64,000 nt of DNA from Leptolinea sp. UBA5203. GTDB taxonomy: Bacteria; Chloroflexota; Anaerolineae; Anaerolineales; Anaerolineaceae. This document shows positions 1 through 64,000 of the stretch, piece after piece; position 1 is the stretch's first letter, and each line of letters opens with the position of its first letter. The stretch covers positions 73,191 through 137,190 of the forward strand of contig DHVR01000002.1 of assembly GCA_002412765.1 (NCBI GenBank), in the 5' to 3' direction. Both the position numbers and the translations under genes were made by a program. The notes beneath the pieces are model-generated. The model saw only the letters and a list, made by a program, of their open reading frames with translations. It did not search any database and was not told the origin of the DNA.

Positions 1-1
1 G

Positions 2-169
2 GAATGTAAAGAAACCTTTGAACAACGCCTGTCTGTGACGGAGTTAGATGATAAATGCGTTCAATGTCCACGTGGGCACCAAAATGTACAGCGTCTGTTC
101 AACGCTCCTACAATCATATTTAAAGGTAGTGGATGGTACAGCAAGGATCATGCAAAAAGTGGAAAGTGA
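2..169 (+). CDS. FmdB-family zinc-ribbon protein, C-terminal fragment (5' end outside the window)
   Basis: The frame is open from the window edge. My translation is ECKETFEQRLSVTELDDKCVQCPRGHQNVQRLFNAPTIIFKGSGWYSKDHAKSGK*, with stop TGA at 167-169. It has a CxxC knuckle and the FKGSGWY tail typical of FmdB-type zinc ribbons. It is absent from the ORF track because it has no start codon. Confidence 0.6.
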   Translation, partial: ECKETFEQRLSVTELDDKCVQCPRGHQNVQRLFNAPTIIFKGSGWYSKDHAKSGK

Positions 170-249
170 CAGGGCTAAACTTGTAATTAAACTATTTGTT
201 GGTAAAATGAAATTTGATGGTTTGGCGATTTAATAGGATAGGAGATTTT

Positions 250-594
250 ATGATAAACGAACCGATTAATGTTACGGATGATGCATTCGAAAAGGTAGTG
301 CTGCAATCCACAGTTCCTGTGGTTGTTGATTTTTGGGCACCCTGGTGTGGACCCTGCAAAATGGTGGCTCCAATCCTGGATAAAATTGCCAAAGAAATGG
401 CTGGTAAATTGGTGGTTGCCAAGGTGAATACCGACGAAAACCAGCAATGGGCTGGCCAATATGGTGTACAGGGAATTCCAACCATGTTGTTTGTTTCTGG
501 CGGGAAGATTGTTCATCGTCAGACAGGTGCATTGCCCGAGACCATGTTGCGGGATGTTATCAGCCAGTTCCTTGAGGTTTCAGCACAAAGTTAA
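250..594 (+). CDS. trxA: thioredoxin
   Basis: ATG 250 is preceded by GGAG (241-244). The 114-aa product has the WCGPC active site and the FWAPWCGPCK...GIPT thioredoxin signature. The longer ORF from 214 is probably only an upstream extension. Confidence 0.95.
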   Translation: MINEPINVTDDAFEKVVLQSTVPVVVDFWAPWCGPCKMVAPILDKIAKEMAGKLVVAKVNTDENQQWAGQYGVQGIPTMLFVSGGKIVHRQTGALPETMLRDVISQFLEVSAQS

Positions 595-676
595 AGTATA
601 TTGAGTGGTAATCTAGAAGATAATTTGTTTTCTATACACTGATTATACTGTTTGAAAAGTTAGATTTATTGCATGT

Positions 677-706
677 AGGGGCGACCGGCCGGTCGCCCCT
701 ACTTTT
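677..706. terminator. GC-rich hairpin between convergent trxA and murA, probably a bidirectional terminator
   Basis: AGGGGCGACC-GGCC-GGTCGCCCCT forms a perfect 10-bp stem (677-700) and is followed by ACTTTT. Confidence 0.7.
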
Positions 707-738
707 CGGATATCAACTCTTTTTCATCTTTTCATTGA

Positions 739-2022
739 TTATTGTTCCCTTTCCCGAATAATGTTTGCACCCAACAATTTTAATTTTTGATCCACATCCT
801 CGTAACCCCGGTCAATTTGGCCGATATTGCGAATGACGGAGGTGCCTTTCGCAGATAATGCTGCCAATAACAAGGCCATGCCCGCACGGATATCCGGACT
901 TTCCATTTTCTCTGCATTTAATCGGGTGGGACCTTGAACGATGCAGCGATGAGGATCACAGAGGACAATGTGAGCTCCCATGGAGGCTAATTTGTCGGTA
1001 AAAAACATCCGGCTGGGGTACATCCAATCATGGAAGAGGATCGTGCCAGTGGATTGAGTTGCCACGACGATGGCGAGGCTCATCAAGTCGGTTGGAAAAG
1101 CCGGCCAGGGCATGACACTGATTTCCGGAATCACCCCGCCTAAATCCGGTTCAATGGACATGGGTTGGTCACTGGGCACCAGAATATCCTCGCCATCTTC
1201 GTGCCAGATCACTCCCAGACGACGAAAGACTAATTTGATCATGTCTAAATACTGAATGCCAGCATTTTTGATACGGATGGTGCCGTGGGTCAGCGCGGCC
1301 GCACCCACGAAACTGATCACTTCCAGGTAATCCGGGCCAATGGTAAATTCTCCGCCATGCAAGCCGTTTACCCCTTCAATGTGTAACGTGTTGGAACCAA
1401 TGCTCTCAATTTTTGCACCGAGAATATTGAGTAAATGACAGAGTTCCTGAATATGGGGTTCAGAAGCCGCATTGCGAATGACGGATGGTCCCTTTGCGGT
1501 GGCGCAAGCCATGATGGCATTCTCTGTAGCGGTAACGCTGGCTTCGTCTAAAAGAATATCCGCACCGATTAATTTTTTGGCAGTGAAGTGAAAAGCCTTA
1601 TCCAGGTCAATGGTTGCACCTAATTTTTCCAGGGCAATGATATGGGTATCTACTCTACGACGTCCAATAACATCGCCGCCGGGTGGTGGTAGGATTAGCT
1701 CGCCAGTTCTGGCAGTCATCGGACCCGCCAGTAAGATGGATGCGCGGATTTTTTTACATAATTCCGGATCCAAGTCCGCAGGACGAACATCCTTTGCGTG
1801 GAACTTCCAGGAGTGGGTATCCGTTTGAACCACTGAAACGCCAAGACTTTGAATTAAATCCCGCATATTAATCACATCGCGGATAATTGGCATATTGTGA
1901 AGGATGACGGGTTCGTCAGTTAACAAACAGGCAGCCATGAGTGGTAGTGCAGCATTTTTATTGCCTGAGGGTTTAACCTCCCCGGATAGGGGAATGCCAC
2001 CTTCAATGATAAATTTTTCCAT
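739..2022 (-). CDS. murA: UDP-N-acetylglucosamine 1-carboxyvinyltransferase
   Basis: 427 aa. The N-terminus reads MEKFIIEGG..SGEVKPSGNKNAALP, and the MurA/EPSP-synthase fold pattern runs throughout. The active-site loop reads LPPPGGDVIGRRRVD, with Asp117 where E. coli has Cys115. Confidence 0.95.
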   Translation of the reverse strand: MEKFIIEGGIPLSGEVKPSGNKNAALPLMAACLLTDEPVILHNMPIIRDVINMRDLIQSLGVSVVQTDTHSWKFHAKDVRPADLDPELCKKIRASILLAGPMTARTGELILPPPGGDVIGRRRVDTHIIALEKLGATIDLDKAFHFTAKKLIGADILLDEASVTATENAIMACATAKGPSVIRNAASEPHIQELCHLLNILGAKIESIGSNTLHIEGVNGLHGGEFTIGPDYLEVISFVGAAALTHGTIRIKNAGIQYLDMIKLVFRRLGVIWHEDGEDILVPSDQPMSIEPDLGGVIPEISVMPWPAFPTDLMSLAIVVATQSTGTILFHDWMYPSRMFFTDKLASMGAHIVLCDPHRCIVQGPTRLNAEKMESPDIRAGMALLLAALSAKGTSVIRNIGQIDRGYEDVDQKLKLLGANIIREREQ

Positions 2023-2104
2023 GAAACTCCTCCAAGAACTACTCGGTATTTTTTCTCAGGAAAAACAATGCCCCTAGTTGATCGGATCGCCTTATAATAA
2101 TTCC

Positions 2105-2914
2105 ATGCCTACAGTAAATTTTACCCTGAATTCAGGGGATTGCGTGACATTAAACTATGTCCAATTGAATCCCGGTGCGGCAAACACACTATTCTTTCTG
2201 CATGGCTTGGGAACTACTCATGAATGTTGGGCCCAACAGTTGGACTATTTTGGCGCCAGAGGATATCGCGTGATCGCCATGGATCTCCCCGGATTTGGCG
2301 AGTCGACCATTCAGCGCGGAAAGTTCGGACTTAGGTTAACTACTGATTGCGTCATCCAGCTTCTGGACTATTTAGGCATCCAACAGACCAGCTTGATTGG
2401 ACATTCGATGGGCGGACCGATCACGATTGATTGCTGTTCACGTTACCCCCACTATTTTCAAAAATGCATCTTGATCAGTACTTTCTTCCGATTACGGCCG
2501 ACTAGTTTATCGGCTGCACTGGCGTTGATCAAGCGTTTTATCTGGGCTAATTTTCAGGATGCAAATCACCAAGCGGAATTTATCGCCCAACGGACTTTCC
2601 CGGAACCGTCGGAGAGCGGATTGCGCGAGGAATTTGTCAAACAAATTCTCTCAACCAATAAAGATGTGTACAAAGATGCTGTGAATTTAATGGCCAGGAT
2701 CAATTTAAGGAAGTACTCCAGGAACCTGATGCAGCCCACCCTGGTGATAACCGGCTTGCAGGACCGTACGATCACACCCCGCTTGCAGCATGAATTGTTT
2801 ATGAAAATCCCCAACGCTCTTGAGCTAACCCTAAAAGACGGCCGGCATGGCATGATCGTCAATCAAGCCGGGATTATCAATCGAGCGATTGAGGCTTTTA
2901 TTTCATCTGATTAA
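2105..2914 (+). CDS. alpha/beta-fold hydrolase
   Basis: It has the HGLG oxyanion-hole motif and the GHSMGG nucleophile elbow. The ORF opens at TTG 2078; I chose the first ATG at 2105. Confidence 0.8.
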
Positions 2915-4964
2915 GAGAAGGTTTTGAAAAGAAATCCAAAATCTCTTTGTTTGTATAAAGGGGGGACTGACAGGTGTGATTCTCGCAAACATACAGAGTG
3001 GGCTGCCCATTTTGGGGGAGCTTATCTTGGAGAATATCTGCCAGTTGAGAATCATCGCCAGGTTGTACTTCGTAGGGAATGAATAACCAGTCTGGATGGT
3101 AAGTAAGATAATACGAATGGATCAAGCTCATTGCTTGTTGTCTGCTTTCAGGGGGATAAACCAAAACACAGTTTTTCCACGAGGTACTGAGCAATAGGGC
3201 TGCTTGCAGCCAATAGGCGTAAGCTGCTGGGTGTTGATTTATTGAATCAGCCATGTTGACCAGCCACTTTTCTGTCTGCTGAGAAAATTCGGGTTTTTCC
3301 TGAATTGCGGAGATCAAGAGCAGGGCATGGGCTGCCAAGGCCATGCCACTGGGCGTGACCATATCCTGTAAGTCCAAAACTGGGCTGATCAGGTTCTCCT
3401 CTCCCTTGCGATTGCTAAAGAGAAAAACCCCATTGCTGTCAAATTCCGTAAGCATTTTTGAAATCAAGTCCTCGGCTAAGGTGAGCCATTTGGATTGAGA
3501 ATCCGCCTGGTAGAGGGTGAGCAATGCGATTGCAAAGCCGGCATAATCCTCCAGAAAGCCAATCTGATTTCCTTTGCCATCTCGCCAGGTGTGATGCAGG
3601 AATCCATCGCGATAAAGGTTCTGATGGAGAAATTCGGCATTCTGGCGTGCGGCGTGCAGGTAATCCTCCCTATCAAATGCCAGGCCCGCTTCGACCAATG
3701 CCCCGAGGGCCAGAGCATTCCAGGAGAGAATAATTTTGTCATCGGTTGCTGGCGGTGTACGAGTCTTACGTATAGCTGACAATCTGTTTAACACCGGTTC
3801 CAGAATCTCAATCGAATAGGGAATCCAGTCTTGATAGGCTAGGTCTTGAGGTTTTTCTTGCGGAGATAGTTTTAGAAGGTATTGACCATCCAAATGACCA
3901 CGATTTGGAAGATCTAGGTTGGACTGATATTTTTGAAGATCAATTTCTTGAGATGCCTGCAACTCATCTACGGACCAAAGATAATACGTGCCTTCCGTGC
4001 CATCGGAATCCGCGTCCTGGCTGCTGTAGAAGCCGCCCTCAGGGCTTGTTAGATGATTTAGGATATAGTCGATGGTTTTCTCTGCTACCTGGCGAAAATG
4101 GGGATTGTGAGTGAGTTGATAAGCATGGATGTAATTCCGCGCTAACTGGGCATTGTCATAGAGCATCTTTTCGAAATGTGGCACGGTCCAGGTTTTATCG
4201 GTGCTGTAGCGGTGAAATCCGCCGTCAACCAAATCGAAGATACCTCCCATGCTCAAGGAATGGAGATAGTGAACGGCTGCATCGGTAAAACGGGTATGCT
4301 CATACTTGCCTGCTTGAAGCAAGAAATCGATCGTCATGGCGGCAGGGAATTTTGGTGCATTGCCCCAGCCACCGTCTGCCCAATCGTAGGAGATCAACAT
4401 TTTCTCGGCAATATCCAAAATTGCGGATTTTGTGAGTTTTTCTGAAGTGGTTGAGTTGGATTGGGAATAATGCTCTTGTATTTGCTGTGTTAGATGATCA
4501 GCACTCTCCAGCACTTTTTCTTGCTGGTTTTGCCATACCCGGCTGATATTTTCCAGCAATTCCGCAAAGGATGGCAGCCCATATCTCGCGATGGGGGGGA
4601 AATAAGTGCCGCCATAGAAAGGTTTCAATTGAGGGGTAAGGAAAGCGCTTAATGGCCAGCCACCTTGTCCGGTGAGGGCAATGACGGCGGTCATGTAGAT
4701 TTGATCCAGATCCGGTCTTTCTTCCCGGTCAATCTTGATACAAATAAAATCACTATTTAGCTGCTCAGCAATTAAGGGGTTCTCAAAAGATTCATGCGCC
4801 ATGACATGGCACCAATGACAGGCTGCATAGCCAATACTGAGAAAAATTGGTTTGTTTTCCAACCTGGATCGTTGGATGGCTTCCTCACCCCAGGGGTACC
4901 AGTCCACTGGATTTTGGACATGCTGTAACAGATAAGGGGAAGTTTGATCCTGTAAGTGATTCAT
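2898..4964 (-). CDS. thioredoxin-domain (DUF255/YyaL-like) protein with an alpha/alpha-toroid C-terminal region
   Basis: The signature [21 protein letters not shown]...[11 protein letters not shown] is typical of DUF255. The start is set at ATG 4964, downstream of GAGGTG. The 27 upstream codons of the track ORF (YYYYYYY) are a translation of an AAT repeat. Confidence 0.85.
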
Positions 4965-4978
4965 CACACACCTCAAAC

Positions 4979-4996
4979 AATAATAATAATAATAAT
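4979..4996. repeat. (AAT)6 microsatellite in the 5' region of the DUF255 gene
   Basis: Read directly: six tandem AAT units lie 15 nt upstream (on the gene strand) of ATG 4964. Confidence 0.9.
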
Positions 4997-5246
4997 AGTA
5001 ACATAAATAACAAAAAATAAATCGAGTGAGTTTGAAATAAAACATATTCGGGTATTATGGAAGCAATTTTTGGAAATCGGAAGAAGTTGAAATTAATTTA
5101 GGCAATTAATTGAAATTAAAATACAAATCCAAGCTATACATTTAGGGTTTAATACTATAATCTACCTAATCAATTTATTTCACCTGAGCTTAGTAAATTT
5201 ATTTTATCCTTTGAGGCTACAGGCATCCTTCATTCAAGAGGCAATT

Positions 5247-6377
5247 ATGATTTCTATTGAACAACTTGATACAACGTCCCGAAAACAACGCAATGAATTT
5301 GTAAATTTTCATTATGACCTTTACAAAAACTGTCCCCAGTGGGTACCGCCGTTCCGGGCGGATATCCATGTCATGATGAATCGTAAAAAGCATCCGTTTT
5401 ACGAACACTCCGATGCCGATTTCTTTCTGGCCAAAAGAGATGGAAAAGTGGTCGGGAGAATTGCCGCTTTGGAGAATAAACCTTTCAATCAGTACCATAA
5501 CAAAAACGAAGCTCAGTTCTATTTATTTGACAGCATTGAAGATCAGGAAGTATTCGATGCACTCTTTGAAGCCGCTTTTGATTGGGCTAAAAAGCGTGGG
5601 CTGACATCCCTAGTGGGTCCCAAAGGATTCAGCTCATTCAATGGGTATGGCATCCAGGTAGAGGGTTTTGAACATCGCCAGATGATGACCATGATGAATT
5701 ACAACTATGCCTACTACCCGCGAATGATGGAAGGCATGGGGTTTACCATGGCTGTGGATTTCGTCTCCACCTATATTCCCCGTGATTCAGCCGTTTTGCC
5801 TGAGAAAGTAACCCGTGTGGCAGAACGTATTATTGAAAAACAGAAATTCAAAGTAAAAGAATTTAAATCCAAAAAAGAACTCATCTCCTGGGCGGATCCA
5901 ATCGGTGAGGCGTATAACAACACGTTCGTTAACAACTGGGAATATTACCCCCTGACAAAAAACGAAATCACCTTCGCCATGAAAGATATCATGATGGTGG
6001 CCGTCCCGGATTTGATGAAGATTATCACCTATGATGATGTCGTGATTGGGTTCCTGCTGGCCTTCCCTGATGTTTCCAAGGCTTTGCAGCGCCACAACGG
6101 GTATTTAACCCCATGGGGTCTCGTTGATATGCTTTTAGAGATGAAACGCACCAAATGGGTTTCCTTGAATGGCGTAGGTATACTGCCCGAGTATCATGGC
6201 CGCGGCGGCAATGCCCTGCTATATTACGAAATGGCCAAGATTATTCGAGAATCCGGGTTTGAGCATATCGAGGAGACTCAGATGGCCGACACAGCCGTGA
6301 TGGTGCGTAAGGATATGATTACTCTGGGAGCGGAAATCTACAAAAAACATCGCGTTTATAAAATTGACATCCCATGA
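5247..6377 (+). CDS. GNAT-like N-acetyltransferase family protein (function unknown)
   Basis: 376 aa. The N-terminal pattern F..FHYDLYKNCPQWVPPF..D......K.PFYEHSDADFFLAKRDGKVVGRIAALEN recurs in a widespread GNAT-related family. ATG 5247 follows AGAGG. Confidence 0.6.
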   Translation: MISIEQLDTTSRKQRNEFVNFHYDLYKNCPQWVPPFRADIHVMMNRKKHPFYEHSDADFFLAKRDGKVVGRIAALENKPFNQYHNKNEAQFYLFDSIEDQEVFDALFEAAFDWAKKRGLTSLVGPKGFSSFNGYGIQVEGFEHRQMMTMMNYNYAYYPRMMEGMGFTMAVDFVSTYIPRDSAVLPEKVTRVAERIIEKQKFKVKEFKSKKELISWADPIGEAYNNTFVNNWEYYPLTKNEITFAMKDIMMVAVPDLMKIITYDDVVIGFLLAFPDVSKALQRHNGYLTPWGLVDMLLEMKRTKWVSLNGVGILPEYHGRGGNALLYYEMAKIIRESGFEHIEETQMADTAVMVRKDMITLGAEIYKKHRVYKIDIP

Positions 6378-6394
6378 AATAAGATAAAACCGGC

Positions 6395-7717
6395 TCAGGC
6401 CGGTTTTATTTTTCGAAACATGCAAACCGTTCGATGAATCATCCAGGCACTCAAGATACTTATGAATGGGATCAGGATAATGACATAGCGCTGGTAGAGC
6501 CCGCCCAGCATGCTCAAGCCCATCATAGTGCCTCCAAATCCAACATAAAAAATCATCCATTGAGGGAAATCTGCAGGCAGGTTGGTTCTGGCTTTCCACC
6601 AGGATAGTGCTTGCAACAAGAAAGCCGAGAGAATGCCGATCACTTGCAGTGAGCCCAGCAGAAAGGATCGATTCTCATGCTGCAATGGGATGCGTGTATA
6701 AGCGTCAAAGGACGTTTGCTGCTCGGCGCGGTAATTCCCCACATCATCCAAGGCGACGGGTTCAAAAAACGTATGATAGTTGACCATCACGAAGCGAACC
6801 AGTTTTGATTCCGGAATTCTTTCTGGGTAGTTTTCCTGTAAAAATGCGGTGGTAGATTGGGTGAGCTCAGCCCTTTCCTGAATGGCAGCTTGGATGGTAT
6901 GGATCGGATCCAGCCAGGAAACCGGATTGAGAATGTACGTTATAAGGAGAGGTACTAAAGTAAAATAACCGGCCGTTTTGATCCAGTGAATTTTGTTTTG
7001 CCGATGGTTGATGATGAAATAGTAAATGATATACATGGGGATGAAGAACAAGGCGGTCTGTTTACTGTTGAGGCAGAGTGCCAGGAGAATGGGGACACCA
7101 AAGGGGTGTTTTTTCTTATCCAGGAGTAGCATCAGAAAGAAACAAACCGTAAAGAGTAAAATGCCTTCTGCCATGGCGCGGCGGGTATGGATGAGGACCA
7201 GGGGATTCAAGCCCAAAAAGAGAACCGCCAACAATCCAACATTGTGATGGATGAGGTTCCGGGTGGTTTGGTACAGGAAAAAGAACGTGAATGGAAAAAA
7301 AACGAGAAAGGTTATGCGTGAAACTTGAAGTGCTTTAGCTGATGGCAGGCTTCCAGCCAATTGGTTGGCTTCCCAACTCAAAGTCCAGTCCCAATCCGAG
7401 AGATTGGCTGGGACATGTGTGATGGTTCTGGCCAGGCCGATGATTAATGAATTGAGGGGTGGGTCCATCAAACGGTAATGATTCTTAAGATCAATTGCAT
7501 CCCCTTGATGATAAGCCAACAGAAGCGGGTTGGTCAGCAAAAGTTCCACATCATTGCTTTTGTATAGATAAGTTGCCTCATCTGGGTGAAATGGAACGGT
7601 ATTGAGCGTGATACAATACAAACTGAACAGCAGGACAATCAGCACACCAATTTGGAAGAAAGGATGGGTAAGCAGTTTCTGGATGGTTAAGTGGTTCGGT
7701 TCCAAATTTATTGACAT
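6395..7717 (-). CDS. polytopic membrane protein, GT-C-type glycosyltransferase candidate
   Basis: It has about 11 hydrophobic segments. The first loop after TM1 carries the acidic pair FHPDEATYLY, as in ArnT/PMT-type GT-C enzymes. Confidence 0.6.
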   Translation of the reverse strand: MSINLEPNHLTIQKLLTHPFFQIGVLIVLLFSLYCITLNTVPFHPDEATYLYKSNDVELLLTNPLLLAYHQGDAIDLKNHYRLMDPPLNSLIIGLARTITHVPANLSDWDWTLSWEANQLAGSLPSAKALQVSRITFLVFFPFTFFFLYQTTRNLIHHNVGLLAVLFLGLNPLVLIHTRRAMAEGILLFTVCFFLMLLLDKKKHPFGVPILLALCLNSKQTALFFIPMYIIYYFIINHRQNKIHWIKTAGYFTLVPLLITYILNPVSWLDPIHTIQAAIQERAELTQSTTAFLQENYPERIPESKLVRFVMVNYHTFFEPVALDDVGNYRAEQQTSFDAYTRIPLQHENRSFLLGSLQVIGILSAFLLQALSWWKARTNLPADFPQWMIFYVGFGGTMMGLSMLGGLYQRYVIILIPFISILSAWMIHRTVCMFRKIKPA

Positions 7718-9320
7718 GTTTCATTCCCGTCTGACAGGTTTATGGTTGGGGATTATTCTCATTGTTGCCTTCGCCTGGAAAGGCCTTTTACTTGCCTGGC
7801 ATGCCTTTCCGTTCAATAGTGATGAAGCCATAGTAGCGCTGATGGCAAAACATATCTTGGCTGGCGAGCGGCCTATCTTTTTTTATGGTCAGGCCTATAT
7901 GGGCAGCCTGGATGCTTATCTGGTCGCCTTGGGTTTCATGATCCTAGGCCAAAAGGTTATCGTCATCCGGATTGTCCAAAGCATCCTTTATGGACTCACC
8001 ATTCTGTGTACTTATTTTATCGGAAAAATGGCATTTCAGTCTTCGAAAATTGGTCTGATCGCGGCTTTAATGCTGGCTTTCCCCACTGTGAATGGAACTT
8101 TGTATACCACCATCAGCCTTGGGGGCTATGGAGAGGCTTGTTTGATTGGCAGTCTGCTTCTGTACCTGGCCTTTAAAAATCAAGCCGATCTGCAAGAATC
8201 CAAGCCAATTGGGATGAAAATGCTGATCTTCGGATTTCTGACAGGATTGGGAATTTGGGTTCACGGCATCACCCTGATTTTCAGCTTGCCGGCAGGCTTA
8301 TATCTTGTATATTATTTTTATAATCAAAAAGGTTCCCGACAAAACTATATTCAATGGCTTGGGCTTGGCATGACAGGATTCGTTCTAGGATTACTTCCCA
8401 TCCTGTTTTATGTTTTCCAACATGGTGTCCAAACAGTATGGGCGGAATTGTTTGGTTCCGCGGTGGCTGTTGAGACGGGCTTCTGGCTAGCGACTTGGCT
8501 GAGCCATTTGTTCTCGCTGGTCTTGTTTGGCATTCCCGTGCTTTTCGGTATGCGCCCCCCATGGACGACGACGATCCAGCAGCTGTACTTTTTCCCCCTG
8601 CTGATTGGTTTCCTGGTTGTTGTGGGATTTATTCTCTATCGGGAATTGCGCACCCGCACTCTACCTGCAGCGGGGACTTTATGCATTGCCATCCTGCTGC
8701 TGCTGTTTGCAACTTTTATTGGCACCTCTTTTGGCATTGACCCCTCTGGACGCTATTTCGTCCCCCTGATGATTCCCGGCGCATTATTGGCGGGTTACGC
8801 CATTTCCAAATTGATGGCGAATCACAAGGCTTGGGGATTGCTGATCGCCTGCTGGTGTGTTTATCAAATTGCAGTGACGGGTAGTTTGGCGCTCAAACCT
8901 CCTTACCTGACCACTCAGTTTTATACACCGGCGATGGTGGATCATGGCTATAATCAGCAATTGATCGATTTTCTTCATGAGAATGAACTGACCACTGGAT
9001 ATACCAATTACTGGGTCGCATATCCACTGGCCTTTCTTTCAGGCGAAGAACTCATTTATGTGCCGCAGCTTCCTTATCATCCCGATTTGCGTTTCACCGA
9101 GCGGGACAATCGCTATCTGCCCTATTTGGACAAAGTAACCGGCAGCACCGAAATCAGTTACATTGTCACCCGGAATCCCGAGCTGGATGAAAACCTGGTT
9201 GAACAATTTACCCAGGCCGGAATTGACTACTCGTATCAGGAAATTGGGGATTATCATATCTATTACCATCTATCATCCGACATTCGTCCGGATGAACTTG
9301 GTTTCTCTTCTCAGGACTAA
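7716..9320 (+). CDS. ArnT/PMT-like GT-C glycosyltransferase candidate
   Basis: TM1 is followed by FPFNSDEAIVALMAKHI. It has many TM segments and a C-terminal soluble domain. ATG 7716 overlaps the divergent gene's start (CATG); the track ORF opens at TTG 7602. Confidence 0.65.
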   Translation: MFHSRLTGLWLGIILIVAFAWKGLLLAWHAFPFNSDEAIVALMAKHILAGERPIFFYGQAYMGSLDAYLVALGFMILGQKVIVIRIVQSILYGLTILCTYFIGKMAFQSSKIGLIAALMLAFPTVNGTLYTTISLGGYGEACLIGSLLLYLAFKNQADLQESKPIGMKMLIFGFLTGLGIWVHGITLIFSLPAGLYLVYYFYNQKGSRQNYIQWLGLGMTGFVLGLLPILFYVFQHGVQTVWAELFGSAVAVETGFWLATWLSHLFSLVLFGIPVLFGMRPPWTTTIQQLYFFPLLIGFLVVVGFILYRELRTRTLPAAGTLCIAILLLLFATFIGTSFGIDPSGRYFVPLMIPGALLAGYAISKLMANHKAWGLLIACWCVYQIAVTGSLALKPPYLTTQFYTPAMVDHGYNQQLIDFLHENELTTGYTNYWVAYPLAFLSGEELIYVPQLPYHPDLRFTERDNRYLPYLDKVTGSTEISYIVTRNPELDENLVEQFTQAGIDYSYQEIGDYHIYYHLSSDIRPDELGFSSQD

Positions 9321-9335
9321 ACAAACGGAGCTTCT

Positions 9336-10820
9336 ATGCAGAGCAGATTGCGCTGGTTATTCTTTTTTATCACCATCCTGAGTGTTGCCAGTATGGCTGC
9401 CAGAGTCCCTTTGGATACGGATATGTGGTGGCATATTCGGGCAGGTGAAGTCAGCTTGTCCACGCATCAGCCCCTGGTCATGGATACATTCTCTTATACC
9501 CGCGCGGGTCAGGCCTGGGTGAATCACAGTTGGTTGGCGCAAATTCTGCTGGCTTTCCTTTATCAAAAACTGTCGTTTTATGGATTGATGTTTTATGTGG
9601 TTCTTCTATCTATGCTTACTTTTGGTCTACTGTTCTTTTTGTTGGAAGGGCATCCTTTTGTGAAAGCCATGCTGATTATCTTTGGAAGTGCTGTTGTCTC
9701 CACCATTTGGAGTCCCAGGCCGCAATTATTCACCCTGTTCTTTCTGTGTCTACTTGTTTTTGTGGTAACCCGTTTCCGTGAGGGAAAGGTTCGCCGGTTA
9801 TGGTGGATACCGCTGCTCTTTACCCTTTGGGGAAATTTGCATGGGGGATATTTTACCGGCATTTTGTTCCTGGGATTTACTTTGATGGGCATGCTTTATG
9901 ATCGGGTTTTTGATCCTGGTTCGATAGCGTCATTTAAAGAAAAGTTCTGGCATTTGCTGATCGTCACTTTGCTTAGTATTCCAGCTTTATTGATCAACCC
10001 AAACGGCATCCAAATCCTGAAGGTTCCTTTCGCCACCGTCGGGGTGAGTATATTACGGGATTTCATTGATGAATGGGCCTCCCCGGATTTTCACCAACCC
10101 TTGCAGCTCATCTTCCTGGCGATATTTTTGGGAACCATGTTCTTAATGGCGATTAATAAAAATCGCAAATCCGCTGCAGTCCTCATTCCGTTATTTGGAT
10201 TCTCCCTCCTGGCATTTTATGCCAAGCGTAATATTGCCCCCTTGATGATTGTTCTGCTGCCTGCTCTGGCTGTTGAGCTCAATGTCTGGTTGAATGCTTT
10301 GCGTATTTCGGATCGTATTTCTGATCTGCTGGTTCAGCCGGAGTATCATTGGCGACTACGGGATGAGAATCCGCTGCCCATGCGCATCTTGAATCTGCTG
10401 CTGATCTTTATGATCGGGCTGATTGCTGTGGGAAAGTTTGTTTATGTGTCCGATCCAGTGGTGGTGAATGCCTATCTCAAACAGGATACACCTGTGGAAG
10501 CGTACCAGAAAATGGGCGGCCTGGCTTTCACCGGAAATGTGCTCAATGAATACGAGTGGGGTGGATATCAGATAGAGTTCTATCCGCAAAACCAAGTTTT
10601 TGTAGACGGGCGCACGGATTTATTCGGCGATGAGGGCATCGGTCAATGGATGCGACTGATGCGGGCGGATGGGGATTTTGCCAAGATTTTGGATAGCAAT
10701 AAGATCAACGTGGTGCTCTTGAAACCGGAACGAATGCTAGTCCAGGTGCTGAAAACGATGGGTTGGACAGAAGAATACGCAGATCAAACAGCCGTGTTGT
10801 TGATGCGCCCGGCTCAGTGA
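9336..10820 (+). CDS. polytopic membrane protein, GT-C-like candidate
   Basis: 494 aa. TM1 is followed by PLDTDMWWHIRAGE (an acidic D-x-D loop). It has multiple TM segments and a C-terminal soluble domain. Confidence 0.5.
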   Translation: MQSRLRWLFFFITILSVASMAARVPLDTDMWWHIRAGEVSLSTHQPLVMDTFSYTRAGQAWVNHSWLAQILLAFLYQKLSFYGLMFYVVLLSMLTFGLLFFLLEGHPFVKAMLIIFGSAVVSTIWSPRPQLFTLFFLCLLVFVVTRFREGKVRRLWWIPLLFTLWGNLHGGYFTGILFLGFTLMGMLYDRVFDPGSIASFKEKFWHLLIVTLLSIPALLINPNGIQILKVPFATVGVSILRDFIDEWASPDFHQPLQLIFLAIFLGTMFLMAINKNRKSAAVLIPLFGFSLLAFYAKRNIAPLMIVLLPALAVELNVWLNALRISDRISDLLVQPEYHWRLRDENPLPMRILNLLLIFMIGLIAVGKFVYVSDPVVVNAYLKQDTPVEAYQKMGGLAFTGNVLNEYEWGGYQIEFYPQNQVFVDGRTDLFGDEGIGQWMRLMRADGDFAKILDSNKINVVLLKPERMLVQVLKTMGWTEEYADQTAVLLMRPAQ

Positions 10821-11617
10821 AGCATTTGAACGGGGATCAAGCGATTCTGATCTTCCATTTGTTCAGACAGGACAGGGAAATTGCTGCGCATGGCGATGGT
10901 TTCATCAGGATCAATGAGAATGGTCTGGACAAGCTCATCCGTTTGATTGGCCTGGAATAAAACCTCTCCCCAGGGATTAATGATGGCGCTGCTGCCCCCG
11001 AAAGTCTCCCTATGCGTGCCACCCACGGCATTACAGGCGATGAAAAAGCTCTGGTTTTCGATGGCCCGTGCCGGGAGCAGGAGATTCCAATGATTAATTC
11101 TCGTGATTGGCCAGGCGGCAGGCATCAAAAACACGTTACAGCCGGCGTGGGCAAGGGATTGAAAGAGGGCAGGAAAGCGCAGATCATAACAGACGGAAAG
11201 ACCCAGTGCGGCAAAATGAGTTTGGACCCCTGTATAGGAATCGCCAGGTTGGAACCAGTGGTGTTCGTTCATCAAGCGAATGAGGTGAATTTTCCGGTAA
11301 ACGAACTTCTCGCCTGCGGGTCCAAGCAAAACAAACGTATTATAATAGGCTGAGTTTTCTTGTGTAATATAGCTGCCGGCAATCCAGATTTTTTTCTGGG
11401 CAGCTTGCAAAGCCAATTCAATCAGGATTTCCCGGTCGGCATGAACATGCATGTCGCATTGATTCAAATCAAATCCGGAGGTCCATAATTCGGGCAGGAG
11501 CAGCACATGTTCTTGGATCGGGTTTAAAGCCGCAATCACTTGCAGGACCTTATCCAGATTGCGAGCAGGTTGCCCGAAGGCAGACTGAATTTGTGCGACG
11601 GTTATTTCTGTTTTCAT
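10814..11617 (-). CDS. carbon-nitrogen hydrolase (nitrilase superfamily, omega-amidase-like)
   Basis: The Glu-Lys-Cys triad context is visible: LLLPELW, YRKIHL and LSVCYDLRFP. Confidence 0.85.
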   Translation of the reverse strand: MKTEITVAQIQSAFGQPARNLDKVLQVIAALNPIQEHVLLLPELWTSGFDLNQCDMHVHADREILIELALQAAQKKIWIAGSYITQENSAYYNTFVLLGPAGEKFVYRKIHLIRLMNEHHWFQPGDSYTGVQTHFAALGLSVCYDLRFPALFQSLAHAGCNVFLMPAAWPITRINHWNLLLPARAIENQSFFIACNAVGGTHRETFGGSSAIINPWGEVLFQANQTDELVQTILIDPDETIAMRSNFPVLSEQMEDQNRLIPVQMLH

Positions 11618-11668
11618 TTGTCCTTCGATTATAATTTATACGATGACCCTTTGAAAAGGAGTGTCCCA

Positions 11669-12946
11669 TTGAAGTATAAAAACTATCAAAGAAACCTGAT
11701 CATAGTTCTGGGTCTGGCTGCGTTGATTCTCTTTATTGTAGTCTATTTTGCCAACCTGAAAGCAGCCGAGTGGCAGGGGGTGGGTAAAGAATTTTTCAGT
11801 CAATGGACCAACACAAGAACTTTTCTAACCACCGGATTCTCCCCTTATAAACAAGAAGCTCTTTTTCAAGTTGAGCAGGAAGCTTTTTTAACGGGCTTAA
11901 CCTTTAATGGTAACTTTTCTACGAACGCGGAACCCCTCTATAGCTTATTAGTTTTCATCCCCTTTGTGATCATTCAGTCCTTTGAACATGCTTTTGCTGC
12001 CTGGTTATTAGTGAATGAGGCTTTGCTGGTTTTTACCTTCTGGCTGCTTTATCGCTTGAGTTCCTGGAAAGGCGGCCGGGCTTTGTTTGCCTTTGTGTGT
12101 TTGACCGTTGTCGGATGGAAATCCATGCTGGCAGTTTTGTTCAGCGGGAGCAGCTCAATCCTGATCCTCTTCGCCGTGATTGGTGTGTTATATACCCTAA
12201 AACATGGCATGAATGAATTGGCAGGGGTTTTATTGGCGATCTCAACGATAAAAATTGATATACTATGGCTGCCCATCCTCTTTGTGTTGGTTTATTGCTA
12301 TGTAAAGCAAAACAAGAAGACATTGCTATGGTTTTTTGTATCCATCTTGTTGGTGAGTGTTAGTTTGATGCTGCTTGACCCCGCCTGGATCCAAGATTAT
12401 CTGATTGCTTTTCTAACTCAACTGCTGAATTATCCGCATAATTTGTTTAAGGCAACTTCCATTGCTCAATTATTTAATGAAAGTTACTTCAGCTTCTTCT
12501 CTCCGGCATTAGGAACCATTTTTCTGACTTTTGGCGTTCGACTTGGTAATGTGTTTACCATGTTAATCACTGGTTTGATGCTGTTTGAGTGGGCATCAAT
12601 GAAAAAGCGGGATGATAAAGGAATTCTATGGTTATTCTGTTTAACCATCCTGGTCAGTACCTGGATTGGGGTAAATCCTAAAACTGAATTGTTTGTATAT
12701 TTTGTTCCGATCGTGTTTCTTTTCATCAGCTTGCTGCATGACCGATGGAAAGGGAATGGGAGGTTTTTGTATTGGATCGTGCCCTTGATCCTCTTCGCGC
12801 TCAACTGGTTTGCCTTCGCATCCGATTCACCGATCCTGATTCTGATGTACGGCCTTTATCCATTCGTGATTTTCAGCTTATTGTATTGGATTCGCTGGTG
12901 GGCTCTGTCTAAGAACTTTCTGGTGTACGAGTGGAATTTAAAGTGA
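11669..12946 (+). CDS. polytopic membrane protein (DUF2029/GT87-like candidate)
   Basis: About 11 TM segments. I propose a TTG start at 11669, 7 nt after AAGGAG. The track ORF start at 11540 would overlap the convergently read hydrolase gene. Confidence 0.45.
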   Translation: MKYKNYQRNLIIVLGLAALILFIVVYFANLKAAEWQGVGKEFFSQWTNTRTFLTTGFSPYKQEALFQVEQEAFLTGLTFNGNFSTNAEPLYSLLVFIPFVIIQSFEHAFAAWLLVNEALLVFTFWLLYRLSSWKGGRALFAFVCLTVVGWKSMLAVLFSGSSSILILFAVIGVLYTLKHGMNELAGVLLAISTIKIDILWLPILFVLVYCYVKQNKKTLLWFFVSILLVSVSLMLLDPAWIQDYLIAFLTQLLNYPHNLFKATSIAQLFNESYFSFFSPALGTIFLTFGVRLGNVFTMLITGLMLFEWASMKKRDDKGILWLFCLTILVSTWIGVNPKTELFVYFVPIVFLFISLLHDRWKGNGRFLYWIVPLILFALNWFAFASDSPILILMYGLYPFVIFSLLYWIRWWALSKNFLVYEWNLK

Positions 12947-14436
12947 ACCAGGTTATTAAGCTGACGCTTCAGAAAAATTGGAAGGTCATCAGTCTGATCG
13001 CTCTGGCTGTGCTTTTGCGCGTCTTTACGATCCATCAAAGGGGCATCTGGTATGACGATGCCTTCAGCATCCTGTTGGCCAAACAACCAATTATGCAAAT
13101 CTTAACTGGTACGGCAGCCGATACCATGCCGCCACTTTATTATATTTTGCTGCATTATTGGATGAAAATCTCGACACAGATTGCCTGGATTCGAATGCTG
13201 AACCTCTTGATTTTTATGGCGATGCTTGGTTATGTCTATTACTGGGTAAAGCAATTGTCTTCTGGAACTGCTGGGCTGCTGGCAGTTTTCTTTTGCAGCA
13301 TTTCCCCATTCCTGGTGTATCACAGTCAAGAAATTCGCATGTACGTGATGCTGGCTTTCTTTCAGGTGGCCTATTTGTATTATTTCACCCGCTGGTCCTC
13401 TTCGAACGTTAAAAAATTTACCTGGTTGGAAATGGTCATTTGCGGCGCGGGGGCTTTGTACAGTCACAACCTGGCCATCTTTGGTTTGGTGATCCCCGGT
13501 GTGGTTTTGCTCATCCAACGGAATTATTCTGTTCTATGGCGCTGGCTGAAAATCTTCATTGCCAGCCTGATTCTTTTCCTGCCCTGGTTGGTTTTTGTCC
13601 CCGGGCAAATTCAAAAAATTCAAACCGCGTTCTGGACGCCTCGTCCGGGTGTCCTTGAAGTGGTGCAATCCATCTACAGTCTATTTTCGTTTTTACCGCA
13701 GCCCTTTCCCTGGGTCATGATCACAGGAGTGCTCTGTTTTCAACTGCTAGGGCTGGTGGGCTGGGAGTTCAACAAACAACGCCAGCAGATCGCACAGCGG
13801 GCTCTGATTGGCCTGGGGATGGTGTTTATACCCCTGGTGTTGTTCATACTTTCCTATTTTATGCGCCCGGTTTATGTAGCTCGCGGTTTCATTCTTTCAG
13901 GGATCGTGCTTTACTGTCTGGCGGGGATTTTATCCGCCCGGTGTTGGCCGACCGTTTTCGGGAAGATCATCATTGGATTGATGATTTTGATCAGCAGTAT
14001 CAGTTTGCCCTTTTACTATTCATTTAGCTCCTTTCCCCGCTCGCCTTTTGCGCAAGCCTGTGCAGACGTTAATGAGCAGGTGGGGGAACAATCTGAAGGG
14101 ATTGCAGTCCTGCATGATAACAAATTAAGCTCCTTCCCCTGTGTGGTTTATGAACCGGGTTTGCCGCAGATGTTTTTAGGCGATGAGACAGGTTCACACA
14201 ATGATACACTGGCCCTGGCTTCACAGCAGGCCATGCAGCTCTTCCCGGAAGTATCCATCCAGGAGGCGCTGAAGAACAAATCGCAAGTATATTTCTTCGT
14301 TTTTACCCGGGCGTTGGATGAGTATGCGGAGCTTCATACGGACGTGTATCCTTCCCTGGCGTATTTAGACGCGAATTTTCAAGAAATAGATGTCACTTAT
14401 TTTAACGATCTGGCGGTTTACCAATATGCAAAATAA
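12931..14436 (+). CDS. ArnT/PMT-like GT-C glycosyltransferase candidate
   Basis: TM1 is followed by GIWYDDAFSILLAKQP. It is polytopic, and its GTG start overlaps the upstream gene's stop. Confidence 0.65.
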   Translation: MEFKVNQVIKLTLQKNWKVISLIALAVLLRVFTIHQRGIWYDDAFSILLAKQPIMQILTGTAADTMPPLYYILLHYWMKISTQIAWIRMLNLLIFMAMLGYVYYWVKQLSSGTAGLLAVFFCSISPFLVYHSQEIRMYVMLAFFQVAYLYYFTRWSSSNVKKFTWLEMVICGAGALYSHNLAIFGLVIPGVVLLIQRNYSVLWRWLKIFIASLILFLPWLVFVPGQIQKIQTAFWTPRPGVLEVVQSIYSLFSFLPQPFPWVMITGVLCFQLLGLVGWEFNKQRQQIAQRALIGLGMVFIPLVLFILSYFMRPVYVARGFILSGIVLYCLAGILSARCWPTVFGKIIIGLMILISSISLPFYYSFSSFPRSPFAQACADVNEQVGEQSEGIAVLHDNKLSSFPCVVYEPGLPQMFLGDETGSHNDTLALASQQAMQLFPEVSIQEALKNKSQVYFFVFTRALDEYAELHTDVYPSLAYLDANFQEIDVTYFNDLAVYQYAK

Positions 14437-16027
14437 CGAGAACCGGCGCGTCTTTCTCCGGGATGGATTGGGGTTGGCATTGCTAGCCATCCTGTTGACG
14501 ATTCCATCCTTGTTTTTGCAGCTCGTCCCAGGGTATATGGATGCGGAGTATTATTTCATGGGCGGCTTGAATTTATCCCGTGGAAGCGGCTTTTATGAAA
14601 ATACGATCTGGAATACCTTAATACTTCCAAATACGCTGCCTGCGGCCTCTCATCTCTACTGGATGCCTCTACCGTCCATACTTGCCAGTTGGGGGCTTGC
14701 TCTTTTTCATTCAGAAACCTACCTGAATGCCCGTTCCGTTTTTGTGCTCCTGGCGGCCATGATCCCTGTACTGACCTATGGTTTTACTTATCAAATCAGC
14801 AATGATCGTTCCATGAGCCTCACGGCGGGTTACATGGCCGTTTTTTCAGGCATGTACCTGGTTTATTTATCCCTCGTGGAATCGTTTTCCCCCTATATGT
14901 TTTTCGGCGGACTGATCATATTTCTGGTTTATCGGATTCTGGAGTCGCAGAAGAAAATTCATCGAATATGGATTTTTGGAATGATCGGATTGCTGTGCGG
15001 CTTGATGCATCTGTCCCGCGCGGATGGTATCCTCTGGTTGGGATTTGTCGGCTTGTTGATCCTCTGGCGTTTGACCCAGAAGAAGAATTGGATGGAAGCC
15101 ATTCTTTCCGGACTGTGTCTGGTAGGCGGGTATTTAGTTCTCATGCTGCCCTGGTATTTGCGTAATTGGAATTTATTCCATGGGCTTTTTCCGCCGTCCA
15201 ATCAAAGCACCTTGTTTTTTCTCGGCTATAATGACAATTTCCTGTACCCGGCCGGGCAAATCACACTGCAGCGCTGGCTGGGTTCAGGCTGGCAGGCGAT
15301 TGTAAATAGCCGCTTCCAGGCTGTCGGCGCCAATATGCTAACAACCGTCATAATTCATTTCGCTTTTATCTTGCTCCCATTTTTCATTGTGTTTATGATA
15401 GAGAATTGGAAATCTGTTTTTATGCGCTGGGTGATGATTTGTTACTTGATCCAGTTTATCTTTATGAGTGTATTGTTTCCATTCGCCGGAATGCGCGGCG
15501 GTTTTTTTCATTCGGGGTCTGCTTTTCAGATTTTCTTTTGGGTGGCTTCCAGCATCGGACTGTACTCAGCCGTGCGTAAGTTAATGGCGCGGCAAAGGCA
15601 AACCGATCAACGTATTTATGGCATATTTTCGATTGGCGTGCTCTTCATCCTCCTGGCATCCACTTTGCTGTTATACCAGCAGAAAGTGCTTGGAAAAGAG
15701 ATGAATACTGGTTATTGGCAGCAAGACTATGTGGACTATATGGGATTGGAACAGGCGTTGCAGGCAAATGAAATTCCCGTGCAAGCCGGTGTGTTGATTA
15801 ACAATCCCCCCGGATTCTATCTAGTCTCCCATCGACAGGCAATCGTGGTACCGAATGCTTCCATTGCTGGTGTCCATGATTTAGCCGTTCGGTATGAAAT
15901 ACCTTATCTGATTTTGGATGAACATATTGTGCCTGAACTGGCAGATTTTTATCGGGACGGGACTAGCAGGGATGGATTTGAATATCTGTTTACCACTGGG
16001 TCGTTCAAAGTGTACAGGGTGGAATAA
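14426..16027 (+). CDS. polytopic membrane protein, GT-C-type candidate
   Basis: ATG 14426 overlaps the upstream stop. The first loop reads PGYMDAEYYFMGG. It has many TM segments and a soluble C-terminus. Confidence 0.55.
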   Translation: MQNNENRRVFLRDGLGLALLAILLTIPSLFLQLVPGYMDAEYYFMGGLNLSRGSGFYENTIWNTLILPNTLPAASHLYWMPLPSILASWGLALFHSETYLNARSVFVLLAAMIPVLTYGFTYQISNDRSMSLTAGYMAVFSGMYLVYLSLVESFSPYMFFGGLIIFLVYRILESQKKIHRIWIFGMIGLLCGLMHLSRADGILWLGFVGLLILWRLTQKKNWMEAILSGLCLVGGYLVLMLPWYLRNWNLFHGLFPPSNQSTLFFLGYNDNFLYPAGQITLQRWLGSGWQAIVNSRFQAVGANMLTTVIIHFAFILLPFFIVFMIENWKSVFMRWVMICYLIQFIFMSVLFPFAGMRGGFFHSGSAFQIFFWVASSIGLYSAVRKLMARQRQTDQRIYGIFSIGVLFILLASTLLLYQQKVLGKEMNTGYWQQDYVDYMGLEQALQANEIPVQAGVLINNPPGFYLVSHRQAIVVPNASIAGVHDLAVRYEIPYLILDEHIVPELADFYRDGTSRDGFEYLFTTGSFKVYRVE

Positions 16028-16028
16028 G

Positions 16029-17522
16029 ATGAATCAAAGCACTGGTAAACTTTGGCGATTAGGTCTCCCTATACTTTCATTGGTTGCGCTGTCGGGATAC
16101 TTGATAGTAAGTTCTGGAAGCTACGGACTCGGGTATCCGTTGGATGATGCCTGGATTCATCTGACCTATGCCAGAAATATTGTCAATTTCGGCCAGTGGA
16201 TGTTCCTGCCTGGTGTGGTTTCCGGGGGGTCTACTTCGCCTTTATGGACGCTCTTGCTGACACCGGCTTTTATCTTTCAGCTTCAGCCGATCCTTTGGAC
16301 TACCTTTTTGGGTTTTCTCTGTCTCACCTGCCTTGGGTTTCTCACCAGGAAGTTTCTGGAACAGCAGGAGTTGAAATCCTATGCCGTCGGTTTTGCGTTT
16401 TTTATTCTTTTGGAATGGCATTTTGTTTGGGCAGCGCTTTCCGGAATGGAAACTCTGTTGCAGACCGTTGGCAATCTGGCTGCTGCTGTGGTTTTGTTCC
16501 ATGGCTACCAGCACAAAACAAATTCATGGTTGTGGTTTCTGACAGGCGTGTTGATTGGCGCCTTGGTCTGGATTCGCCCCGACAGCTTGACATGGATGGG
16601 TCCGGCACTGGTTTTGACGGTTGCCTCACGCTTTTTCCTTGAATCCCGAAAATCCAATGTCTGGCTATTCTTGTTAGTGGGTTTTTTAATTCCGTTCACA
16701 GGCTATTTGTTTTTCAATCACCAGGTAGCCGGCAGCATTTGGCCGACAACCATGTACGCCAAACAGGCGGAATATCAAGCTCAGTTGAATATACCGTTCT
16801 TGAGCCGGTATTTGCAATTATTCATTCTGCCATTTATTGGGAGCTCCATTCTTTTACTCCCTGGGTTGGTTTATCTTGGCGTGAAGAGTATTCGGTCAAA
16901 AGCTATTCCCATTTTGGTGGTTTATCTTTGGTGGTTGGGCATGGTGGGATTGTACGCCTGGAAGTTGCCGGTCAGTTATCAACATGGCCGCTACATGATC
17001 CCGATCATGATTATCCCAATTCTATGCGGTTTGATTGGATCCGCTGAGCTTGTGCAGTCCTTAAGGGTGAGTCTTGTTTGGAAAAATCGATTGGTGTTTG
17101 GCGGAATCAGTCTATTAATTGGATTACAGTTTGCTTTTTATGGCCTGGGCGCTAACGCTTATCGTCAAGATGTGGGTGTGATTGAATCTGAAATGGTACA
17201 AACCGCTAAATGGGTAGCCGAAAATATTCCAGCAGATAAAAATCTGGCAGTACACGATATCGGCGCGATGGGGTTTTACTCTCGGAGGAACTTTGTGGAT
17301 CTGGCCGGATTAATCAATCCGGAAGTGATTCCCTTCATCCGCAATGAAGAACAATTGGCTGTTTTTTTGGACGAAAAGAATATGGATTACGTGATTGTTT
17401 TTCCAAACTGGTATAACAATTTGTTGGAAAATAAGGAAATTCTGTATACGACGAACAATAGCTTATCTCCATCCCTGGGTGGAGGCAACATGACTATCTT
17501 TTGTTGGAAAAAATGCAAGTGA
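16029..17522 (+). CDS. polytopic membrane protein, GT-C-type candidate
   Basis: ATG 16029 lies 1 nt after the upstream TAA. The first loop reads GYPLDDAWIHLTYARN. It has many TM segments and a soluble C-terminus. Confidence 0.55.
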   Translation: MNQSTGKLWRLGLPILSLVALSGYLIVSSGSYGLGYPLDDAWIHLTYARNIVNFGQWMFLPGVVSGGSTSPLWTLLLTPAFIFQLQPILWTTFLGFLCLTCLGFLTRKFLEQQELKSYAVGFAFFILLEWHFVWAALSGMETLLQTVGNLAAAVVLFHGYQHKTNSWLWFLTGVLIGALVWIRPDSLTWMGPALVLTVASRFFLESRKSNVWLFLLVGFLIPFTGYLFFNHQVAGSIWPTTMYAKQAEYQAQLNIPFLSRYLQLFILPFIGSSILLLPGLVYLGVKSIRSKAIPILVVYLWWLGMVGLYAWKLPVSYQHGRYMIPIMIIPILCGLIGSAELVQSLRVSLVWKNRLVFGGISLLIGLQFAFYGLGANAYRQDVGVIESEMVQTAKWVAENIPADKNLAVHDIGAMGFYSRRNFVDLAGLINPEVIPFIRNEEQLAVFLDEKNMDYVIVFPNWYNNLLENKEILYTTNNSLSPSLGGGNMTIFCWKKCK

Positions 17523-17615
17523 CATATTTGTAACAATAAAATCATTTATGCTATACTTAATAATTAGTACCCCAAATAAATGGGTTGACTTTCTGAGTCT
17601 AGGAGAACTGCTGAT

Positions 17616-18668
17616 ATGGATCTTGCTTCAGCTGTAACCGATCAAAACTTTGATGAATACAAAAGCGACTTGCTGAGTGAGATCGAGCGTTCTCGCAATA
17701 AATTGGACGAAATTTCCAATATGATTGAGCAAAGCCAGGTCGAGTTAAGTAAACTGGTTGAGCGAAATGCTTCCATCTCCGGACACTTGCAGCATGTAAA
17801 AAGTCAAATCGATGTTATTCCTCGGCCGGATATTCGCACAGCATATAATGCCGCCATGGATGCTCAACAGCGGTTGATGGTCATGCGCGGGCAGCTTGAA
17901 AAATTACAATGCGAAAAAGAACAAATTCAAGTCCACTTACAATTTCTAGAAAAAACCAATCAGAATTTTTATAGAGAAGGCGATAATAAAAGTCGGAAGT
18001 CCAACCAGAGTGGAAAGGACGTCCTGGAAATGGTTATTAGTTCACAGGAAGCCGTACGTCAGCGATTGTCCCGTCAGATGCATGATGGTCCTGCGCAAGC
18101 TTTATCAAACTTTATCGTACAAGCCGAAATCGCAGGACGCCTCTTTGAAATTGATGCTAGTCGTGCCAGAGATGAACTGGCTAATTTAAAAGCTGCAGCC
18201 TTAAGCACATTTCAAAAAGTTCGTATTTTTATTTTTGAATTACGCCCGATGATGTTGGACGATCTTGGATTATTCCCTACCATCAAGCGCTATGTGGATA
18301 ATTTTAAAGAAGAAATTAATCATGACGTAACACTCTCCATCAAAGGGCAGGAACGTCGTCTAGAACCCTATCTGGAGGTCATGATTTTTAGAGCCATCCA
18401 GGAATTATTGGGGAATGCTGCCAGACATAACAACGAAAAAGTGGATATTGACGTGAAGATCTTGATTGAGGATAATTGGATCCGAGTGTCTGTCAGTGAT
18501 ACAGGTAAGGGATTTGATCCATCCAAGTTAGATAAATCTGAAGGATTGGGTTTAAAATTAATCAAGGAGAGAGTTGAGCTTCTCGGCGGCAACATGGATT
18601 TTGAATCAGCCATAGGACAGGGAACAAAAATAACTTTTAAAGTTCCTTGTTTGGAAATTAAGAAATAA
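17616..18668 (+). CDS. cytoplasmic sensor histidine kinase, DegS/NarL-partner type (HisKA_3 + HATPase_c)
   Basis: The N-terminus is coiled-coil. The H-box is RQMHDGPAQALSN and the ATPase motifs are DTGKGF and GLGLKLI. It has no TM segment, and no response regulator lies next to it. Confidence 0.85.
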   Translation: MDLASAVTDQNFDEYKSDLLSEIERSRNKLDEISNMIEQSQVELSKLVERNASISGHLQHVKSQIDVIPRPDIRTAYNAAMDAQQRLMVMRGQLEKLQCEKEQIQVHLQFLEKTNQNFYREGDNKSRKSNQSGKDVLEMVISSQEAVRQRLSRQMHDGPAQALSNFIVQAEIAGRLFEIDASRARDELANLKAAALSTFQKVRIFIFELRPMMLDDLGLFPTIKRYVDNFKEEINHDVTLSIKGQERRLEPYLEVMIFRAIQELLGNAARHNNEKVDIDVKILIEDNWIRVSVSDTGKGFDPSKLDKSEGLGLKLIKERVELLGGNMDFESAIGQGTKITFKVPCLEIKK

Positions 18669-18715
18669 TTTCAAATTATAGTCATCATTAAAAATCATTA
18701 TATATCATCGGAGGG

Positions 18716-19888
18716 ATGATGAAGAAGACGTTAGGTCTCCTTACTGGCGGTGGCGATGTACCTGGATTAAATCCATGTATGAAAGCAGTTGTGATGAGTG
18801 CGTTGGAAGCTGGTTACAATGTAATTGGCATTAAACGTGGTTGGGGTGGACTGCTTGGTTACAATCCGGATGATCCAGATAGCGAAGCCAAGAATATCCG
18901 CAGATTAACAAGTGAGGATGTACGTATTATTGACCGCACTGGCGGAACATTTTTACATACTTCTCGAACCAATCCCCAACGGGTCTCCCCAGGGATGGTG
19001 CCTGATTTTCTCAAAGGTTCTCCATTGGGAAAACAGATTGATGATCAGGGTACCATGGATTACACTGCACATGTATTGAAGGTGCTGGAAATTCTGGGTA
19101 TTGATACCATGGTCACGATTGGCGGCGATGACACTTTAAGTTATTCTGTCCGCCTTCATCAGGAAGGTATCCCGGTCATTGCCATCCCCAAGACCATGGA
19201 TAATGATGTTTTCGGAACCGATTATTGTATTGGTTTCTCCACTGCCGTTACCCGCAGCGTGGAGTTTATTACCAATATGCGTACTTCTGTCGGTTCTCAT
19301 GAACGAATTGGCATTGTGGAATTATTTGGACGTAATTCCGGTGAAACTAGCTTGATCAGTGCCTATCTGGCGTATGTCGATCGCGCGATCATCACTGAAG
19401 TTCATTGCAATGTGGATCGTTTATGCGAATTTCTGATGCGCGACAAGCGTAATAATCCTTCCAATTATGCCATTATGACCATTTCCGAAGGGGCTATCTT
19501 GGAAGGTGGCGCTGTGATTGAAACCGGCGAAGAAGATGCATACGGACACCGCAAATTAGGCGGAGTTGGGCAGCTTCTTTCTGAGCAGGTTAAGCAAATC
19601 ACCGGTGAGAACATCATGGTTCAGCAACTGGCATACTTGATGCGTTCCGGCGCTCCGGATTCATTAGATCGAATGGTTGCCATGTCCTTTGGGCATTTGG
19701 CCATTCAGCTGGTTCAACGCGGGGATACTGGCAAGATCGTGGGTCTGCACGGCGGAAAGTATACTACCATGCCGGTCAGCATCGTCCTGGCGGGTAAGAA
19801 GCGCGTTGATGTACCTGCTTTCTATGATATTGAGAATTACAAGCCCAAGATTAAAGATTTCATGGGCGTGCCGATGTTCTTAAGCTAG
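18716..19888 (+). CDS. pfp: 6-phosphofructokinase, probably PPi-dependent
   Basis: Motifs [19 protein letters not shown] and PKTMDNDV are present. The Asp in GGDD and the Lys in PKT are the residues associated with PPi rather than ATP specificity. Confidence 0.9.
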
Positions 19889-19933
19889 CACCACAAAAAC
19901 TTTTTCGGATACCGGAAAGGTATCTATGGAGGA

Positions 19934-20887
19934 ATGATGATCGTAACTACTGCAAAATTATTTGAAGCCGCCTATGGTAAATATGCTATTGGCGCATATA
20001 ACATAAACAACCTTGAGCAAACCATGGGTTTATTCCAGGGCAACTTACAAAGCAAAGCTCCCTTCATTATCCAAATTAGCAAGGGTGCTCGCAAATTTAC
20101 CCATAAATTAATGCTCGAGGGATTGATTCGCAGTGCCGATGAAGTCTTCCCTGAAGCGATTTTTGCTGTGCATCTGGATCATGGTGATGAAGAAACCTGT
20201 TATGACTGCATCGATTCCGGTTTCTACAGCTCCGTAATGATTGATGCCAGTCATTACTCTTTTGATGAGAATATTGCCATCACCAAGCGGGTTGTGGATC
20301 GCGCGCATGCCAAGGGTCTGGTTGTGGAAGCTGAATTGGGTCAGTTGGGCGGCGTGGAAGAGGATGTTCAGGTCAGTGAAGCAGAAGCTAAATTGACCAA
20401 TCCTGCACAGGCAAAAGAATTTGTGGAACGTTCCGGTGTGGATTCTTTGGCTTGCGCCATTGGCACCAGCCATGGAGCTTTCAAATTCTCGGGTTCACAA
20501 TCCTTGCATTTTGAAGTTTTGGAAGAGATTCAGAAGGTTTTGCCTGGTTTCCCATTGGTCATGCATGGCAGCAGCTCTGTCCCACAAGAAGAAGTCCAAC
20601 GTATCAATGCCGCTGGCGGTAAGATGGGTGGCGCAAAGGGTGTCGATGCCAGCCAGTTCAAACATGCTGCCGAATTGGGCGTTACCAAAGTGAATATCGA
20701 TACCGACGGCCGTCTGGTTTGGACTCGTGTACACCGAGAATTCTTCCGTGATTTTCCTGAGAAGTTTGACTTACGCGATCCCGGTGTCATTTTCATGAAA
20801 GAATATGCGAATTTTATCGCTGACAAGAATGAGAAATTAGGCAGCGCCGGTCAGTTGGATGCCGTAAGAAAGATGTTGACTAAGTAA
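19934..20887 (+). CDS. fba: class II fructose-1,6-bisphosphate aldolase
   Basis: The motifs AIGAYNINNLE, HLDHG and GTSHGAFKF are typical of class II FBA. Confidence 0.9.
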   Translation: MMIVTTAKLFEAAYGKYAIGAYNINNLEQTMGLFQGNLQSKAPFIIQISKGARKFTHKLMLEGLIRSADEVFPEAIFAVHLDHGDEETCYDCIDSGFYSSVMIDASHYSFDENIAITKRVVDRAHAKGLVVEAELGQLGGVEEDVQVSEAEAKLTNPAQAKEFVERSGVDSLACAIGTSHGAFKFSGSQSLHFEVLEEIQKVLPGFPLVMHGSSSVPQEEVQRINAAGGKMGGAKGVDASQFKHAAELGVTKVNIDTDGRLVWTRVHREFFRDFPEKFDLRDPGVIFMKEYANFIADKNEKLGSAGQLDAVRKMLTK

Positions 20888-20906
20888 ACCCATTAATCTA
20901 AAGTGA

Positions 20907-20950
20907 AAGACATCTACTGGTTTTATACGGTAGATGTCTTCTCTTTTCTG
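20907..20950 (+). terminator. rho-independent terminator after fba
   Basis: The stem AAGACATCTAC / GTAGATGTCTT (20907-20940) is followed by CTCTTTTCT. Confidence 0.6.
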
Positions 20951-20957
20951 GAGGAAT

Positions 20958-21461
20958 ATGCCCAGGCAAGATCAAGGGATGTCATCAGATCGATACCAAA
21001 TTATTCCGCGTACTCTGCTATTTATCACCAAAGAGGACAAAGTTTTATTATTGAAAGGTGCTCCAACCAAACGTATTTGGGCGAATCAATACAATGGGAT
21101 CGGCGGACATATTGAAAAAGGGGAGGATATACGCCAGGCTGCCCAGCGAGAGTTGAAAGAAGAGACTGGTTTAAGTGTTTCCAACTTAAAGCTCTGTGCA
21201 ACCATCATGATTGATACGGGTGACTATTCTGGTATTGGGTTGTTTGTGTTTCGGGGGAAAGATCCTATGGGTGAACTGCAAATATCGGAGGAGGGTAGTT
21301 TGAGCTGGGTCCCAATGGCTGAGCTGCACAATTATTCACTGGTCGAAGATTTGCCTGTCATCCTGCCGGAAATTATGAAACTGTCACCAGCGGACGAGCC
21401 ATTATCGATTTTGTATACCTTTGACGAACGGAATCAGTTGGTCATTAAGATCAATCGCTGA
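20958..21461 (+). CDS. NUDIX hydrolase
   Basis: The Nudix box is GGHIEKGEDIRQAAQRELKEETGL. ATG 20958 follows GGAGGA. The track start at 20934 lies inside the fba terminator stem. Confidence 0.8.
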   Translation: MPRQDQGMSSDRYQIIPRTLLFITKEDKVLLLKGAPTKRIWANQYNGIGGHIEKGEDIRQAAQRELKEETGLSVSNLKLCATIMIDTGDYSGIGLFVFRGKDPMGELQISEEGSLSWVPMAELHNYSLVEDLPVILPEIMKLSPADEPLSILYTFDERNQLVIKINR

Positions 21462-22014
21462 TTCGTTCATAAAAAACCAAAAGCGTACTGCCGTATTTTC
21501 TCTCTTCGAATTCCAACAGGTTGGATAATTCAACTTTTTCGTATTCCACCGGATGAATTTGCACAATCACCCAGGCGTCATCCACCAACCATTGGGGATT
21601 CTCGTCCACTTGCTTGAGGGCCGTGATCCACATCTGTTTGTATTGAGGGGGTGCGATATAAATATAGTCAAACGGCTCATCGGGTTTGGTTTGAAAGTAT
21701 CTCAACGCATCGGAGTTAAGTACCTGGGCTTTTTCAGCCAGGCGGGTATGCGCTAAATTCTCTTTAATGACGGTAACGGCCTTACTGCTTTTATCCAGGA
21801 ATCGGCAGAAAGCGGCGCCCCGGCTGAGGGCTTCAATCCCCACACTGCCGGTCCCGCCGAATAAGTCCAGAAAGCGGCTTTCAATGACATCGATACCGAG
21901 AATATTAAACAAAGCTTCTTTAACTCGATCAGTGATGGGTCGGGTGGTGTCACCCGGAACGGATGCAATGCGCATGCCTTTGGCTGTACCGGAAATGATG
22001 CGGAGTGTATTCAA
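21451..22014 (-). CDS. rsmD: 16S rRNA (guanine966-N2)-methyltransferase
   Basis: 187 aa, with the SAM motif DLFGGTGSVGIEALSRGA and the PPQY motif (IYIAPPQY). Confidence 0.85.
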   Translation of the reverse strand: MNTLRIISGTAKGMRIASVPGDTTRPITDRVKEALFNILGIDVIESRFLDLFGGTGSVGIEALSRGAAFCRFLDKSSKAVTVIKENLAHTRLAEKAQVLNSDALRYFQTKPDEPFDYIYIAPPQYKQMWITALKQVDENPQWLVDDAWVIVQIHPVEYEKVELSNLLEFEERKYGSTLLVFYERISD

Positions 22015-23237
22015 GAGGTGGTTTCCAATTTAAAGATGGACTGCATGGCAGATTGAATGTTTAGGTCTTCATTCTCGCGCTCTGTATCATTCGTCATGGC
22101 TGTAGGAGAAGTTCTCATGCGCAGGGCAATCCCGGCGACGGCTTGTAAATCCAGCATTGTGACTCTGTCGCGATTATCCGCGGCGGCGTGAGCTTTGGCG
22201 GCTTCAAACAAACTAATTTCTGCCCGGATGGATGGAATTTTTAGACTGGTTATAAGTTCAATGCCCAATTTGGCAACATCTTCCGGGATAGACATTTGCC
22301 CAACTAAACGCTGGGCGTTGGCGATATCACCGGCCAATTTTTGGGTATCCTCTTCAAAATCCTTAATCAGAAGATAAGGATATGAGCGATAAGTTTGGCT
22401 GCGTTGATACGCAAGATAACGTTCATTTACCGTATCCAGGGAGTTAGCGAAGACCCTCAAACCAAAGCGGTCCAGAATTTGGGGGCGCAAGAAGCCTTCC
22501 TGCGGATTCATCGTGCCGATCATTGAAAAGCGCGATTTCAAGGTGGCGGTTAAGGATCCGCGCCTTACAGTATACGATCCATAGGCACTGGCATCCAGAA
22601 TGGCATCCAGAATATCGTTATGTAGTAAATTGATTTCATCCACCAGCAGCAAATTGCGGTCCGCTTTAGAGAGGATGCCCCGTTTAAATTGCATGGGATT
22701 GGTGGGTAAGAGCGTATCATCCAGACTGCCGATCACATCGTTAATCTCGGCATTTAATGGCAGTTCTACCAGCCTAGCAGGTTCCATATGGGTAAGGGGT
22801 TGGTTATGGGCAAATTTTTGAGCACAGTCTTCACAGATCGCTTCTGTACCCCCCGAAAGTACATCATCTTCGGTGCAGCCATAAAAGCAGGAACTTTTTT
22901 CCACCATGGGCAGCAAAGGAATCAAGCTTCTAACGGCTGTGGTTTTACCTGTACCTCTAGGACCAATCAGCAGCACGCCGCCGATCATGGGATTGATTAA
23001 AGACAGGATGAGGGCCAGTTTCATTTCATGCTGACCCACAATGGCGGAGAATGGAAACGGCAGTTTCTCAGCAAAGCCGTAATCGGAAACCCTGTCGGAC
23101 TCACTCAGATCCTTGCCGGATACCATTTTTATTAAATCTTTGATGGAGTTGATGGAGGATGGAAAAACGTCCTCAGATGGGTTGTCATCTGAGGGTGGCA
23201 TGTCCGATTGGTTAGCACGAGATGGAGAATCGCTCAT
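22011..23237 (-). CDS. ChlI/BchI-like AAA+ ATPase (Mg-chelatase subunit I family), no partner subunits nearby
   Basis: PFSAIVGQHEMKLALILSLINPMIGGVLLIGPRGTGKTT (Walker A), LLLVDEINLL (Walker B) and RPQILDRFG are present. A Cys-rich insert reads CFYGCTEDD...CEDCAQKF. The stop overlaps the rsmD start by 4 nt. Confidence 0.8.
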   Translation of the reverse strand: MSDSPSRANQSDMPPSDDNPSEDVFPSSINSIKDLIKMVSGKDLSESDRVSDYGFAEKLPFPFSAIVGQHEMKLALILSLINPMIGGVLLIGPRGTGKTTAVRSLIPLLPMVEKSSCFYGCTEDDVLSGGTEAICEDCAQKFAHNQPLTHMEPARLVELPLNAEINDVIGSLDDTLLPTNPMQFKRGILSKADRNLLLVDEINLLHNDILDAILDASAYGSYTVRRGSLTATLKSRFSMIGTMNPQEGFLRPQILDRFGLRVFANSLDTVNERYLAYQRSQTYRSYPYLLIKDFEEDTQKLAGDIANAQRLVGQMSIPEDVAKLGIELITSLKIPSIRAEISLFEAAKAHAAADNRDRVTMLDLQAVAGIALRMRTSPTAMTNDTERENEDLNIQSAMQSIFKLETTS

Positions 23238-23258
23238 CCGTAATTCCGACCTGTTGAT

Positions 23259-23723
23259 TTAATCCTCAACATCATTATACGTCCAAATGCGGTTGATGAA
23301 GAAATTCCAGATCATGACAATGCCAATGGCACCTGCCAGGGCAAGGTTCTTACTGATTACTTCCGCTGTAAGCGGTAGGGATGGGATGGTTGAGCATATT
23401 TTAATAAAAAGGTACTCAAACCCGGAGTAAATAAAAGTCCGAATAACCAGGCCAATGGTGTTTACCACAAAGAATTGGGTCAATTGGCGGGAGAAACGTT
23501 TACTTCGGGAATCCGGATAGGTCCAATAACGATTCCATAAGAAATTACTGATCACCGCTGCGGTGAAAGAAATGGATTGAAACACCAGATTTTTACCGTC
23601 CGGAAAGATGACAGCCAGCAGGTTGAAGATCGTAAAATCGACTACTGCGCCAATGGCACCTACAATGGCAAACCGGATAAACCTGGTCTGTTCTTTTTTA
23701 TTGGTAACAATTTGATTAATCAT
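23259..23723 (-). CDS. GtrA-family membrane protein (polyprenyl-phosphate-sugar translocation family)
   Basis: 154 aa with four TM segments. It carries the RFAIVGAIGAVVDF and NRYWTY motifs typical of GtrA-like proteins. Confidence 0.8.
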   Translation of the reverse strand: MINQIVTNKKEQTRFIRFAIVGAIGAVVDFTIFNLLAVIFPDGKNLVFQSISFTAAVISNFLWNRYWTYPDSRSKRFSRQLTQFFVVNTIGLVIRTFIYSGFEYLFIKICSTIPSLPLTAEVISKNLALAGAIGIVMIWNFFINRIWTYNDVED

Positions 23724-24679
23724 CAGAGCCCGAGTTTTTCTTTGAAGTATGGGATGGATAGCTCAAGTCCTTCTTGTAAGGACAATTTGGGTGACCAACT
23801 CAGAATTTCTGTGGCGCGAGTAATGTCCGGTCGGCGGCGGCTTGGATCATCGCCCAGACGGGAATCTGGTTTGTACATAATTCCGGCTTTATTGCCAATC
23901 ATTTGATTGACCAGTTGGGCAAACTCCAGGATGGTAAATTCAACCGGATTGCCGATATTGACCGGTAAATGCTCGTCAGACAATAATAAGCGATAAATGC
24001 CGTCGACGAGGTCACTGACATAACAAAAACTACGGGTTTGGGCGCCGTCACCGTAGACGGTAAGGTTTTCACCTTTCAAGGCTTGTTGGATCAAGTTCGG
24101 CACGACACGGCCGTCATCCAGGCGCATACGGGGGCCATAAGTATTGAAAATTCGGACAATGCGTGTATCCACACCATGATAACGATGATAGGCCATGGTG
24201 AGAGCTTCTGCGAAACGTTTGGCTTCATCATAGACGGAACGAAAACCAATCGGATCGGCATGGCCCCAGTAAGTCTCTTTTTGAGGATGCTCAAGCGGAT
24301 CCCCATAGATTTCACTGGTAGAGGCCAATAAAAATTTTGCATTGTGCGCTCTGGCTACGCCCAAAGAGTTATGGGTGCCCAATGCGCCGGCTTTCATGGT
24401 TTGAATGGGCAGACTGGGATAGCTAAAAGGGGATTCAGGGTTGGGGCTGGCAGGGGATGCGAAATGCAGAACTGCATCAATTATTCCGGGGGCAAAAATG
24501 AAATTGGAAACATCGTGGCGAATGAATTCAAAATTAGGATTACCTGCAAGATGCTCGAGGTTTTCCTCTCTACCACTAACAAAGTTATCCATCCCAATGA
24601 CTTGATGACCTTCTTTAATTAATTTATCGCATAAGTGGGAGCCTAAAAAACCAGCAGCCCCGGTGATTAATATTCGCAT
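23723..24679 (-). CDS. uxs: UDP-glucuronate decarboxylase (UDP-xylose synthase) type SDR
   Basis: It has the GAAGFLGSH Rossmann motif, the catalytic YDEAKR (YxxxK) and the [15 protein letters not shown] pattern typical of UXS. Confidence 0.85.
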
Positions 24680-24703
24680 TTAGATCCTCTTTGATGTAGT
24701 ATT

Positions 24704-26338
24704 TTATTTCCAATCAAGTTTACCAACCGCGCCGTCTCCAGTGATCTGGCGGGATTGGCCATTTATTATATCGTAGAGCCATAAATTACCCTGATAATGA
24801 AAAGAAAGCCAGGGGGTATCTTCCGTAGTCATCATGGGGGACCAGTGGACATCCTGCGGGTCCATACCCAATAAGCCTTCCTCGGGGAAGACCTTCATTT
24901 GATCTGAACCATCACGATCCATCAACATGAGATGATAGCGGCTGGTTTCACTTTGTTCAGGGAAAATTGCTTGCAGAAAAGCGATCATATTTCGTCCATT
25001 ACCCAAATCAGGGGAGACGACCGGATAGGAAAACATACCCGCCTGGGGAACGATGTCAATGATGGTTTTGGAACTCAAGGAGAGCACACCAATATTAAAA
25101 ATTGGAGATTCTTCTTCCGAAGTTAATCCGGAGGCTGGTAGATGATTGACGACATATAGGAATTGTTCATCCGTCGTCCAGGAAATTTGGGGAACCCACG
25201 CCCAATCAGAATTGGTTTGATAGGAAAGGATACCTACCAGGGGTTCGAAGGATCCATCGGCCAGATTCACCAGTCCAACTCCCTCCGGTCTGGCATAGGC
25301 AATTTTATTTCCGGTGGGCGATATCGTATAGGAAGTACCCCACCAGCCATAAATACCGCCTGCATTGGCTTCAATCACGGTGTCAATAGTAGAAACGCTG
25401 CCTTCTGCGGTCAGATTCAATATTAATAAATCATTGTTCGCCTGCCAACCTGGGGCTGTTTCTCTGGCTTCAACGGTTGAACAAGCGATGGTGTTGTTAT
25501 CCCCTGGAATCCAATCCGCAAAATGAACTACATTGGTGACGGTTGTATCAATCGGTTTGGCGTCTTTCTGGTTGACATTCACCACCCAAAGGGTGTTGAT
25601 GAGCCCTTCGTCATTTTCATCGGCGGAGCGGCTATATAAAAGCTTGGTTGCATCCGGGGAGAGGGAAAATACTTTGCCATCCAAATCCCCTGAGGTGATG
25701 ACAGGCCGGCGATTAGCGGTTGTACCTTCCATTACCCAGGCATTACCATTGGCAATATAGGCAATAACGCCGTTGATGGCGATTGGGGAAAAAGGGCTTT
25801 GCACACCGACCATAATAATTTCTGGTTTGGGTTCAACGATATTGACCGTTTTAAAGATGGAACGCTGGATAACGGTTCCATTTTCAGAGCGAATTCGATA
25901 GGTGATTTGTTGTACACCATTTTCACCAGGCTGAATCAGCCGGGTTTGGCCTTCCGGCAAGGATTCATTGCGTACCGTTTGACTGGCAAAAGGCAGCACC
26001 TTTTCTTCCAACTCATAATTTTCTTCAATTCGCGTTACTTTAATTTCCATTTGGTCAGTTGCCATCTGATAGGTGGCGGGTTCCACTTTATCCAGTGGGT
26101 TTAACGTAACCTTAGCCTGACTGAGCACATATTGTACAGTGCTATTGATGGGAACAATAATCTCATTTGTTTGCTGATCCACTTCCACTGATACGGTCAT
26201 GGTATTCGGTGTTTTTTCAGTTTGCGGCAGCGGAAGGCAGGCAGACAAAATGAGGATCATGAAAATACCCAACATCATGGGAATGCCAGGCTTAAGCAGA
26301 TTCTTTCCAAACTGTATATGCGCTTTGAAGAAAAACAT
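24704..26338 (-). CDS. secreted/lipo-protein with a G5-like domain and a TolB/PD40-like beta-propeller
   Basis: A signal peptide ends in LILSAC (lipobox-like). The G5-like stretch is QTVRNESLPEGQTRLIQPGENGVQQITYR. The repetitive C-terminal half looks beta-propeller-like. Confidence 0.55.
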   Translation of the reverse strand: MFFFKAHIQFGKNLLKPGIPMMLGIFMILILSACLPLPQTEKTPNTMTVSVEVDQQTNEIIVPINSTVQYVLSQAKVTLNPLDKVEPATYQMATDQMEIKVTRIEENYELEEKVLPFASQTVRNESLPEGQTRLIQPGENGVQQITYRIRSENGTVIQRSIFKTVNIVEPKPEIIMVGVQSPFSPIAINGVIAYIANGNAWVMEGTTANRRPVITSGDLDGKVFSLSPDATKLLYSRSADENDEGLINTLWVVNVNQKDAKPIDTTVTNVVHFADWIPGDNNTIACSTVEARETAPGWQANNDLLILNLTAEGSVSTIDTVIEANAGGIYGWWGTSYTISPTGNKIAYARPEGVGLVNLADGSFEPLVGILSYQTNSDWAWVPQISWTTDEQFLYVVNHLPASGLTSEEESPIFNIGVLSLSSKTIIDIVPQAGMFSYPVVSPDLGNGRNMIAFLQAIFPEQSETSRYHLMLMDRDGSDQMKVFPEEGLLGMDPQDVHWSPMMTTEDTPWLSFHYQGNLWLYDIINGQSRQITGDGAVGKLDWK

Positions 26339-26353
26339 CTTGCGGATTTTCCC

Positions 26354-26926
26354 CTATTGAGTAACGGTACCTGAGATGGTTGCCATCCCATCTGCGATAT
26401 ATATGCTTTCCATGCGGAATCCTGTTGTAGCAGGCAGGAGGGATTTAGTGATGGTGTCATCCAGTAAGGAAGATATTGCTGCCAACATGCTTTCCGGCGC
26501 TGGGACGTTACCTAAATCTGCGGTTTCTATTTTGACTGCTAATTGATTATTGGCATCAATTTCAGCTGTCAAAACCAGGTGAATATTGAGATCGAAATAC
26601 TGTTGCGTGTAGACTGCATAAACATCGATTTTTCCATCCTGTAAATAAATCTGAGGATTGCTTATGTTTGCTTCTGGTCGATTAGCAAGTTCTTGGGCAG
26701 CTAAGGATGTCACCTGTTCTTGCGTGACAGTAAAAGCTATGGATTTGGTCTGCTCGTCAGTGATTATGGCGCTATCAATAATGGTTTGGACACTCTCAGC
26801 AGCTTCCGCAGACACGGGAATAGGTTCAGCCGTGGGTTCATTTCCTCCAAGGCTGATCTTGCATGCTGTTGATATCAATGTTATCATCAGGAACAATATT
26901 AAAAGGATATTTTTTCTGTTCTTCAT
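26354..26926 (-). CDS. hypothetical lipoprotein
   Basis: From ATG 26926 the N-terminus reads MKNRKNILLILFLMITLISTAC, a signal peptide with a lipobox. I recognise no catalytic motif. Confidence 0.5.
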   Translation of the reverse strand: MKNRKNILLILFLMITLISTACKISLGGNEPTAEPIPVSAEAAESVQTIIDSAIITDEQTKSIAFTVTQEQVTSLAAQELANRPEANISNPQIYLQDGKIDVYAVYTQQYFDLNIHLVLTAEIDANNQLAVKIETADLGNVPAPESMLAAISSLLDDTITKSLLPATTGFRMESIYIADGMATISGTVTQ

Positions 26927-26968
26927 ACGATTTTCCATTGCGAAGATAAGGATACGCCCAATTATAGC

Positions 26969-27538
26969 ATGAGTGATCAAACTTGTAACCTTTCGATAGA
27001 GAATGACAAGCTCGTTGAAGCTGTGGAAGCATTATTATTTGTGGCTTCCGGGGCGGTTCAACTTACCCAAATTGCAGAGGCACTGAATGTCAACCCCAAA
27101 CAGGTTGAGGATGCTGTCAAAGAACTGGAAAATATCTACAGTCAGGGACGTGGTTTACGGATTCAGACCTACAAGAATAAAATCCAATTGACTACAGCAC
27201 CTGAATTTGCGGTATTTGTAGAAAGTTTCCTGGGGTTGGAAGCCATGGCGAAATTAAGCCGGGCAGCCCTCGAAACCATGGCCATTGTGGCTTATCAGCA
27301 GCCGATCACCCGTCCGGGGATTGATGCCATTCGTGGGGTTAACAGTGATGGCGTGCTGCGTAGTTTGTTAAATAAGGGTCTGGTTCAGGAAACTGGACGA
27401 GCAGAGGGACCTGGACGGCCGATTTTGTACGGCGTAACGGAAGAATTTTTACAGCAATTTGGATTGAATTCGTTAGATGAACTCCCACCTTTTGAGGTGG
27501 ACGAAGAACAGCCCGATGAGCAGTTATTAAAGGATTAG
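26969..27538 (+). CDS. scpB: segregation and condensation protein B
   Basis: The motifs VEALLFVASGAVQLTQIAEAL and AALETMAIVAYQQPITRPGIDAIRGV are typical of ScpB winged-helix repeats. Confidence 0.85.
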   Translation: MSDQTCNLSIENDKLVEAVEALLFVASGAVQLTQIAEALNVNPKQVEDAVKELENIYSQGRGLRIQTYKNKIQLTTAPEFAVFVESFLGLEAMAKLSRAALETMAIVAYQQPITRPGIDAIRGVNSDGVLRSLLNKGLVQETGRAEGPGRPILYGVTEEFLQQFGLNSLDELPPFEVDEEQPDEQLLKD

Positions 27539-27556
27539 AAAGCAGGCAACTTTTAT

Positions 27557-29134
27557 ATGGAAGAGCGATTACAAAAAATATTGGCCCGGGCAGGATACGG
27601 TTCTCGCCGACAGTGCGAAGAGTTGATTCAGTACGGCCGAGTTCGTGTCAATGGCAAAACTGCTGTGTTGGGCTTTAAGGCTAACGCGGCTGAAGATGCC
27701 ATCATGGTGGATGACAAAAAGATTAAGCTAGAGGAATTCAATTTCCGTTATATTGCATTAAATAAACCCCGCAACGTTCTCTCAGACTGCGATAGTTTTG
27801 GAGAACGAAAAACGGTTCACGATCTTATTGGCACCACCGAGCATATGTTTGCCGTGGGCAGATTGGATTTTGATAGTGAGGGGCTGATTTTAATGACCAA
27901 TGATGGCGACCTGGCTAACAAACTGACCCATCCCCGCTATGGACATGAAAAAGAATATCACGTAAAAGTGGTTCGAGCACCCGATGAGAAACAATTAGCT
28001 ATCTGGCGGCGCGGCGTTGTACTGGCGGATGGGTATAAAACAGCCCCTGCGATTGTGCAGGTCATGAAAAGTGATTCCACGTATGCCCTTTTGAGAATAA
28101 TCTTGAAAGAAGGACGTAAACGGCAGATTCGAGAAATTGGTGCGCTGATTGGGGTACCCGTATCCCGAATTTTGCGTGTGCGTATTGGAACCTTACTCCT
28201 GGGTACTTTAAAACCAGGCGCCTGGCGTGATCTGACCCCGAAAGAAGTTTATAACTTAAAAGCAACAGCCGGTGCTTTGCGTACGGATAAGAAACCGCAC
28301 TCGAAAACTCGCATGATGAACGGCAAGCGAGACTGGTCAGCTGAGAGAAGAGCTAGCAGCGAAGAGCAAGCTGAAACTAGTTCATGGAAACGTCGTGATG
28401 GGGAACCCAGCGAAAATGCTGACTATACAGAGATCAAGCCGCGACGTCCACGCGCGAGTGTGGAAAGTTTGTATCGTCCAGCTGGTGCTGAAGGTAAAAC
28501 CAATCGCTCGCGCGGCGGAACCGATTCGCGAACCCGTCCTGCGGGATCCTCAGGTCCGGATCGACGTTCTCGTTATAATAGCGGTGCTGGTGCAAGTACG
28601 CCTGAAAGAGATGAACGTGCGCCTCGTCGAAGTGCGGAAGGATCCCCCCGTCCGGATTCGACAGACAGCAGGGTAAGACGAACCCGCTCTGATGGGGATT
28701 TAAAATCCCGGTCGAGTTCTGGTGACAGCCAGGAGAGACAGCCCCGCAGAAGTGGGGAAGGTGCCTCACGTCCTGCATCCGCAAGTAGTAAAACCGGAAG
28801 ATCCCGCAGCAGTCAAACAGGATCACGCTCCAATTCCGGTGGTGCTGAAGAAAGACGCGTACGTCCAGACGGTGAGACCTCCTACCGCTCTGAAGGCGGG
28901 GAAAGCAGCACCCGGCGACCTCGCAGCGGGGAAGATAAACGAACCCGAACCGGTGCACCGGATAGCCAGGAACGAACCCCACGTCGCAGCAGTGGTTCAA
29001 CAACGCGATCGAATTCTTCCAGTACCGATCGACGGGGACCTCGGACAGGTGGAGCAGGCGGCAGCCGCCCATCCGCACCCAACAGGAAAACCAGTGGAAC
29101 CCGTGGAGCGGGTCCAGCACGTAAGCCACGCTAA
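27557..29134 (+). CDS. rluB: 23S rRNA pseudouridine synthase RluB-type with a long Arg/Ser-rich C-terminal tail
   Basis: The S4 domain (RLQKILARAGYGSRRQCEELIQYGRVRVNG) and the catalytic GRLDFDSEGL motif are present. Residues ~241-525 are low-complexity R/S/G/P/E/T sequence. Confidence 0.85.
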   Translation: MEERLQKILARAGYGSRRQCEELIQYGRVRVNGKTAVLGFKANAAEDAIMVDDKKIKLEEFNFRYIALNKPRNVLSDCDSFGERKTVHDLIGTTEHMFAVGRLDFDSEGLILMTNDGDLANKLTHPRYGHEKEYHVKVVRAPDEKQLAIWRRGVVLADGYKTAPAIVQVMKSDSTYALLRIILKEGRKRQIREIGALIGVPVSRILRVRIGTLLLGTLKPGAWRDLTPKEVYNLKATAGALRTDKKPHSKTRMMNGKRDWSAERRASSEEQAETSSWKRRDGEPSENADYTEIKPRRPRASVESLYRPAGAEGKTNRSRGGTDSRTRPAGSSGPDRRSRYNSGAGASTPERDERAPRRSAEGSPRPDSTDSRVRRTRSDGDLKSRSSSGDSQERQPRRSGEGASRPASASSKTGRSRSSQTGSRSNSGGAEERRVRPDGETSYRSEGGESSTRRPRSGEDKRTRTGAPDSQERTPRRSSGSTTRSNSSSTDRRGPRTGGAGGSRPSAPNRKTSGTRGAGPARKPR

Positions 29135-29272
29135 AATAAGAAAAGCACATCAGTAATCTGGTGAGCTTTTTATGTGCCTTTGTTGAAGTATGCTTTTACT
29201 CAAGGGAGGCAATCACCTCAATTGTGTGAAAATTAACATATTACCCATGTTTCTTAGGTGATAGATTGAGTT

Positions 29273-29318
29273 AAAAAAAGATGGATGCTGGTTTATTCAA
29301 GCATCCATCTTCGTTTTT
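29273..29318. terminator. bidirectional hairpin terminator
   Basis: The stem AGATGGATGCT / AGCATCCATCT (29279-29310) is flanked by an A-run (29273-29279) and by TCGTTTTT (29311-29318). Confidence 0.6.
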
Positions 29319-29343
29319 GGAACGTACAACTTTCTACTTGGTC

Positions 29344-30036
29344 TTAATCCCCTTGCGGCAGAAAAGCCGATAATTGGGTCAATTGTTCTTCGGTTATGGG
29401 ATTAGCTTTCGTTTTCTGGCGAATAAAGTCCTTCATCTTGCGGATTGGGAAAGCTGGAATAGGTGAATCCGCTGCTGAAACTTCCGCTTTGGGGTTGGTG
29501 AAGAATATCAAGGCATTCACCTGGGGGGCTTTTTGTCCTTTATAGACTTTTATGAATTCTTTTTCGATATCTTTGATAGCTGAAGCAGCTTCCAGGTCGG
29601 GGCGTCCCAAACTTTCCTGCATGAAAAGTCTAACAAACAAGTTGACCCCTTTTTGATGCCATCGGTTTTTGGTACTGTCATAGGAGATTTTTCCTTTGAC
29701 GGTGACAGGCACCAAAATCCAAACCCCTGCAGGACCGACTAACAAATGGGGTACGGAGGTGTTGTAATGGAATAACTGAAAGTGATTATCTAGGCCTTTG
29801 AGCTCCTGGGAGACTTGTTCATGCAACTGAGGATGAACACCAAAGCGGTTTCCAAAGAAGATACCGACTTGGGAGAGAATAAAACTGACGGACATGGTCA
29901 CAGCACCCCAGAGCAAGGAGTTTTCTTTTACAAGAAAATAGAAACCTACGCCGATGACTACCAGGGAGACAATGAGGGATATATTACCGAAAGTACGGTA
30001 TCGTTTGACCAGTTTATCGTTGGTTATGATTTTCAT
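29344..30036 (-). CDS. membrane-anchored NERD-domain protein
   Basis: Two N-terminal TM segments are followed by a NERD-like core (FHYNTSVPHLLVGPAGVWILVPV). Confidence 0.55.
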   Translation of the reverse strand: MKIITNDKLVKRYRTFGNISLIVSLVVIGVGFYFLVKENSLLWGAVTMSVSFILSQVGIFFGNRFGVHPQLHEQVSQELKGLDNHFQLFHYNTSVPHLLVGPAGVWILVPVTVKGKISYDSTKNRWHQKGVNLFVRLFMQESLGRPDLEAASAIKDIEKEFIKVYKGQKAPQVNALIFFTNPKAEVSAADSPIPAFPIRKMKDFIRQKTKANPITEEQLTQLSAFLPQGD

Positions 30037-30042
30037 TCGTTT

Positions 30043-31053
30043 TTAGTTTTCCTCAGTTAATTGAATTTGGGTAGCAATGGAACTTTCAAGATTATTCAAT
30101 AAATCACTTTTAGCAATCTGCTGCGCACTGCGGATGGCACCATAAATCGCATGCGCGTCTGAACGACCGTGGCCAATAAATACCAGTCCGTCCACACCCA
30201 GCAGGGGAGCTGCGCCGATTTCGGCAGGATCCATCATGGATTTTAATACTTTAAATGCAGGTTTGGCGAGTAATGCACCAAGTTTCGTGCGAAAGGAGGA
30301 TAGAAACTCCCTTTTCAGAACTTTCATCATCATCCCCGCCACGGATTCGCTGGTTTTCAGCATCACATTGCCGGTAAATCCATCCGTTACCACCACATCA
30401 ACTTTACCATCGAATATCTCTTTTGCTTCAATATTGCCAATAAAATTCAAGGAACTTTGTTTCAATAATTTGAAGGCATCCTTGACCAATGGATTTCCTT
30501 TGGTGTCTTCTTCCCCATTGGAAAGCAATCCGATACGCGGAGAGCTTATTTTTAAGGCTGATTTAGCAAATTCACTACCCATGATGGCAAACTGAAGTAA
30601 AAATTCCGGGCGGCATTCCACATTAGCGCCAATATCCAGAACCACGCATTTACCTGTCAGGGTGGGGAAAAGGGTGGTCAAACCAGGACGAAGCACATTT
30701 TTCATGCGGCCCAATTTTCTCAGGGCGGTAAACATGGCGGCGCCTGTATTGCCGGCGGTTACAAATACGTCACCCTGACCCTCTTTGACCAGCGCTAATC
30801 CAACAGCCATGGAGCTATTGGGTTTAAGTTTGACACTTTCCACCGCTTTGTCTTCCATGGTGATGGCTTCAGGGGCATGCACAATTTCGATGGGTAGACC
30901 ATCACCGTGATGTTCGCTAATCAAAGCGGTAAGCTGAGTTTTGTCCCCTACTAAAATGATCCTTTCCTTAAATTCCCTGGCAGCTTGTATGGCGCCAAGA
31001 ACTTCAGGTAATGGGCAATCATCACTTCCCATGGCATCTAATACGATTGTCAT
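30043..31053 (-). CDS. plsX: phosphate acyltransferase
   Basis: It starts MTIVLDAMGSDDCP and contains the AGNTGA motif. ATG 31053 follows GGAGGA. The track extension to 31125 runs into the tRNA promoter. Confidence 0.9.
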   Translation of the reverse strand: MTIVLDAMGSDDCPLPEVLGAIQAAREFKERIILVGDKTQLTALISEHHGDGLPIEIVHAPEAITMEDKAVESVKLKPNSSMAVGLALVKEGQGDVFVTAGNTGAAMFTALRKLGRMKNVLRPGLTTLFPTLTGKCVVLDIGANVECRPEFLLQFAIMGSEFAKSALKISSPRIGLLSNGEEDTKGNPLVKDAFKLLKQSSLNFIGNIEAKEIFDGKVDVVVTDGFTGNVMLKTSESVAGMMMKVLKREFLSSFRTKLGALLAKPAFKVLKSMMDPAEIGAAPLLGVDGLVFIGHGRSDAHAIYGAIRSAQQIAKSDLLNNLESSIATQIQLTEEN

Positions 31054-31091
31054 CCTTCCTCCATCGATCATTAATGATAAGTTGACTATCC

Positions 31092-31119
31092 TTGACATCA
31101 CAGCAGGGACGGTTATAAT
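31092..31119 (+). promoter_or_regulatory. consensus sigma-70-type promoter for tRNA-Leu
   Basis: TTGACA (31092-31097), a 16-nt spacer and TATAAT (31114-31119) sit 14 nt upstream of the mature tRNA 5' end. Confidence 0.6.
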
Positions 31120-31132
31120 AATCACGTCCCAG

Positions 31133-31214
31133 GCGCTAGTGCTGGAATTGGCAGACAGGCATGGTTGAGGGCCATGTGCCGTAAGGCGTGGGGGTTCAAG
31201 TCCCCCCTAGCGCA
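31133..31214 (+). tRNA. tRNA-Leu (anticodon GAG), type II with a long variable arm; CCA not encoded
   Basis: Folded by hand. The acceptor stem is GCGCTAG/CTAGCGC, the anticodon stem CATGG/CCATG and the loop TTGAGGG. The variable arm is TGCCGTAAGGCGT, the T-arm GGGGG-TTCAAGT-CCCCC and the discriminator A. Confidence 0.9.
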
Positions 31215-31217
31215 CAC

Positions 31218-31253
31218 AAAAACAGCTGAATTATCAGCTGTTTTTATTTTTTT
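31218..31253. terminator. hairpin terminator after tRNA-Leu (also downstream of the convergent polyprenyl synthase gene)
   Basis: AAAAACAGCTGA-ATTA-TCAGCTGTTTTT is followed by ATTTTTTT. Confidence 0.7.
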
Positions 31254-31294
31254 CCTCAAAAATCAAATTCTCCAGCCTATTCATCGTCTATCCG

Positions 31295-32260
31295 TTATTG
31301 AACCCGTGTTAATGAATCTAAAGTTAGAGCTTTTAATTCGGTTTTGAACTCACTGGATGGAAAGGCATCCAAATGATTTAACCCTTGGTGAATAAAGGTT
31401 TTCGCCTGGTCAATTGATTTTTCAATCACGGAACCAGCCAAGATATTTTGAATTAATACGTCGCGAATCCCTTGTCCATTGGATTTGGTATCCTTGATAA
31501 ATTGCTTGTATTCTTTCTTGTGGTCCTGAAAATAAAGCAAGGAGGGCAGGGTAAGAATATTATTGCGCAAATCACTGCCGATCGGTTTCCCTAAGGTTTG
31601 CTGCTCACCGGTAAAGTCGAGGACATCATCAATAATTTGAAATGCCATGCCAATATCATGACCAAATAACTTTAATTCTTCTACTTCGGCTGGTGCTGTT
31701 CCAGCCAGGATACCCGTTGAGATTGACGTTGTCTGAAACAGAGAAGCCGTTTTTGCATAGATGCGATCATAGTAGTCTTGCAGTTCCAACGAATTGTTTT
31801 TTTCAAGGAACTGGGTGATTTCTCCGCGCACAATGATACTCAATGTTTGTGAGAATAATTTCATCACAACTAGTGAATCGGTATTTGCAGCATGTTCAGC
31901 GGCTTTAGCAAATAAATAATCCCCGGCAAGAACGGTTGCAGCGGGTGTCCAAATGGCATTCAGAGTGGTATTACCCCGGCGAAACAGGGAATTATCAATC
32001 AGATCGTCATGCACCAGGGTAGCTGTATGCAGCATCTCAATAGCTGACGAGAGCGTGATAATTCTGCGATTCTCCGCGCCAAGCATTTTTCCTAATAATA
32101 GGGCGATATTGGGACGGATTCGTTTTCCACCGGATGTAAATAATTGCTTCAATAAGATATTGACATCTGGACGGTCCATTTGAATTGACTCAATAATTAA
32201 TTGCTCAACAGACTGGATATCTTTTTGTACTATTCGATAAAAGGATGGTTTTTGTTTCAA
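31295..32260 (-). CDS. polyprenyl diphosphate synthase (hepta/octaprenyl type)
   Basis: It has the two Asp-rich motifs LVHDDLID and FQIIDDVLD. Confidence 0.85.
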   Translation of the reverse strand: MKQKPSFYRIVQKDIQSVEQLIIESIQMDRPDVNILLKQLFTSGGKRIRPNIALLLGKMLGAENRRIITLSSAIEMLHTATLVHDDLIDNSLFRRGNTTLNAIWTPAATVLAGDYLFAKAAEHAANTDSLVVMKLFSQTLSIIVRGEITQFLEKNNSLELQDYYDRIYAKTASLFQTTSISTGILAGTAPAEVEELKLFGHDIGMAFQIIDDVLDFTGEQQTLGKPIGSDLRNNILTLPSLLYFQDHKKEYKQFIKDTKSNGQGIRDVLIQNILAGSVIEKSIDQAKTFIHQGLNHLDAFPSSEFKTELKALTLDSLTRVQ

Positions 32261-33057
32261 TGTTCGGATCTCCAGAAAAATAAAGAATTCGCACTACTGG
32301 TAGTCACATCACGAACCTGTTCAACAGGACACTGTTTCAATTGCGCAATCTTTTCTGCAATGATTGGAATGTACTGCGGAAGATTTTTTTTTCCACGGTA
32401 TGGGTGAGGCGGCAGGTAAGGTCCATCGGTTTCGAGAAGGATTCGATCCAGGGGTAATTCCATGGTCATTTGTTGTTTTTCGATGGCTTTTGTATAGGTA
32501 ACCGGGCCGCTGATGCCTACCAATAATCCATGCCGAATCGCTTCCTGGGCGTAGGCCAAAGTACCACTGAAGGAATGAAGAACCCCCCAGGCATATTGGA
32601 AGATCGTTGAAAATTGATCTGCTACGCTCAATATCATTGGCCACATCTCATCTGCTGAATTCCGTTCATGCAGAATAACAGGCAGTTCAGCTTCAAGGGC
32701 AATTTCAAGCTGCACTTGAAATACATGTTTTTGAATCGCGGGTGGTGAAAAATTCCTGTAAAAATCCAATCCAATCTCGCCGATTGCGACAACCTTTGGA
32801 TTAGATGCCATGTCTTTCAATTCGTTACACCAATAAGGTTTCCAAGTTTGAGCATCATGCGGATGAACCCCGATGGCTGCGTAGATAAATTCATATTGAT
32901 CCGCTAATTTAATGGCAGCACGACTGCTCTCGAGATCAATTCCCGGAACCAGAATCTTTTTGACCTCATGATTCCGGGCTTCTTCAATCACTAATTCCAA
33001 ATCTTCTTGATACGCATCCAAGGTAAGATGGCAGTGCGTGTCACAAAAGAAGGTCAT
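32257..33057 (-). CDS. tatD: TatD-family metal-dependent hydrolase
   Basis: The N-terminal FCDTHCHL motif is present. The length is 266 aa, and the stop overlaps the next gene's start by 4 nt. Confidence 0.85.
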
Positions 33058-34475
33058 GCTTTAAGGCCAACAATTTTTAAGCAATCGGCCAAAATTCCCT
33101 GGACACACTCCGGATGGGTCGTTTCGCAATAAGCGCGGATAATGGGTTCTGTACCAGAGAAACGAATCAAAGCCCAGCCGCCGTCCTCCAGCAAGAATTT
33201 GAATCCATCCAGATCATTTAATCCGGTGACTTTCAACCCGCCAATGGTCTGCGGATTGGCACTGCGCACCAGGTTTTCTTTTTCACTTCGATTTCCACTG
33301 AAAGGACGATCGATCCGGTCATAATAATGGGCGCCAACTTTCTTGAATAACGTTTGCACCAATTCAGAAGGCTTCTGCCCGGTTTTGACCATCATATCCA
33401 GCATGAACAGACCTGCCAGGATGCCGTCCCGTTCAGGGACGTGACCTCGGAAAGCATACCCACCGGATTCTTCGCCACCGATTAGGGCATCCAATTCCAT
33501 CATTTTCGGCGCGACATATTTAAAACCAACACCCGTCTCGGCAACTTGGACATTATATAGTTTGCCCAACTTATCCAGCATACTGGTTGTGGATAAGGTT
33601 TTTACAATGGGTCCGCGCATTTGGCGAATTTCAAGGAAATAGTAAGCCAATAAGGCATAGACCTGGAGCTGATTGACAAATACGCCATTTTCATCGCCAA
33701 TACCCACACGATCTGCATCGCCGTCCAGGATTACCAGGACATCAGCTTTTTCATCTTGCGTTTTTTTCAGTCCCACATTGATGTTTGGGGGAATGGGTTC
33801 GGGACGATTCATCTCTGGATAAATGGGATTGCGGACGTCATGAATTTCAATAATTTCAGTTTTATCGCCGCCCAAAAGCCGTTTGTACCAGCCGATGCCA
33901 TTGCCCCACATGGGGTCAACCACAATGCGTAAGCCAGCTTTTCTGATGGGTTCCAGATCGAGTAAAGATTTTATTTGTTCAATATAAGCAATATCGGGAT
34001 CAAAAATAATCAGATCGCCTGAAGCCTGCGCCTTTTCAAGAGAGGCGGGCGGGATGCTCAATGTATCGGGAATAAGCTTCTCGATTTTTATCAAACCTTC
34101 AGGATCAATGGCACCGCCATTCCGATCGCGAACTTTAAAGCCGTTATCGGCGGCAGGGTTATGGGAAGCGGTGATGTTAACCGCACCACATGCTTTTTTA
34201 TTGACCACAGAAAAAGAAATGACAGGGGTTGGGGTGGCTTTATCCGTCAGGTATACTTTTAACCCATTGGCTATTAAGGTTTCAGCAACGGCTTCGGCAA
34301 ATTTTTCTGATAAAAACCGTTTATCATAACCCACCACGACCCAATTCCCTTTATTTCCATTGTCCAATAAATAGGATGCAAATCCCTGGGCGCAACGGCG
34401 GACATTTTCAAACGTATAGGAATCCGCAATGGCAGCACGCCATCCATCGGTTCCAAATTTTATTTTCATAACCAT
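33054..34475 (-). CDS. phosphoglucomutase/phosphomannomutase family protein
   Basis: GTDGWR, the active-site [13 protein letters not shown] and the metal loop DGDADR are all present. Confidence 0.85.
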
Positions 34476-34649
34476 AGTTCCTCCGCCTGAAATCGTAAAA
34501 TATTTTTAATACATAGAGGTATTATATCAAGGAATCAATTATGACAACAATTTGCGATTTATTAATATTCTGAAAAGGATGGAGAATAAAGACCATCCAA
34601 TTTATAATACTTTTGTATGGATTAGTTGGTAGTCATAAAAAGGGTAAGC

Positions 34650-35741
34650 ATGTCTGAAAAACAAAAAGTATTGGTAGCCATGAGTGGTGGGGTGGATAGT
34701 TCGGTAACCGCAGCCTTGTTAATTCAAGAAGGGTATGAGGTTAGTGGGGTGTATCTATTCCCATGGCATGCTTCCTCGCTGGGATTTTCAGGTGGCGAAG
34801 ATGCACAAAAGGCGTTTCAATCCGGCAGAGAAGCCGCTGAACGGCTGGGGATTTCACTTGAGCCGCTCTTCTTGCAGGATGAATTCCTTCAACGGGTGAT
34901 TGGATATTTTGTCGAAGGATATCGTGCCGGGAAGACACCCAACCCATGTTATATGTGTAATAAAATTTTCAAGTGGCATGAATTCGTCAAGCATGCGGAT
35001 GCTATTGGATGTCAATGGATTGCCAGCGGACATTATGCCATTCTTGAAAGGAATGAATCCGGGAAAACTAGATTGTTTCAGGCGGTGGATGATACAAAAG
35101 ATCAATCCTATGTACTTAGTTGTCTGGACCAAAGCGTTTTACAAAGAGCATTATTACCGCTGGGGCAGTATAAAAAATCAGAGGTTCGCGAATTAGCTGC
35201 GTCTTTTGGACTGCAGAATGCAGAACGCTCGGACAGCCAGGATATGTGTTTTATCCGCAACGATGAACACAAAGCTTTTGTCAAACAAATGATGGGCGAG
35301 GTCAGTGGACGACAGGGTTCTATTGAGAATCTTCAGGGAGATGTATTGGGTGTTCATCAAGGCTTGGAAAATTACACCTACGGACAAAGAAAAGGTATTC
35401 GCGTTTCTTCACCTACCCCAATCTATGTATTGGATAAAGATGTCGCAGAAAATAGACTGATTGTAGGTTCTATACAGGAAGGGGAACAGGTGGGATTATT
35501 AGCACATGCAATGCATTGGATTTTGGATGAATCACCAGGCATGCAATTCGAAGCCCAAGTAAAAATTCGCTATCAATCAATGGCCATCCCGGCCACAATA
35601 ACAATTGGTGATAAAGAGCTGGTTGAAATTATTTTTCATAAACCCGTCCATGGGATCACTCCCGGACAATTTGCAGTACTTTATCAGGGGCGGGAAGTGA
35701 TCGGAGCCGGCGAAATTCTCAGGAGGATTTCAACACTATGA
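34650..35741 (+). CDS. mnmA: tRNA-specific 2-thiouridylase
   Basis: It has the PP-loop VAMSGGVDSSV and the NPCYMCN and DQSYVL motifs. I used ATG 34650; the track ORF opens at TTG 34626. Confidence 0.9.
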   Translation: MSEKQKVLVAMSGGVDSSVTAALLIQEGYEVSGVYLFPWHASSLGFSGGEDAQKAFQSGREAAERLGISLEPLFLQDEFLQRVIGYFVEGYRAGKTPNPCYMCNKIFKWHEFVKHADAIGCQWIASGHYAILERNESGKTRLFQAVDDTKDQSYVLSCLDQSVLQRALLPLGQYKKSEVRELAASFGLQNAERSDSQDMCFIRNDEHKAFVKQMMGEVSGRQGSIENLQGDVLGVHQGLENYTYGQRKGIRVSSPTPIYVLDKDVAENRLIVGSIQEGEQVGLLAHAMHWILDESPGMQFEAQVKIRYQSMAIPATITIGDKELVEIIFHKPVHGITPGQFAVLYQGREVIGAGEILRRISTL

Positions 35742-36019
35742 CCTTACCCACTGTATTTTTTGGGTTTATTATGGCTTTATTAATGGGATCCGGTTTTCAC
35801 CTTTGGAAAGGCGGCGGTTTATCGAAATTGATCCAATACCTGGTAGTCAGTATGGCTGGATTTTGGCTTGGGCAATTGCTTGCTGTTCTTTTACAGTGGG
35901 AATTTTTACCTGTTGGCGCACTGCAATTCGGTTTTAATGTTTTAGGCAGTGTCCTCTTTTTGTTTATCAGCTTCTGGCTGGGAAGTCAAAACCCATTTCA
36001 AAAAAAGAATGAAAAATAA
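35738..36019 (+). CDS. small hydrophobic protein (3 predicted TM segments), hypothetical
   Basis: The start overlaps the mnmA stop (ATGA). Only hydrophobicity supports the call. Confidence 0.4.
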   Translation: MTLPTVFFGFIMALLMGSGFHLWKGGGLSKLIQYLVVSMAGFWLGQLLAVLLQWEFLPVGALQFGFNVLGSVLFLFISFWLGSQNPFQKKNEK

Positions 36020-36650
36020 TGGATGCTATTCATTTGATGAGGATCCTGATTCGCTACTTGGAACAATGATGAAAACTATGCCAGCCCCGATTGAAACCGC
36101 TTTTTTTTCACAACGCCTTTACTCAGTAGATGTGGATTTCCCGGAAAGGATCCATTCGCAAGATGCAAAAGTTGCGGCTGTTTTACTACCTTTGGTTTCT
36201 ATTGAGGAAGAATATCATGTTATATATACGAAACGCACGGAGACGGTTCTATCGCATAAGGGGCAAATCTCCTTTCCCGGAGGCATGGCGGAAGTACAAG
36301 ACATTGATCCTTGCAGGACTGCCTTGCGCGAAACGGAAGAAGAGTTAGGGATTCCTGCGGCATCAATAAAATTAGTTGGCCGGTTGGAACAGGTACAAAC
36401 TTTTACCAACCTGATCATTTATCCATTTGTCGGTATAGTAGATTGGCCTGTTCCTTTGATTCTTAGCACGGAAGAAGTGAGCAAAATTATCCTGATTCCC
36501 CTGCATTGGCTAATGGAGCCCGAACACAGTATCGAGAAAGAATATAACGGGCATCAGAATGTGGTTTTCTTTCAACCCTACGAGGGGGAAGTTTTGTGGG
36601 GAATCACTGCAAGCATGACAAAGAAATTTATCAGCATGCTGGAAAAATAA
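36009..36650 (+). CDS. NUDIX hydrolase, CoA-pyrophosphatase-like
   Basis: The Nudix box is GGMAEVQDIDPCRTALRETEEELGI. The start is uncertain (ATG 36009 or 36066). Confidence 0.7.
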   Translation: MKNNGCYSFDEDPDSLLGTMMKTMPAPIETAFFSQRLYSVDVDFPERIHSQDAKVAAVLLPLVSIEEEYHVIYTKRTETVLSHKGQISFPGGMAEVQDIDPCRTALRETEEELGIPAASIKLVGRLEQVQTFTNLIIYPFVGIVDWPVPLILSTEEVSKIILIPLHWLMEPEHSIEKEYNGHQNVVFFQPYEGEVLWGITASMTKKFISMLEK

Positions 36651-36680
36651 AATGGCACCCGAAAGAGTGCCATTTTTGTT
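36648..36680. terminator. bidirectional hairpin terminator between convergent genes
   Basis: The stem AAATGGCAC / GTGCCATTT is followed by TTGTT on the plus strand and preceded by an A-run. Confidence 0.6.
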
Positions 36681-36700
36681 GATTATTAAGAGGGGAAGAA

Positions 36701-37366
36701 CTATTCTTCTTCTTCTTCTTTCTTTCCGTGAGCAATGACTTCTGGTTCAGCCATACCGGATTCGGGTTCTTCCATTTCACCACCGCCACCGACAACAACA
36801 CCGAGAGCGCCAGCTTTACCAGATACCAAGACGATGGAAGCACGAGAATCTGTCAAGACTTTTACACCTTGCGTGACTTTCAGATCAGCAACGCCAAAAG
36901 AATCGCCGAGATTTTTCAAGACAGCAATATCAACAATGAATTTGTCAGGTAAATCTCTGGGGAAGGCTTCGACCGCAATGGTTGTCAGACTTTGAACCAG
37001 AACCCCGTTGTAATTCTTGACTGCAGGGGCAATACCCGTGATAACAACCTGAACGTTAGCCTTAACCAGTTCATTTTCGGAGATAGCCTGGAAATCTACG
37101 TGGCGATAGGTACCGAGAATAAAGTCGCGTTGGATTTCGCGGACAAGGGTCATGATGGTTTTGCCATCAATATCCAGGTCAACAATAGTGGATGGGGTGA
37201 TATTGTTTAGCGACTTGGTGGCATCGCGCAAATCAAGAAGAATCGGCATGGATTCCAAATGTTTGCCATAAACCACACAAGGCAACTTACCGTCCCGGCG
37301 AACTGATTTTACTTTTTTGCCGGTCAATTCACGTTTTGATGCTTTCAATACAATTTCTTGACTCAT
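36701..37366 (-). CDS. rplY: 50S ribosomal protein L25/general stress protein Ctc
   Basis: LKASKRELTGKKVKSVRRDGKLPCVVYG is typical of L25/Ctc. It has an acidic C-terminal tail. Confidence 0.9.
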   Translation of the reverse strand: MSQEIVLKASKRELTGKKVKSVRRDGKLPCVVYGKHLESMPILLDLRDATKSLNNITPSTIVDLDIDGKTIMTLVREIQRDFILGTYRHVDFQAISENELVKANVQVVITGIAPAVKNYNGVLVQSLTTIAVEAFPRDLPDKFIVDIAVLKNLGDSFGVADLKVTQGVKVLTDSRASIVLVSGKAGALGVVVGGGGEMEEPESGMAEPEVIAHGKKEEEEE

Positions 37367-37435
37367 TAGTTTTCCTTCGAGCGCCTCTCACCGAATGGTT
37401 ACCTTCGCCCTGTTGATTCGATTATCAAACAAGTA

Positions 37436-37464
37436 ATTTTATTCTGAATGGCGATCTCAGTCAA
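37436..37464 (-). promoter_or_regulatory. candidate promoter of the L25 gene
   Basis: On the minus strand I read TTGACT, a 17-nt spacer and TAAAAT, about 70 nt upstream of the ATG. Confidence 0.35.
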
Positions 37465-37485
37465 GGTAAACTTTGTTCCGCTCAG

Positions 37486-38487
37486 TTATCCACCAAATCC
37501 ACGAAAATACACAAAATACATACCGAGAAAATAAAGCAGAATAAGCAGAAATGCATCAATTTCAATAAAAAATAATCTTCGTTCAAGTTTTGCCAAATTT
37601 CCAATTAAGGCAAGACCAGTCATAATTAGCCCAATCAATCCAACCATGACGAAATCGGTGTCGATGGATGCGAGAAATCTGCCATCTGTCATGAAAAAAT
37701 CTGATAAAGCCAGAGAAAAAATGTTAAACATATTACTGCCAAATAGATTTCCGATGGCCATATCATACACCCCCATCTTGATGGCTGTGATAGTGGTTAC
37801 CAATTCTGGCAGAGATGTTATAACAGCCAATAATGCAGTACCGATAAAGCCAGTACCCAATCCAGTTATGATGGCAATTTCCTGGCTGCTAGTAACTAGA
37901 TGCGGCATAATTAAAATTAAAGCACCCGTGGCGAGTAAAAAACCAAATATCCCTTTCTTCAAGGTTGGAAAAGATGGATCGATGGGCAATTCTTCTGCCT
38001 TTTGCGCAGGATTTGCGCTTTGTTGAATTATCCGAATCCCGAAAATATATACAGCAATGATGATCAAGCTGTCAACACCTACCCATCCGATACGCAGATC
38101 GATATTTGCCATGATGAAAAAAGTGGATATTGCAATTAAAAATACAGCCATAGCGCCGGTGAGCGCATGACGATGAGCGGCTTTTCTCAGAATTCGCGTG
38201 TTTCGTGACATCAAATCAATTAGCCCAAGGAGAAGCATATTGACCATATTGCTGCCAAACATGTTCCCGGCAGCCAGATCTGGTTCACCGATTGAGATGG
38301 AATTTATTGTGGTCAGGAGTTCTGGCAAAGAGGTTGCGCCAGCCAATAGAATGAGACCAATAAACATACCGCCAATTTTGGTACGAACAGCGATAACGTC
38401 CCCGTATTCCGCGAGTTTTATTGCCGCAATGACCAAGATTAAAGAACTGCCAAGAAATTTAAGCCAAATTAATATCATGTGGAACAC
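37486..38487 (-). CDS. Ca2+/cation antiporter (CaCA family, YrbG-like)
   Basis: Two alpha-repeat signatures (GATSLPELLTT and VITSLPELVTT) sit in a ~10-TM protein. Confidence 0.85.
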   Translation of the reverse strand: MFHMILIWLKFLGSSLILVIAAIKLAEYGDVIAVRTKIGGMFIGLILLAGATSLPELLTTINSISIGEPDLAAGNMFGSNMVNMLLLGLIDLMSRNTRILRKAAHRHALTGAMAVFLIAISTFFIMANIDLRIGWVGVDSLIIIAVYIFGIRIIQQSANPAQKAEELPIDPSFPTLKKGIFGFLLATGALILIMPHLVTSSQEIAIITGLGTGFIGTALLAVITSLPELVTTITAIKMGVYDMAIGNLFGSNMFNIFSLALSDFFMTDGRFLASIDTDFVMVGLIGLIMTGLALIGNLAKLERRLFFIEIDAFLLILLYFLGMYFVYFRGFGG

Positions 38488-38812
38488 CTTTTACATACTC
38501 TAAAGGCCATGAAAACAATATTCCAGTATCTGGATCATTGAGATCGCCTACGATAGATTCAACTGTAGAAACACAATTTTTCAACATATCTTTTGAAGGA
38601 AGGATGGTCATTAAAGTGATGTTCCCTTCTTCGATTCCAACTGCAAGAGGTTGAAATTGAAAACGCATGGGGATATGTTTTTTTTGCATCGTTCGACGGT
38701 GGATACCAGTGCTTTCTATGATGGTTACACCGGAAATACCGACTCCTTGCCATGCTTCAAGGACCTTATCAAGTTTATTTGGATCATGCAGGACAAATAT
38801 AACTGCATACAT
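38459..38812 (-). CDS. P-II-like (ferredoxin-fold) small signalling-type protein
   Basis: 117 aa. The pattern MYAVIFVL...LDKVLEAWQGVGISGVTIIESTGI, then a loop, then ITLMTILPS...VESIV, mirrors the beta-alpha-beta x2 layout of P-II/GlnB with a T-loop-like insert. The 3' end overlaps the antiporter start by 29 nt. Confidence 0.5.
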   Translation of the reverse strand: MYAVIFVLHDPNKLDKVLEAWQGVGISGVTIIESTGIHRRTMQKKHIPMRFQFQPLAVGIEEGNITLMTILPSKDMLKNCVSTVESIVGDLNDPDTGILFSWPLEYVKGVPHDINLA

Positions 38813-38877
38813 ATTTTTTCTCCTTCTTTACAAATAAGGATTTCTTTTTAGTTTAGAACAATTAGCAGATTTTATAA

Positions 38878-40377
38878 TTATGCCTCCCAATTCATCGAAT
38901 GATCAATGGCTTTTTTCCAGTTCTTATACAACATGTCTCGGGTGGAATCTTCCATCAGTGGAGTCCATTCGACATCTTTTTTCCACTTTTCGCTTAATTC
39001 TAACATGCTCTCCCAATAACCCATGGCAAGTCCGGCCGCATAGGCGGCTCCCAGAGCCGTTGTCTCGGTAATAATCGGACGGATAATGGGGATGTTAAGG
39101 ATATCAGACTGAAACTGCATGAGGAGATTATTGCGCACCATCCCGCCGTCCACAGCCAGGGAGTGCAGTTTGACTTTTGAATCTGCAAACATGGCATCCA
39201 ATACATCCCGTGTTTGAAAAGCGGTTGCTTCCAAGGCGGCTCTTGCAATGTGGGCTGAGGTTGCAAAACGTGTCAAGCCAGCAACAATACCGCGCGCATC
39301 ATTGCGCCAATAGGGGGCAAATAAACCGGAAAAAGCTGGAACGAAATAGACCCCGCCATTATCCGGAACACTGGCTGCCAGGGTCTCAATATCCGCTGCG
39401 GTTTTTATAAAGTGCAAATTGTCTCTCAGCCATTGGACCAATGCACCGGCGATGGCAACCGAACCTTCCAGACAGTAGATCACAGGCTCGTCTTCAATTT
39501 GATAACCGATGGTGGTTAATAAACCATGGTTACTGATGACAGGATTCTCGCCTGTATTGAGCAGTAAAAAACATCCAGTTCCATAAGTGTTTTTAGCCTG
39601 GCCGGGATTAAAGGCAGTCTGGCCAAATAGGGCTGCCTGCTGATCTCCCAGAGCGCCACTGATAGCGACCGGACCATCCAATACCCCGACCATGTCTCCG
39701 TAATACTGCGAAGAAGGCCGGACTTCTGGCATCATATCGTAAGGGATTCCGAAGAGTTTGAAGAGTTCATCGTCCCATAGCTGGGTGAAAATATTGTATA
39801 GCATGGTGCGGGATGCATTGGTGATATCCGTAATGTGCAGCCCGCCGTTTACACCGCCGGTCAGATTCCAGATGAGCCAGGTATCCATCGTACCAAATAG
39901 GACCTCACTCCTGGCGGCGTCGTTAAGAATCTGGGGATTATGGCTAAACAACCATTGAATTTTTGGCGCAGAAAAATAGGTTGCAACCGGCAGGCCGGTT
40001 TTTTTGCGAAAGAATTCTTCCCCATGAACTTGAACAAGCTCATTACATATTCGATCGGTACGAATGTCCTGCCATACCAGTGCGTTTCCATAAGGCAGCC
40101 CTGTTTTTTTATTCCAAAGCAGGCAGGTTTCGCGTTGATTGGTAATGCCAATGGCGCTAAGTTGATAGGACTTAATCCCGGCTTTTTGAACAGCTTCGCG
40201 GATGACAGCAATGGATGATTCAAGAATCTCCATGGGATCGTGTTCCACCCAACCAGGTTGTGGGTAAATTTGCCGATGCTCTCGTTGGGAAAAAGTGACG
40301 ATCTCGCCATCGTGATTGAACAGTATACATCGGGTACTGGTAGTACCCTGGTCCAGAGCTGCAACATATTTTTCCAC
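38878..40377 (-). CDS. glpK: glycerol kinase
   Basis: YVAALDQGTTSTRCILF and the FGGY-family motifs run throughout its 499 aa. Confidence 0.95.
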   Translation of the reverse strand: MEKYVAALDQGTTSTRCILFNHDGEIVTFSQREHRQIYPQPGWVEHDPMEILESSIAVIREAVQKAGIKSYQLSAIGITNQRETCLLWNKKTGLPYGNALVWQDIRTDRICNELVQVHGEEFFRKKTGLPVATYFSAPKIQWLFSHNPQILNDAARSEVLFGTMDTWLIWNLTGGVNGGLHITDITNASRTMLYNIFTQLWDDELFKLFGIPYDMMPEVRPSSQYYGDMVGVLDGPVAISGALGDQQAALFGQTAFNPGQAKNTYGTGCFLLLNTGENPVISNHGLLTTIGYQIEDEPVIYCLEGSVAIAGALVQWLRDNLHFIKTAADIETLAASVPDNGGVYFVPAFSGLFAPYWRNDARGIVAGLTRFATSAHIARAALEATAFQTRDVLDAMFADSKVKLHSLAVDGGMVRNNLLMQFQSDILNIPIIRPIITETTALGAAYAAGLAMGYWESMLELSEKWKKDVEWTPLMEDSTRDMLYKNWKKAIDHSMNWEA

Positions 40378-40525
40378 TGTGTTTCTCCCGAATAAGGTCT
40401 TGCGACTATTTTAGCTGAAATTCGGAAGAATTGTATACCTGCATATACCTCCAAATCATTGGGAATTAATGTACAATAACCTTTGAATCAAAAGCACTGG
40501 TGACCAGGAGAATAAGTAGGACATA

Positions 40526-41614
40526 ATGAAAAACATACTCGTAACAGGTGGATGTGGATTTATTGGTTCAAATTTTATCCGCTACCTGCATCATCTCAAT
40601 CCGGCCTTACATATTTATAATATTGATTCCCTGACCTATGCTGGAAATCAAAATAACTTAAAAGAATTAAAAGGTTTAGCTAATTATGTTTTTATCCACG
40701 GAGATATCTGTGATTCAGATTTGGTTGAACGGATTTTGATTGAAAGTACGATTGATACCGTGGTCCATTTTGCCGCCGAAACCCATGTAGATCGCTCCAT
40801 TTATGGTCCTGAAGCATTCATTCATACAAACATTGTTGGTACATTTCGCTTGTTGGAAGCGGTAAAAAAAGTATGGCTGGCTCAAGGGGATGGAAATCTG
40901 GCAGACTATCGCTTTCACCATATCTCCACCGATGAAGTGTATGGTTCCCTGGCGTTAGAGGACCCCGCATTCGTTGAAACAACCCCCTATACACCCAATT
41001 CCCCCTATTCCGCATCAAAAGCCGCCAGTGACCATCTGGTGCGTGCCTACGCCCATACCTATCAACTTCCGATTACCATTTCTAATTGTTCCAATAATTA
41101 TGGGCCATATCAATATCCTGAAAAATTAATTCCCCTGATGGTTCTCAATGGACTTAATGGCGGGGAACTGCCCGTGTATGGGGATGGAAAGCAGATTCGA
41201 GACTGGCTGTATGTGGAAGATCATTGTGATGCCATCTATCAGATTCTACTGCACGGGATTCTAGGGGAAACCTACAATGTTGGTGGAAATACACAGCTAA
41301 GCAATTTAGAAGTGATAAAAACGATCTGTAATATTTTAGATACATTACAGCCGGATTCTGAGAACTTCCCTCATGAAAAACTGATTAAATTTGTCAATGA
41401 TCGTCCAGGGCATGATCGCCGATACGCCATTGATTGCACCAAATTAGCACAGACCCTTGGCTGGCAGCCGAAGACTAGTTTTGCTGAGGGAATACAGAAG
41501 ACGATTGCCTGGTATCTTGAGAATCCAGAATGGGTCAGTGATATGTATTCGCGGCGGGATTATCAATTGTGGTTAGAAAAGAATTACGAACAACGCGGGG
41601 AGGATAAGGGATGA
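40526..41614 (+). CDS. rfbB: dTDP-glucose 4,6-dehydratase
   Basis: It has [12 protein letters not shown], the catalytic [10 protein letters not shown] and a typical RfbB C-terminus. Confidence 0.95.
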
Positions 41615-42492
41615 AAGGAATTATCCTGGCTGGTGGCAAAGGAACCCGGCTCTATCCGCTTACCTTAACCATCAGCAAACAATTATTGCCGGTTTATGAC
41701 AAACCCATGATTTATTATCCCATCTCCATGTTAATGCTGGCGGGAATTCGGGAAGTATTAATCATCACCACACCGGAAGATCAATCCTCTTATCAACAAT
41801 TACTCAAAAATGGCGAGCAATGGGGAATGCAGTTTTCTTATGCTATTCAAGAAAACCCTGGTGGTCTGGCTGAAGCCTTTCTGGTTGGGGAGGAATTTAT
41901 CGCCGGTGAGCCGGTATGTTTGATATTGGGCGATAATATCTTCTTCGGAACCGGATTATCTACGATATTACAAAAGGCAGCCTTATTGCAGGATGGGGCG
42001 ACCGTATTTGCTTATGCGGTACGAGATCCACAGCGCTATGGTGTAGTGGAATTTGATTATTCCCATCATGTGCTTTCCCTGGAAGAAAAACCGGAGCAGC
42101 CTAGGTCCAATTATGCTGTTCCCGGGATATATTTTTATGATGGTCATGTTTGTGAACTAACCAAGCAAGTAGCTCCTTCACCCAGGGGAGAGTTGGAAAT
42201 CACGGATTTGAACAAGGCCTATCTGAAATTAGACAAATTGAACGTGGAAGTATTGGGCCGGGGCATTGCCTGGCTGGACGCGGGCACACATGAATCCTTG
42301 CTGCAGGCTTCTGAATTTGTGCAAGCTGTTCAGGACCGGCAGGGTTTGATGATCGCCTGTCCGGAAGAAATTGCCTATCGTATGGGCTTTATCAATCGGG
42401 AACAATTAATCGAATTGGCCTCAAAATTACAGCAGAACCAATACGGTGAGTATTTATTGAGCATTCTTAAGGACGGTGTTTTTTCTTTTTAA
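41611..42492 (+). CDS. rfbA: glucose-1-phosphate thymidylyltransferase
   Basis: [18 protein letters not shown] and PMIYYP are present. The start overlaps the rfbB stop by 4 nt. Confidence 0.95.
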
Positions 42493-43148
42493 TTTGATTT
42501 GGCTCGCGGAAAGTATCGCAGGAAGTAGGCTGCAATGCCATAAGCGACGGCAACATTCAATGAATCCTTAAAACCCAACATGGGAATGGAAACAATGCTG
42601 TTGCATAGGGATAAGATTTTAGGATCCAACCCCGAGACTTCGCTGCCAACGATTAATAGAATAGGTTCGGGTGAAAGGGTAAAGATGACATCCTGCAAGG
42701 GGATTGCCTCGTCACCGCCTTCAAGAGCGAGGATTTGGTAACCCTGGTCATGTCGTTGTTGGATAAGTTCCAGAGAATTCGGATGGAATTGCCAGGGCAG
42801 ACTAAACTCAGAACCCAGAGCTGTTTTTGAGACTTTCGGATTTTCCGGCGTTGGGGTCATCCCGCATATATGCAAAGCGGTAATCCCTGCACTGTCGCTG
42901 GTTCGGAAGATTGAACCGACATTAAAAGCGGAGCGGATATTCTCCAGGACAACCTCGATGACTTGTTGTTCGGGGACAGGAGCTGACTTATTGACTTTTA
43001 CGGATTCGTAATTGGGTTCAATCGAAAAATGATCAGATCCGCAACGCGGGCATATGGTTAAGGGCTGGCGTTCTGGCTGAAAGGGAAAGCGAAATCCGCA
43101 ATCCTGGTTTGTACAGTGAAAGATGACATGATTTAGCATGAGTTTCAA
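42489..43148 (-). CDS. SpoU/TrmH-family RNA 2'-O-methyltransferase with an N-terminal zinc ribbon
   Basis: A CTNQDC...CPRCGSDH ribbon is followed by the SpoU core ([30 protein letters not shown]). Confidence 0.8.
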
Positions 43149-43183
43149 GCAAATTATAATGGATGCTTGTGGAGGAGGATAGG

Positions 43184-44089
43184 ATGAAAGTTTATGGAAG
43201 TATTGAAGCAGGTGGCACGAAGATAGTCTGCTTAATTGCGAAAAGTTCCACCAAAATCCTGGATCAATGGGTGATTCAAACCGAAATGCCAGAGATGACC
43301 CTGAATGCGACCGTAGCTTATTTCAAGGGTATGTTGCTGCAACACCCGGAATGGCAGTTACAGTCCATCGGGATTGCCTCTTTCGGCCCGATTGATCTTA
43401 CACTCACTTCCAAAACTTACGGCTTCATCCAACAAACGCCCAAACCGGGTTGGGCAGGTACTGATCTAGTGGGGTTTATTCAACGGGAAATGGGTGTGCC
43501 GGTTTATCTGGATACGGATGTGGGCGGAGCTGCTTTGGCTGAATACACGCTCGGTGCTGGAAAAGAAAAAAACTCTCTGATTTACCTGACAATCGGAACC
43601 GGAATTGGCGGAGCTTATATACATTACGGAAAAAACATTTACGGGATTCATCACGCTGAATATGGACATATGAAAGTACCCCGCATCCCGGATGATGCCT
43701 ATCGAGGCGGATGCCCTTTTCATGATGATTGTCTGGAGGGGATGGCCAGTGGTCCTGCCATGTTGAAACGGTGGGGCATCCCGGCAGATCAGTTACCCAT
43801 GGATCATCCGGGCTGGGATTATGAGGCTGCCTATTTGGGACAAGCTGTGATTAATCTAATTTACACTCTTTCCCCTGAAATTATCGTCCTGGGCGGTGGT
43901 GTGATGAATCACGCAGGCCTTATTGACAAAGTACAGGATTTTGTGCACGCCAATATGAATGCTTACTGCCAACCGGCGGCGTATCGGACAGAAATACGTT
44001 CCACCATTGTTTTACCGCAATGCGGCAATATCGCCGGGGCCATAGGTGGTTTAATCCTGGCGGAAAATGGATTGAAGGCAAAAAAATAA
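43184..44089 (+). CDS. ROK-family sugar kinase (fructokinase-like)
   Basis: It has EAGGTKIVC and the Zn motif GHMKV....GGCPFHDDCLEG. ATG 43184 follows GGAGGAGGA. Confidence 0.8.
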   Translation: MKVYGSIEAGGTKIVCLIAKSSTKILDQWVIQTEMPEMTLNATVAYFKGMLLQHPEWQLQSIGIASFGPIDLTLTSKTYGFIQQTPKPGWAGTDLVGFIQREMGVPVYLDTDVGGAALAEYTLGAGKEKNSLIYLTIGTGIGGAYIHYGKNIYGIHHAEYGHMKVPRIPDDAYRGGCPFHDDCLEGMASGPAMLKRWGIPADQLPMDHPGWDYEAAYLGQAVINLIYTLSPEIIVLGGGVMNHAGLIDKVQDFVHANMNAYCQPAAYRTEIRSTIVLPQCGNIAGAIGGLILAENGLKAKK

Positions 44090-44121
44090 GGGATTGTTTT
44101 CTAAGAATAGATAACAAACAA

Positions 44122-44179
44122 GGGTCTGTCTAATCTGTAGCGGCAATTCATGAATTGCCATTACAGATTAGACAGACCC
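44122..44179. repeat. 58-nt near-perfect palindrome (27 of 29 positions pair)
   Basis: The outer arms are GGGTCTGTCTAATCTGTA / TACAGATTAGACAGACCC and the inner palindrome is GGCAATTCATGAATTGCC. It lies between the convergent ROK kinase and rpiB genes. Confidence 0.9.
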
Positions 44180-44245
44180 AAACACGTTGATAAATGGGGG
44201 AGTACCTTAGTTCCTACCTCTTCCAAAAATTCAAGGGAAAAAAGA

Positions 44246-44692
44246 TTACAAATCATCTTCCAGTGCGACGATTTTATTAAACCGGCGCTGATATTTTTCA
44301 CCTGAAAAGGCATCTGCATTTAAAAAGGTAAGCACTAGCTCTTTTGCCAGCTCGGTTCCAATGACCCGCCCGCCCAGGCATAAGGTGTTCATTTTGTCAT
44401 GTTCCACACCCTGATGGGCGGAATAGGTATCGTGACAGGTGGATGCATAAATCCCTTTAATTTTATTGGCCGAGATGCAGACGCCCACACCGGATCCGCA
44501 CATCAAAATGGCGCGGTCGGCTTGCTTTGTTTGCACGGCCAAGCAGGCTTTCTTGACAAAATCCGGGAAATCAACGGAGAACTCACTATCTGTACCAAAG
44601 TCCAGAACTTCATGGTTTAAGGATTGTATGGCTGCAATGACAGTTTGTTTTAAGGGGAATCCGCCATGATCATTTGCGACAGCAATTTTCAT
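44246..44692 (-). CDS. rpiB: ribose-5-phosphate isomerase B
   Basis: MKIAVANDHGG and CGSGVGVCISANK are present. The product is 148 aa from ATG 44692; the track extension to 44815 is not supported. Confidence 0.9.
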   Translation of the reverse strand: MKIAVANDHGGFPLKQTVIAAIQSLNHEVLDFGTDSEFSVDFPDFVKKACLAVQTKQADRAILMCGSGVGVCISANKIKGIYASTCHDTYSAHQGVEHDKMNTLCLGGRVIGTELAKELVLTFLNADAFSGEKYQRRFNKIVALEDDL

Positions 44693-44869
44693 AACTACCT
44701 CGTAAAGGTTGAATTTTGAGTGTATCGAGAAAAATGGAATTATCCAGATCCTAGGTGTTTTTAATAATATCCTTAGGGTCTTCTTCAACACCCTTATATT
44801 TCTAGATTGTATCACAGAACATTTTGACTGTTATAATAGAAAAAAATCGTATAAATAGAAAGTAATGTT

Positions 44870-45418
44870 ATGACAAAAACTCGTTGGAAAATAATAGTAT
44901 CTAGCTGCCTGGCTTTTGCTTTGAGTTGGCTGAGTATGAGTGCTGTCCTTCTTAAACCTTCGGAACAAGACGAAGTCTTTGCACCTGCGAAAGGATTTTA
45001 TGCACCCAATTTCACGCTGGATAAGTTGGATGGACCTTCCTTTACCTTATCAGATCATATCGGGAAGCCCATTTTACTCACTCTTTGGGCCAGTTGGTGT
45101 TCTCCGTGCAAAGCAGAGATGCCGACTTTCAATCAGGTCTACCAGGAATTGGGGCCTGAAAATGTGTTGGTACTAGGGGTGAATGTGACATCCCAGGATG
45201 ATCCGGCAAACGTAAAAGCCTTTGTTGAAGAGAACAGACTGAGTTTTCCTGTTTTGATGGATACTCAGGGTGAAGTAGCGGATCTGTATCGGCTGCGTGG
45301 ATTACCCATGACTTATTTCATTGATTCCCAGGGTAAAATCACGGATGTCATCGTAGGTGGTCCATTATCTGCGGGAACTGTGCGCAGTATATTCAATGAA
45401 CTCCTGCAGGAGAATTAA
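44870..45418 (+). CDS. TlpA/ResA-family thiol:disulfide oxidoreductase (membrane anchored)
   Basis: An N-terminal TM segment is followed by the WASWCSPCKAEMP active site. Confidence 0.85.
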   Translation: MTKTRWKIIVSSCLAFALSWLSMSAVLLKPSEQDEVFAPAKGFYAPNFTLDKLDGPSFTLSDHIGKPILLTLWASWCSPCKAEMPTFNQVYQELGPENVLVLGVNVTSQDDPANVKAFVEENRLSFPVLMDTQGEVADLYRLRGLPMTYFIDSQGKITDVIVGGPLSAGTVRSIFNELLQEN

Positions 45419-45420
45419 TT

Positions 45421-46188
45421 ATGTTCCCAGTACTTAACATTGGGCCGCTTGCCATCCAGTCTGCCGGTTTGATCATCCTGCTGGGTGTTTGGATTGGGCT
45501 TTCCTGGGCAGAAAAAAATGCATCAAAACATGGCATACATCCTGATTTGATCTATACAGTTCTATTTCTTGTTTTCGCTGCCAGTCTGCTGGGTGCAAGG
45601 GTTGGGTACGCTGTCATTCATTTGGAAAGTTATAAAAATCATGTGTGGGATATGTTATCGCTGAATTTTTACAGCATGGATTGGTCCACCGCCATTTTGA
45701 TTGGGGTACTGACTTTTTTGATTTACACCCAAAAGAAAAATATCCCTGTCTGGGCTTTTTTGGACAGCATCATCCCTTTTCTGCTCGTTCTCAATGTTGC
45801 CCTGGCAGTAGCCTCTCTGGCGACATTAAGCGCTATTGGGTCAGAGACCACGTTGCCCTGGGGAATACAGATTTATGGCAGCTTTAGACATCCGGTACAG
45901 ATTTATCATCTTTTACTTGCAGGGGGAATGGTGTTTCTATTCTGGCCAACACGAAAAATAGTTTTTGGCATTGAAAGAAAGCAATTATTACCGGGTGCAG
46001 AATTTGGGCTTTTTTTGATGATTGTTTCGCTTAGTTTGATCATCGTACAGACGTTTCGAGCAGATGTTCCCCTATCCTTTCTGTCAGTTAATTTGTATCA
46101 TTGGATTGGACTATTTGGTTTGATTACAGGTATTTTGCTTATCAGAAAACGCATCCTGTTTATGGATGAAGGTGGCGTGAATGACTGA
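45421..46188 (+). CDS. lgt: prolipoprotein diacylglyceryl transferase
   Basis: It has GARVGYAV and RHPVQIYH (compare the Lgt signature HPTQLYE) and is polytopic. Confidence 0.85.
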   Translation: MFPVLNIGPLAIQSAGLIILLGVWIGLSWAEKNASKHGIHPDLIYTVLFLVFAASLLGARVGYAVIHLESYKNHVWDMLSLNFYSMDWSTAILIGVLTFLIYTQKKNIPVWAFLDSIIPFLLVLNVALAVASLATLSAIGSETTLPWGIQIYGSFRHPVQIYHLLLAGGMVFLFWPTRKIVFGIERKQLLPGAEFGLFLMIVSLSLIIVQTFRADVPLSFLSVNLYHWIGLFGLITGILLIRKRILFMDEGGVND

Positions 46189-46900
46189 TTCTGTACTGAT
46201 CACAGGGGCTGCCAAACGCATAGGCCGTTTTCTGGCCGAGTTCCTGGCAAAAGAAGGTTTTGAGATCGTACTACACTACGGAACTTCGCATAGTGATGCC
46301 GAACTGGTCAAGCAAGCCATTGAAGCTGCCGGAGGCAAATGCCATCTGCTGCAGGCAGATTTGTCCGATCCTCAGGCGGCCACTCAGATCTTTGAGAATC
46401 TTCAACAAAACGGGATTCGAGTACGATATCTGATTCATAATGCTTCCCTGTTTGAGGATATCCGGTTTGAGACGATGAGCCAGACCGACTGGCAGCGCCA
46501 CTTGCAGGTCAATTTGACCACACCGGTTTTTCTCAATCAGGCTTTTGCAGTTCAATTGGAGAAAGGAGAATCCGGCAGGATCATTCATCTGCTGGATTGG
46601 CGGGCTTTGCGTCCAGGCGCGGACCATTTTCCCTATACCATCAGCAAAGCGGCTCTCGCGAGCGTCACCCAATCCCTGGCCCTGGCTCTGGCGCCGCAGA
46701 TTCAAGTCAATGGCATTGCTTTCGGAGCCATTCTGCCACCATCTGATGGCGGCGACACACAAAAAATTCTGGAAACCGTTCCTGCAAAACGCTGGGCAAC
46801 CCTGGAAGAAGTCGGACAGACTGTGCTTTTCTTGTTAACCGGACCAGCTTATATCACCGGCGAGATCATTCCCTTGGATGGTGGCCGGCATTTATTGTAA
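46181..46900 (+). CDS. short-chain dehydrogenase/reductase, pteridine-reductase/FolM-like
   Basis: It has ITGAAKRIG and the catalytic YTISKAAL. It is followed closely by folB-folK, and its 5' end overlaps the lgt stop by 8 nt. Confidence 0.7.
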   Translation: MTDSVLITGAAKRIGRFLAEFLAKEGFEIVLHYGTSHSDAELVKQAIEAAGGKCHLLQADLSDPQAATQIFENLQQNGIRVRYLIHNASLFEDIRFETMSQTDWQRHLQVNLTTPVFLNQAFAVQLEKGESGRIIHLLDWRALRPGADHFPYTISKAALASVTQSLALALAPQIQVNGIAFGAILPPSDGGDTQKILETVPAKRWATLEEVGQTVLFLLTGPAYITGEIIPLDGGRHLL

Positions 46901-46925
46901 ACTATTAGAAAATTGTGGAGAACTC

Positions 46926-47285
46926 ATGGATCATGTAATTATTAAGAACTTAATGGTGCGGGGCGTGATTGGCATTTCGGATCACGAGCGGCGGGAACGA
47001 CAGGATATTGTCGTCAATGTGGACATGAGCGCAGATTTACAGGTAGCCGGCGAAAGTGACAATATTGAGGATTGTGTCAATTATCGCACGGTTTCCAAAG
47101 AGATCATCAAGCATGTGGAAACCCGCGGAAGGTTTACCGTTGAAGCCCTGGCAGCGGATATCGCTGCAATTTGCCTGGCGCATGACGCCGTACAAAAAGT
47201 AAAAGTGCGCATAGAGAAACCAGGCGCGGTGCGTTTTTCTGAATCCGTGGGTGTGGAAATTATCCGCAAAAAGGTGAGTGGATGA
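46926..47285 (+). CDS. folB: dihydroneopterin aldolase
   Basis: 119 aa. The pattern IKNLMVRGVIGISDHERRERQDIVVNVDM....DNIEDCVNYRTV is typical of FolB. ATG 46926 follows GGAG. Confidence 0.85.
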   Translation: MDHVIIKNLMVRGVIGISDHERRERQDIVVNVDMSADLQVAGESDNIEDCVNYRTVSKEIIKHVETRGRFTVEALAADIAAICLAHDAVQKVKVRIEKPGAVRFSESVGVEIIRKKVSG

Positions 47286-47761
47286 ATCATTCCGTGTATT
47301 TGATTCTCGGCAGCAACATTGAACCGGAAAAGAATACATTGCAGGCAATTCGGTTTTTATACAGGGTGTGCAACCTTGTAAAGGTATCATCTACTTGGGA
47401 AACCGTCGCAGTGGGAAGTGATGGCCCTAATTTCCTAAACACGGCTTTATGGATTGAAACCCCGCTTAACGCAGAAGAAATCAAAACTACGATCATTGCT
47501 GACCTGGAAAAACAGTTGGGCAGAATCCGTACCACGGATAAAAATGCACCCCGCACCATTGATCTGGACATTGTTATTTACGATCAGACTCTGCTGGAAC
47601 CTGCCTTATGGAAGAAAGCCTTTATTGCTATTCCCATGGCGGAATTAATCCCGGAGTACCCTCATCCTGACGGGAAAGGTACCTTGAAGGAGTTTATCCA
47701 TCAATTTGAGGGACAGAACCTGGCTTTTCTTTATCCTCTACCGATAGAAAAATTTTCCTGA
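47282..47761 (+). CDS. folK: 2-amino-4-hydroxy-6-hydroxymethyldihydropteridine pyrophosphokinase
   Basis: VYLILGSN and RTIDLDIV motifs are present in 159 aa. The start overlaps the folB stop by 4 nt. Confidence 0.9.
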   Translation: MNHSVYLILGSNIEPEKNTLQAIRFLYRVCNLVKVSSTWETVAVGSDGPNFLNTALWIETPLNAEEIKTTIIADLEKQLGRIRTTDKNAPRTIDLDIVIYDQTLLEPALWKKAFIAIPMAELIPEYPHPDGKGTLKEFIHQFEGQNLAFLYPLPIEKFS

Positions 47762-50036
47762 TTGGTTTGTCATTTTGCATCACGGAATAGCGTTTAAAAA
47801 GAGTTCGCTGCCTGGCAGGTTGTTCTGCGGCAGCGATTTTTTTTATCACCAGACGCAGCAGCATCTCTTCATCCATGCCAAAGGAAGTGAGAATGGTCGA
47901 GACGGCACGCAGCAGCAATTTAAGATAAATCTGCTGATCCGGCAGGGAAGGCGTGTGGGATAGGGGCATATCCCAGGCCTGAATGCGCGGGGGATGCTGC
48001 ATGAAGAGAAATTTTATCGTCTGCCCGGGACGGATGGTTTTACCGGCTGCCACCATCTGTGCGGCGGCTTTGGCTGCCGGAGAGGGGGAATGGTAGTCGT
48101 CCAGTTCGCGGCTGATTTTTTGCGTGACCAGCAGTTTTTCCAGCGAAATCCGGCCTCTTTTTAATTTTTGTACTTCCTGCTGCAAGTATTGAATAATTTT
48201 CGGCTGCAAGGATGGGAACTCCTCCAGGCTGGGCAGGGCAGCAATCTGCTCCAGCAGAGTTTGTTGAATTTCGGCAATCCAGAGCGGGGTATCCCGGCGG
48301 CGCAATTCAATGCCGCGCAATTTCAAACTACCGTCTTCAAAGACGCCAAAATAGCGGTTGGCCACCGGAATTTGATCATTGCCTTTGGAGGGCAGGAAAA
48401 CAATCCAGCGGAAAATGCCGTCTGCGGCGATGGGCAGTCCGGTCCGCTGTTGAATGGCTTCAAGCAGCGGTTGAAGGGTTTCCAGGGTGATGAGGGTCGG
48501 CGATTTAATCCACAAACCGTCGACGTACATATGCAGGATGGAGTAGCCCATTTCTTCTGCGGTCTCTTTGGCACGCATCAAAGACTCGCGTCCATAGGCC
48601 GTAACGGCCTCGTGAGCCTCGATACGGCCGAAACGGGCATTCTTGTACCCAAGATAGCCAAAACAGGTCACCAGCAGCCATTTATGGGCTGAGGACTGGG
48701 CTTTGTAAACCTCGTAGGCCGGGTCCCATTTTTCCAGGGTTGCCAGGGTTTGCTTAATTCGCACCCGTTTTTGCAGCAGGGGCGCCAGGGTGTTGGGGAT
48801 CAATCCCTGGGGTTTCTGATGTTGATCTTCAACAAAGTCTTTGCTGCCCGGGGTGCTGCTGAAGGTTTCCGGGGAGATGTTTTCGTGCACCATGATGCTG
48901 GGATACATCGAAATAAAATCAATCCCGGCCACGTTTTCGTGCACGCCTACCGTGGGCTGATAGACCAATCCGCCCAGATCGGTATGGATCAAATCCAAGG
49001 CGGTTTTGGTGTTTTCCGCCTGCTGTTTGTGCCAGGGGACCAGAACACCCTGTCGGAGGGCGGTGGTCATTTGCATGGCAGAGATGCCGCTGCCTGGGGA
49101 GACTCTGGCGACGGTCTGAATGGGCAAGCCGGTGACGCGTGCCAATTCCAGGATGCCATCCACCTGGTAATCATGAAAGAGGGTGGCGTTGTGAATGTCG
49201 ATGTGCCAGCGTCCAAAGAGGTGGATCTGTTGATCGCGGTAGATGGTTTGTCCGTAGGAGAAATACACCAGATCATTTTTGCGTAAAACGGTTTGACGCG
49301 TGTCGCGGTTCAGGGGCAGGAAAATATTATGGATGCGGCTTTGTTCCATCAGGTGCGGCATCAGCCAGCCGTCTCCCCAGGCGGTCAGAATCAAATCCGG
49401 GTCGTATTGCTGCAGCAGACTGCACAGGGTGATCAGCATGACGCGGACTGGATTGAGTTTGACTTTTCGTTGAATGCCGTTTTGATGCAGGATCAGACTG
49501 AGCGGTGTTTGATGGCGCGGGGACTGATCGGGCTCCATGGAGAGGATTTTGATGGGCGGCCGGGTGACTGAGAGTTCCCAGGGCGTTTCCAGCACGCTGA
49601 TCTGCTGCAAAGTATTCAGCTCGTCATGTTCGATGCTGCAATAGCAAAGGGGAAAGGTGTTATGCAGACTGGCGTGGCGCAGGGAGAGGGTCACATCCGC
49701 GTCAAAATAGTCCAGATCCGGAAATTTGGCGGAAAGCGCCTTGAAGACCTGCGGCTGCTGGGCGGGGGAACGCACCTCCACGGCCAGCACGGCGATGGGC
49801 TGGGGCTGGAAAATGTCCTGTCTCTCCGTGCGGTATAGCTTCAGTTCATAGGGCATGGCTTTCAGCATCTTCCAGGCTTCGCGCAATTGGCGGGTATCCC
49901 CGGCGGCATAGAAGGTGATCGGGAAGGGCTGAAACAGGCGCAGACGTTCCCCATCCTGGTCCAAAAACCACAGCGTAATGCCCGGTTTTTCCGGGTCGGG
50001 GTATAAGTCCATCAGCCAGCCGTTGCGCCTACTCAT
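47694..50036 (-). CDS. family-B DNA polymerase, divergent (exonuclease motif II and several polymerase motifs substituted)
   Basis: Motif A is IDFISMYPSI, motif B KWLLVTCFGYLGY and motif C HMYVDGLW. The NRY...RGIELRRRD region is present. The N-terminus is archaeal-PolB-like (WLMDLYPD...ITLWFLDQDGERL), and the Exo II region reads DPDLILTAWGDGWLMPHL. Confidence 0.85.
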   Translation of the reverse strand: MSRRNGWLMDLYPDPEKPGITLWFLDQDGERLRLFQPFPITFYAAGDTRQLREAWKMLKAMPYELKLYRTERQDIFQPQPIAVLAVEVRSPAQQPQVFKALSAKFPDLDYFDADVTLSLRHASLHNTFPLCYCSIEHDELNTLQQISVLETPWELSVTRPPIKILSMEPDQSPRHQTPLSLILHQNGIQRKVKLNPVRVMLITLCSLLQQYDPDLILTAWGDGWLMPHLMEQSRIHNIFLPLNRDTRQTVLRKNDLVYFSYGQTIYRDQQIHLFGRWHIDIHNATLFHDYQVDGILELARVTGLPIQTVARVSPGSGISAMQMTTALRQGVLVPWHKQQAENTKTALDLIHTDLGGLVYQPTVGVHENVAGIDFISMYPSIMVHENISPETFSSTPGSKDFVEDQHQKPQGLIPNTLAPLLQKRVRIKQTLATLEKWDPAYEVYKAQSSAHKWLLVTCFGYLGYKNARFGRIEAHEAVTAYGRESLMRAKETAEEMGYSILHMYVDGLWIKSPTLITLETLQPLLEAIQQRTGLPIAADGIFRWIVFLPSKGNDQIPVANRYFGVFEDGSLKLRGIELRRRDTPLWIAEIQQTLLEQIAALPSLEEFPSLQPKIIQYLQQEVQKLKRGRISLEKLLVTQKISRELDDYHSPSPAAKAAAQMVAAGKTIRPGQTIKFLFMQHPPRIQAWDMPLSHTPSLPDQQIYLKLLLRAVSTILTSFGMDEEMLLRLVIKKIAAAEQPARQRTLFKRYSVMQNDKPIRKIFLSVEDKEKPGSVPQIDG

Positions 50037-50286
50037 CGAGAACTTCGCTTAGGGCATCCTGAAGCTGGCAGACTTTTTTGTGTTCTTCCAGCAGCATGGC
50101 CAGTAGGAAGATTTCGAAGGGCAGTGCGTGGGTGGCATAAGCGGCGGCGGCGAGGTGCTTTTGTGCTTCGGCAAATAGATCATCCAAAATCAGTTGATCA
50201 CTTTTGCGCAGCGCGCGCCGGAATTTGGAGAAAGAACTCTGCTCGTGTAAAAATTGTTGAGTAATGGAAGGTAATGTGCGTCCCAT
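50029..50286 (-). CDS. 85-aa predicted all-helical protein, unknown function
   Basis: Its stop overlaps the PolB ATG (ATGAGTAG), and it starts 19 nt after the upstream gene. I recognise no motif. Confidence 0.5.
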   Translation of the reverse strand: MGRTLPSITQQFLHEQSSFSKFRRALRKSDQLILDDLFAEAQKHLAAAAYATHALPFEIFLLAMLLEEHKKVCQLQDALSEVLDE

Positions 50287-50305
50287 GGGTTTTCATCCTG
50301 TACCT

Positions 50306-50842
50306 TTAAAAGAAACGATAATTTTCAGGCACCGGGGCCTGTTCCAATTGAAATACTTCATCCGTGTATTGACGCACGGCGGCGATCCAGCCCGCATAGT
50401 TCTCGTTTTTGGATACCCCGCAGCTAATGGCCACCGGCACATCCTGACTGAGGTGCTTCAGGCAATCCAGAGATTTCCTCAGCAGCCGTTCGCGCTCTTT
50501 GCTGGATGTGTGCTCGTCGTAAAACATATCCAGCAAGTCCAGCACCAGGATGGGCATGCGCGGATTATCCAGTGTTTCCAGGCGGGTGAGGACCTGGTAG
50601 CAGGTGAAGACCCGCGAAAGTTTGATGTTTTCCAGCAGGGGATTCACTTCTTCCGTGAGGCGACGGATTTCCCGGGCGATGGTGTAGGGACGAAAGGCAT
50701 TGCCGGCGTCGATAATAAAGAGTTCACCTTTCAGGGCTAATCTGGCGATCAACTGCGGCATGAGGTTGTGCAAATAGCTTCTGGGCGCATTGAGCAGCAG
50801 TAGTCTTTTCTCGGATAAGGAAGGGTATTGAATTTCATTCAT
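50306..50842 (-). CDS. RecA-fold (SulA/ImuA/RadA-paralogue-like) protein without a Walker A P-loop
   Basis: NIKLSRVFTCYQVLTRLETL......ILVLDLLDMFYDE matches the '..h.v.R.f...q....l..l......lvviDs....y..' strand pattern of RecA/RadA/KaiC cores. The expected GxxGxGKT position reads LNAPRSYLHNL. Confidence 0.5.
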   Translation of the reverse strand: MNEIQYPSLSEKRLLLLNAPRSYLHNLMPQLIARLALKGELFIIDAGNAFRPYTIAREIRRLTEEVNPLLENIKLSRVFTCYQVLTRLETLDNPRMPILVLDLLDMFYDEHTSSKERERLLRKSLDCLKHLSQDVPVAISCGVSKNENYAGWIAAVRQYTDEVFQLEQAPVPENYRFF

Positions 50843-50932
50843 AGGCTTATCCTATCTGCTTCTGTGCCAGGGCGGCTATCCCCCGCGTGGGGGATAAAAG
50901 CGGTTAAAAAGGATTACCCCTTTTTTGTCCGG

Positions 50933-51343
50933 TTAATATTGCCAGGCACTGAAATCCCATCCGGCCAGCTCCATGATTAGGGCCTGTTTTTTACACAGTC
51001 CAAATTTGCCGAGGATATTGCGTACGTGGGTCTTGACGGTCTCTGTCGCAATCCCCAGCTTGAGGGCGATCTCCTGATTACTGCAGCCCTTACAAACCCA
51101 AATGGCAACCTGCTGCTCCCGTACGGAGAGGTCCTGCCAGTGGATACTGTTGTATTGGATTTTCCTGCGTTCTTCAATGGCAAAGCGCAGCAGCCGCGCT
51201 GCCAGTTCACTGGGGGAACAATTTTCCTGACTTGCCAGGCTGATCAGGGTTTCATGCAGTTCCGGATCCAATTCAAGGGGCATGTCAGGTTGGATATTAA
51301 AAATAGTTTGGGTCATTGCAGCCAGATCTCTCATCTTTATCAC
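50933..51343 (-). CDS. small transcription regulator with a C-terminal LuxR/GerE HTH and a possible N-terminal ribbon-helix-helix
   Basis: The C-terminus (LSVREQQVAIWVCKGCSNQEIALKLGIATETVKTHVRNILGKFG) is a GerE HTH. The N-terminus (LELDPELHETLISLASQENCSPSELAARLLRFAIEE) looks CopG/RHH-like. The start is GTG 51343 or ATG 51334. Confidence 0.8.
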   Translation of the reverse strand: MIKMRDLAAMTQTIFNIQPDMPLELDPELHETLISLASQENCSPSELAARLLRFAIEERRKIQYNSIHWQDLSVREQQVAIWVCKGCSNQEIALKLGIATETVKTHVRNILGKFGLCKKQALIMELAGWDFSAWQY

Positions 51344-51362
51344 CAGGGGAAAGGGTACTTAA

Positions 51363-51391
51363 ATTATATAGAACAAATGTTCTTGTGTCAA
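51363..51391 (-). promoter_or_regulatory. consensus sigma-70-type promoter (TTGACA-17-TATAAT) of the LuxR-type gene / PolB cassette
   Basis: Read on the minus strand, the -35 TTGACA is 51391-51386 and the -10 TATAAT is 51368-51363. The spacer is 17 nt (CAAGAACATTTGTTCTA). Confidence 0.6.
51370..51383. promoter_or_regulatory. candidate LexA (SOS/Cheo-type) operator
   Basis: AGAACAAATGTTCT is a perfect 14-nt palindrome of the form GAAC-N4-GTTC. It lies entirely within the promoter spacer. Confidence 0.6.
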
Positions 51392-51535
51392 TAGGAAATA
51401 CAATCTTCTTCAGGACGGGGTATTTCGTCTGGTTTTGAAAAGTAGCTGGTTATTTTTTGTTTTTTCGCACTATTTTTCTTAGTTTTTAATTGGGATTATC
51501 CGTTATGATAGAAAAGAACTTTTTGGAGGAGCTGC

Positions 51536-53152
51536 ATGTCCGCAAAACCCTTAAAAATATTTGTGTTTGTATTCCTTCCATTGTTGAGCCTGCTTGTTGT
51601 CAACCAGGTAACGCAGAACAGCATTGCCTTTATTCGCACCATTCTGGCTGCGGCGCCTATTCTGATCGTCCTCGTGGTGATGATTGTCTTTCATGTTGGC
51701 GGACAGGTTGCCGGTCTGATTGGCCTGCTCAGCGGATTGCTGGTTGCATTTCAAGCTTTTGGCCTGACCAGCAATATCTTGATTATTTCCCAGGTAAAAG
51801 GGCTGCTGCTTTTTTTGTTTGTTCTGGCAGTTTTTTTGCCGGCTTTATTTCTATATAACATTGTTAATCAAGCCAGGGGTATTCAATCCATTGCTCTGGC
51901 TCTGGAAAACAGGATTCAGGATCGAGGCATCTTGCTGATTGTCATTGCCTGGGCTTTCAGCGGGATGTTGGAAGGTCTGGCGGGTTTTGGGCTACCCGTG
52001 GCCATGGTTTCCCCAATGTTGGTTGAATTGGGATTGAATCCCATTCTGGCCGTTGCGGCTGTTGCCATTGGGCACGCCTGGTCGGTTACCTTTGGCGATA
52101 TGGGCGTGATTTACCAAACGCTCATCTCAGTGGTAAAGGTTGCTCCGGCGCAATTATCCGTATTTGCGGCCATCTTCCTGGGGATTTCCTGTCTGGCTTG
52201 TGGATTGTCGGTGGCGCACATATTAAAGCGCTTGAACAAATGGCCCATTGTGCTGGTCCTTGCTCTGGTCATGGCCTTCGTGCAGTATGCTTTTGTGATG
52301 CTGAACATTGCTGCCCTGGCGAGTTTTTGTGCCGGGTTGGCGGGTGTAAGTGCTGCAATACTGATCAATCACATCATTATGAAATCTAAAAATGAAAAAA
52401 GCGCCCCCATGGAATGGACGCCGTCCTTGAAAATGGCCCTCTTGAGTTATGGCTCCCTGACCGTTCTGATGAGTCTGATTGCTATTGTCCCGCCTCTTCA
52501 TCAGGCTTTGGGAAAAATATCCTGGGTTGTGGCCTACCCCGAAGTGACCACCTTGCGTGGCTTTACTACGGCGGCGGTGATTAATCAACACTATTATCCT
52601 TTACTGCATCCGGGGACATCCATCTTGTTGATTGCTTTGATCAGTTATTTTCTGAATAAACGGGCGAAACTTTATTCGTCAACGAATCTCATGCATATTG
52701 TTTCCATCACTGTGAAAGCAGCTTTGCCGCCAGCGATTGGAATTCTCTCCATGGTGGGGCTTTCGTTTCTCATGGATCACAGTGGTATGACGGTTCAACT
52801 GGCTGAATTGTTAAGTAGTTTTTTTAATGCAGCCTTCCCGTTAGTTTCACCTTACATCGGCATGTTGGGCGCCTTTGCTACCGGAAGTAATAATAATTCC
52901 AATGTTTTGTTTGCTCCCCTGCAAGAGGGGATCGCGATCCTTCTGAAAATCTCGCCTGCGGTGATTGTGGCTGCCCAAACGACGGGCGGTGCATTAGGCA
53001 GCATGATAGCCCCAGCCAAAGTGATTGTGGGCTGCAGCACAGTGGCAGCCCAGGGTCGGGATGGAGAAGTTCTGCGCAAGACCATTCCCTATGGCCTGGT
53101 CATCGGGCTGGTGATGGGAATTGTGACCATGCTATTTGCAATGAATAATTGA
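51536..53152 (+). CDS. L-lactate permease (LctP) family transporter
   Basis: 538 aa and polytopic. LctP-like segments are present (GHAWSVTFGDMG, GAFATGSNNNSNVLFAPLQ, AAQTTGGALGSMIAPAK). ATG 51536 follows GGAGGA. Confidence 0.75.
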   Translation: MSAKPLKIFVFVFLPLLSLLVVNQVTQNSIAFIRTILAAAPILIVLVVMIVFHVGGQVAGLIGLLSGLLVAFQAFGLTSNILIISQVKGLLLFLFVLAVFLPALFLYNIVNQARGIQSIALALENRIQDRGILLIVIAWAFSGMLEGLAGFGLPVAMVSPMLVELGLNPILAVAAVAIGHAWSVTFGDMGVIYQTLISVVKVAPAQLSVFAAIFLGISCLACGLSVAHILKRLNKWPIVLVLALVMAFVQYAFVMLNIAALASFCAGLAGVSAAILINHIIMKSKNEKSAPMEWTPSLKMALLSYGSLTVLMSLIAIVPPLHQALGKISWVVAYPEVTTLRGFTTAAVINQHYYPLLHPGTSILLIALISYFLNKRAKLYSSTNLMHIVSITVKAALPPAIGILSMVGLSFLMDHSGMTVQLAELLSSFFNAAFPLVSPYIGMLGAFATGSNNNSNVLFAPLQEGIAILLKISPAVIVAAQTTGGALGSMIAPAKVIVGCSTVAAQGRDGEVLRKTIPYGLVIGLVMGIVTMLFAMNN

Positions 53153-53230
53153 TTTCTATGAGATCGGCAGCAGGGGTAAGAAAATTCTTTTCCAGATAGG
53201 CTTAATCATTTTCAGAATAACAAACTACTT

Positions 53231-54283
53231 CTAAGCCCTTGCCGTTTGAGCCAGCACAACCCATGGGTAGATTTCCAGTGCATGGATTTTAATTTTGGAA
53301 TTGGAGGTGGTGATTTGCAGCAATCCATTGTCAAGCAGAAGTGGAGTTTCCATACAGTCGGCACCCAGTGAAGTGAGGCGTTTTGCCAGGTCCAATAGAA
53401 AGTGATGGCTGGGCTCTAAAGAAGTAGTTAGAAAAAGGAGCTGTTGGGCGCCATTGAGCCCGGCCATGCCGCTGCCGATTTGCTTGAGCAGATGGTTTTG
53501 CAGCCTTTCCCGGCTTATCTGATGTTCTTTCGGCATAGTGTTTTGAATCAATGTGTCCAGCCGCATCAGTTGGGGATCCAGCGCCTGAAAACCGCTTTGC
53601 AGGGTCAGCACCTGCAGGGCTTGATCCACACTCATGCCGTCCTCGCACAGCAATAAAGACAGGGATGGATCGATGCTGCCTACGCTAGTCAGGCCAGGGA
53701 TGCCCTCCAATTTGGAGAATCCGCTGGAGCACTCCACAGCAATTCCGCGCTGGATGACGGCTACGGATGCGGAAAACTCATCCAGGAAGACCGTGATCAA
53801 GCGATCACTCTGATCAGGATAAGCTGCTCTGATGAGCCGAGAGCCGTATTGATGATAGATTCCATCCGACCCGTAGCGTTGAATCTCAGGATAGCGAAGT
53901 TCCTTTGGGAGCGCATAGCCATGGGCGGTTTGCGGCATATGCTGGAAAAAAGCTGTGTTGCAAAGCAGGATATGGCGCAGCTCTGGCCGCATGGTAACCA
54001 TCTGAAAGACGGTATTCATTAGCAAGGTGTTTTCAAAAGGGGCAAACTTCTGCATGTCCTGTAAAAGACTTAGCATGCCCGGGGTCAATTCTGTAACGGC
54101 TTCGTTGAACTCAGGTCCGCCATTTTCAAGTAAATAGACGGCTTCTTCGGCTTCTTCCACAGCATCCATCAGCTCGGCAGGAAAGGGCTGCTCTGGTAAA
54201 AGTTTCCCGCAGCGGATCAAGTAGTCCTGATCATTCAGTTCTGCCCAATCCATGTGGTAAGGCGTGGTTTTAAAGATCAGCAT
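53231..54283 (-). CDS. degenerate acetate/propionate-kinase-family (ASKHA) paralogue
   Basis: It aligns by eye with the acetate-kinase core. RYGSDGIYH matches YGFHGTSH, GLTSVGSIDP matches GTRSGDIDP, and SKIKIHALEIYPWVVLAQTA matches SKVKVLVIPTNEELMIARDT. It lacks the N-terminal NxGSSS motif. The start overlaps the upstream gene by 14 nt. Confidence 0.6.
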   Translation of the reverse strand: MLIFKTTPYHMDWAELNDQDYLIRCGKLLPEQPFPAELMDAVEEAEEAVYLLENGGPEFNEAVTELTPGMLSLLQDMQKFAPFENTLLMNTVFQMVTMRPELRHILLCNTAFFQHMPQTAHGYALPKELRYPEIQRYGSDGIYHQYGSRLIRAAYPDQSDRLITVFLDEFSASVAVIQRGIAVECSSGFSKLEGIPGLTSVGSIDPSLSLLLCEDGMSVDQALQVLTLQSGFQALDPQLMRLDTLIQNTMPKEHQISRERLQNHLLKQIGSGMAGLNGAQQLLFLTTSLEPSHHFLLDLAKRLTSLGADCMETPLLLDNGLLQITTSNSKIKIHALEIYPWVVLAQTARA

Positions 54284-55490
54284 GCTTCACCTCCTGGAGT
54301 AAATTGAAACCATCCCGGGCGATGATGCTTTCTTCGTCTGTTGGCAGAACCATTACGCGTACCGCTGATTTGGCGGTTTGAATTTCTGAAAGACAATCCA
54401 GCGGGGCAGTCCGGTTTTTTTGTTCATCCAGTTCAAGCCCCAGCCAATCCATCTTGGCACAGGTTAAGTGACGAATGGCGGGGTTTTGAAGTCCAATATC
54501 ATCGGTAAAGACCAGGATATCCAGCCCCCCCAGAATGGCTGCGTAGGCGCCGATATATTTTTTCAGGCGGTGAATCAACAGGTCAATGGCAGCCTGTGCT
54601 TCTGGATTATGCTGTTCATCCGCTGATTTGAGGATATCGCGGATATCACTGGAAAAACCGGATAGACCCAGCAAACCGCTATTTTTATTAAAGATTTGAT
54701 TTAGCTCGCTGGCGGTATGGTTATGCACCTGCATCAGGTAGAGGGGGATAAATGGATCCAGGTCCCCGCAGCGGGTGCTCATCACCAGACCTTGCAGAGG
54801 TGTATAACCCATGGAAGTATCCACTGGTTTACCATTCTTGATGGCAGTGATGCTGGAGCCACCGGTGCCCAGATGGCAGGCAATGATCTTCAGCGGGGCT
54901 AGATCCAAATTCAGCGTTTGGCTGATGTGTTGAAAGATATAAGTGTATGAGAGGCCGTGAAAGCCGTAATGGCGGATGTCATGCTGTTTTGTAAATGCAT
55001 TGGGCAGGGTCTCTAAGGCGGCAATATCCGGCATCTGGCTGTAAAAGGTGGTATCGAAGGTGACATATTCGGGCAAGCCGGGGTAGGACTGCTGGCAGGC
55101 ACGAATTACACTGTAAGAATTGGGGTTATGAATGGGAGCCAAAGGCAGACATCGTTCCAGCGCGGGAGTAGTTAGGGGAGTGATCAGAGTGGAGCTAGTA
55201 AACAAAGAACCGCCATGCACAAAACGATGGCCGATAGCATCAAACTGGATATCCAGCTTTTGCAGCATTTGGATGATTTGTCCGGCGGCCTGGGCATGGC
55301 TGTCAAGCTGCATGGGGACAACGGTATGCTGCCCATCCTGATTTAGCTCAATAAAGGACTCTTCTGTGCCTTTCACACCTACTCGATGGGCTTTCCCGTG
55401 CAGCAGGATTTTCGGGGTTAAAGAAGAGTCGACAGAAAAAAGTTTAAACGATAGAGAAGAAGAACCACAATTAAAGATGAGAAGTTTCAT
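54270..55490 (-). CDS. acetate-kinase-family protein (atypical active site)
   Basis: It has LIFNCGSSSLSF, GHRFVHGG, APIHNP, FDTTF, YGFHGLSY and STRCGD. However, HLGTGG replaces HLGNG and DDIGLQN replaces AGIGEN. Confidence 0.8.
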   Translation of the reverse strand: MKLLIFNCGSSSLSFKLFSVDSSLTPKILLHGKAHRVGVKGTEESFIELNQDGQHTVVPMQLDSHAQAAGQIIQMLQKLDIQFDAIGHRFVHGGSLFTSSTLITPLTTPALERCLPLAPIHNPNSYSVIRACQQSYPGLPEYVTFDTTFYSQMPDIAALETLPNAFTKQHDIRHYGFHGLSYTYIFQHISQTLNLDLAPLKIIACHLGTGGSSITAIKNGKPVDTSMGYTPLQGLVMSTRCGDLDPFIPLYLMQVHNHTASELNQIFNKNSGLLGLSGFSSDIRDILKSADEQHNPEAQAAIDLLIHRLKKYIGAYAAILGGLDILVFTDDIGLQNPAIRHLTCAKMDWLGLELDEQKNRTAPLDCLSEIQTAKSAVRVMVLPTDEESIIARDGFNLLQEVKHADL

Positions 55491-55535
55491 GGATCCATCC
55501 TTGCTGATGGGGTAAAACCAGATTAATGGATTTGA

Positions 55536-56663
55536 TTATGAACTGAACTCCATAATGACATCCATGACCTGCTCAACTTCGTTCAGAGTCATGCTGTTGT
55601 TAAGAGGCAAGCGCACGAGCTGATCACTGATCTTTTCAGTTACCGGACAATCCCCAGGATTGCCGCCCAGTTTTTCACCCATGACGGAAAGATGCAGGGG
55701 CAGGTAATGGAAAACACTATAAATATCTTGATCCCGCAGGGTTTTAATAAAGCGCGTACGGACTTCCAAATTCGGGGCGAGTAAATAAAACATATGATAG
55801 GACTGTTCACACTCGTCCGGAATGATGGGCAGACGGAAACCGTTCTTCAGGGCCCAATTGCCAAGATGCTGATTGTATTGGTCCCAAATCATTTTCCTGC
55901 GCTGCTGAATCAGGGAAGCTTTTTCAAGTTGGGCGAATAAAACGGCTGCCAGAATTTCAGAAGGAATATAGCTGGAGCCGACATCCACCCAGGTATATTT
56001 GTCAATCATGCCGCGGAAGAAGCGGCTGCGATCGGTGCCTTTCTCGCGAATGATTTCAGCGCGCTCGATGTAAGCCGGATTATTGATAAACAAAGCACCG
56101 CCTTCGCCGCTGGTGATGTTTTTGGTCTCATGAAAACTCTGCGCTGCAAAGGTTCCCAAAGTGCCGAGATTCTTGCCTTTATATTTGCTGAACAGGCCGT
56201 GGGCGTTATCTTCGACGATTATGAGATTGTGTTTGTCCGCGATTCGTTGAATGGTATCCATCTCACAGGAGACACCGGCGTAATGCACCGGAACGATGGC
56301 TCTGGTGCGCTCGGTAATATGCTCTTCCAGGAGGGTTTCATCCAGATTCAAAGTATCCGGACGGACGTCTACAATCACGGGTTTGATGCCATGCAAGAGG
56401 AAAGCATTTACGGTGGAAACAAAGGTAAAAGAAGGCGCAAGAATTTCATCCCCTTCCTCCAGGTCCATTAAAATGGCTGCCATTTCCAATGCATGGGTGC
56501 AGGAAGTGGTCAGCAGGGCTTTTCCGACCCCCAGTGTCTCTTCAAAGTAACTATGGCACTTTTTGGTAAAAAACCCATCTCCGGAGAGATGATTATTTTC
56601 AAAGGTTTGACGCACATATTCCAGTTCATTGCCGAGAATGGCTACTTTATTAAAGTCAATCAT
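55536..56663 (-). CDS. wecE: DegT/WecE-type PLP aminotransferase (dTDP-4-keto-6-deoxyhexose 4-aminotransferase-like)
   Basis: LSGDGFFTKKCHSYFEE...LLTTSCTHALEMAAILMDLEEGDEILAPSFTFVSTVNAF....VDVRPDTLNLDE closely follows the WecE/RffA pattern. Confidence 0.85.
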   Translation of the reverse strand: MIDFNKVAILGNELEYVRQTFENNHLSGDGFFTKKCHSYFEETLGVGKALLTTSCTHALEMAAILMDLEEGDEILAPSFTFVSTVNAFLLHGIKPVIVDVRPDTLNLDETLLEEHITERTRAIVPVHYAGVSCEMDTIQRIADKHNLIIVEDNAHGLFSKYKGKNLGTLGTFAAQSFHETKNITSGEGGALFINNPAYIERAEIIREKGTDRSRFFRGMIDKYTWVDVGSSYIPSEILAAVLFAQLEKASLIQQRRKMIWDQYNQHLGNWALKNGFRLPIIPDECEQSYHMFYLLAPNLEVRTRFIKTLRDQDIYSVFHYLPLHLSVMGEKLGGNPGDCPVTEKISDQLVRLPLNNSMTLNEVEQVMDVIMEFSS

Positions 56664-56668
56664 GTTTC

Positions 56669-57295
56669 TTATTTCCGGATTAATAGAGTGAAATCATAAA
56701 CTTCATAGTCATGAAGTAAGGCGACATTGCGCGAAAAATTAAGTTTACAGTAATCAAACAGGTAACATGGGTCTGCATAATATAAGTCATCCCGCATGCG
56801 ATCAACATCCGAGTATTTGGTGAGGAAATTGATGGAAAATCCCTTCTCAGCAAGATCATTAATTTCATGCATGCATTTGACCACATATTTCGTCCATTGG
56901 TCATAATCCGCATTAAGTTTCATGTTAAAGACACCGCAAGCGCTGACGTAATCCACTGGAGGGCATTCGGATAAATCTGACGTGAAGATGCAATTGGGAT
57001 CGTCTTCGTGAAGTTTGCGACCTTCCAGCACCATCGATTCCAACAAATCATAGCCATAATACAGGCGGACTTTTTTTTCTTTCAGAATCAAATAATCGTA
57101 AAAGGCACCATAGCCTGCGCCGTAATCCAGTATGGAGAAAGAGGTATCCGGTTCGATGATCTTGACCAACTGATCGAAGCGTATTTCCCGAGCTTGATTT
57201 GAGTTCCAATCCACGCCTTTGGCTTCAGTGCCATGGATTTTTAATTTTTCATCAAAATATTGATTTACATTCTCAAGAACTTTTTTTAATTCCAT
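56669..57295 (-). CDS. class I SAM-dependent methyltransferase
   Basis: Motif I is ILDYGAGYG, in a 208-aa protein. Confidence 0.7.
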   Translation of the reverse strand: MELKKVLENVNQYFDEKLKIHGTEAKGVDWNSNQAREIRFDQLVKIIEPDTSFSILDYGAGYGAFYDYLILKEKKVRLYYGYDLLESMVLEGRKLHEDDPNCIFTSDLSECPPVDYVSACGVFNMKLNADYDQWTKYVVKCMHEINDLAEKGFSINFLTKYSDVDRMRDDLYYADPCYLFDYCKLNFSRNVALLHDYEVYDFTLLIRK

Positions 57296-57312
57296 TTGAT
57301 TTCACCTTCTCC

Positions 57313-57999
57313 CTAGAAATAGTCCAACGCTTGTGGACCTTTCATGAATAATAAATCGAGGATACTGACTTGTGATTCGAAAGGTGGATAGAGCTGATCA
57401 TACTCCGGGTAGTCATAGATTATGAAGGATAATTCAATCCCAGCAGAGGTGAAGAGTTCAGGCTCCAGATAATCCCGTGCAGATGGTCCGGATAAATAGG
57501 ATGTCGCACCCACTTTGGCTAAAATCTGCATGAGACGGTCGGTCTTGGTGCCGGTGATTCCCTGAATTTCCGAAGATCGCAGAAAAGTAGTATTTTGAAT
57601 ACCCAGCAATCCGCTGATGGCGATGGTCAGGTCGATGGTAAACTCCGCGAGATGAGTGTCATACCGCTCATAAAACGGGGCGAGGACATCCTGATAGCGT
57701 TGAAAATAAGGGGCTTTGCTATAGGAAAGCTGAAGGGCATTCCAATGCTTGCGATTCCAATTTTGCGCCCAATTGATTTGAACATCATGGATTGGAGTGT
57801 GATTTTCTTCAATACCCTTGGTTAATACTGGAATGGTTAACCATTGGGAGCCATCCCGGGTTTTGATTCGATTGCGGTTACGCCAGCCGTTCTTGTCATA
57901 TTTGACGTCGTCATAGAAGATGAAGGTATCCGCCTGGCGGATTTGATCAAAATATCCACGCCAGGGAATATACGAAGGCTGTAAAATAACACATTTCAT
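57313..57999 (-). CDS. WbqC-family protein (function unknown, typical of amino-sugar/O-antigen loci)
   Basis: MKCVILQPSYIPWRGYFDQIRQADTFIFYDDVKYDKNGWRNRNRI matches the WbqC N-terminal signature. Confidence 0.8.
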   Translation of the reverse strand: MKCVILQPSYIPWRGYFDQIRQADTFIFYDDVKYDKNGWRNRNRIKTRDGSQWLTIPVLTKGIEENHTPIHDVQINWAQNWNRKHWNALQLSYSKAPYFQRYQDVLAPFYERYDTHLAEFTIDLTIAISGLLGIQNTTFLRSSEIQGITGTKTDRLMQILAKVGATSYLSGPSARDYLEPELFTSAGIELSFIIYDYPEYDQLYPPFESQVSILDLLFMKGPQALDYF

Positions 58000-58010
58000 G
58001 TTTGGGATTA

Positions 58011-58967
58011 TTATCCTTCGTTAGGATTAGACGGCATGGATTGAGGGATTTCTTGATGGACAATATAAGCCGGACGTTTCATGGAAGCATCAAAAATTCT
58101 GGCCAGATACTCGCCAAAAATACCTAGCGCAAATAATTGAGCCCCGCTGAAGATGGAGACGATGGAGGATAAAAATGGGAAACCCGGAATACTGCCGACG
58201 GTCCAGTAGATGATAAATACATAGATAAAAATGAAAATGCCGACCAGGGTCAGGAAGAAACCGAGCCAACTGGCAAAACGTAAAGGAATGGTACTGAATC
58301 CTGTAAGGATTAAAAAGGCCTGAGATGCTAATTTCATAAAATTGTAATTCGATTGGCCAATAGTACGCGGTTCCTCGTGCACGGGAATGGAAGCGAAACG
58401 AGTTGTGCCCCAGGAAAGCAGGGCATCAATGATCACACCAGGGTTGTTGTAGTTTTCAAAAGCATCACGGATATTGGTGCGAAGGCCACGAAAAGCAGAA
58501 AGCTCTCTGACGGTCTTGATCCCCATCACCGTTGCGAGCAGTTTTTTGGTTAAGCGGGAGGAGATATTACGCCAGAGTGAATGAGGCATCTTATCAGGAC
58601 ACCCATAAACGACGTCAAAACCTTCCTGCAACTTGGCAATTAGCTTTGGAATTTCACGTGGAGGATGCTGTAAATCGTCATCCATGGTGATGATCGCATC
58701 CATTTTTGCTGCCCGGATACCACACAACAACGCATTGTGCTGTCCGTAATTTCGCATCATATTGATACCGCGTATCGTTGTGTTACGGGCTGATAGTTCT
58801 TGGATGACATTCCAGGAATCATCCGGACTTCCATCGTTGATCAGTAGAATTTCAAAATCATTCACGACGGCTGGCAATACTTCCATTAATTGATTCACTA
58901 GCAAAGGCAGAGTGTCTCTTCCGTTATAGACCGGTATGACCACGGTGATAGATTTTATAGGTTCCAT
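58011..58967 (-). CDS. family-2 glycosyltransferase, polyprenyl-phosphate sugar synthase type (ArnC/GtrB/DPM1-like)
   Basis: VVIPVYNG, LINDGSPDDS and MDDDLQHPP are present, with two C-terminal TM segments. Confidence 0.85.
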   Translation of the reverse strand: MEPIKSITVVIPVYNGRDTLPLLVNQLMEVLPAVVNDFEILLINDGSPDDSWNVIQELSARNTTIRGINMMRNYGQHNALLCGIRAAKMDAIITMDDDLQHPPREIPKLIAKLQEGFDVVYGCPDKMPHSLWRNISSRLTKKLLATVMGIKTVRELSAFRGLRTNIRDAFENYNNPGVIIDALLSWGTTRFASIPVHEEPRTIGQSNYNFMKLASQAFLILTGFSTIPLRFASWLGFFLTLVGIFIFIYVFIIYWTVGSIPGFPFLSSIVSIFSGAQLFALGIFGEYLARIFDASMKRPAYIVHQEIPQSMPSNPNEG

Positions 58968-59027
58968 GTGATTCCAGTTTTCTTAGTAGAATGATGCAAC
59001 ACGAAAATATTATAACATCGGATCAAT

Positions 59028-61061
59028 TTAGGGACAGTCTAAAAGATCCATTTCACTTTCAAGGATTGGATTTCCCGCATCGGGATCCGAGAATTCTAAT
59101 TGGTATCGGCTTAATTCTTTGCAAAGCCGTTTTTCCAATTGTTTATCCATGGTGTAGGCTTTTTGAATATACTTCACGGCTTTTTCCCAATCCCCAGTCG
59201 CAGCATAGGCTTCACTGAACGGCAAATATTCTGACCCCGCTTTGGCTTTGAGTTGTTGATCGGCGACTTGTTTTTCGATATCCAGGATGACAGCCCAATC
59301 TTTATATTGCCTGGCAAGGTCTGCTTTTTGGTAAAAATAACACCAGCCGTGAGCAGGCTCTTTCCCGAATATTGTCTCATCCATGCCTAATGGCGTTGCT
59401 GGATCTTCGGAACGAATGCGATAGGGATCAGACAGGTCAATGATATCATCCATTGATTCAGGAATTAGTGGATCATTATGGCTTTGTTCTGGATCCAGGA
59501 TTCGTAAACAAGCATCTGTCGTGTAAAAGAATCCGACGATTTGATCCGTGGTTCCGATAAATTCAGTACTACGGTAATTTTTTATGATCTGTGTGCCTGG
59601 ATTTAAATCCGGTAACGTGCTGCCCAGACGAATATCGGTAAACATCATCATGTACTTTAAGGGGTCATGGTCATTAGAGGTATCGTAAATCCAATTCAGG
59701 GGTGCGGTGAGGGAATTATCCGAAGAAAATGTTAAAGGAAAGGTTTCTGAAAGCAAAAGGGTATTCTCCTGCAAGTCAGGCACGCGCCAGGTTAGCTGCC
59801 AGAAAAACTGATTATGAATATTCCATTCTCGTCGAAAGACATTGGCATTGGTAAAATGAGCCCCGATTGAAAAACTGATCAGTAACGAAAGGCATGCCAG
59901 CTTTACTGTGTTGCTAAAAAATAATTTTTCAATAAGATACACCAGGAATAGAGAACTCCCAAACATCAGGGAAAGAAAAAATCTATCATAAGGGTAGGTT
60001 AGTTGAATGGGAAGATTCGTCGCCCAAAAAGGAAAGGCGCCAAAAAGTATCGCTGTGATGGCAAAGATTAAAATCTGATTTTCATATTTCACAAAAAGTG
60101 AATTTTGCTTCTTGTTAATCGTAGCTACTGGGAATGTGTTTTTAAGCAGGAGATAAGCTAATGGGATTAGGAGTAAGACAAGTGCCCAATAAAAGAATTG
60201 GGATGAACCTTTAATCATGGTTAAATTTGGAAATTGGAAGACTTCGGTCCATGACTGCCATATCGTAAGGTAGACATCCTGTACGATTCGGTTTAAAAAA
60301 ACAATGATGGGATGATATTCTCCACCCGAAAGTTTGCTCAGGGTAACGGGATGATAGGTTGGAAATTTAAAAATATAAACACGCCAGATAAAGAAGGTTA
60401 ATAGACCAACCCCGTAAGGAAGATACTCGCGAAACATGGTAAGGAACCAGATTTTGAATTTCCGAAAATCCAGCGAATATTTATTCCAGATGATCAAGAT
60501 GCGGAGGAATTCGAGGCCGGCATAATATTCAGTTGAAAAGATGGTGAATAATTGTAAAAATACACTGGCGATAACCAGGAAAACTTTCTTGCGCCCTCTG
60601 GTTTCCATGGCGAGGATCATCACGCCCAGGGATAAAAATAAAGAAGTTAAAAGGATGAACCCATTGGAATAAATGATGGCAATCGGCTGCTGTTTAAAGC
60701 CTGGGAAGATGGTAAATAAAATACTAACCCATAACATTTGTTTCTTTAAATCCGGCCAGATTTTTGTTAATGCCCAATAGACTGACAAGCCGCACAGCCA
60801 ACGGGATAATAACGCAAAAGCCTGCCAATAAATGGGTTTCATCGGCACGATACTGGTAGTAAACATATAGATGCCCATGAGGAATGGACGGTCGGAAGAC
60901 AATACTTCTTTGAAACCTGACGGGCCAAGAGTTTTTGCGAACCAAGCCATCGGCCAATCATCCCAGTAGAATCCCAGCCAGGGAATCAGGATACCATAGG
61001 CCAATAAGCTAAATAATAAAAGTAATAGAGCGGGGGAATGTTTTTTCAGGAAAGCTTTCAT
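59028..61061 (-). CDS. polytopic membrane protein (GT-C-like N-terminal domain) with a soluble TPR-like C-terminal domain
   Basis: TM1 is followed by GFYWDDWPMAWFAK, then ~11 TM segments. The C-terminal part contains AEAYAATGDWEKAVKYIQKAY, which looks TPR-like. Confidence 0.55.
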   Translation of the reverse strand: MKAFLKKHSPALLLLLFSLLAYGILIPWLGFYWDDWPMAWFAKTLGPSGFKEVLSSDRPFLMGIYMFTTSIVPMKPIYWQAFALLSRWLCGLSVYWALTKIWPDLKKQMLWVSILFTIFPGFKQQPIAIIYSNGFILLTSLFLSLGVMILAMETRGRKKVFLVIASVFLQLFTIFSTEYYAGLEFLRILIIWNKYSLDFRKFKIWFLTMFREYLPYGVGLLTFFIWRVYIFKFPTYHPVTLSKLSGGEYHPIIVFLNRIVQDVYLTIWQSWTEVFQFPNLTMIKGSSQFFYWALVLLLIPLAYLLLKNTFPVATINKKQNSLFVKYENQILIFAITAILFGAFPFWATNLPIQLTYPYDRFFLSLMFGSSLFLVYLIEKLFFSNTVKLACLSLLISFSIGAHFTNANVFRREWNIHNQFFWQLTWRVPDLQENTLLLSETFPLTFSSDNSLTAPLNWIYDTSNDHDPLKYMMMFTDIRLGSTLPDLNPGTQIIKNYRSTEFIGTTDQIVGFFYTTDACLRILDPEQSHNDPLIPESMDDIIDLSDPYRIRSEDPATPLGMDETIFGKEPAHGWCYFYQKADLARQYKDWAVILDIEKQVADQQLKAKAGSEYLPFSEAYAATGDWEKAVKYIQKAYTMDKQLEKRLCKELSRYQLEFSDPDAGNPILESEMDLLDCP

Positions 61062-61124
61062 GAATGAATTGCTGTGCTCCTATCTGACTGGTTAAACCTA
61101 AACCGATTTTACCACCAAAGGGGG

Positions 61125-61167
61125 TGATAAAAAAAAAGAAAAGCGGGTTCTTTGAGGGAACCCGCTT
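61125..61167 (-). terminator. rho-independent terminator after the ADP-forming acetyl-CoA synthetase gene
   Basis: On the minus strand the stem AAGCGGGTTC / GAACCCGCTT is followed by TTCTTTTTTTTTAT. Confidence 0.7.
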
Positions 61168-61188
61168 GATTTGAAAAAAGGGTATTGA

Positions 61189-63300
61189 CTAAATCTTTTT
61201 GAGGATGATACGAGCGTCAACAACTTTCAGACCGGTACCTTCTTCGTAGACAAGAACAGGATTGGCATCTGTTTCGCTGATTTCATTGCGCAGATCGTAT
61301 ACCATTTGAGAGTACAGGGAAAGGATTTCAGCCAATTTTTCCCGGTCTCTTGGAGATTCACCGCGGACACCAGCCAAAATGGGAGCGCCCTTGATTTCGT
61401 TCATCATCCGACGAGACTCACCAACGGAAATTGGAGCCACACGGAATGTAACGTCTTTGAGAACTTCCACAAAAATACCACCCAGACCGAACATGACGGT
61501 AGGGCCAAAGGTTGCATCGTTGACAGAGCCGATGATAACCTCCGTTCCCCAGGGTGCCATTTCCTGAATCAAAACACCATGAATACTTGCATCTGCTTTG
61601 TAAGCTTTTGCATTTTCGATGATGGTTTTGTAAGATTCGCGGATTCCGTCAGCATCTTTGATATTGACTTTGACACCGCCCGCATCGGATTTATGAAGAA
61701 TGTCAGGAGAGACGATTTTCATGACGATCGGGTAACCGATTTTGTTTGCAAATTGTACAGCTTCTTCTTCACTAGTAGCCAATTTATGATTGGTAACAGG
61801 CAGACCATACGCTTCAAAGATGGATTTTGCTTCGACTTCGGTTAAAACATCACGCCCATTGGCACGTGCAGCGTCAATGATCTGTTTGGCTTTTTTAGCG
61901 TCGATGTTTTTTGCGGGAACAATGGTTTCAGAGGAGTATTCTTTCATCTGGAACAATTGACGCAAAGCAGCCATCGCATTCATGGCTACATCAGGAGCGC
62001 CATAAGCAGGCACACCGTTTTCTGAAAGCCAGCGCATGGCAGTTTCAGAGCGTTCGCCACCGACATAAGATACAGTGACCGGTTTGTCTTTGATTCCAGA
62101 TTCCAGCAATGCCTTCTGGATGCCCTGGGCAATACCCATGGGATCAGAGGAAGCGGTTTCACAGAACAGAATGACTACACCATCCACCCAGGGGTGAATG
62201 ATGGAAGCTTTGAAAGAATCCACATACCAATCGGTGCTGGCCATGCCGGTGATATCTACCGGGTTTTTGGCTGAGCCAAAGGAGGGCATGTGTTTCTTTA
62301 ATTCAGTTTGAAGTTCTGGGGGTGCGAAGCGCAGGGGAATGCCGTACTTTTCAGCAGCATCCGTTGCCAAAACACCAACACCACCGCCATTTGTGATAAT
62401 TAATAAATTCTCTCCCTTCAAAGGTGGCTGGAGGGAGAGAGCAAGAGCACGATCAAATAAATTGTCCAGATCGGATGCTTCTACCACACCGGCCTGATGA
62501 AAGGCTGCGCCATAGACTTTCGCAGCACCGGCCAGGGATCCCGTGTGGGAAGCGGCAGCAGCGGCGCCATGTTCTGATGTTCCAGATTTGAGGGCAATGA
62601 TGGGTTTGGTAGCTTTTTTGCTGACATCCATGAATTTACGGCCGTCTTTCAAGCCTTCAACATAGAGGGAGATGCAGCTGGTGTTTTCATCGGTGTCAAG
62701 CCATTCAACAACATCGGCAAAACTGACATCCGACATATTTCCAATAGAGATCAGTTTATCAAATCCAATTCTACGGGTGTAGGTGGATGCATCCATGGCG
62801 ATTAATAAAGCACCACTCTGAGAAACCAGGGATGATTTACCAGGTAAGGGCAGGAATGGAGCAAAAGACGCGTTCAGTTTATCTGAATTGGAAAGCGTAC
62901 CCACAATGTTCGGGCCTAATACGCGCATGCCATACGAATGAGCAATAGCCACAATTTCTTCTTCCAGCGCTTTTTCACCAACTTCACTAAAACCTGATGA
63001 GATGATGATCAGGCCTTTGACACCTTTTTTACCACATTCTTCTGCTGCTTCTTTAACCATGCTGGCTGGCACAGTAATTACGGCTGCATCAATAGGGCCT
63101 GGCACATCATTAACTGAAGCATAAACCTTTAAGCCTAAAATTTCAGTTGCTTTAGGGTTGATGGGATAAATTTTTCCCTCATATTTGCTTTTGATGAGAT
63201 TATCAACAACGGTATGTCCAATTTTCCCCGCTTGAGACGATGCACCTACAACAGCAACCGATTTTGGTCGGAAGAGGCCGTTAAGATTATCACTATCCAC
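61189..63300 (-). CDS. acetate--CoA ligase (ADP-forming), fused alpha-beta type
   Basis: It has a CoA-binding N-terminus (SVAVVGASSQAGKIGH), succinyl-CoA-synthetase-like domains with GSLAGAA / HTGS, and a C-terminal ATP-grasp domain. Length is 703 aa. Confidence 0.9.
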   Translation of the reverse strand: MDSDNLNGLFRPKSVAVVGASSQAGKIGHTVVDNLIKSKYEGKIYPINPKATEILGLKVYASVNDVPGPIDAAVITVPASMVKEAAEECGKKGVKGLIIISSGFSEVGEKALEEEIVAIAHSYGMRVLGPNIVGTLSNSDKLNASFAPFLPLPGKSSLVSQSGALLIAMDASTYTRRIGFDKLISIGNMSDVSFADVVEWLDTDENTSCISLYVEGLKDGRKFMDVSKKATKPIIALKSGTSEHGAAAAASHTGSLAGAAKVYGAAFHQAGVVEASDLDNLFDRALALSLQPPLKGENLLIITNGGGVGVLATDAAEKYGIPLRFAPPELQTELKKHMPSFGSAKNPVDITGMASTDWYVDSFKASIIHPWVDGVVILFCETASSDPMGIAQGIQKALLESGIKDKPVTVSYVGGERSETAMRWLSENGVPAYGAPDVAMNAMAALRQLFQMKEYSSETIVPAKNIDAKKAKQIIDAARANGRDVLTEVEAKSIFEAYGLPVTNHKLATSEEEAVQFANKIGYPIVMKIVSPDILHKSDAGGVKVNIKDADGIRESYKTIIENAKAYKADASIHGVLIQEMAPWGTEVIIGSVNDATFGPTVMFGLGGIFVEVLKDVTFRVAPISVGESRRMMNEIKGAPILAGVRGESPRDREKLAEILSLYSQMVYDLRNEISETDANPVLVYEEGTGLKVVDARIILKKI

Positions 63301-63501
63301 TTGAATCCTCCAAAGAGTTATATATATTATTATGGTGAAATGAACTACTCACAATTAACAAGTATACCATCACATATGTTCTTAAAGAGAGTAAAAATGT
63401 ACTTGCTTTCTTGGACTTTGATCATATATTTTTGTTCTATTCAGGTGATAAATAGAAATATAAAGTAGAATTGTTTTATAAAAAGATGCAATGGGGTGAT
63501 T

Positions 63502-64000
63502 ATGGTGATGAAAAATGAGTTATGGAAAGATAAATTAATTCAAGCTGTGCTAAACGCTGCAGATCCCAAAAAAGCGATTCTAACTGCATTTCAGCCACTG
63601 AATCATAAAATTCCGGGGATCGATCAGCTAAGAGAATTGGGCTATCAAAGATTGCATCTGATCAGTATTGGCAAAGCAGCGATCCCGATGGCTGAAGGTC
63701 TCCTTAAGAAATTTGGTGAGAAAATCACAGGCGGGGTCATTGTCCCCAAAGCAAGTTATGAGATGGAAATTGAAACCTGGCAGCAGCGTTTTACAATTCT
63801 CCCCTCTGCTCATCCGGTACCCAATGAACGCAGCATAGCGGCAGGTAAGGCAATATTTTCTTATCTTTCCAACTTGACGCCCAATGATTTTGTTTTTTAC
63901 TTAATTTCTGGGGGGGGATCATCTCTGGTGACGGTACCCGAGCCCGGCATTAGCTTGAATGATATGCAAGCAGTAAATCAGCTTTTATTGGATAGCGGCG
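63502..64000 (+). CDS. glycerate 2-kinase / hydroxypyruvate reductase family (DUF4147-MOFRL), N-terminal part; 3' end outside the window
   Basis: I translated this myself; it is not in the ORF track because no stop is reached. It reads MVMKNELWKDKLIQAVLNAADPKKAIL...LISIGKAAIPMAEG...SAHPVPNERS...FYLISGGGSSLV. An in-frame TAG at 63466 bounds the ORF, so the start is ATG 63502 or 63508. Confidence 0.75.
   Translation, partial: MVMKNELWKDKLIQAVLNAADPKKAILTAFQPLNHKIPGIDQLRELGYQRLHLISIGKAAIPMAEGLLKKFGEKITGGVIVPKASYEMEIETWQQRFTILPSAHPVPNERSIAAGKAIFSYLSNLTPNDFVFYLISGGGSSLVTVPEPGISLNDMQAVNQLLLDSG

Follow-up and report, generated by a model that had tools for sequence, protein, structure and literature searches.

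The locus found in the window, i.e., the whole 64-kb stretch of DNA that was analysed, is probably a chromosomal copy of the iRadA-PPB2-PolB2 mutasome operon with a translesion role, expressed from an SOS-type promoter that would be released upon DNA damage. This Anaerolineae locus is a further instance of an operon type that has already been described, real but known. The gene combination was regarded as undescribed in the preliminary description, a view that does not hold: the trio of PolB2, arCOG07300/PPB2 and an inactivated RadA, including a bacterial link to lexA, was published by Makarova et al. 2014 (PMC4104785) and modelled as a PolB2:iRadA:PPB2x3 heteropentamer by Timinskas et al. 2025 (PMC11791011), and Anaerolineae loci are contained in the latter dataset. 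PolB2 operons are viewed as damage-inducible translesion "mutasomes" (PMC4104785, PMC11791011), and iRadA, PPB2, PolB2 is the only gene order seen in bacteria (operon group 1a; PMC11791011). This order is kept in 70 of the 73 related Anaerolineae loci with room for it, so that the proteins of 178 aa and 85 aa do co-occur with this PolB clade.

All four ORFs of the locus point in one direction on the minus strand behind one promoter, and their previously given coordinates were reproduced by an ORF check (Table 1). The ORFs of PPB2 and PolB2 overlap by 8 nt. In case of the regulator gene, the ORF begins with GTG; translation could start equally well from an ATG at 51334, which GGTGA precedes by six bases. 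The spacer between the regulator gene and iRadA is predicted to form the hairpins AAAAAAGG..CCUUUUUU and UAUCCCCC-ACGC-GGGGGAUA (MFE of -32.7 kcal/mol, z = -2.35). A similar hairpin, CCCCGCGTGGGGG, is situated 5' of iRadA in the related loci L023, L026, and L055.

Table 1. Coordinates of the features of the PolB2 locus in the window
Feature	Position	Strand	Basis
GerE-type regulator gene	50933-51343	-	Pfam GerE
Intergenic spacer, regulator/iRadA	50843-50932	-	two predicted RNA hairpins
iRadA gene, 178 aa	50306-50842	-	RadA/Rad51 profile and Foldseek matches
PPB2 gene, 85 aa	50029-50286	-	MGRT N-terminus, arCOG07300 / Pfam DUF8156
PolB2 gene	47694-50036	-	Pfam DNA_pol_B, motif alignment
Sigma-70-type promoter	51363-51391	-	12/12 consensus match
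SOS-type operator AGAACATTTGTTCT	51370-51383	.	palindrome AGAAC-N4-GTTCT in promoter spacer

The 178-aa protein is a RadA/Rad51 core alone, lacking the N-terminal domain. Its match to Pfam Rad51 is weak (3e-4), its profile finds RadA in the PDB at 8e-6, and the best Foldseek matches of its AlphaFold model (pLDDT 75) are RadA, Rad51, and DMC1 at 6e-6. The sequence NAPRSYLHN occupies the Walker A position, and GxxxxGK[ST] is absent from the family alignment. The invariant D45-x-G47-N48-x-F50 aligns to the RadA segment IDTENTFRP and not to Walker A; the earlier reading of a missing P-loop is thereby confirmed. Relatives of iRadA form 1727 representative clusters and occur in 586 or more species genomes; of the 80 matches listed, nearly all are from Chloroflexota. 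Most relatives end in QLPLF or PLRLF, a beta-clamp-type motif, of which the C-terminus ENYRFF of the window protein is a degenerate form that counts against the mutasome reading.

PPB2 is a helical protein of ~90 aa that partners PolB2. For the 85-aa window protein no family match was obtained in the Pfam copy searched. Its N-terminus, MGRTLPSITQQF, represents the MGRT arm, which is the defining feature of PPB2 (PMC11791011) and begins 76 out of 76 PPB2 homologues of the related loci. Among 120 listed of its 3478 homologous clusters, all carry PF26485 (DUF8156).

The polymerase matches Pfam DNA_pol_B at 5e-33. With NCBIfam NF004416 it scores 1.6e-115, which is under the curated cut-off and counts against the mutasome reading. 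By BLASTP it groups with published bacterial PolB2, the matches being a fragment of Chloroflexota MDK2981188.1 (40% identity in its N-terminal 130 aa, 2e-34) and a Myxococcota PolB2 fragment (66% identity over motifs B-C, 1e-29). Exonuclease and polymerase motifs had both been called substituted. As to Exo I and Exo II this is correct, since FDIE of Exo I is replaced by MEPD with shifted acidic residues and NGFD of Exo II by DGWL with loss of the catalytic Asp. Alignment to archaeal PolB structures reveals that in the polymerase domain the statement applies to motif C (HMYVDGLW aligned to YGDTDSLF, i.e., YVD replacing DTD), but not to motif A, which is intact (DFISMYPS). YVD is conserved over 64 orthologues and is given for Chloroflexota PolB2 in a published table (PMC11791011). 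A possible clamp motif, QRTLF, is found 35 aa before the C-terminus and, being internal, counts against the mutasome reading as well. The PolB2 loop that imitates the RadA oligomerisation motif and precedes D(K/R) could not be placed confidently within residues 240-275. An ordinary E. coli-type Pol II is ruled out by the exonuclease and DTD substitutions; for this polymerase, NCBIfam models of Pol II give far lower scores than PRK05761-type models.

The decayed exonuclease site together with the missing first Asp of motif C would also suit a non-catalytic or regulatory iRadA/PPB2/PolB2 complex that acts at stalled forks, in replication restart or in initiation. Clearing of stalled forks or regulation of replication was indeed proposed at a time when PolB2 was believed to lack activity (Makarova et al. 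2014; PMC4104785), and no assay of a bacterial enzyme was found in the literature searched. We consider such a complex quite unlikely. Across the 64 orthologues, motifs A and B as well as the second Asp of motif C hardly vary, as expected of a working active site. Moreover, archaeal Dpo2 bears a similar substitution in motif C (IID) and is reported to be active and needed for targeted mutagenesis. Due to the missing first Asp, activity of the window polymerase is presumed by analogy with this archaeal enzyme.

Upstream of the four genes, TTGACA (51391-51386) and TATAAT (51368-51363) constitute the sole 12/12 promoter match within 47000-52000. Their 17-nt spacer reads CAAGAACATTTGTTCTA on the coding strand and is filled by AGAACATTTGTTCT, and thus the perfect GAAC-N4-GTTC palindrome reported for this spacer is present. 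Within the 64-kb window GAAC-N4-GTTC occurs once, which is not beyond chance (0.72 expected; at least one in 55 of 100 shuffles), and the operator is taken as real because it is conserved in related genomes. The 14-mer AGAAC-N4-GTTCT was counted with at most one mismatch in regulatory zones and in the rest of the same related loci. Of 80 loci, 62 have it in their regulatory zone, with 78 occurrences in 41.8 kb of regulatory zones versus 40 in 1.21 Mb elsewhere (57-fold enrichment, Fisher 7e-85), so that conservation of the box upstream of related loci, which was to be examined by a neighbourhood survey, is observed. Its position is fixed, always between -35 and -10, and 68 aligned upstream regions from related loci share the -35/box/-10 arrangement. 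These genomes have the box 5' of an rSAM_link_UDG-type DNA-repair gene as well, and in locus L042 it lies 238 nt upstream of a DinG helicase gene. The same motif has reportedly been demonstrated for LexA of Dehalococcoides, a member of the Chloroflexi. Gram-positive bacteria have GAAC-N4-GTTC as their LexA motif (PMC3323433), and LexA is the likely, putative binder of AGAACATTTGTTCT, judging from the match.

The first gene behind the box codes for a conserved N-terminal domain of ~45 aa joined to a C-terminal GerE/LuxR HTH (Pfam GerE, 7e-15), and its predicted model (pLDDT 85.6) fits the C-terminal domains of NarL, VraR, and LiaR within 0.6-0.9 A in Foldseek. The regulator is an accessory gene outside the core operon: it adjoins iRadA in 35 of 75 loci, and 28 out of 56 of its relatives are followed by iRadA, the other half standing alone. 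The four-gene unit proposed before is therefore reduced to a core of three genes. In turn, 68 of 69 relatives of the regulator have the box upstream, also where the PolB2 operon is absent downstream, and no other gene is as firmly associated with the box as the regulator. This raises the alternative that the palindrome serves the regulator itself as operator, and not LexA. The regulator would then be autoregulated, would be the lineage's controller of the PolB2 operon and a few repair genes, and would take the place that lexA has 5' of iRadA in other phyla. Dimers of the GerE family, e.g., of DosR, bind 5-N4-5 palindromes. Neither lexA nor recA was detected in the window and the ~1.5 Mb of related sequence examined, a point against the mutasome reading with LexA control. 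Consistent with the alternative are this lack of lexA and the greater number of GerE (127) than of LexA (76) among the neighbours of group 1a in the published table (PMC11791011). Nevertheless, we regard it as unlikely. The box is exactly the established LexA box of the Gram-positive type and is expected at SOS genes irrespective of their being regulators, and in ~30 loci it immediately precedes iRadA while a regulator is absent within 10 kb. Furthermore, Pfam, the model and Foldseek reveal no cleavage or sensor domain in the regulator that would link it to DNA damage. The absence of lexA, a single-copy gene, from a sample of ~1.5 Mb is uninformative.

The cassette might also be part of a mobile element, a prophage or an anti-phage defence system that makes use of a PolB. 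Weak PHROG matches of iRadA and PPB2 (phrog_16666, 26583, 30126), the G+C content of the PolB2 gene (0.55 compared to 0.43-0.48 in the flanks), and the ancient transfer from archaea that is proposed in the literature point in this direction. However, the flanking genes are housekeeping genes (lgt, folB, folK, lactate permease, ackA), and the vicinity is free of an integrase, of terminal repeats and of phage genes. The defence-system search of the locus gave no relevant match; PADLOC matched only a homing-endonuclease model at the polymerase domain and, weakly, HTH-region models at the regulator. Considering also that the operon occurs at one locus of the chromosome in 586 or more species-level genomes and that its conservation looks vertical, a mobile or defensive origin is highly improbable.

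Returning to the mutasome operon as the preferred reading, transcription would start from the strong sigma-70 promoter with its spacer filled by the LexA box of the Gram-positive/Chloroflexi type, where a bound repressor dimer would block access of RNA polymerase. Upon DNA damage, cleavage of LexA stimulated by RecA would make the promoter accessible again and permit expression of all four genes. Going by the homologous complexes modelled for archaea and bacteria, PolB2 may bind one iRadA and a trimer of PPB2 with the MGRT arm between them, and a C-terminal clamp motif could bring this complex to the beta-clamp. There it would extend DNA beyond lesions or mismatched termini without proofreading. 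We infer damage-induced translesion synthesis from the archaeal homologue Dpo2, since Dpo2/PolB2 of S. islandicus is reported to be a damage-inducible extender of mismatches and lesions (PMC7390963, PMC8764526); experiments on a bacterial PolB2 operon were not found in the literature searched. From the damage-inducible PolB module postulated at the outset, the crippled exonuclease, the ATPase-dead partner, and the conserved SOS-type box persist, while its novelty and its extent of four genes are not supported, nor is a homology to ImuA-ImuB-DnaE2.

Families, gene order, MGRT arm, YVD, and an ATPase-less RadA core are common to the window and the published PolB2 operons, and clamp-type C-termini are common to the latter and the relatives of the window locus. 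The two differ in the SOS link, which in the published operons is an adjacent lexA gene, whereas the window contains no neighbouring lexA and instead a conserved operator in the promoter. The GerE-type regulator is an undiscussed entry of a supplementary table in the published work, but is shown here to carry the box on its own.

Dpo2 of Sulfolobus islandicus is a homologous PolB2 that has likewise lost the first Asp of motif C and the exonuclease site. It is encoded together with iRadA and PPB2 homologues and is the sole group member that has been characterised both genetically and biochemically (PMC7390963, PMC8764526). It differs from the window protein in being archaeal and shorter, in its induction of the Orc1-2/TFB3 type rather than by LexA, and in the use of PCNA instead of the beta-clamp.

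ImuA-ImuB-DnaE2 resembles the locus as a LexA-controlled multi-protein system that combines an error-prone polymerase with a RecA-superfamily partner devoid of normal ATPase function. The components are, however, non-homologous, and the resemblance is an analogy only. The polymerase belongs to the C family there and to the B family here, the Imu cassette has no equivalent of PPB2, and the locus lacks an ImuB-like Y-family scaffold; Pfam and NCBIfam models of Y-family polymerases and DnaE match none of the four window proteins. Furthermore, iRadA is nearer to archaeal RadA/Rad51 than to RecA/ImuA. E. coli Pol V (UmuD'2C-RecA) is SOS-regulated and composed of a polymerase, a small dimer, and a RecA-fold subunit, and has been compared with PolB2 (PMC11791011), although its UmuC is of the Y family. 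E. coli Pol II (polB) is a B-family enzyme under SOS control as well, but it works as a single subunit, its proofreading exonuclease is active, and its DTD is intact.

All four open reading frames claimed in the preliminary description were recovered on the minus strand with the boundaries it gave, and the TTGACA-17-TATAAT promoter placed upstream of them was borne out as the sole 12/12 match in 47000-52000. The promoter spacer reads CAAGAACATTTGTTCTA on the coding strand and carries the single GAAC-N4-GTTC occurrence in the 64-kb window. Since one site per window lies within the chance expectation of 0.72 per window, the significance of this box must rest on cross-genome comparison.

Features of the PolB2 cassette in the window and boxed radical-SAM genes of related loci (L numbers)
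Feature	Position	Strand	Remark
GerE/LuxR-type protein, 136 aa	50933-51343	minus	GTG start; ATG at 51334 equally plausible
iRadA, 178-aa protein	50306-50842	minus	ORF; RadA/Rad51 core, without Walker A
PPB2, 85-aa protein	50029-50286	minus	ORF; N-terminus MGRTLPSITQQF
PolB2, 780-aa family-B polymerase	47694-50036	minus	start overlaps stop of the 85-aa gene
Promoter TTGACA-17-TATAAT	51391..51363	minus	upstream of the cassette; 12/12 match
Boxed radical-SAM gene	L009 4171-5371; L014 5571; L022 110; L041 6169; L051 5728; L052 4162		

In archaea, a conserved predicted operon unites PolB2/Dpo2 with an inactivated RadA and the arCOG07300 protein, which is helical and ~90 aa long; the three families are also linked in several bacteria, where lexA is sometimes part of the operon, and a DNA-damage role was inferred for it by Makarova, Krupovic and Koonin in 2014 (PMC4104785). 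The names PPB2 and iRadA were introduced by Timinskas, Timinskas and Venclovas in 2025, together with iRadA-PPB2-PolB2 as the sole bacterial gene order, a modelled PolB2:iRadA:PPB2(3) heteropentamer with the N-terminal MGRT arm of PPB2 as key contact, and tables in which many Chloroflexota/Anaerolineae operons have YVD (PMC11791011). At the sequence level, the window locus agrees with this operon in gene order, in the motif C and exonuclease substitutions of the polymerase, in the MGRT arm of PPB2 and in a RadA core without Walker A. The trio is thus described in both papers, and the assumption of an undescribed gene combination was wrong, while the accompanying functional guess, a damage-inducible PolB mutagenesis module, appears largely right. 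Membership in an ImuABC cassette was rejected.

The polymerase matches Pfam DNA_pol_B (5e-33), and its best NCBIfam matches are archaeal-type PRK05761 models, not Pol II models. Upon alignment to archaeal PolB structures, the proposed substitution of exonuclease and polymerase motifs holds for motif C (YVD replacing DTD), Exo I (MEPD for FDIE) and Exo II (DGWL for NGFD), but motif A (DFISMYPS) is intact; these states are kept over 64 orthologues. Because of the PRK05761 preference, YVD and the Exo I/II substitutions, the reading as an ordinary Pol II was rejected. The first Asp of DxD is missing in most PolB2 (PMC11791011), and the window protein shares 40% identity over the N-terminal 130 aa with one published bacterial PolB2 and 66% in the motif B-C region with another. 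The G+C content of the PolB2 gene (48001-50000) is 0.55, compared to 0.42-0.50 across the remaining window.

As proposed, the 178-aa protein has a RecA-type fold without P-loop: its structure model (pLDDT 75) finds the ATPase cores of RadA, Rad51 and DMC1 as best structural matches, the family profile matches RadA in the PDB (8e-6), and no Walker A motif is present in the family. For the 85-aa protein, Pfam and NCBIfam scans gave no match; precomputed annotations of its 3478 homologous clusters assign PF26485/DUF8156 to 120 out of 120 among the matches listed. PPB2 is the best conserved member of the trio: across the related loci L001-L080 obtained with iRadA, it is typically 60-80% identical to its window counterpart (range 47-98%), compared to 34-50% for iRadA in most loci and ~50% for PolB2. 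Conservation this strong is unusual in an 85-aa accessory protein. Clamp-binding motifs are mostly located at the iRadA C-terminus (PMC11791011), which reads QLPLF/PLRLF in most relatives and a degenerate ENYRFF in the window, where PolB2 carries an internal QRTLF. For iRadA and PPB2, weak matches were obtained to PHROG families without an assigned function (phrog_16666, phrog_26583, phrog_30126); homologues are therefore present in viral-classed sequences.

The cassette is flanked by housekeeping genes, with lgt, SDR, folB and folK on one side and lactate permease and acetate kinases on the other, and the flanks in the window lack mobile-element and relevant defence signatures, for which reason a defence or mobile-element reading was rejected. 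PADLOC returned nothing relevant in the window: an HEase model, itself intein-bearing, matches the polymerase domain, and weak matches to the regulator lie over its HTH region. An Rfam search of the window gave no match. Two hairpins are predicted between regulator and iRadA (50843-50932, z = -2.35) and may represent a partial terminator or processing site; a similar CCCCGCGTGGGGG hairpin occurs in L023, L026, and L055. The two acetate-kinase-family genes lie side by side (53231-55490), the downstream one (53231-54283, 350 aa) matching profile positions 92-381 only and being much more divergent (2e-27 versus 6e-114).

Relatives of iRadA occur in at least 586 genomes in a scan of species-representative genomes, and nearly all of the 80 genomes listed with a relative belong to the Anaerolineae or other Chloroflexota. 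The proposed four-gene unit did not hold: PPB2 and PolB2 come after iRadA in 70 out of 73 loci with room, but the regulator adjoins iRadA in just 35 out of 75. Decayed or disrupted copies are seen in L024 and L039, where no PolB2 follows iRadA, in L057, whose contig has masked bases and where PPB2 is not detectable, and in L063 (9419-10513), where an IS66 transposase fragment separates box and iRadA; the 364-aa N-terminally extended iRadA of L063 is only apparent, the fragment being read in frame. Anaerolineae-type cassettes on short contigs labelled Bathyarchaeota (L007, 3.8 kb) and Gammaproteobacteria (L029, 3.5 kb) are probably binning errors. Given the window locus and roughly 600 species-level relatives, the PolB2 operon is a standard feature of the Anaerolineae, which are abundant in sludge, sediment, and digesters.

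Conservation of the box upstream of related operons was confirmed. Counted as the 14-mer AGAAC-N4-GTTCT with no more than one mismatch, it is found in 62 of the 80 loci, with 78 occurrences in 41.8 kb of regulatory zones versus 40 in the other 1.21 Mb (57-fold enrichment, Fisher 7e-85). In box-aligned upstream regions, a -35 element (TTGACA or CTTGAAAT) abuts its 5' side and TATAAT/TATACT its 3' side. The box precedes the regulator where this gene is present, with a second, separate box for iRadA in one clade, and precedes iRadA where the regulator is missing. Tandem boxes, or one on either side of the -10 element, occur upstream of iRadA in L035, L037, L056, L060, L062, L066, and L073, suggesting that in some lineages repression is cooperative or tighter. 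In about 10 loci the box is also located directly 5' of a DNA-repair gene of the radical-SAM type rSAM_link_UDG, a second conserved repair gene controlled by the box. Its product has ~395 aa (NCBIfam rSAM_link_UDG, 7e-84, below the model cut-off), and in a Brevefilum-like clade the gene is found ~5.5 kb 5' of the PolB2 cassette. In L042, a GAAC-N4-GTTC site is situated 238 nt upstream of a DnaQ-exonuclease/DinG helicase gene (17246-20295; NF005981, 1.5e-207).

For the Chloroflexi LexA of Dehalococcoides, a GAAC-N4-GTTC motif has reportedly been shown. The same motif is that of LexA in Gram-positive bacteria (PMC3323433), and LexA most likely binds the box. Its role as binder is one that we infer, as tblastn with E. 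coli LexA, B. subtilis LexA, and E. coli RecA found neither lexA nor recA in the window or the 160 loci (L001-L080 and the metagenome loci L085-L164).

The C-terminal half of the regulator superposes on the DNA-binding domains of NarL, VraR, and LiaR (0.6-0.9 A); its N-terminal domain of ~45 residues is conserved. A ribbon-helix-helix guess for the latter found no support, Foldseek having resolved the GerE domain alone. Among relatives collected by a metagenome scan with the regulator family alignment (L085-L164), the box (at most one mismatch) lies upstream in 68 of the 69 with upstream sequence, iRadA follows in 28 of the 56 with downstream room, and the downstream neighbours of stand-alone regulators are mutually unrelated, without a second conserved partner. 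The regulator is thus under control of the box independently of the mutasome genes, and often, though not necessarily, heads their transcript. L083 (1800-1850) provides an example of a boxed relative. In L005, L009-L016, L021, L022, and others, the regulator ATG lies 6-8 nt past TATACT/TATAAT, which would leave these mRNAs with little or no leader; in the window copy the leader is longer than in those named.

That the regulator is an undescribed, lineage-wide member of an Anaerolineae damage regulon, either as second-tier SOS transcription factor or as the box binder itself, is a tentative reading. Binding of the box by the regulator would fit the box upstream of nearly all its relatives, whether or not mutasome genes follow, and would give it the place that lexA occupies before the PolB2 operons of other phyla, but it is improbable, as the motif is a canonical LexA box, the protein lacks a domain for sensing damage, and in many operons the box is present with no regulator nearby. 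The published neighbourhood table counts GerE (131) ahead of LexA (108) without comment (PMC11791011).

In the best-supported model for the cassette, LexA as the repressor would sit on the promoter spacer until DNA damage derepresses the promoter, whereupon regulator, iRadA, PPB2, and PolB2 would be expressed, and a PolB2 complex would assemble, be recruited to the beta-clamp and extend from lesions or mismatches without proofreading. The steps from assembly onwards are borrowed from the genetics and biochemistry of archaeal Dpo2 and from published models.

In the literature searched, no experiment on any bacterial PolB2 member was found, and what is known of PolB2 operons in bacteria comes from comparative genomics and structure modelling only. 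The SOS box shared with the GerE-type regulator and the rSAM repair gene makes damage-induced mutagenesis in this phylum directly testable. The new content is modest, comprising the operator conserved within the promoter, its presence at the rSAM repair gene as well, and the behaviour of the GerE-type regulator, and leaves the picture of the PolB2 system unchanged. Whereas the published PolB2 work contains no such concrete regulatory prediction, the promoter-embedded SOS box of the window lineage supplies one.

Follow-up and report, generated by a model that had tools for sequence, protein, structure and literature searches.

What reads a palindrome set into the spacer of a consensus promoter, and which genes does such a promoter serve? 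This question is raised by a 64-kb stretch of DNA (64,000 nucleotides, hereafter the window), the minus strand of which reads TTGACA-CAAGAACATTTGTTCTA-TATAAT from position 51391 to 51363. The −35 hexamer TTGACA (51386–51391, minus strand) and the −10 hexamer TATAAT (51363–51368, minus strand) of this promoter, termed P1, are both exact at 17-nt spacing, as the original prediction had stated, and a promoter scan of the window returned them with a consensus score of 12/12 and a spacer of 17 nt. Perfect promoters of the form TTGACA-N16–18-TATAAT are rare, with two in the window against 0.01 expected, so P1 is built like a very strong promoter. Transcription is predicted to start at an A 7 nt past the −10 hexamer (51356, minus strand), which leaves a leader of 22 nt, and a Shine-Dalgarno sequence (GGTGA) is located 5 nt ahead of the ATG at 51334. 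Only a single metatranscriptome run was found to cover this part of the window, and it contains 7% of the words sampled. No Rfam family was found in the promoter, in the intergenic region, or anywhere in the window. The other perfect promoter (TTGACA-N16-TATAAT, 31092–31119, plus strand) drives a gene for tRNA-Leu(GAG) (31133–31215, plus strand), which is followed by a stem-loop with a T-run. This promoter is an ordinary one and illustrates the use of consensus promoters in this genome.

The spacer of P1 holds the inverted repeat AGAAC-N4-GTTCT (51370–51383, no strand assigned), a predicted LexA operator that covers positions −27 to −14 or thereabouts, counted from the predicted start of P1, and is conserved across orthologous loci. 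Its core, GAAC-N4-GTTC (51371–51382), is perfect and extended to AGAAC...GTTCT. The site had been described as a 14-nt palindrome within the spacer; its position holds, but perfect symmetry is confined to the AGAAC and GTTCT arms, the central AAAT not being self-complementary. The accompanying statement that no second GAAC-N4-GTTC exists proved correct, this being the sole perfect site in the 64-kb window. Taken alone, however, the 12-mer is not significant: 0.72 copies per window are expected by chance, and 55 of 100 shuffles contained at least one. Relaxed versions of the site (up to two mismatches) occur in the window at chance level, 24 times against 22 expected.

P1 is followed by four co-oriented, tightly spaced genes for a GerE-type regulator, iRadA, PPB2, and PolB2. 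The first gene (50933–51334, minus strand, with an alternative GTG start at 51343) encodes a LuxR/GerE-type regulator of 133 amino acids (Pfam GerE, E = 7e-15) with the LuxR/GerE-type HTH at the C terminus and, according to the alignment, a conserved GWDFSAW tail. The AlphaFold (AF2) model of the regulator has a pLDDT of 85.6, and a fold search aligned it with the DNA-binding domains of NarL, LiaR, and VraR at an rmsd of 0.6–0.8 Å. The strand-helix-helix pattern of the N-terminal 60 residues suggests a ribbon-helix-helix (RHH) domain; the fold search matched the C-terminal HTH alone and did not recover this N-terminal RHH domain.

The second gene (50306–50842, minus strand) encodes iRadA, a RadA/Rad51-like protein of 178 amino acids with weak matches to Pfam Rad51 and NCBIfam RadA/Dmc1. 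A Walker A (P-loop) motif, GxxxxGK[ST], is absent from the 178-residue sequence, and iRadA, which is conserved in orthologous loci, is by its sequence features an inactive RadA-like protein. After a gap of 19 nt follows the gene for PPB2 (50029–50286, minus strand, 85 amino acids). This protein belongs to no Pfam family; its size and position match PPB2/arCOG07300 (PMC11791011, PMC4104785). Across loci, PPB2 is 64–98% identical and is always positioned between iRadA and PolB.

The last gene (47694–50036, minus strand), the start of which overlaps the PPB2 stop by 8 nt, encodes a PolB2-type family-B DNA polymerase of 780 amino acids (Pfam DNA_pol_B; NCBIfam archaeal-type PolB) that is closest to archaeal enzymes by NCBIfam and alignment. 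Motif C of this polymerase is HMYVDGLWI; the YGDTDS of archaeal PolB aligns with HMYVDG, so that DTD is changed to YVD. In the exonuclease domain, SMEPD stands opposite the Exo I motif FDIE in a low-scoring part of the alignment; acidic residues are present there but displaced. No exact-protein record was found for the window PolB. Its closest relatives come from uncultured Anaerolineales/Chloroflexota (the best being 96% identical), and the window DNA is present in hydrocarbon and sediment metagenomes.

Several features of the neighborhood may be noted in passing. The 3′ end of polB2 overlaps that of the convergent folK gene (HPPK, 47282–47761, plus strand) by 68 nt (47694–47761), and no terminator lies between the two genes. 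On the other side, an L-lactate permease gene (51536–53152, plus strand) is divergent from P1 and starts 152 nt from the box. Further along are two tandem genes of the acetate kinase family (53231–54283 and 54270–55490, minus strand), one of them full-length (406 amino acids) and the other truncated or divergent (350 amino acids).

By their sequences, the three genes after the regulator are identifiable as the bacterial PolB2 “mutasome” operon iRadA-PPB2-PolB2, type 1a, which was described in bacteria by Timinskas et al. 2025 (PMC11791011) and earlier by Makarova et al. 2014 (PMC4104785). A complex of iRadA, PPB2, and PolB2 with translesion activity is a prediction of the former study (PMC11791011), and the Anaerolineae PolB2 entries in its supplement also show “YVD.” Both studies found lexA enriched beside bacterial polB2 operons (PMC11791011; PMC4104785), and it is from this enrichment in the operon neighborhoods that the link to DNA damage was drawn (PMC11791011). 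GerE also appears there as a frequent neighbor of polB2 (131 cases, Table S1), without discussion (PMC11791011).

For comparison, we used 80 genome loci with PolB relatives, mostly ∼50% identical, 73 of which had enough upstream sequence to be evaluated. A box was counted where GAAC-N4-GTTC, with no mismatch or a single one, occurs in the 200 nt ahead of the gene that opens the cassette. Nearly all 80 loci have conserved iRadA-PPB2-PolB, and about half have the GerE gene. The box was found in 57 of the 73 evaluable loci, 45 times in perfect form. It precedes every cassette in which the GerE gene comes first (34/34; 28 perfect and 6 with one mismatch), 18 of the 32 that start with iRadA (14 perfect, 4 with one mismatch), 4 of the 5 that start with polB (3 perfect, 1 with one mismatch), and 1 of the 2 that start with PPB2 (none perfect, 1 with one mismatch). 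Among random 210-nt windows drawn from these loci, 0.18% have a perfect box and 6.3% have one with a single mismatch. Perfect GAAC-N4-GTTC occurs at 59 sites in ∼980 kb, and roughly 50 of these are located at cassette promoters. Dozens of orthologous loci thus share the box at one and the same place in the promoter, where the background would be 0.18%, which shows that the feature is real.

When the loci are aligned on the box (55 boxes), TTGAC, which is kept in most of them, lies 3–4 nt upstream and TAnAAT lies 1–3 nt downstream, whereas the central four bases vary. This is the pattern of conservation that an operator inside a promoter would be expected to leave. As the box is missing from 14 of the 32 cassettes that start with iRadA, LexA control in cis would not be universal for the cassette. 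As a separate observation, the ATG of the first gene lies only 6–10 nt past the P1 −10 hexamer in many orthologous loci, before the GerE gene or iRadA (L040, L047, L052, L057, L061, L071, L073, and others), and leaderless transcripts are predicted for these.

Which factor, then, would recognize the box? The LexA protein of Dehalococcoides ethenogenes, a member of the Chloroflexi, reportedly binds AGAAC-N4-GTTCT. More widely, GAAC-N4-GTTC is the LexA motif of Bacillus subtilis and Mycobacterium tuberculosis and is established in Firmicutes and Actinobacteria (PMC3323433). In the literature, we found no experimentally studied SOS system from Anaerolineae, and searches with tblastn and phmmer detected neither lexA nor recA in the window or the 80 loci. 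Metagenome contigs were scanned with the 16-mer TAGAACAWATGTTCTR, and two LexA proteins found in this way provided a profile for relatives. The scan yielded 120 sites, mostly intergenic. Four PolB2 cassettes have the 16-mer immediately ahead of them, as do three genes for LexA, two for RecA, and two for Y-family polymerases.

From Anaerolineae-like LexA genes, seven distinct promoters were obtained. Each of the seven carries the box in one or two copies, and three of them (L204, L209, and L211) read TTGACA-n-AGAAC-N4-GTTnn-nn-TATAAT, the layout of the window. With the box at lexA too, LexA would be autoregulated. The LexA sequences retain the Ala-Gly cleavage site and the Ser/Lys dyad as well as the DNA-binding and S24 peptidase domains, and “Anaerolineae bacterium” is the sole taxonomic label among these relatives. 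The assignment of the box to LexA is thus supported at the level of class relatives.

Other genes also appear to belong to the SOS regulon of the class. One contig with a cassette (L077) contains a second box-bearing promoter, which precedes a small ORF and genes for a radical-SAM/HhH protein and DUF6504 (L077:614–2405), and this second putatively box-controlled operon fits a global regulator. In three of the seven lexA loci (L206:3661–5404, L208:2163–3621, and L210:2199–3663), the gene directly downstream of lexA encodes an FtsK/SpoIIIE-like ATPase, and small ORFs come after it; one of the small ORFs in L206 has a faint DUF6504 match. Both the operon in L077 and the ATPase genes downstream of lexA are apparent further members of this regulon.

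We consider it very probable that the palindrome is an SOS box, a LexA operator of Gram-positive/Chloroflexi type, which would place P1 and, by read-through, iRadA-PPB2-PolB2 under damage-inducible control. A LexA/SOS operator between −35 and −10 had been proposed for this site, and the comparison supports the proposal through the box-in-spacer arrangement that is conserved across the Anaerolineae cassettes. Further support is provided by the box in the seven lexA promoters and, in metagenomes, ahead of genes for RecA, LexA, and Y-family polymerases, and by the nature of the operon, a translesion-polymerase operon whose bacterial versions neighbor lexA (PMC11791011, PMC4104785).

Three other readings of the palindrome were weighed, and all of them rank far below LexA. 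A global regulator other than LexA might read AGAAC-N4-GTTCT, and a different repressor would then control this damage or stress regulon. Bacteria do have damage regulators that are not LexA (WYL-domain regulators, DriD), and LexA has been assigned to the box by sequence comparison. However, a box before lexA in seven of seven cases is a hallmark of LexA autoregulation, and the LexA proteins concerned keep both their DNA-binding and S24 peptidase domains, which makes a different repressor very improbable.

The palindrome could also be the autoregulatory operator of the downstream LuxR/GerE-type regulator (possibly RHH plus HTH), with no part played by LexA. LuxR-type dimers bind inverted repeats, the first gene past P1 encodes a DNA-binding protein according to Pfam and the structure model, and the box is present in all 34 GerE-first loci. 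Yet 22 loci in which no GerE gene is adjacent (18 iRadA-first and 4 polB-first) show the same geometry. The box thus goes with the cassette irrespective of which gene comes first and is not just an operator for the GerE-type protein. In addition, the box occurs at lexA and recA promoters and before unrelated repair genes, and it is the established Gram-positive LexA motif (PMC3323433). Autoregulation by GerE was therefore rejected on co-occurrence, as the site is not confined to the regulator gene, and we regard it as very improbable. Lastly, the palindrome might have arisen by chance in an AT-rich promoter spacer, P1 being constitutive and the site having no regulatory role. This would agree with the expectation of about one GAAC-N4-GTTC per 64 kb (0.72, from the shuffles) but is effectively refuted by the conservation of the arms, which persist across more than 50 loci with PolB ∼50% identical although the flanks and the four central bases vary, and its probability is close to nil.

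If LexA is the factor that reads the box, P1 would probably operate as follows. In undamaged cells, a LexA dimer on about −27 to −14 would block RNA polymerase and keep silent a promoter otherwise as strong as the tRNA promoter of the window. Upon DNA damage, RecA on single-stranded DNA would induce the self-cleavage of LexA, and P1 would fire. The small LuxR/GerE-type regulator gene would be transcribed first, and the transcript would continue into iRadA-PPB2-PolB2, which corresponds in bacteria to the PolB2 translesion “mutasome” of archaea. We infer LexA binding, repression, damage induction, and read-through, the last of these from the lack of a terminator in the 90-nt gap between the GerE and iRadA genes of the window.

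This gap (50843–50932, minus strand) is itself conserved. When anchored on the iRadA ATG, 42 loci align gap-free with the consensus ...cccCc...gg.t...Ccc.....tcccCc.......CcCCC...GgGGgATtgt.ttt...G.TAt.cTg.ggGCATG. In most loci, TAnnnT is found exactly 6 nt ahead of the iRadA ATG. From the recurrence of TAnnnT-N6-ATG, we predict a leaderless transcript from an internal promoter, P2, with TAGGAT (50849–50854, minus strand; 6 nt before the iRadA ATG) as its −10-like hexamer in the window.

The conserved element also includes an inverted repeat, which in the window is TATCCCCC-acgc-GGGGGATA (50877–50896, minus strand). In its general form, CCCCC-N3–5-GGGGGATTGT, the repeat ends ∼23 nt upstream of the −10-like hexamer and has its center near −43. 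It is preceded by C-tracts and often by GGTTAACC (loci L003–L078, upstream of iRadA). The strength of the repeat stem is uneven across loci, whereas GGGATTGT is well conserved. No Rfam match was found for the P2 element.

The inverted repeat before iRadA can be read as an RNA terminator hairpin. In many other loci, it has a GC stem with symmetric substitutions and a T-run and is thus terminator-like; in the window, no T-run follows the repeat, and no terminator was called in the gap. It can also be read as an activator site centered near −43, for which the co-located LuxR-type regulator is the obvious candidate. That the region before iRadA behaves as a promoter is suggested by lineages with a LexA or LexA-like box in exactly the spacer of P2 (L035, L068, L077, and L079; degenerate in L058, L060, and L070). 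Moreover, iRadA is preceded by the P2 element in each of the 14 loci lacking both a box and an adjacent GerE gene, so that none of the iRadA operons examined is without a LexA box or the P2 element directly upstream.

Small LuxR/GerE-type regulators recur as putatively SOS-box-controlled genes. A standalone RHH-GerE gene with the identical TTGACA-box-TATAAT promoter is found in L158 (L158:171–820), and a second, different GerE family is located behind the same box in two further loci (L096:865–1296 and L098:28–468).

Besides direct control by the SOS box, a two-step cascade can be envisaged, in which LexA would release the RHH/LuxR-type regulator, and the regulator would then act on the element at the −35-less P2 to turn on iRadA-PPB2-PolB2. 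We put this forward tentatively, as a possibility that is more doubtful than not. It fits the finding that iRadA operons have a LexA box or a P2 element, with an adjacent GerE gene always under a LexA box (34/34). It also fits the presence of the P2 element in the 14 loci without GerE gene or box nearby, together with the standalone, putatively SOS-box-controlled regulator in L158. Such a cascade, if true, would provide a delay or a threshold gate for mutagenesis.

An SOS box is the expected kind of control for a translesion-polymerase operon. We found no earlier report of one for the PolB2 operon in the open-access literature, and support for an SOS link had so far come from nearby lexA genes in other phyla. 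The conserved box is, to our knowledge, the first cis-regulatory evidence that a horizontally acquired archaeal PolB2 mutasome may be wired into the bacterial SOS response, here in the Anaerolineae. With TAGAAC-N4-GTTCTR located between −35 and −10, it also supplies an SOS-box model that can be used in a large class, most of which is uncultured. The conserved, unstudied small regulator and the internal promoter element may together gate the expression of an error-prone polymerase, and they are the part of the system most worth experiment. We know of genetics for the PolB2 of Sulfolobus only. Direct tests are possible, as cultured relatives carry the operon, namely Brevefilum, Pelolinea, Longilinea, and Ornatilinea (PMC11791011).

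Compared with known systems, the operon of the window agrees with the one described previously (PMC11791011, PMC4104785) in gene order, protein sizes, the YVD variant, a RadA-like protein without Walker A, and an Anaerolineae host. In contrast to these studies, which contain no promoter or operator analysis, a predicted operator within the promoter is described here. The box resembles the Gram-positive SOS or Cheo box (CGAAC-N4-GTTCG), as bound by LexA/DinR of B. subtilis and LexA of M. tuberculosis, in its GAAC-N4-GTTC core, in its overlap with the core promoter, and in the presence of the site at lexA itself. Its flanks are (T)A...T(A/G) instead of C...G, and its binding by LexA is predicted. 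The repeat before iRadA recalls the sites of LuxR-type activators near −42 (lux box) in that its center lies near −43 and a LuxR-type HTH gene is adjacent, a likeness that is purely positional, the repeat being equally readable as a terminator hairpin.

With regard to function, polB (dinA), umuDC, and imuA-imuB-dnaE2 are LexA-controlled translesion polymerase systems. The operon studied here appears comparable with Escherichia coli polB (dinA) and umuDC and with the LexA-regulated imuA-imuB-dnaE2, as each combines a non-essential translesion polymerase and a RecA-family accessory protein with a LexA operator (PMC12926913). However, the polymerase in the Anaerolineae operon is an archaeal PolB2 in origin and not Pol II, Pol V, or DnaE2. 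A further difference from all three systems is that a transcription factor gene comes first and that a second, internal promoter is predicted behind it.
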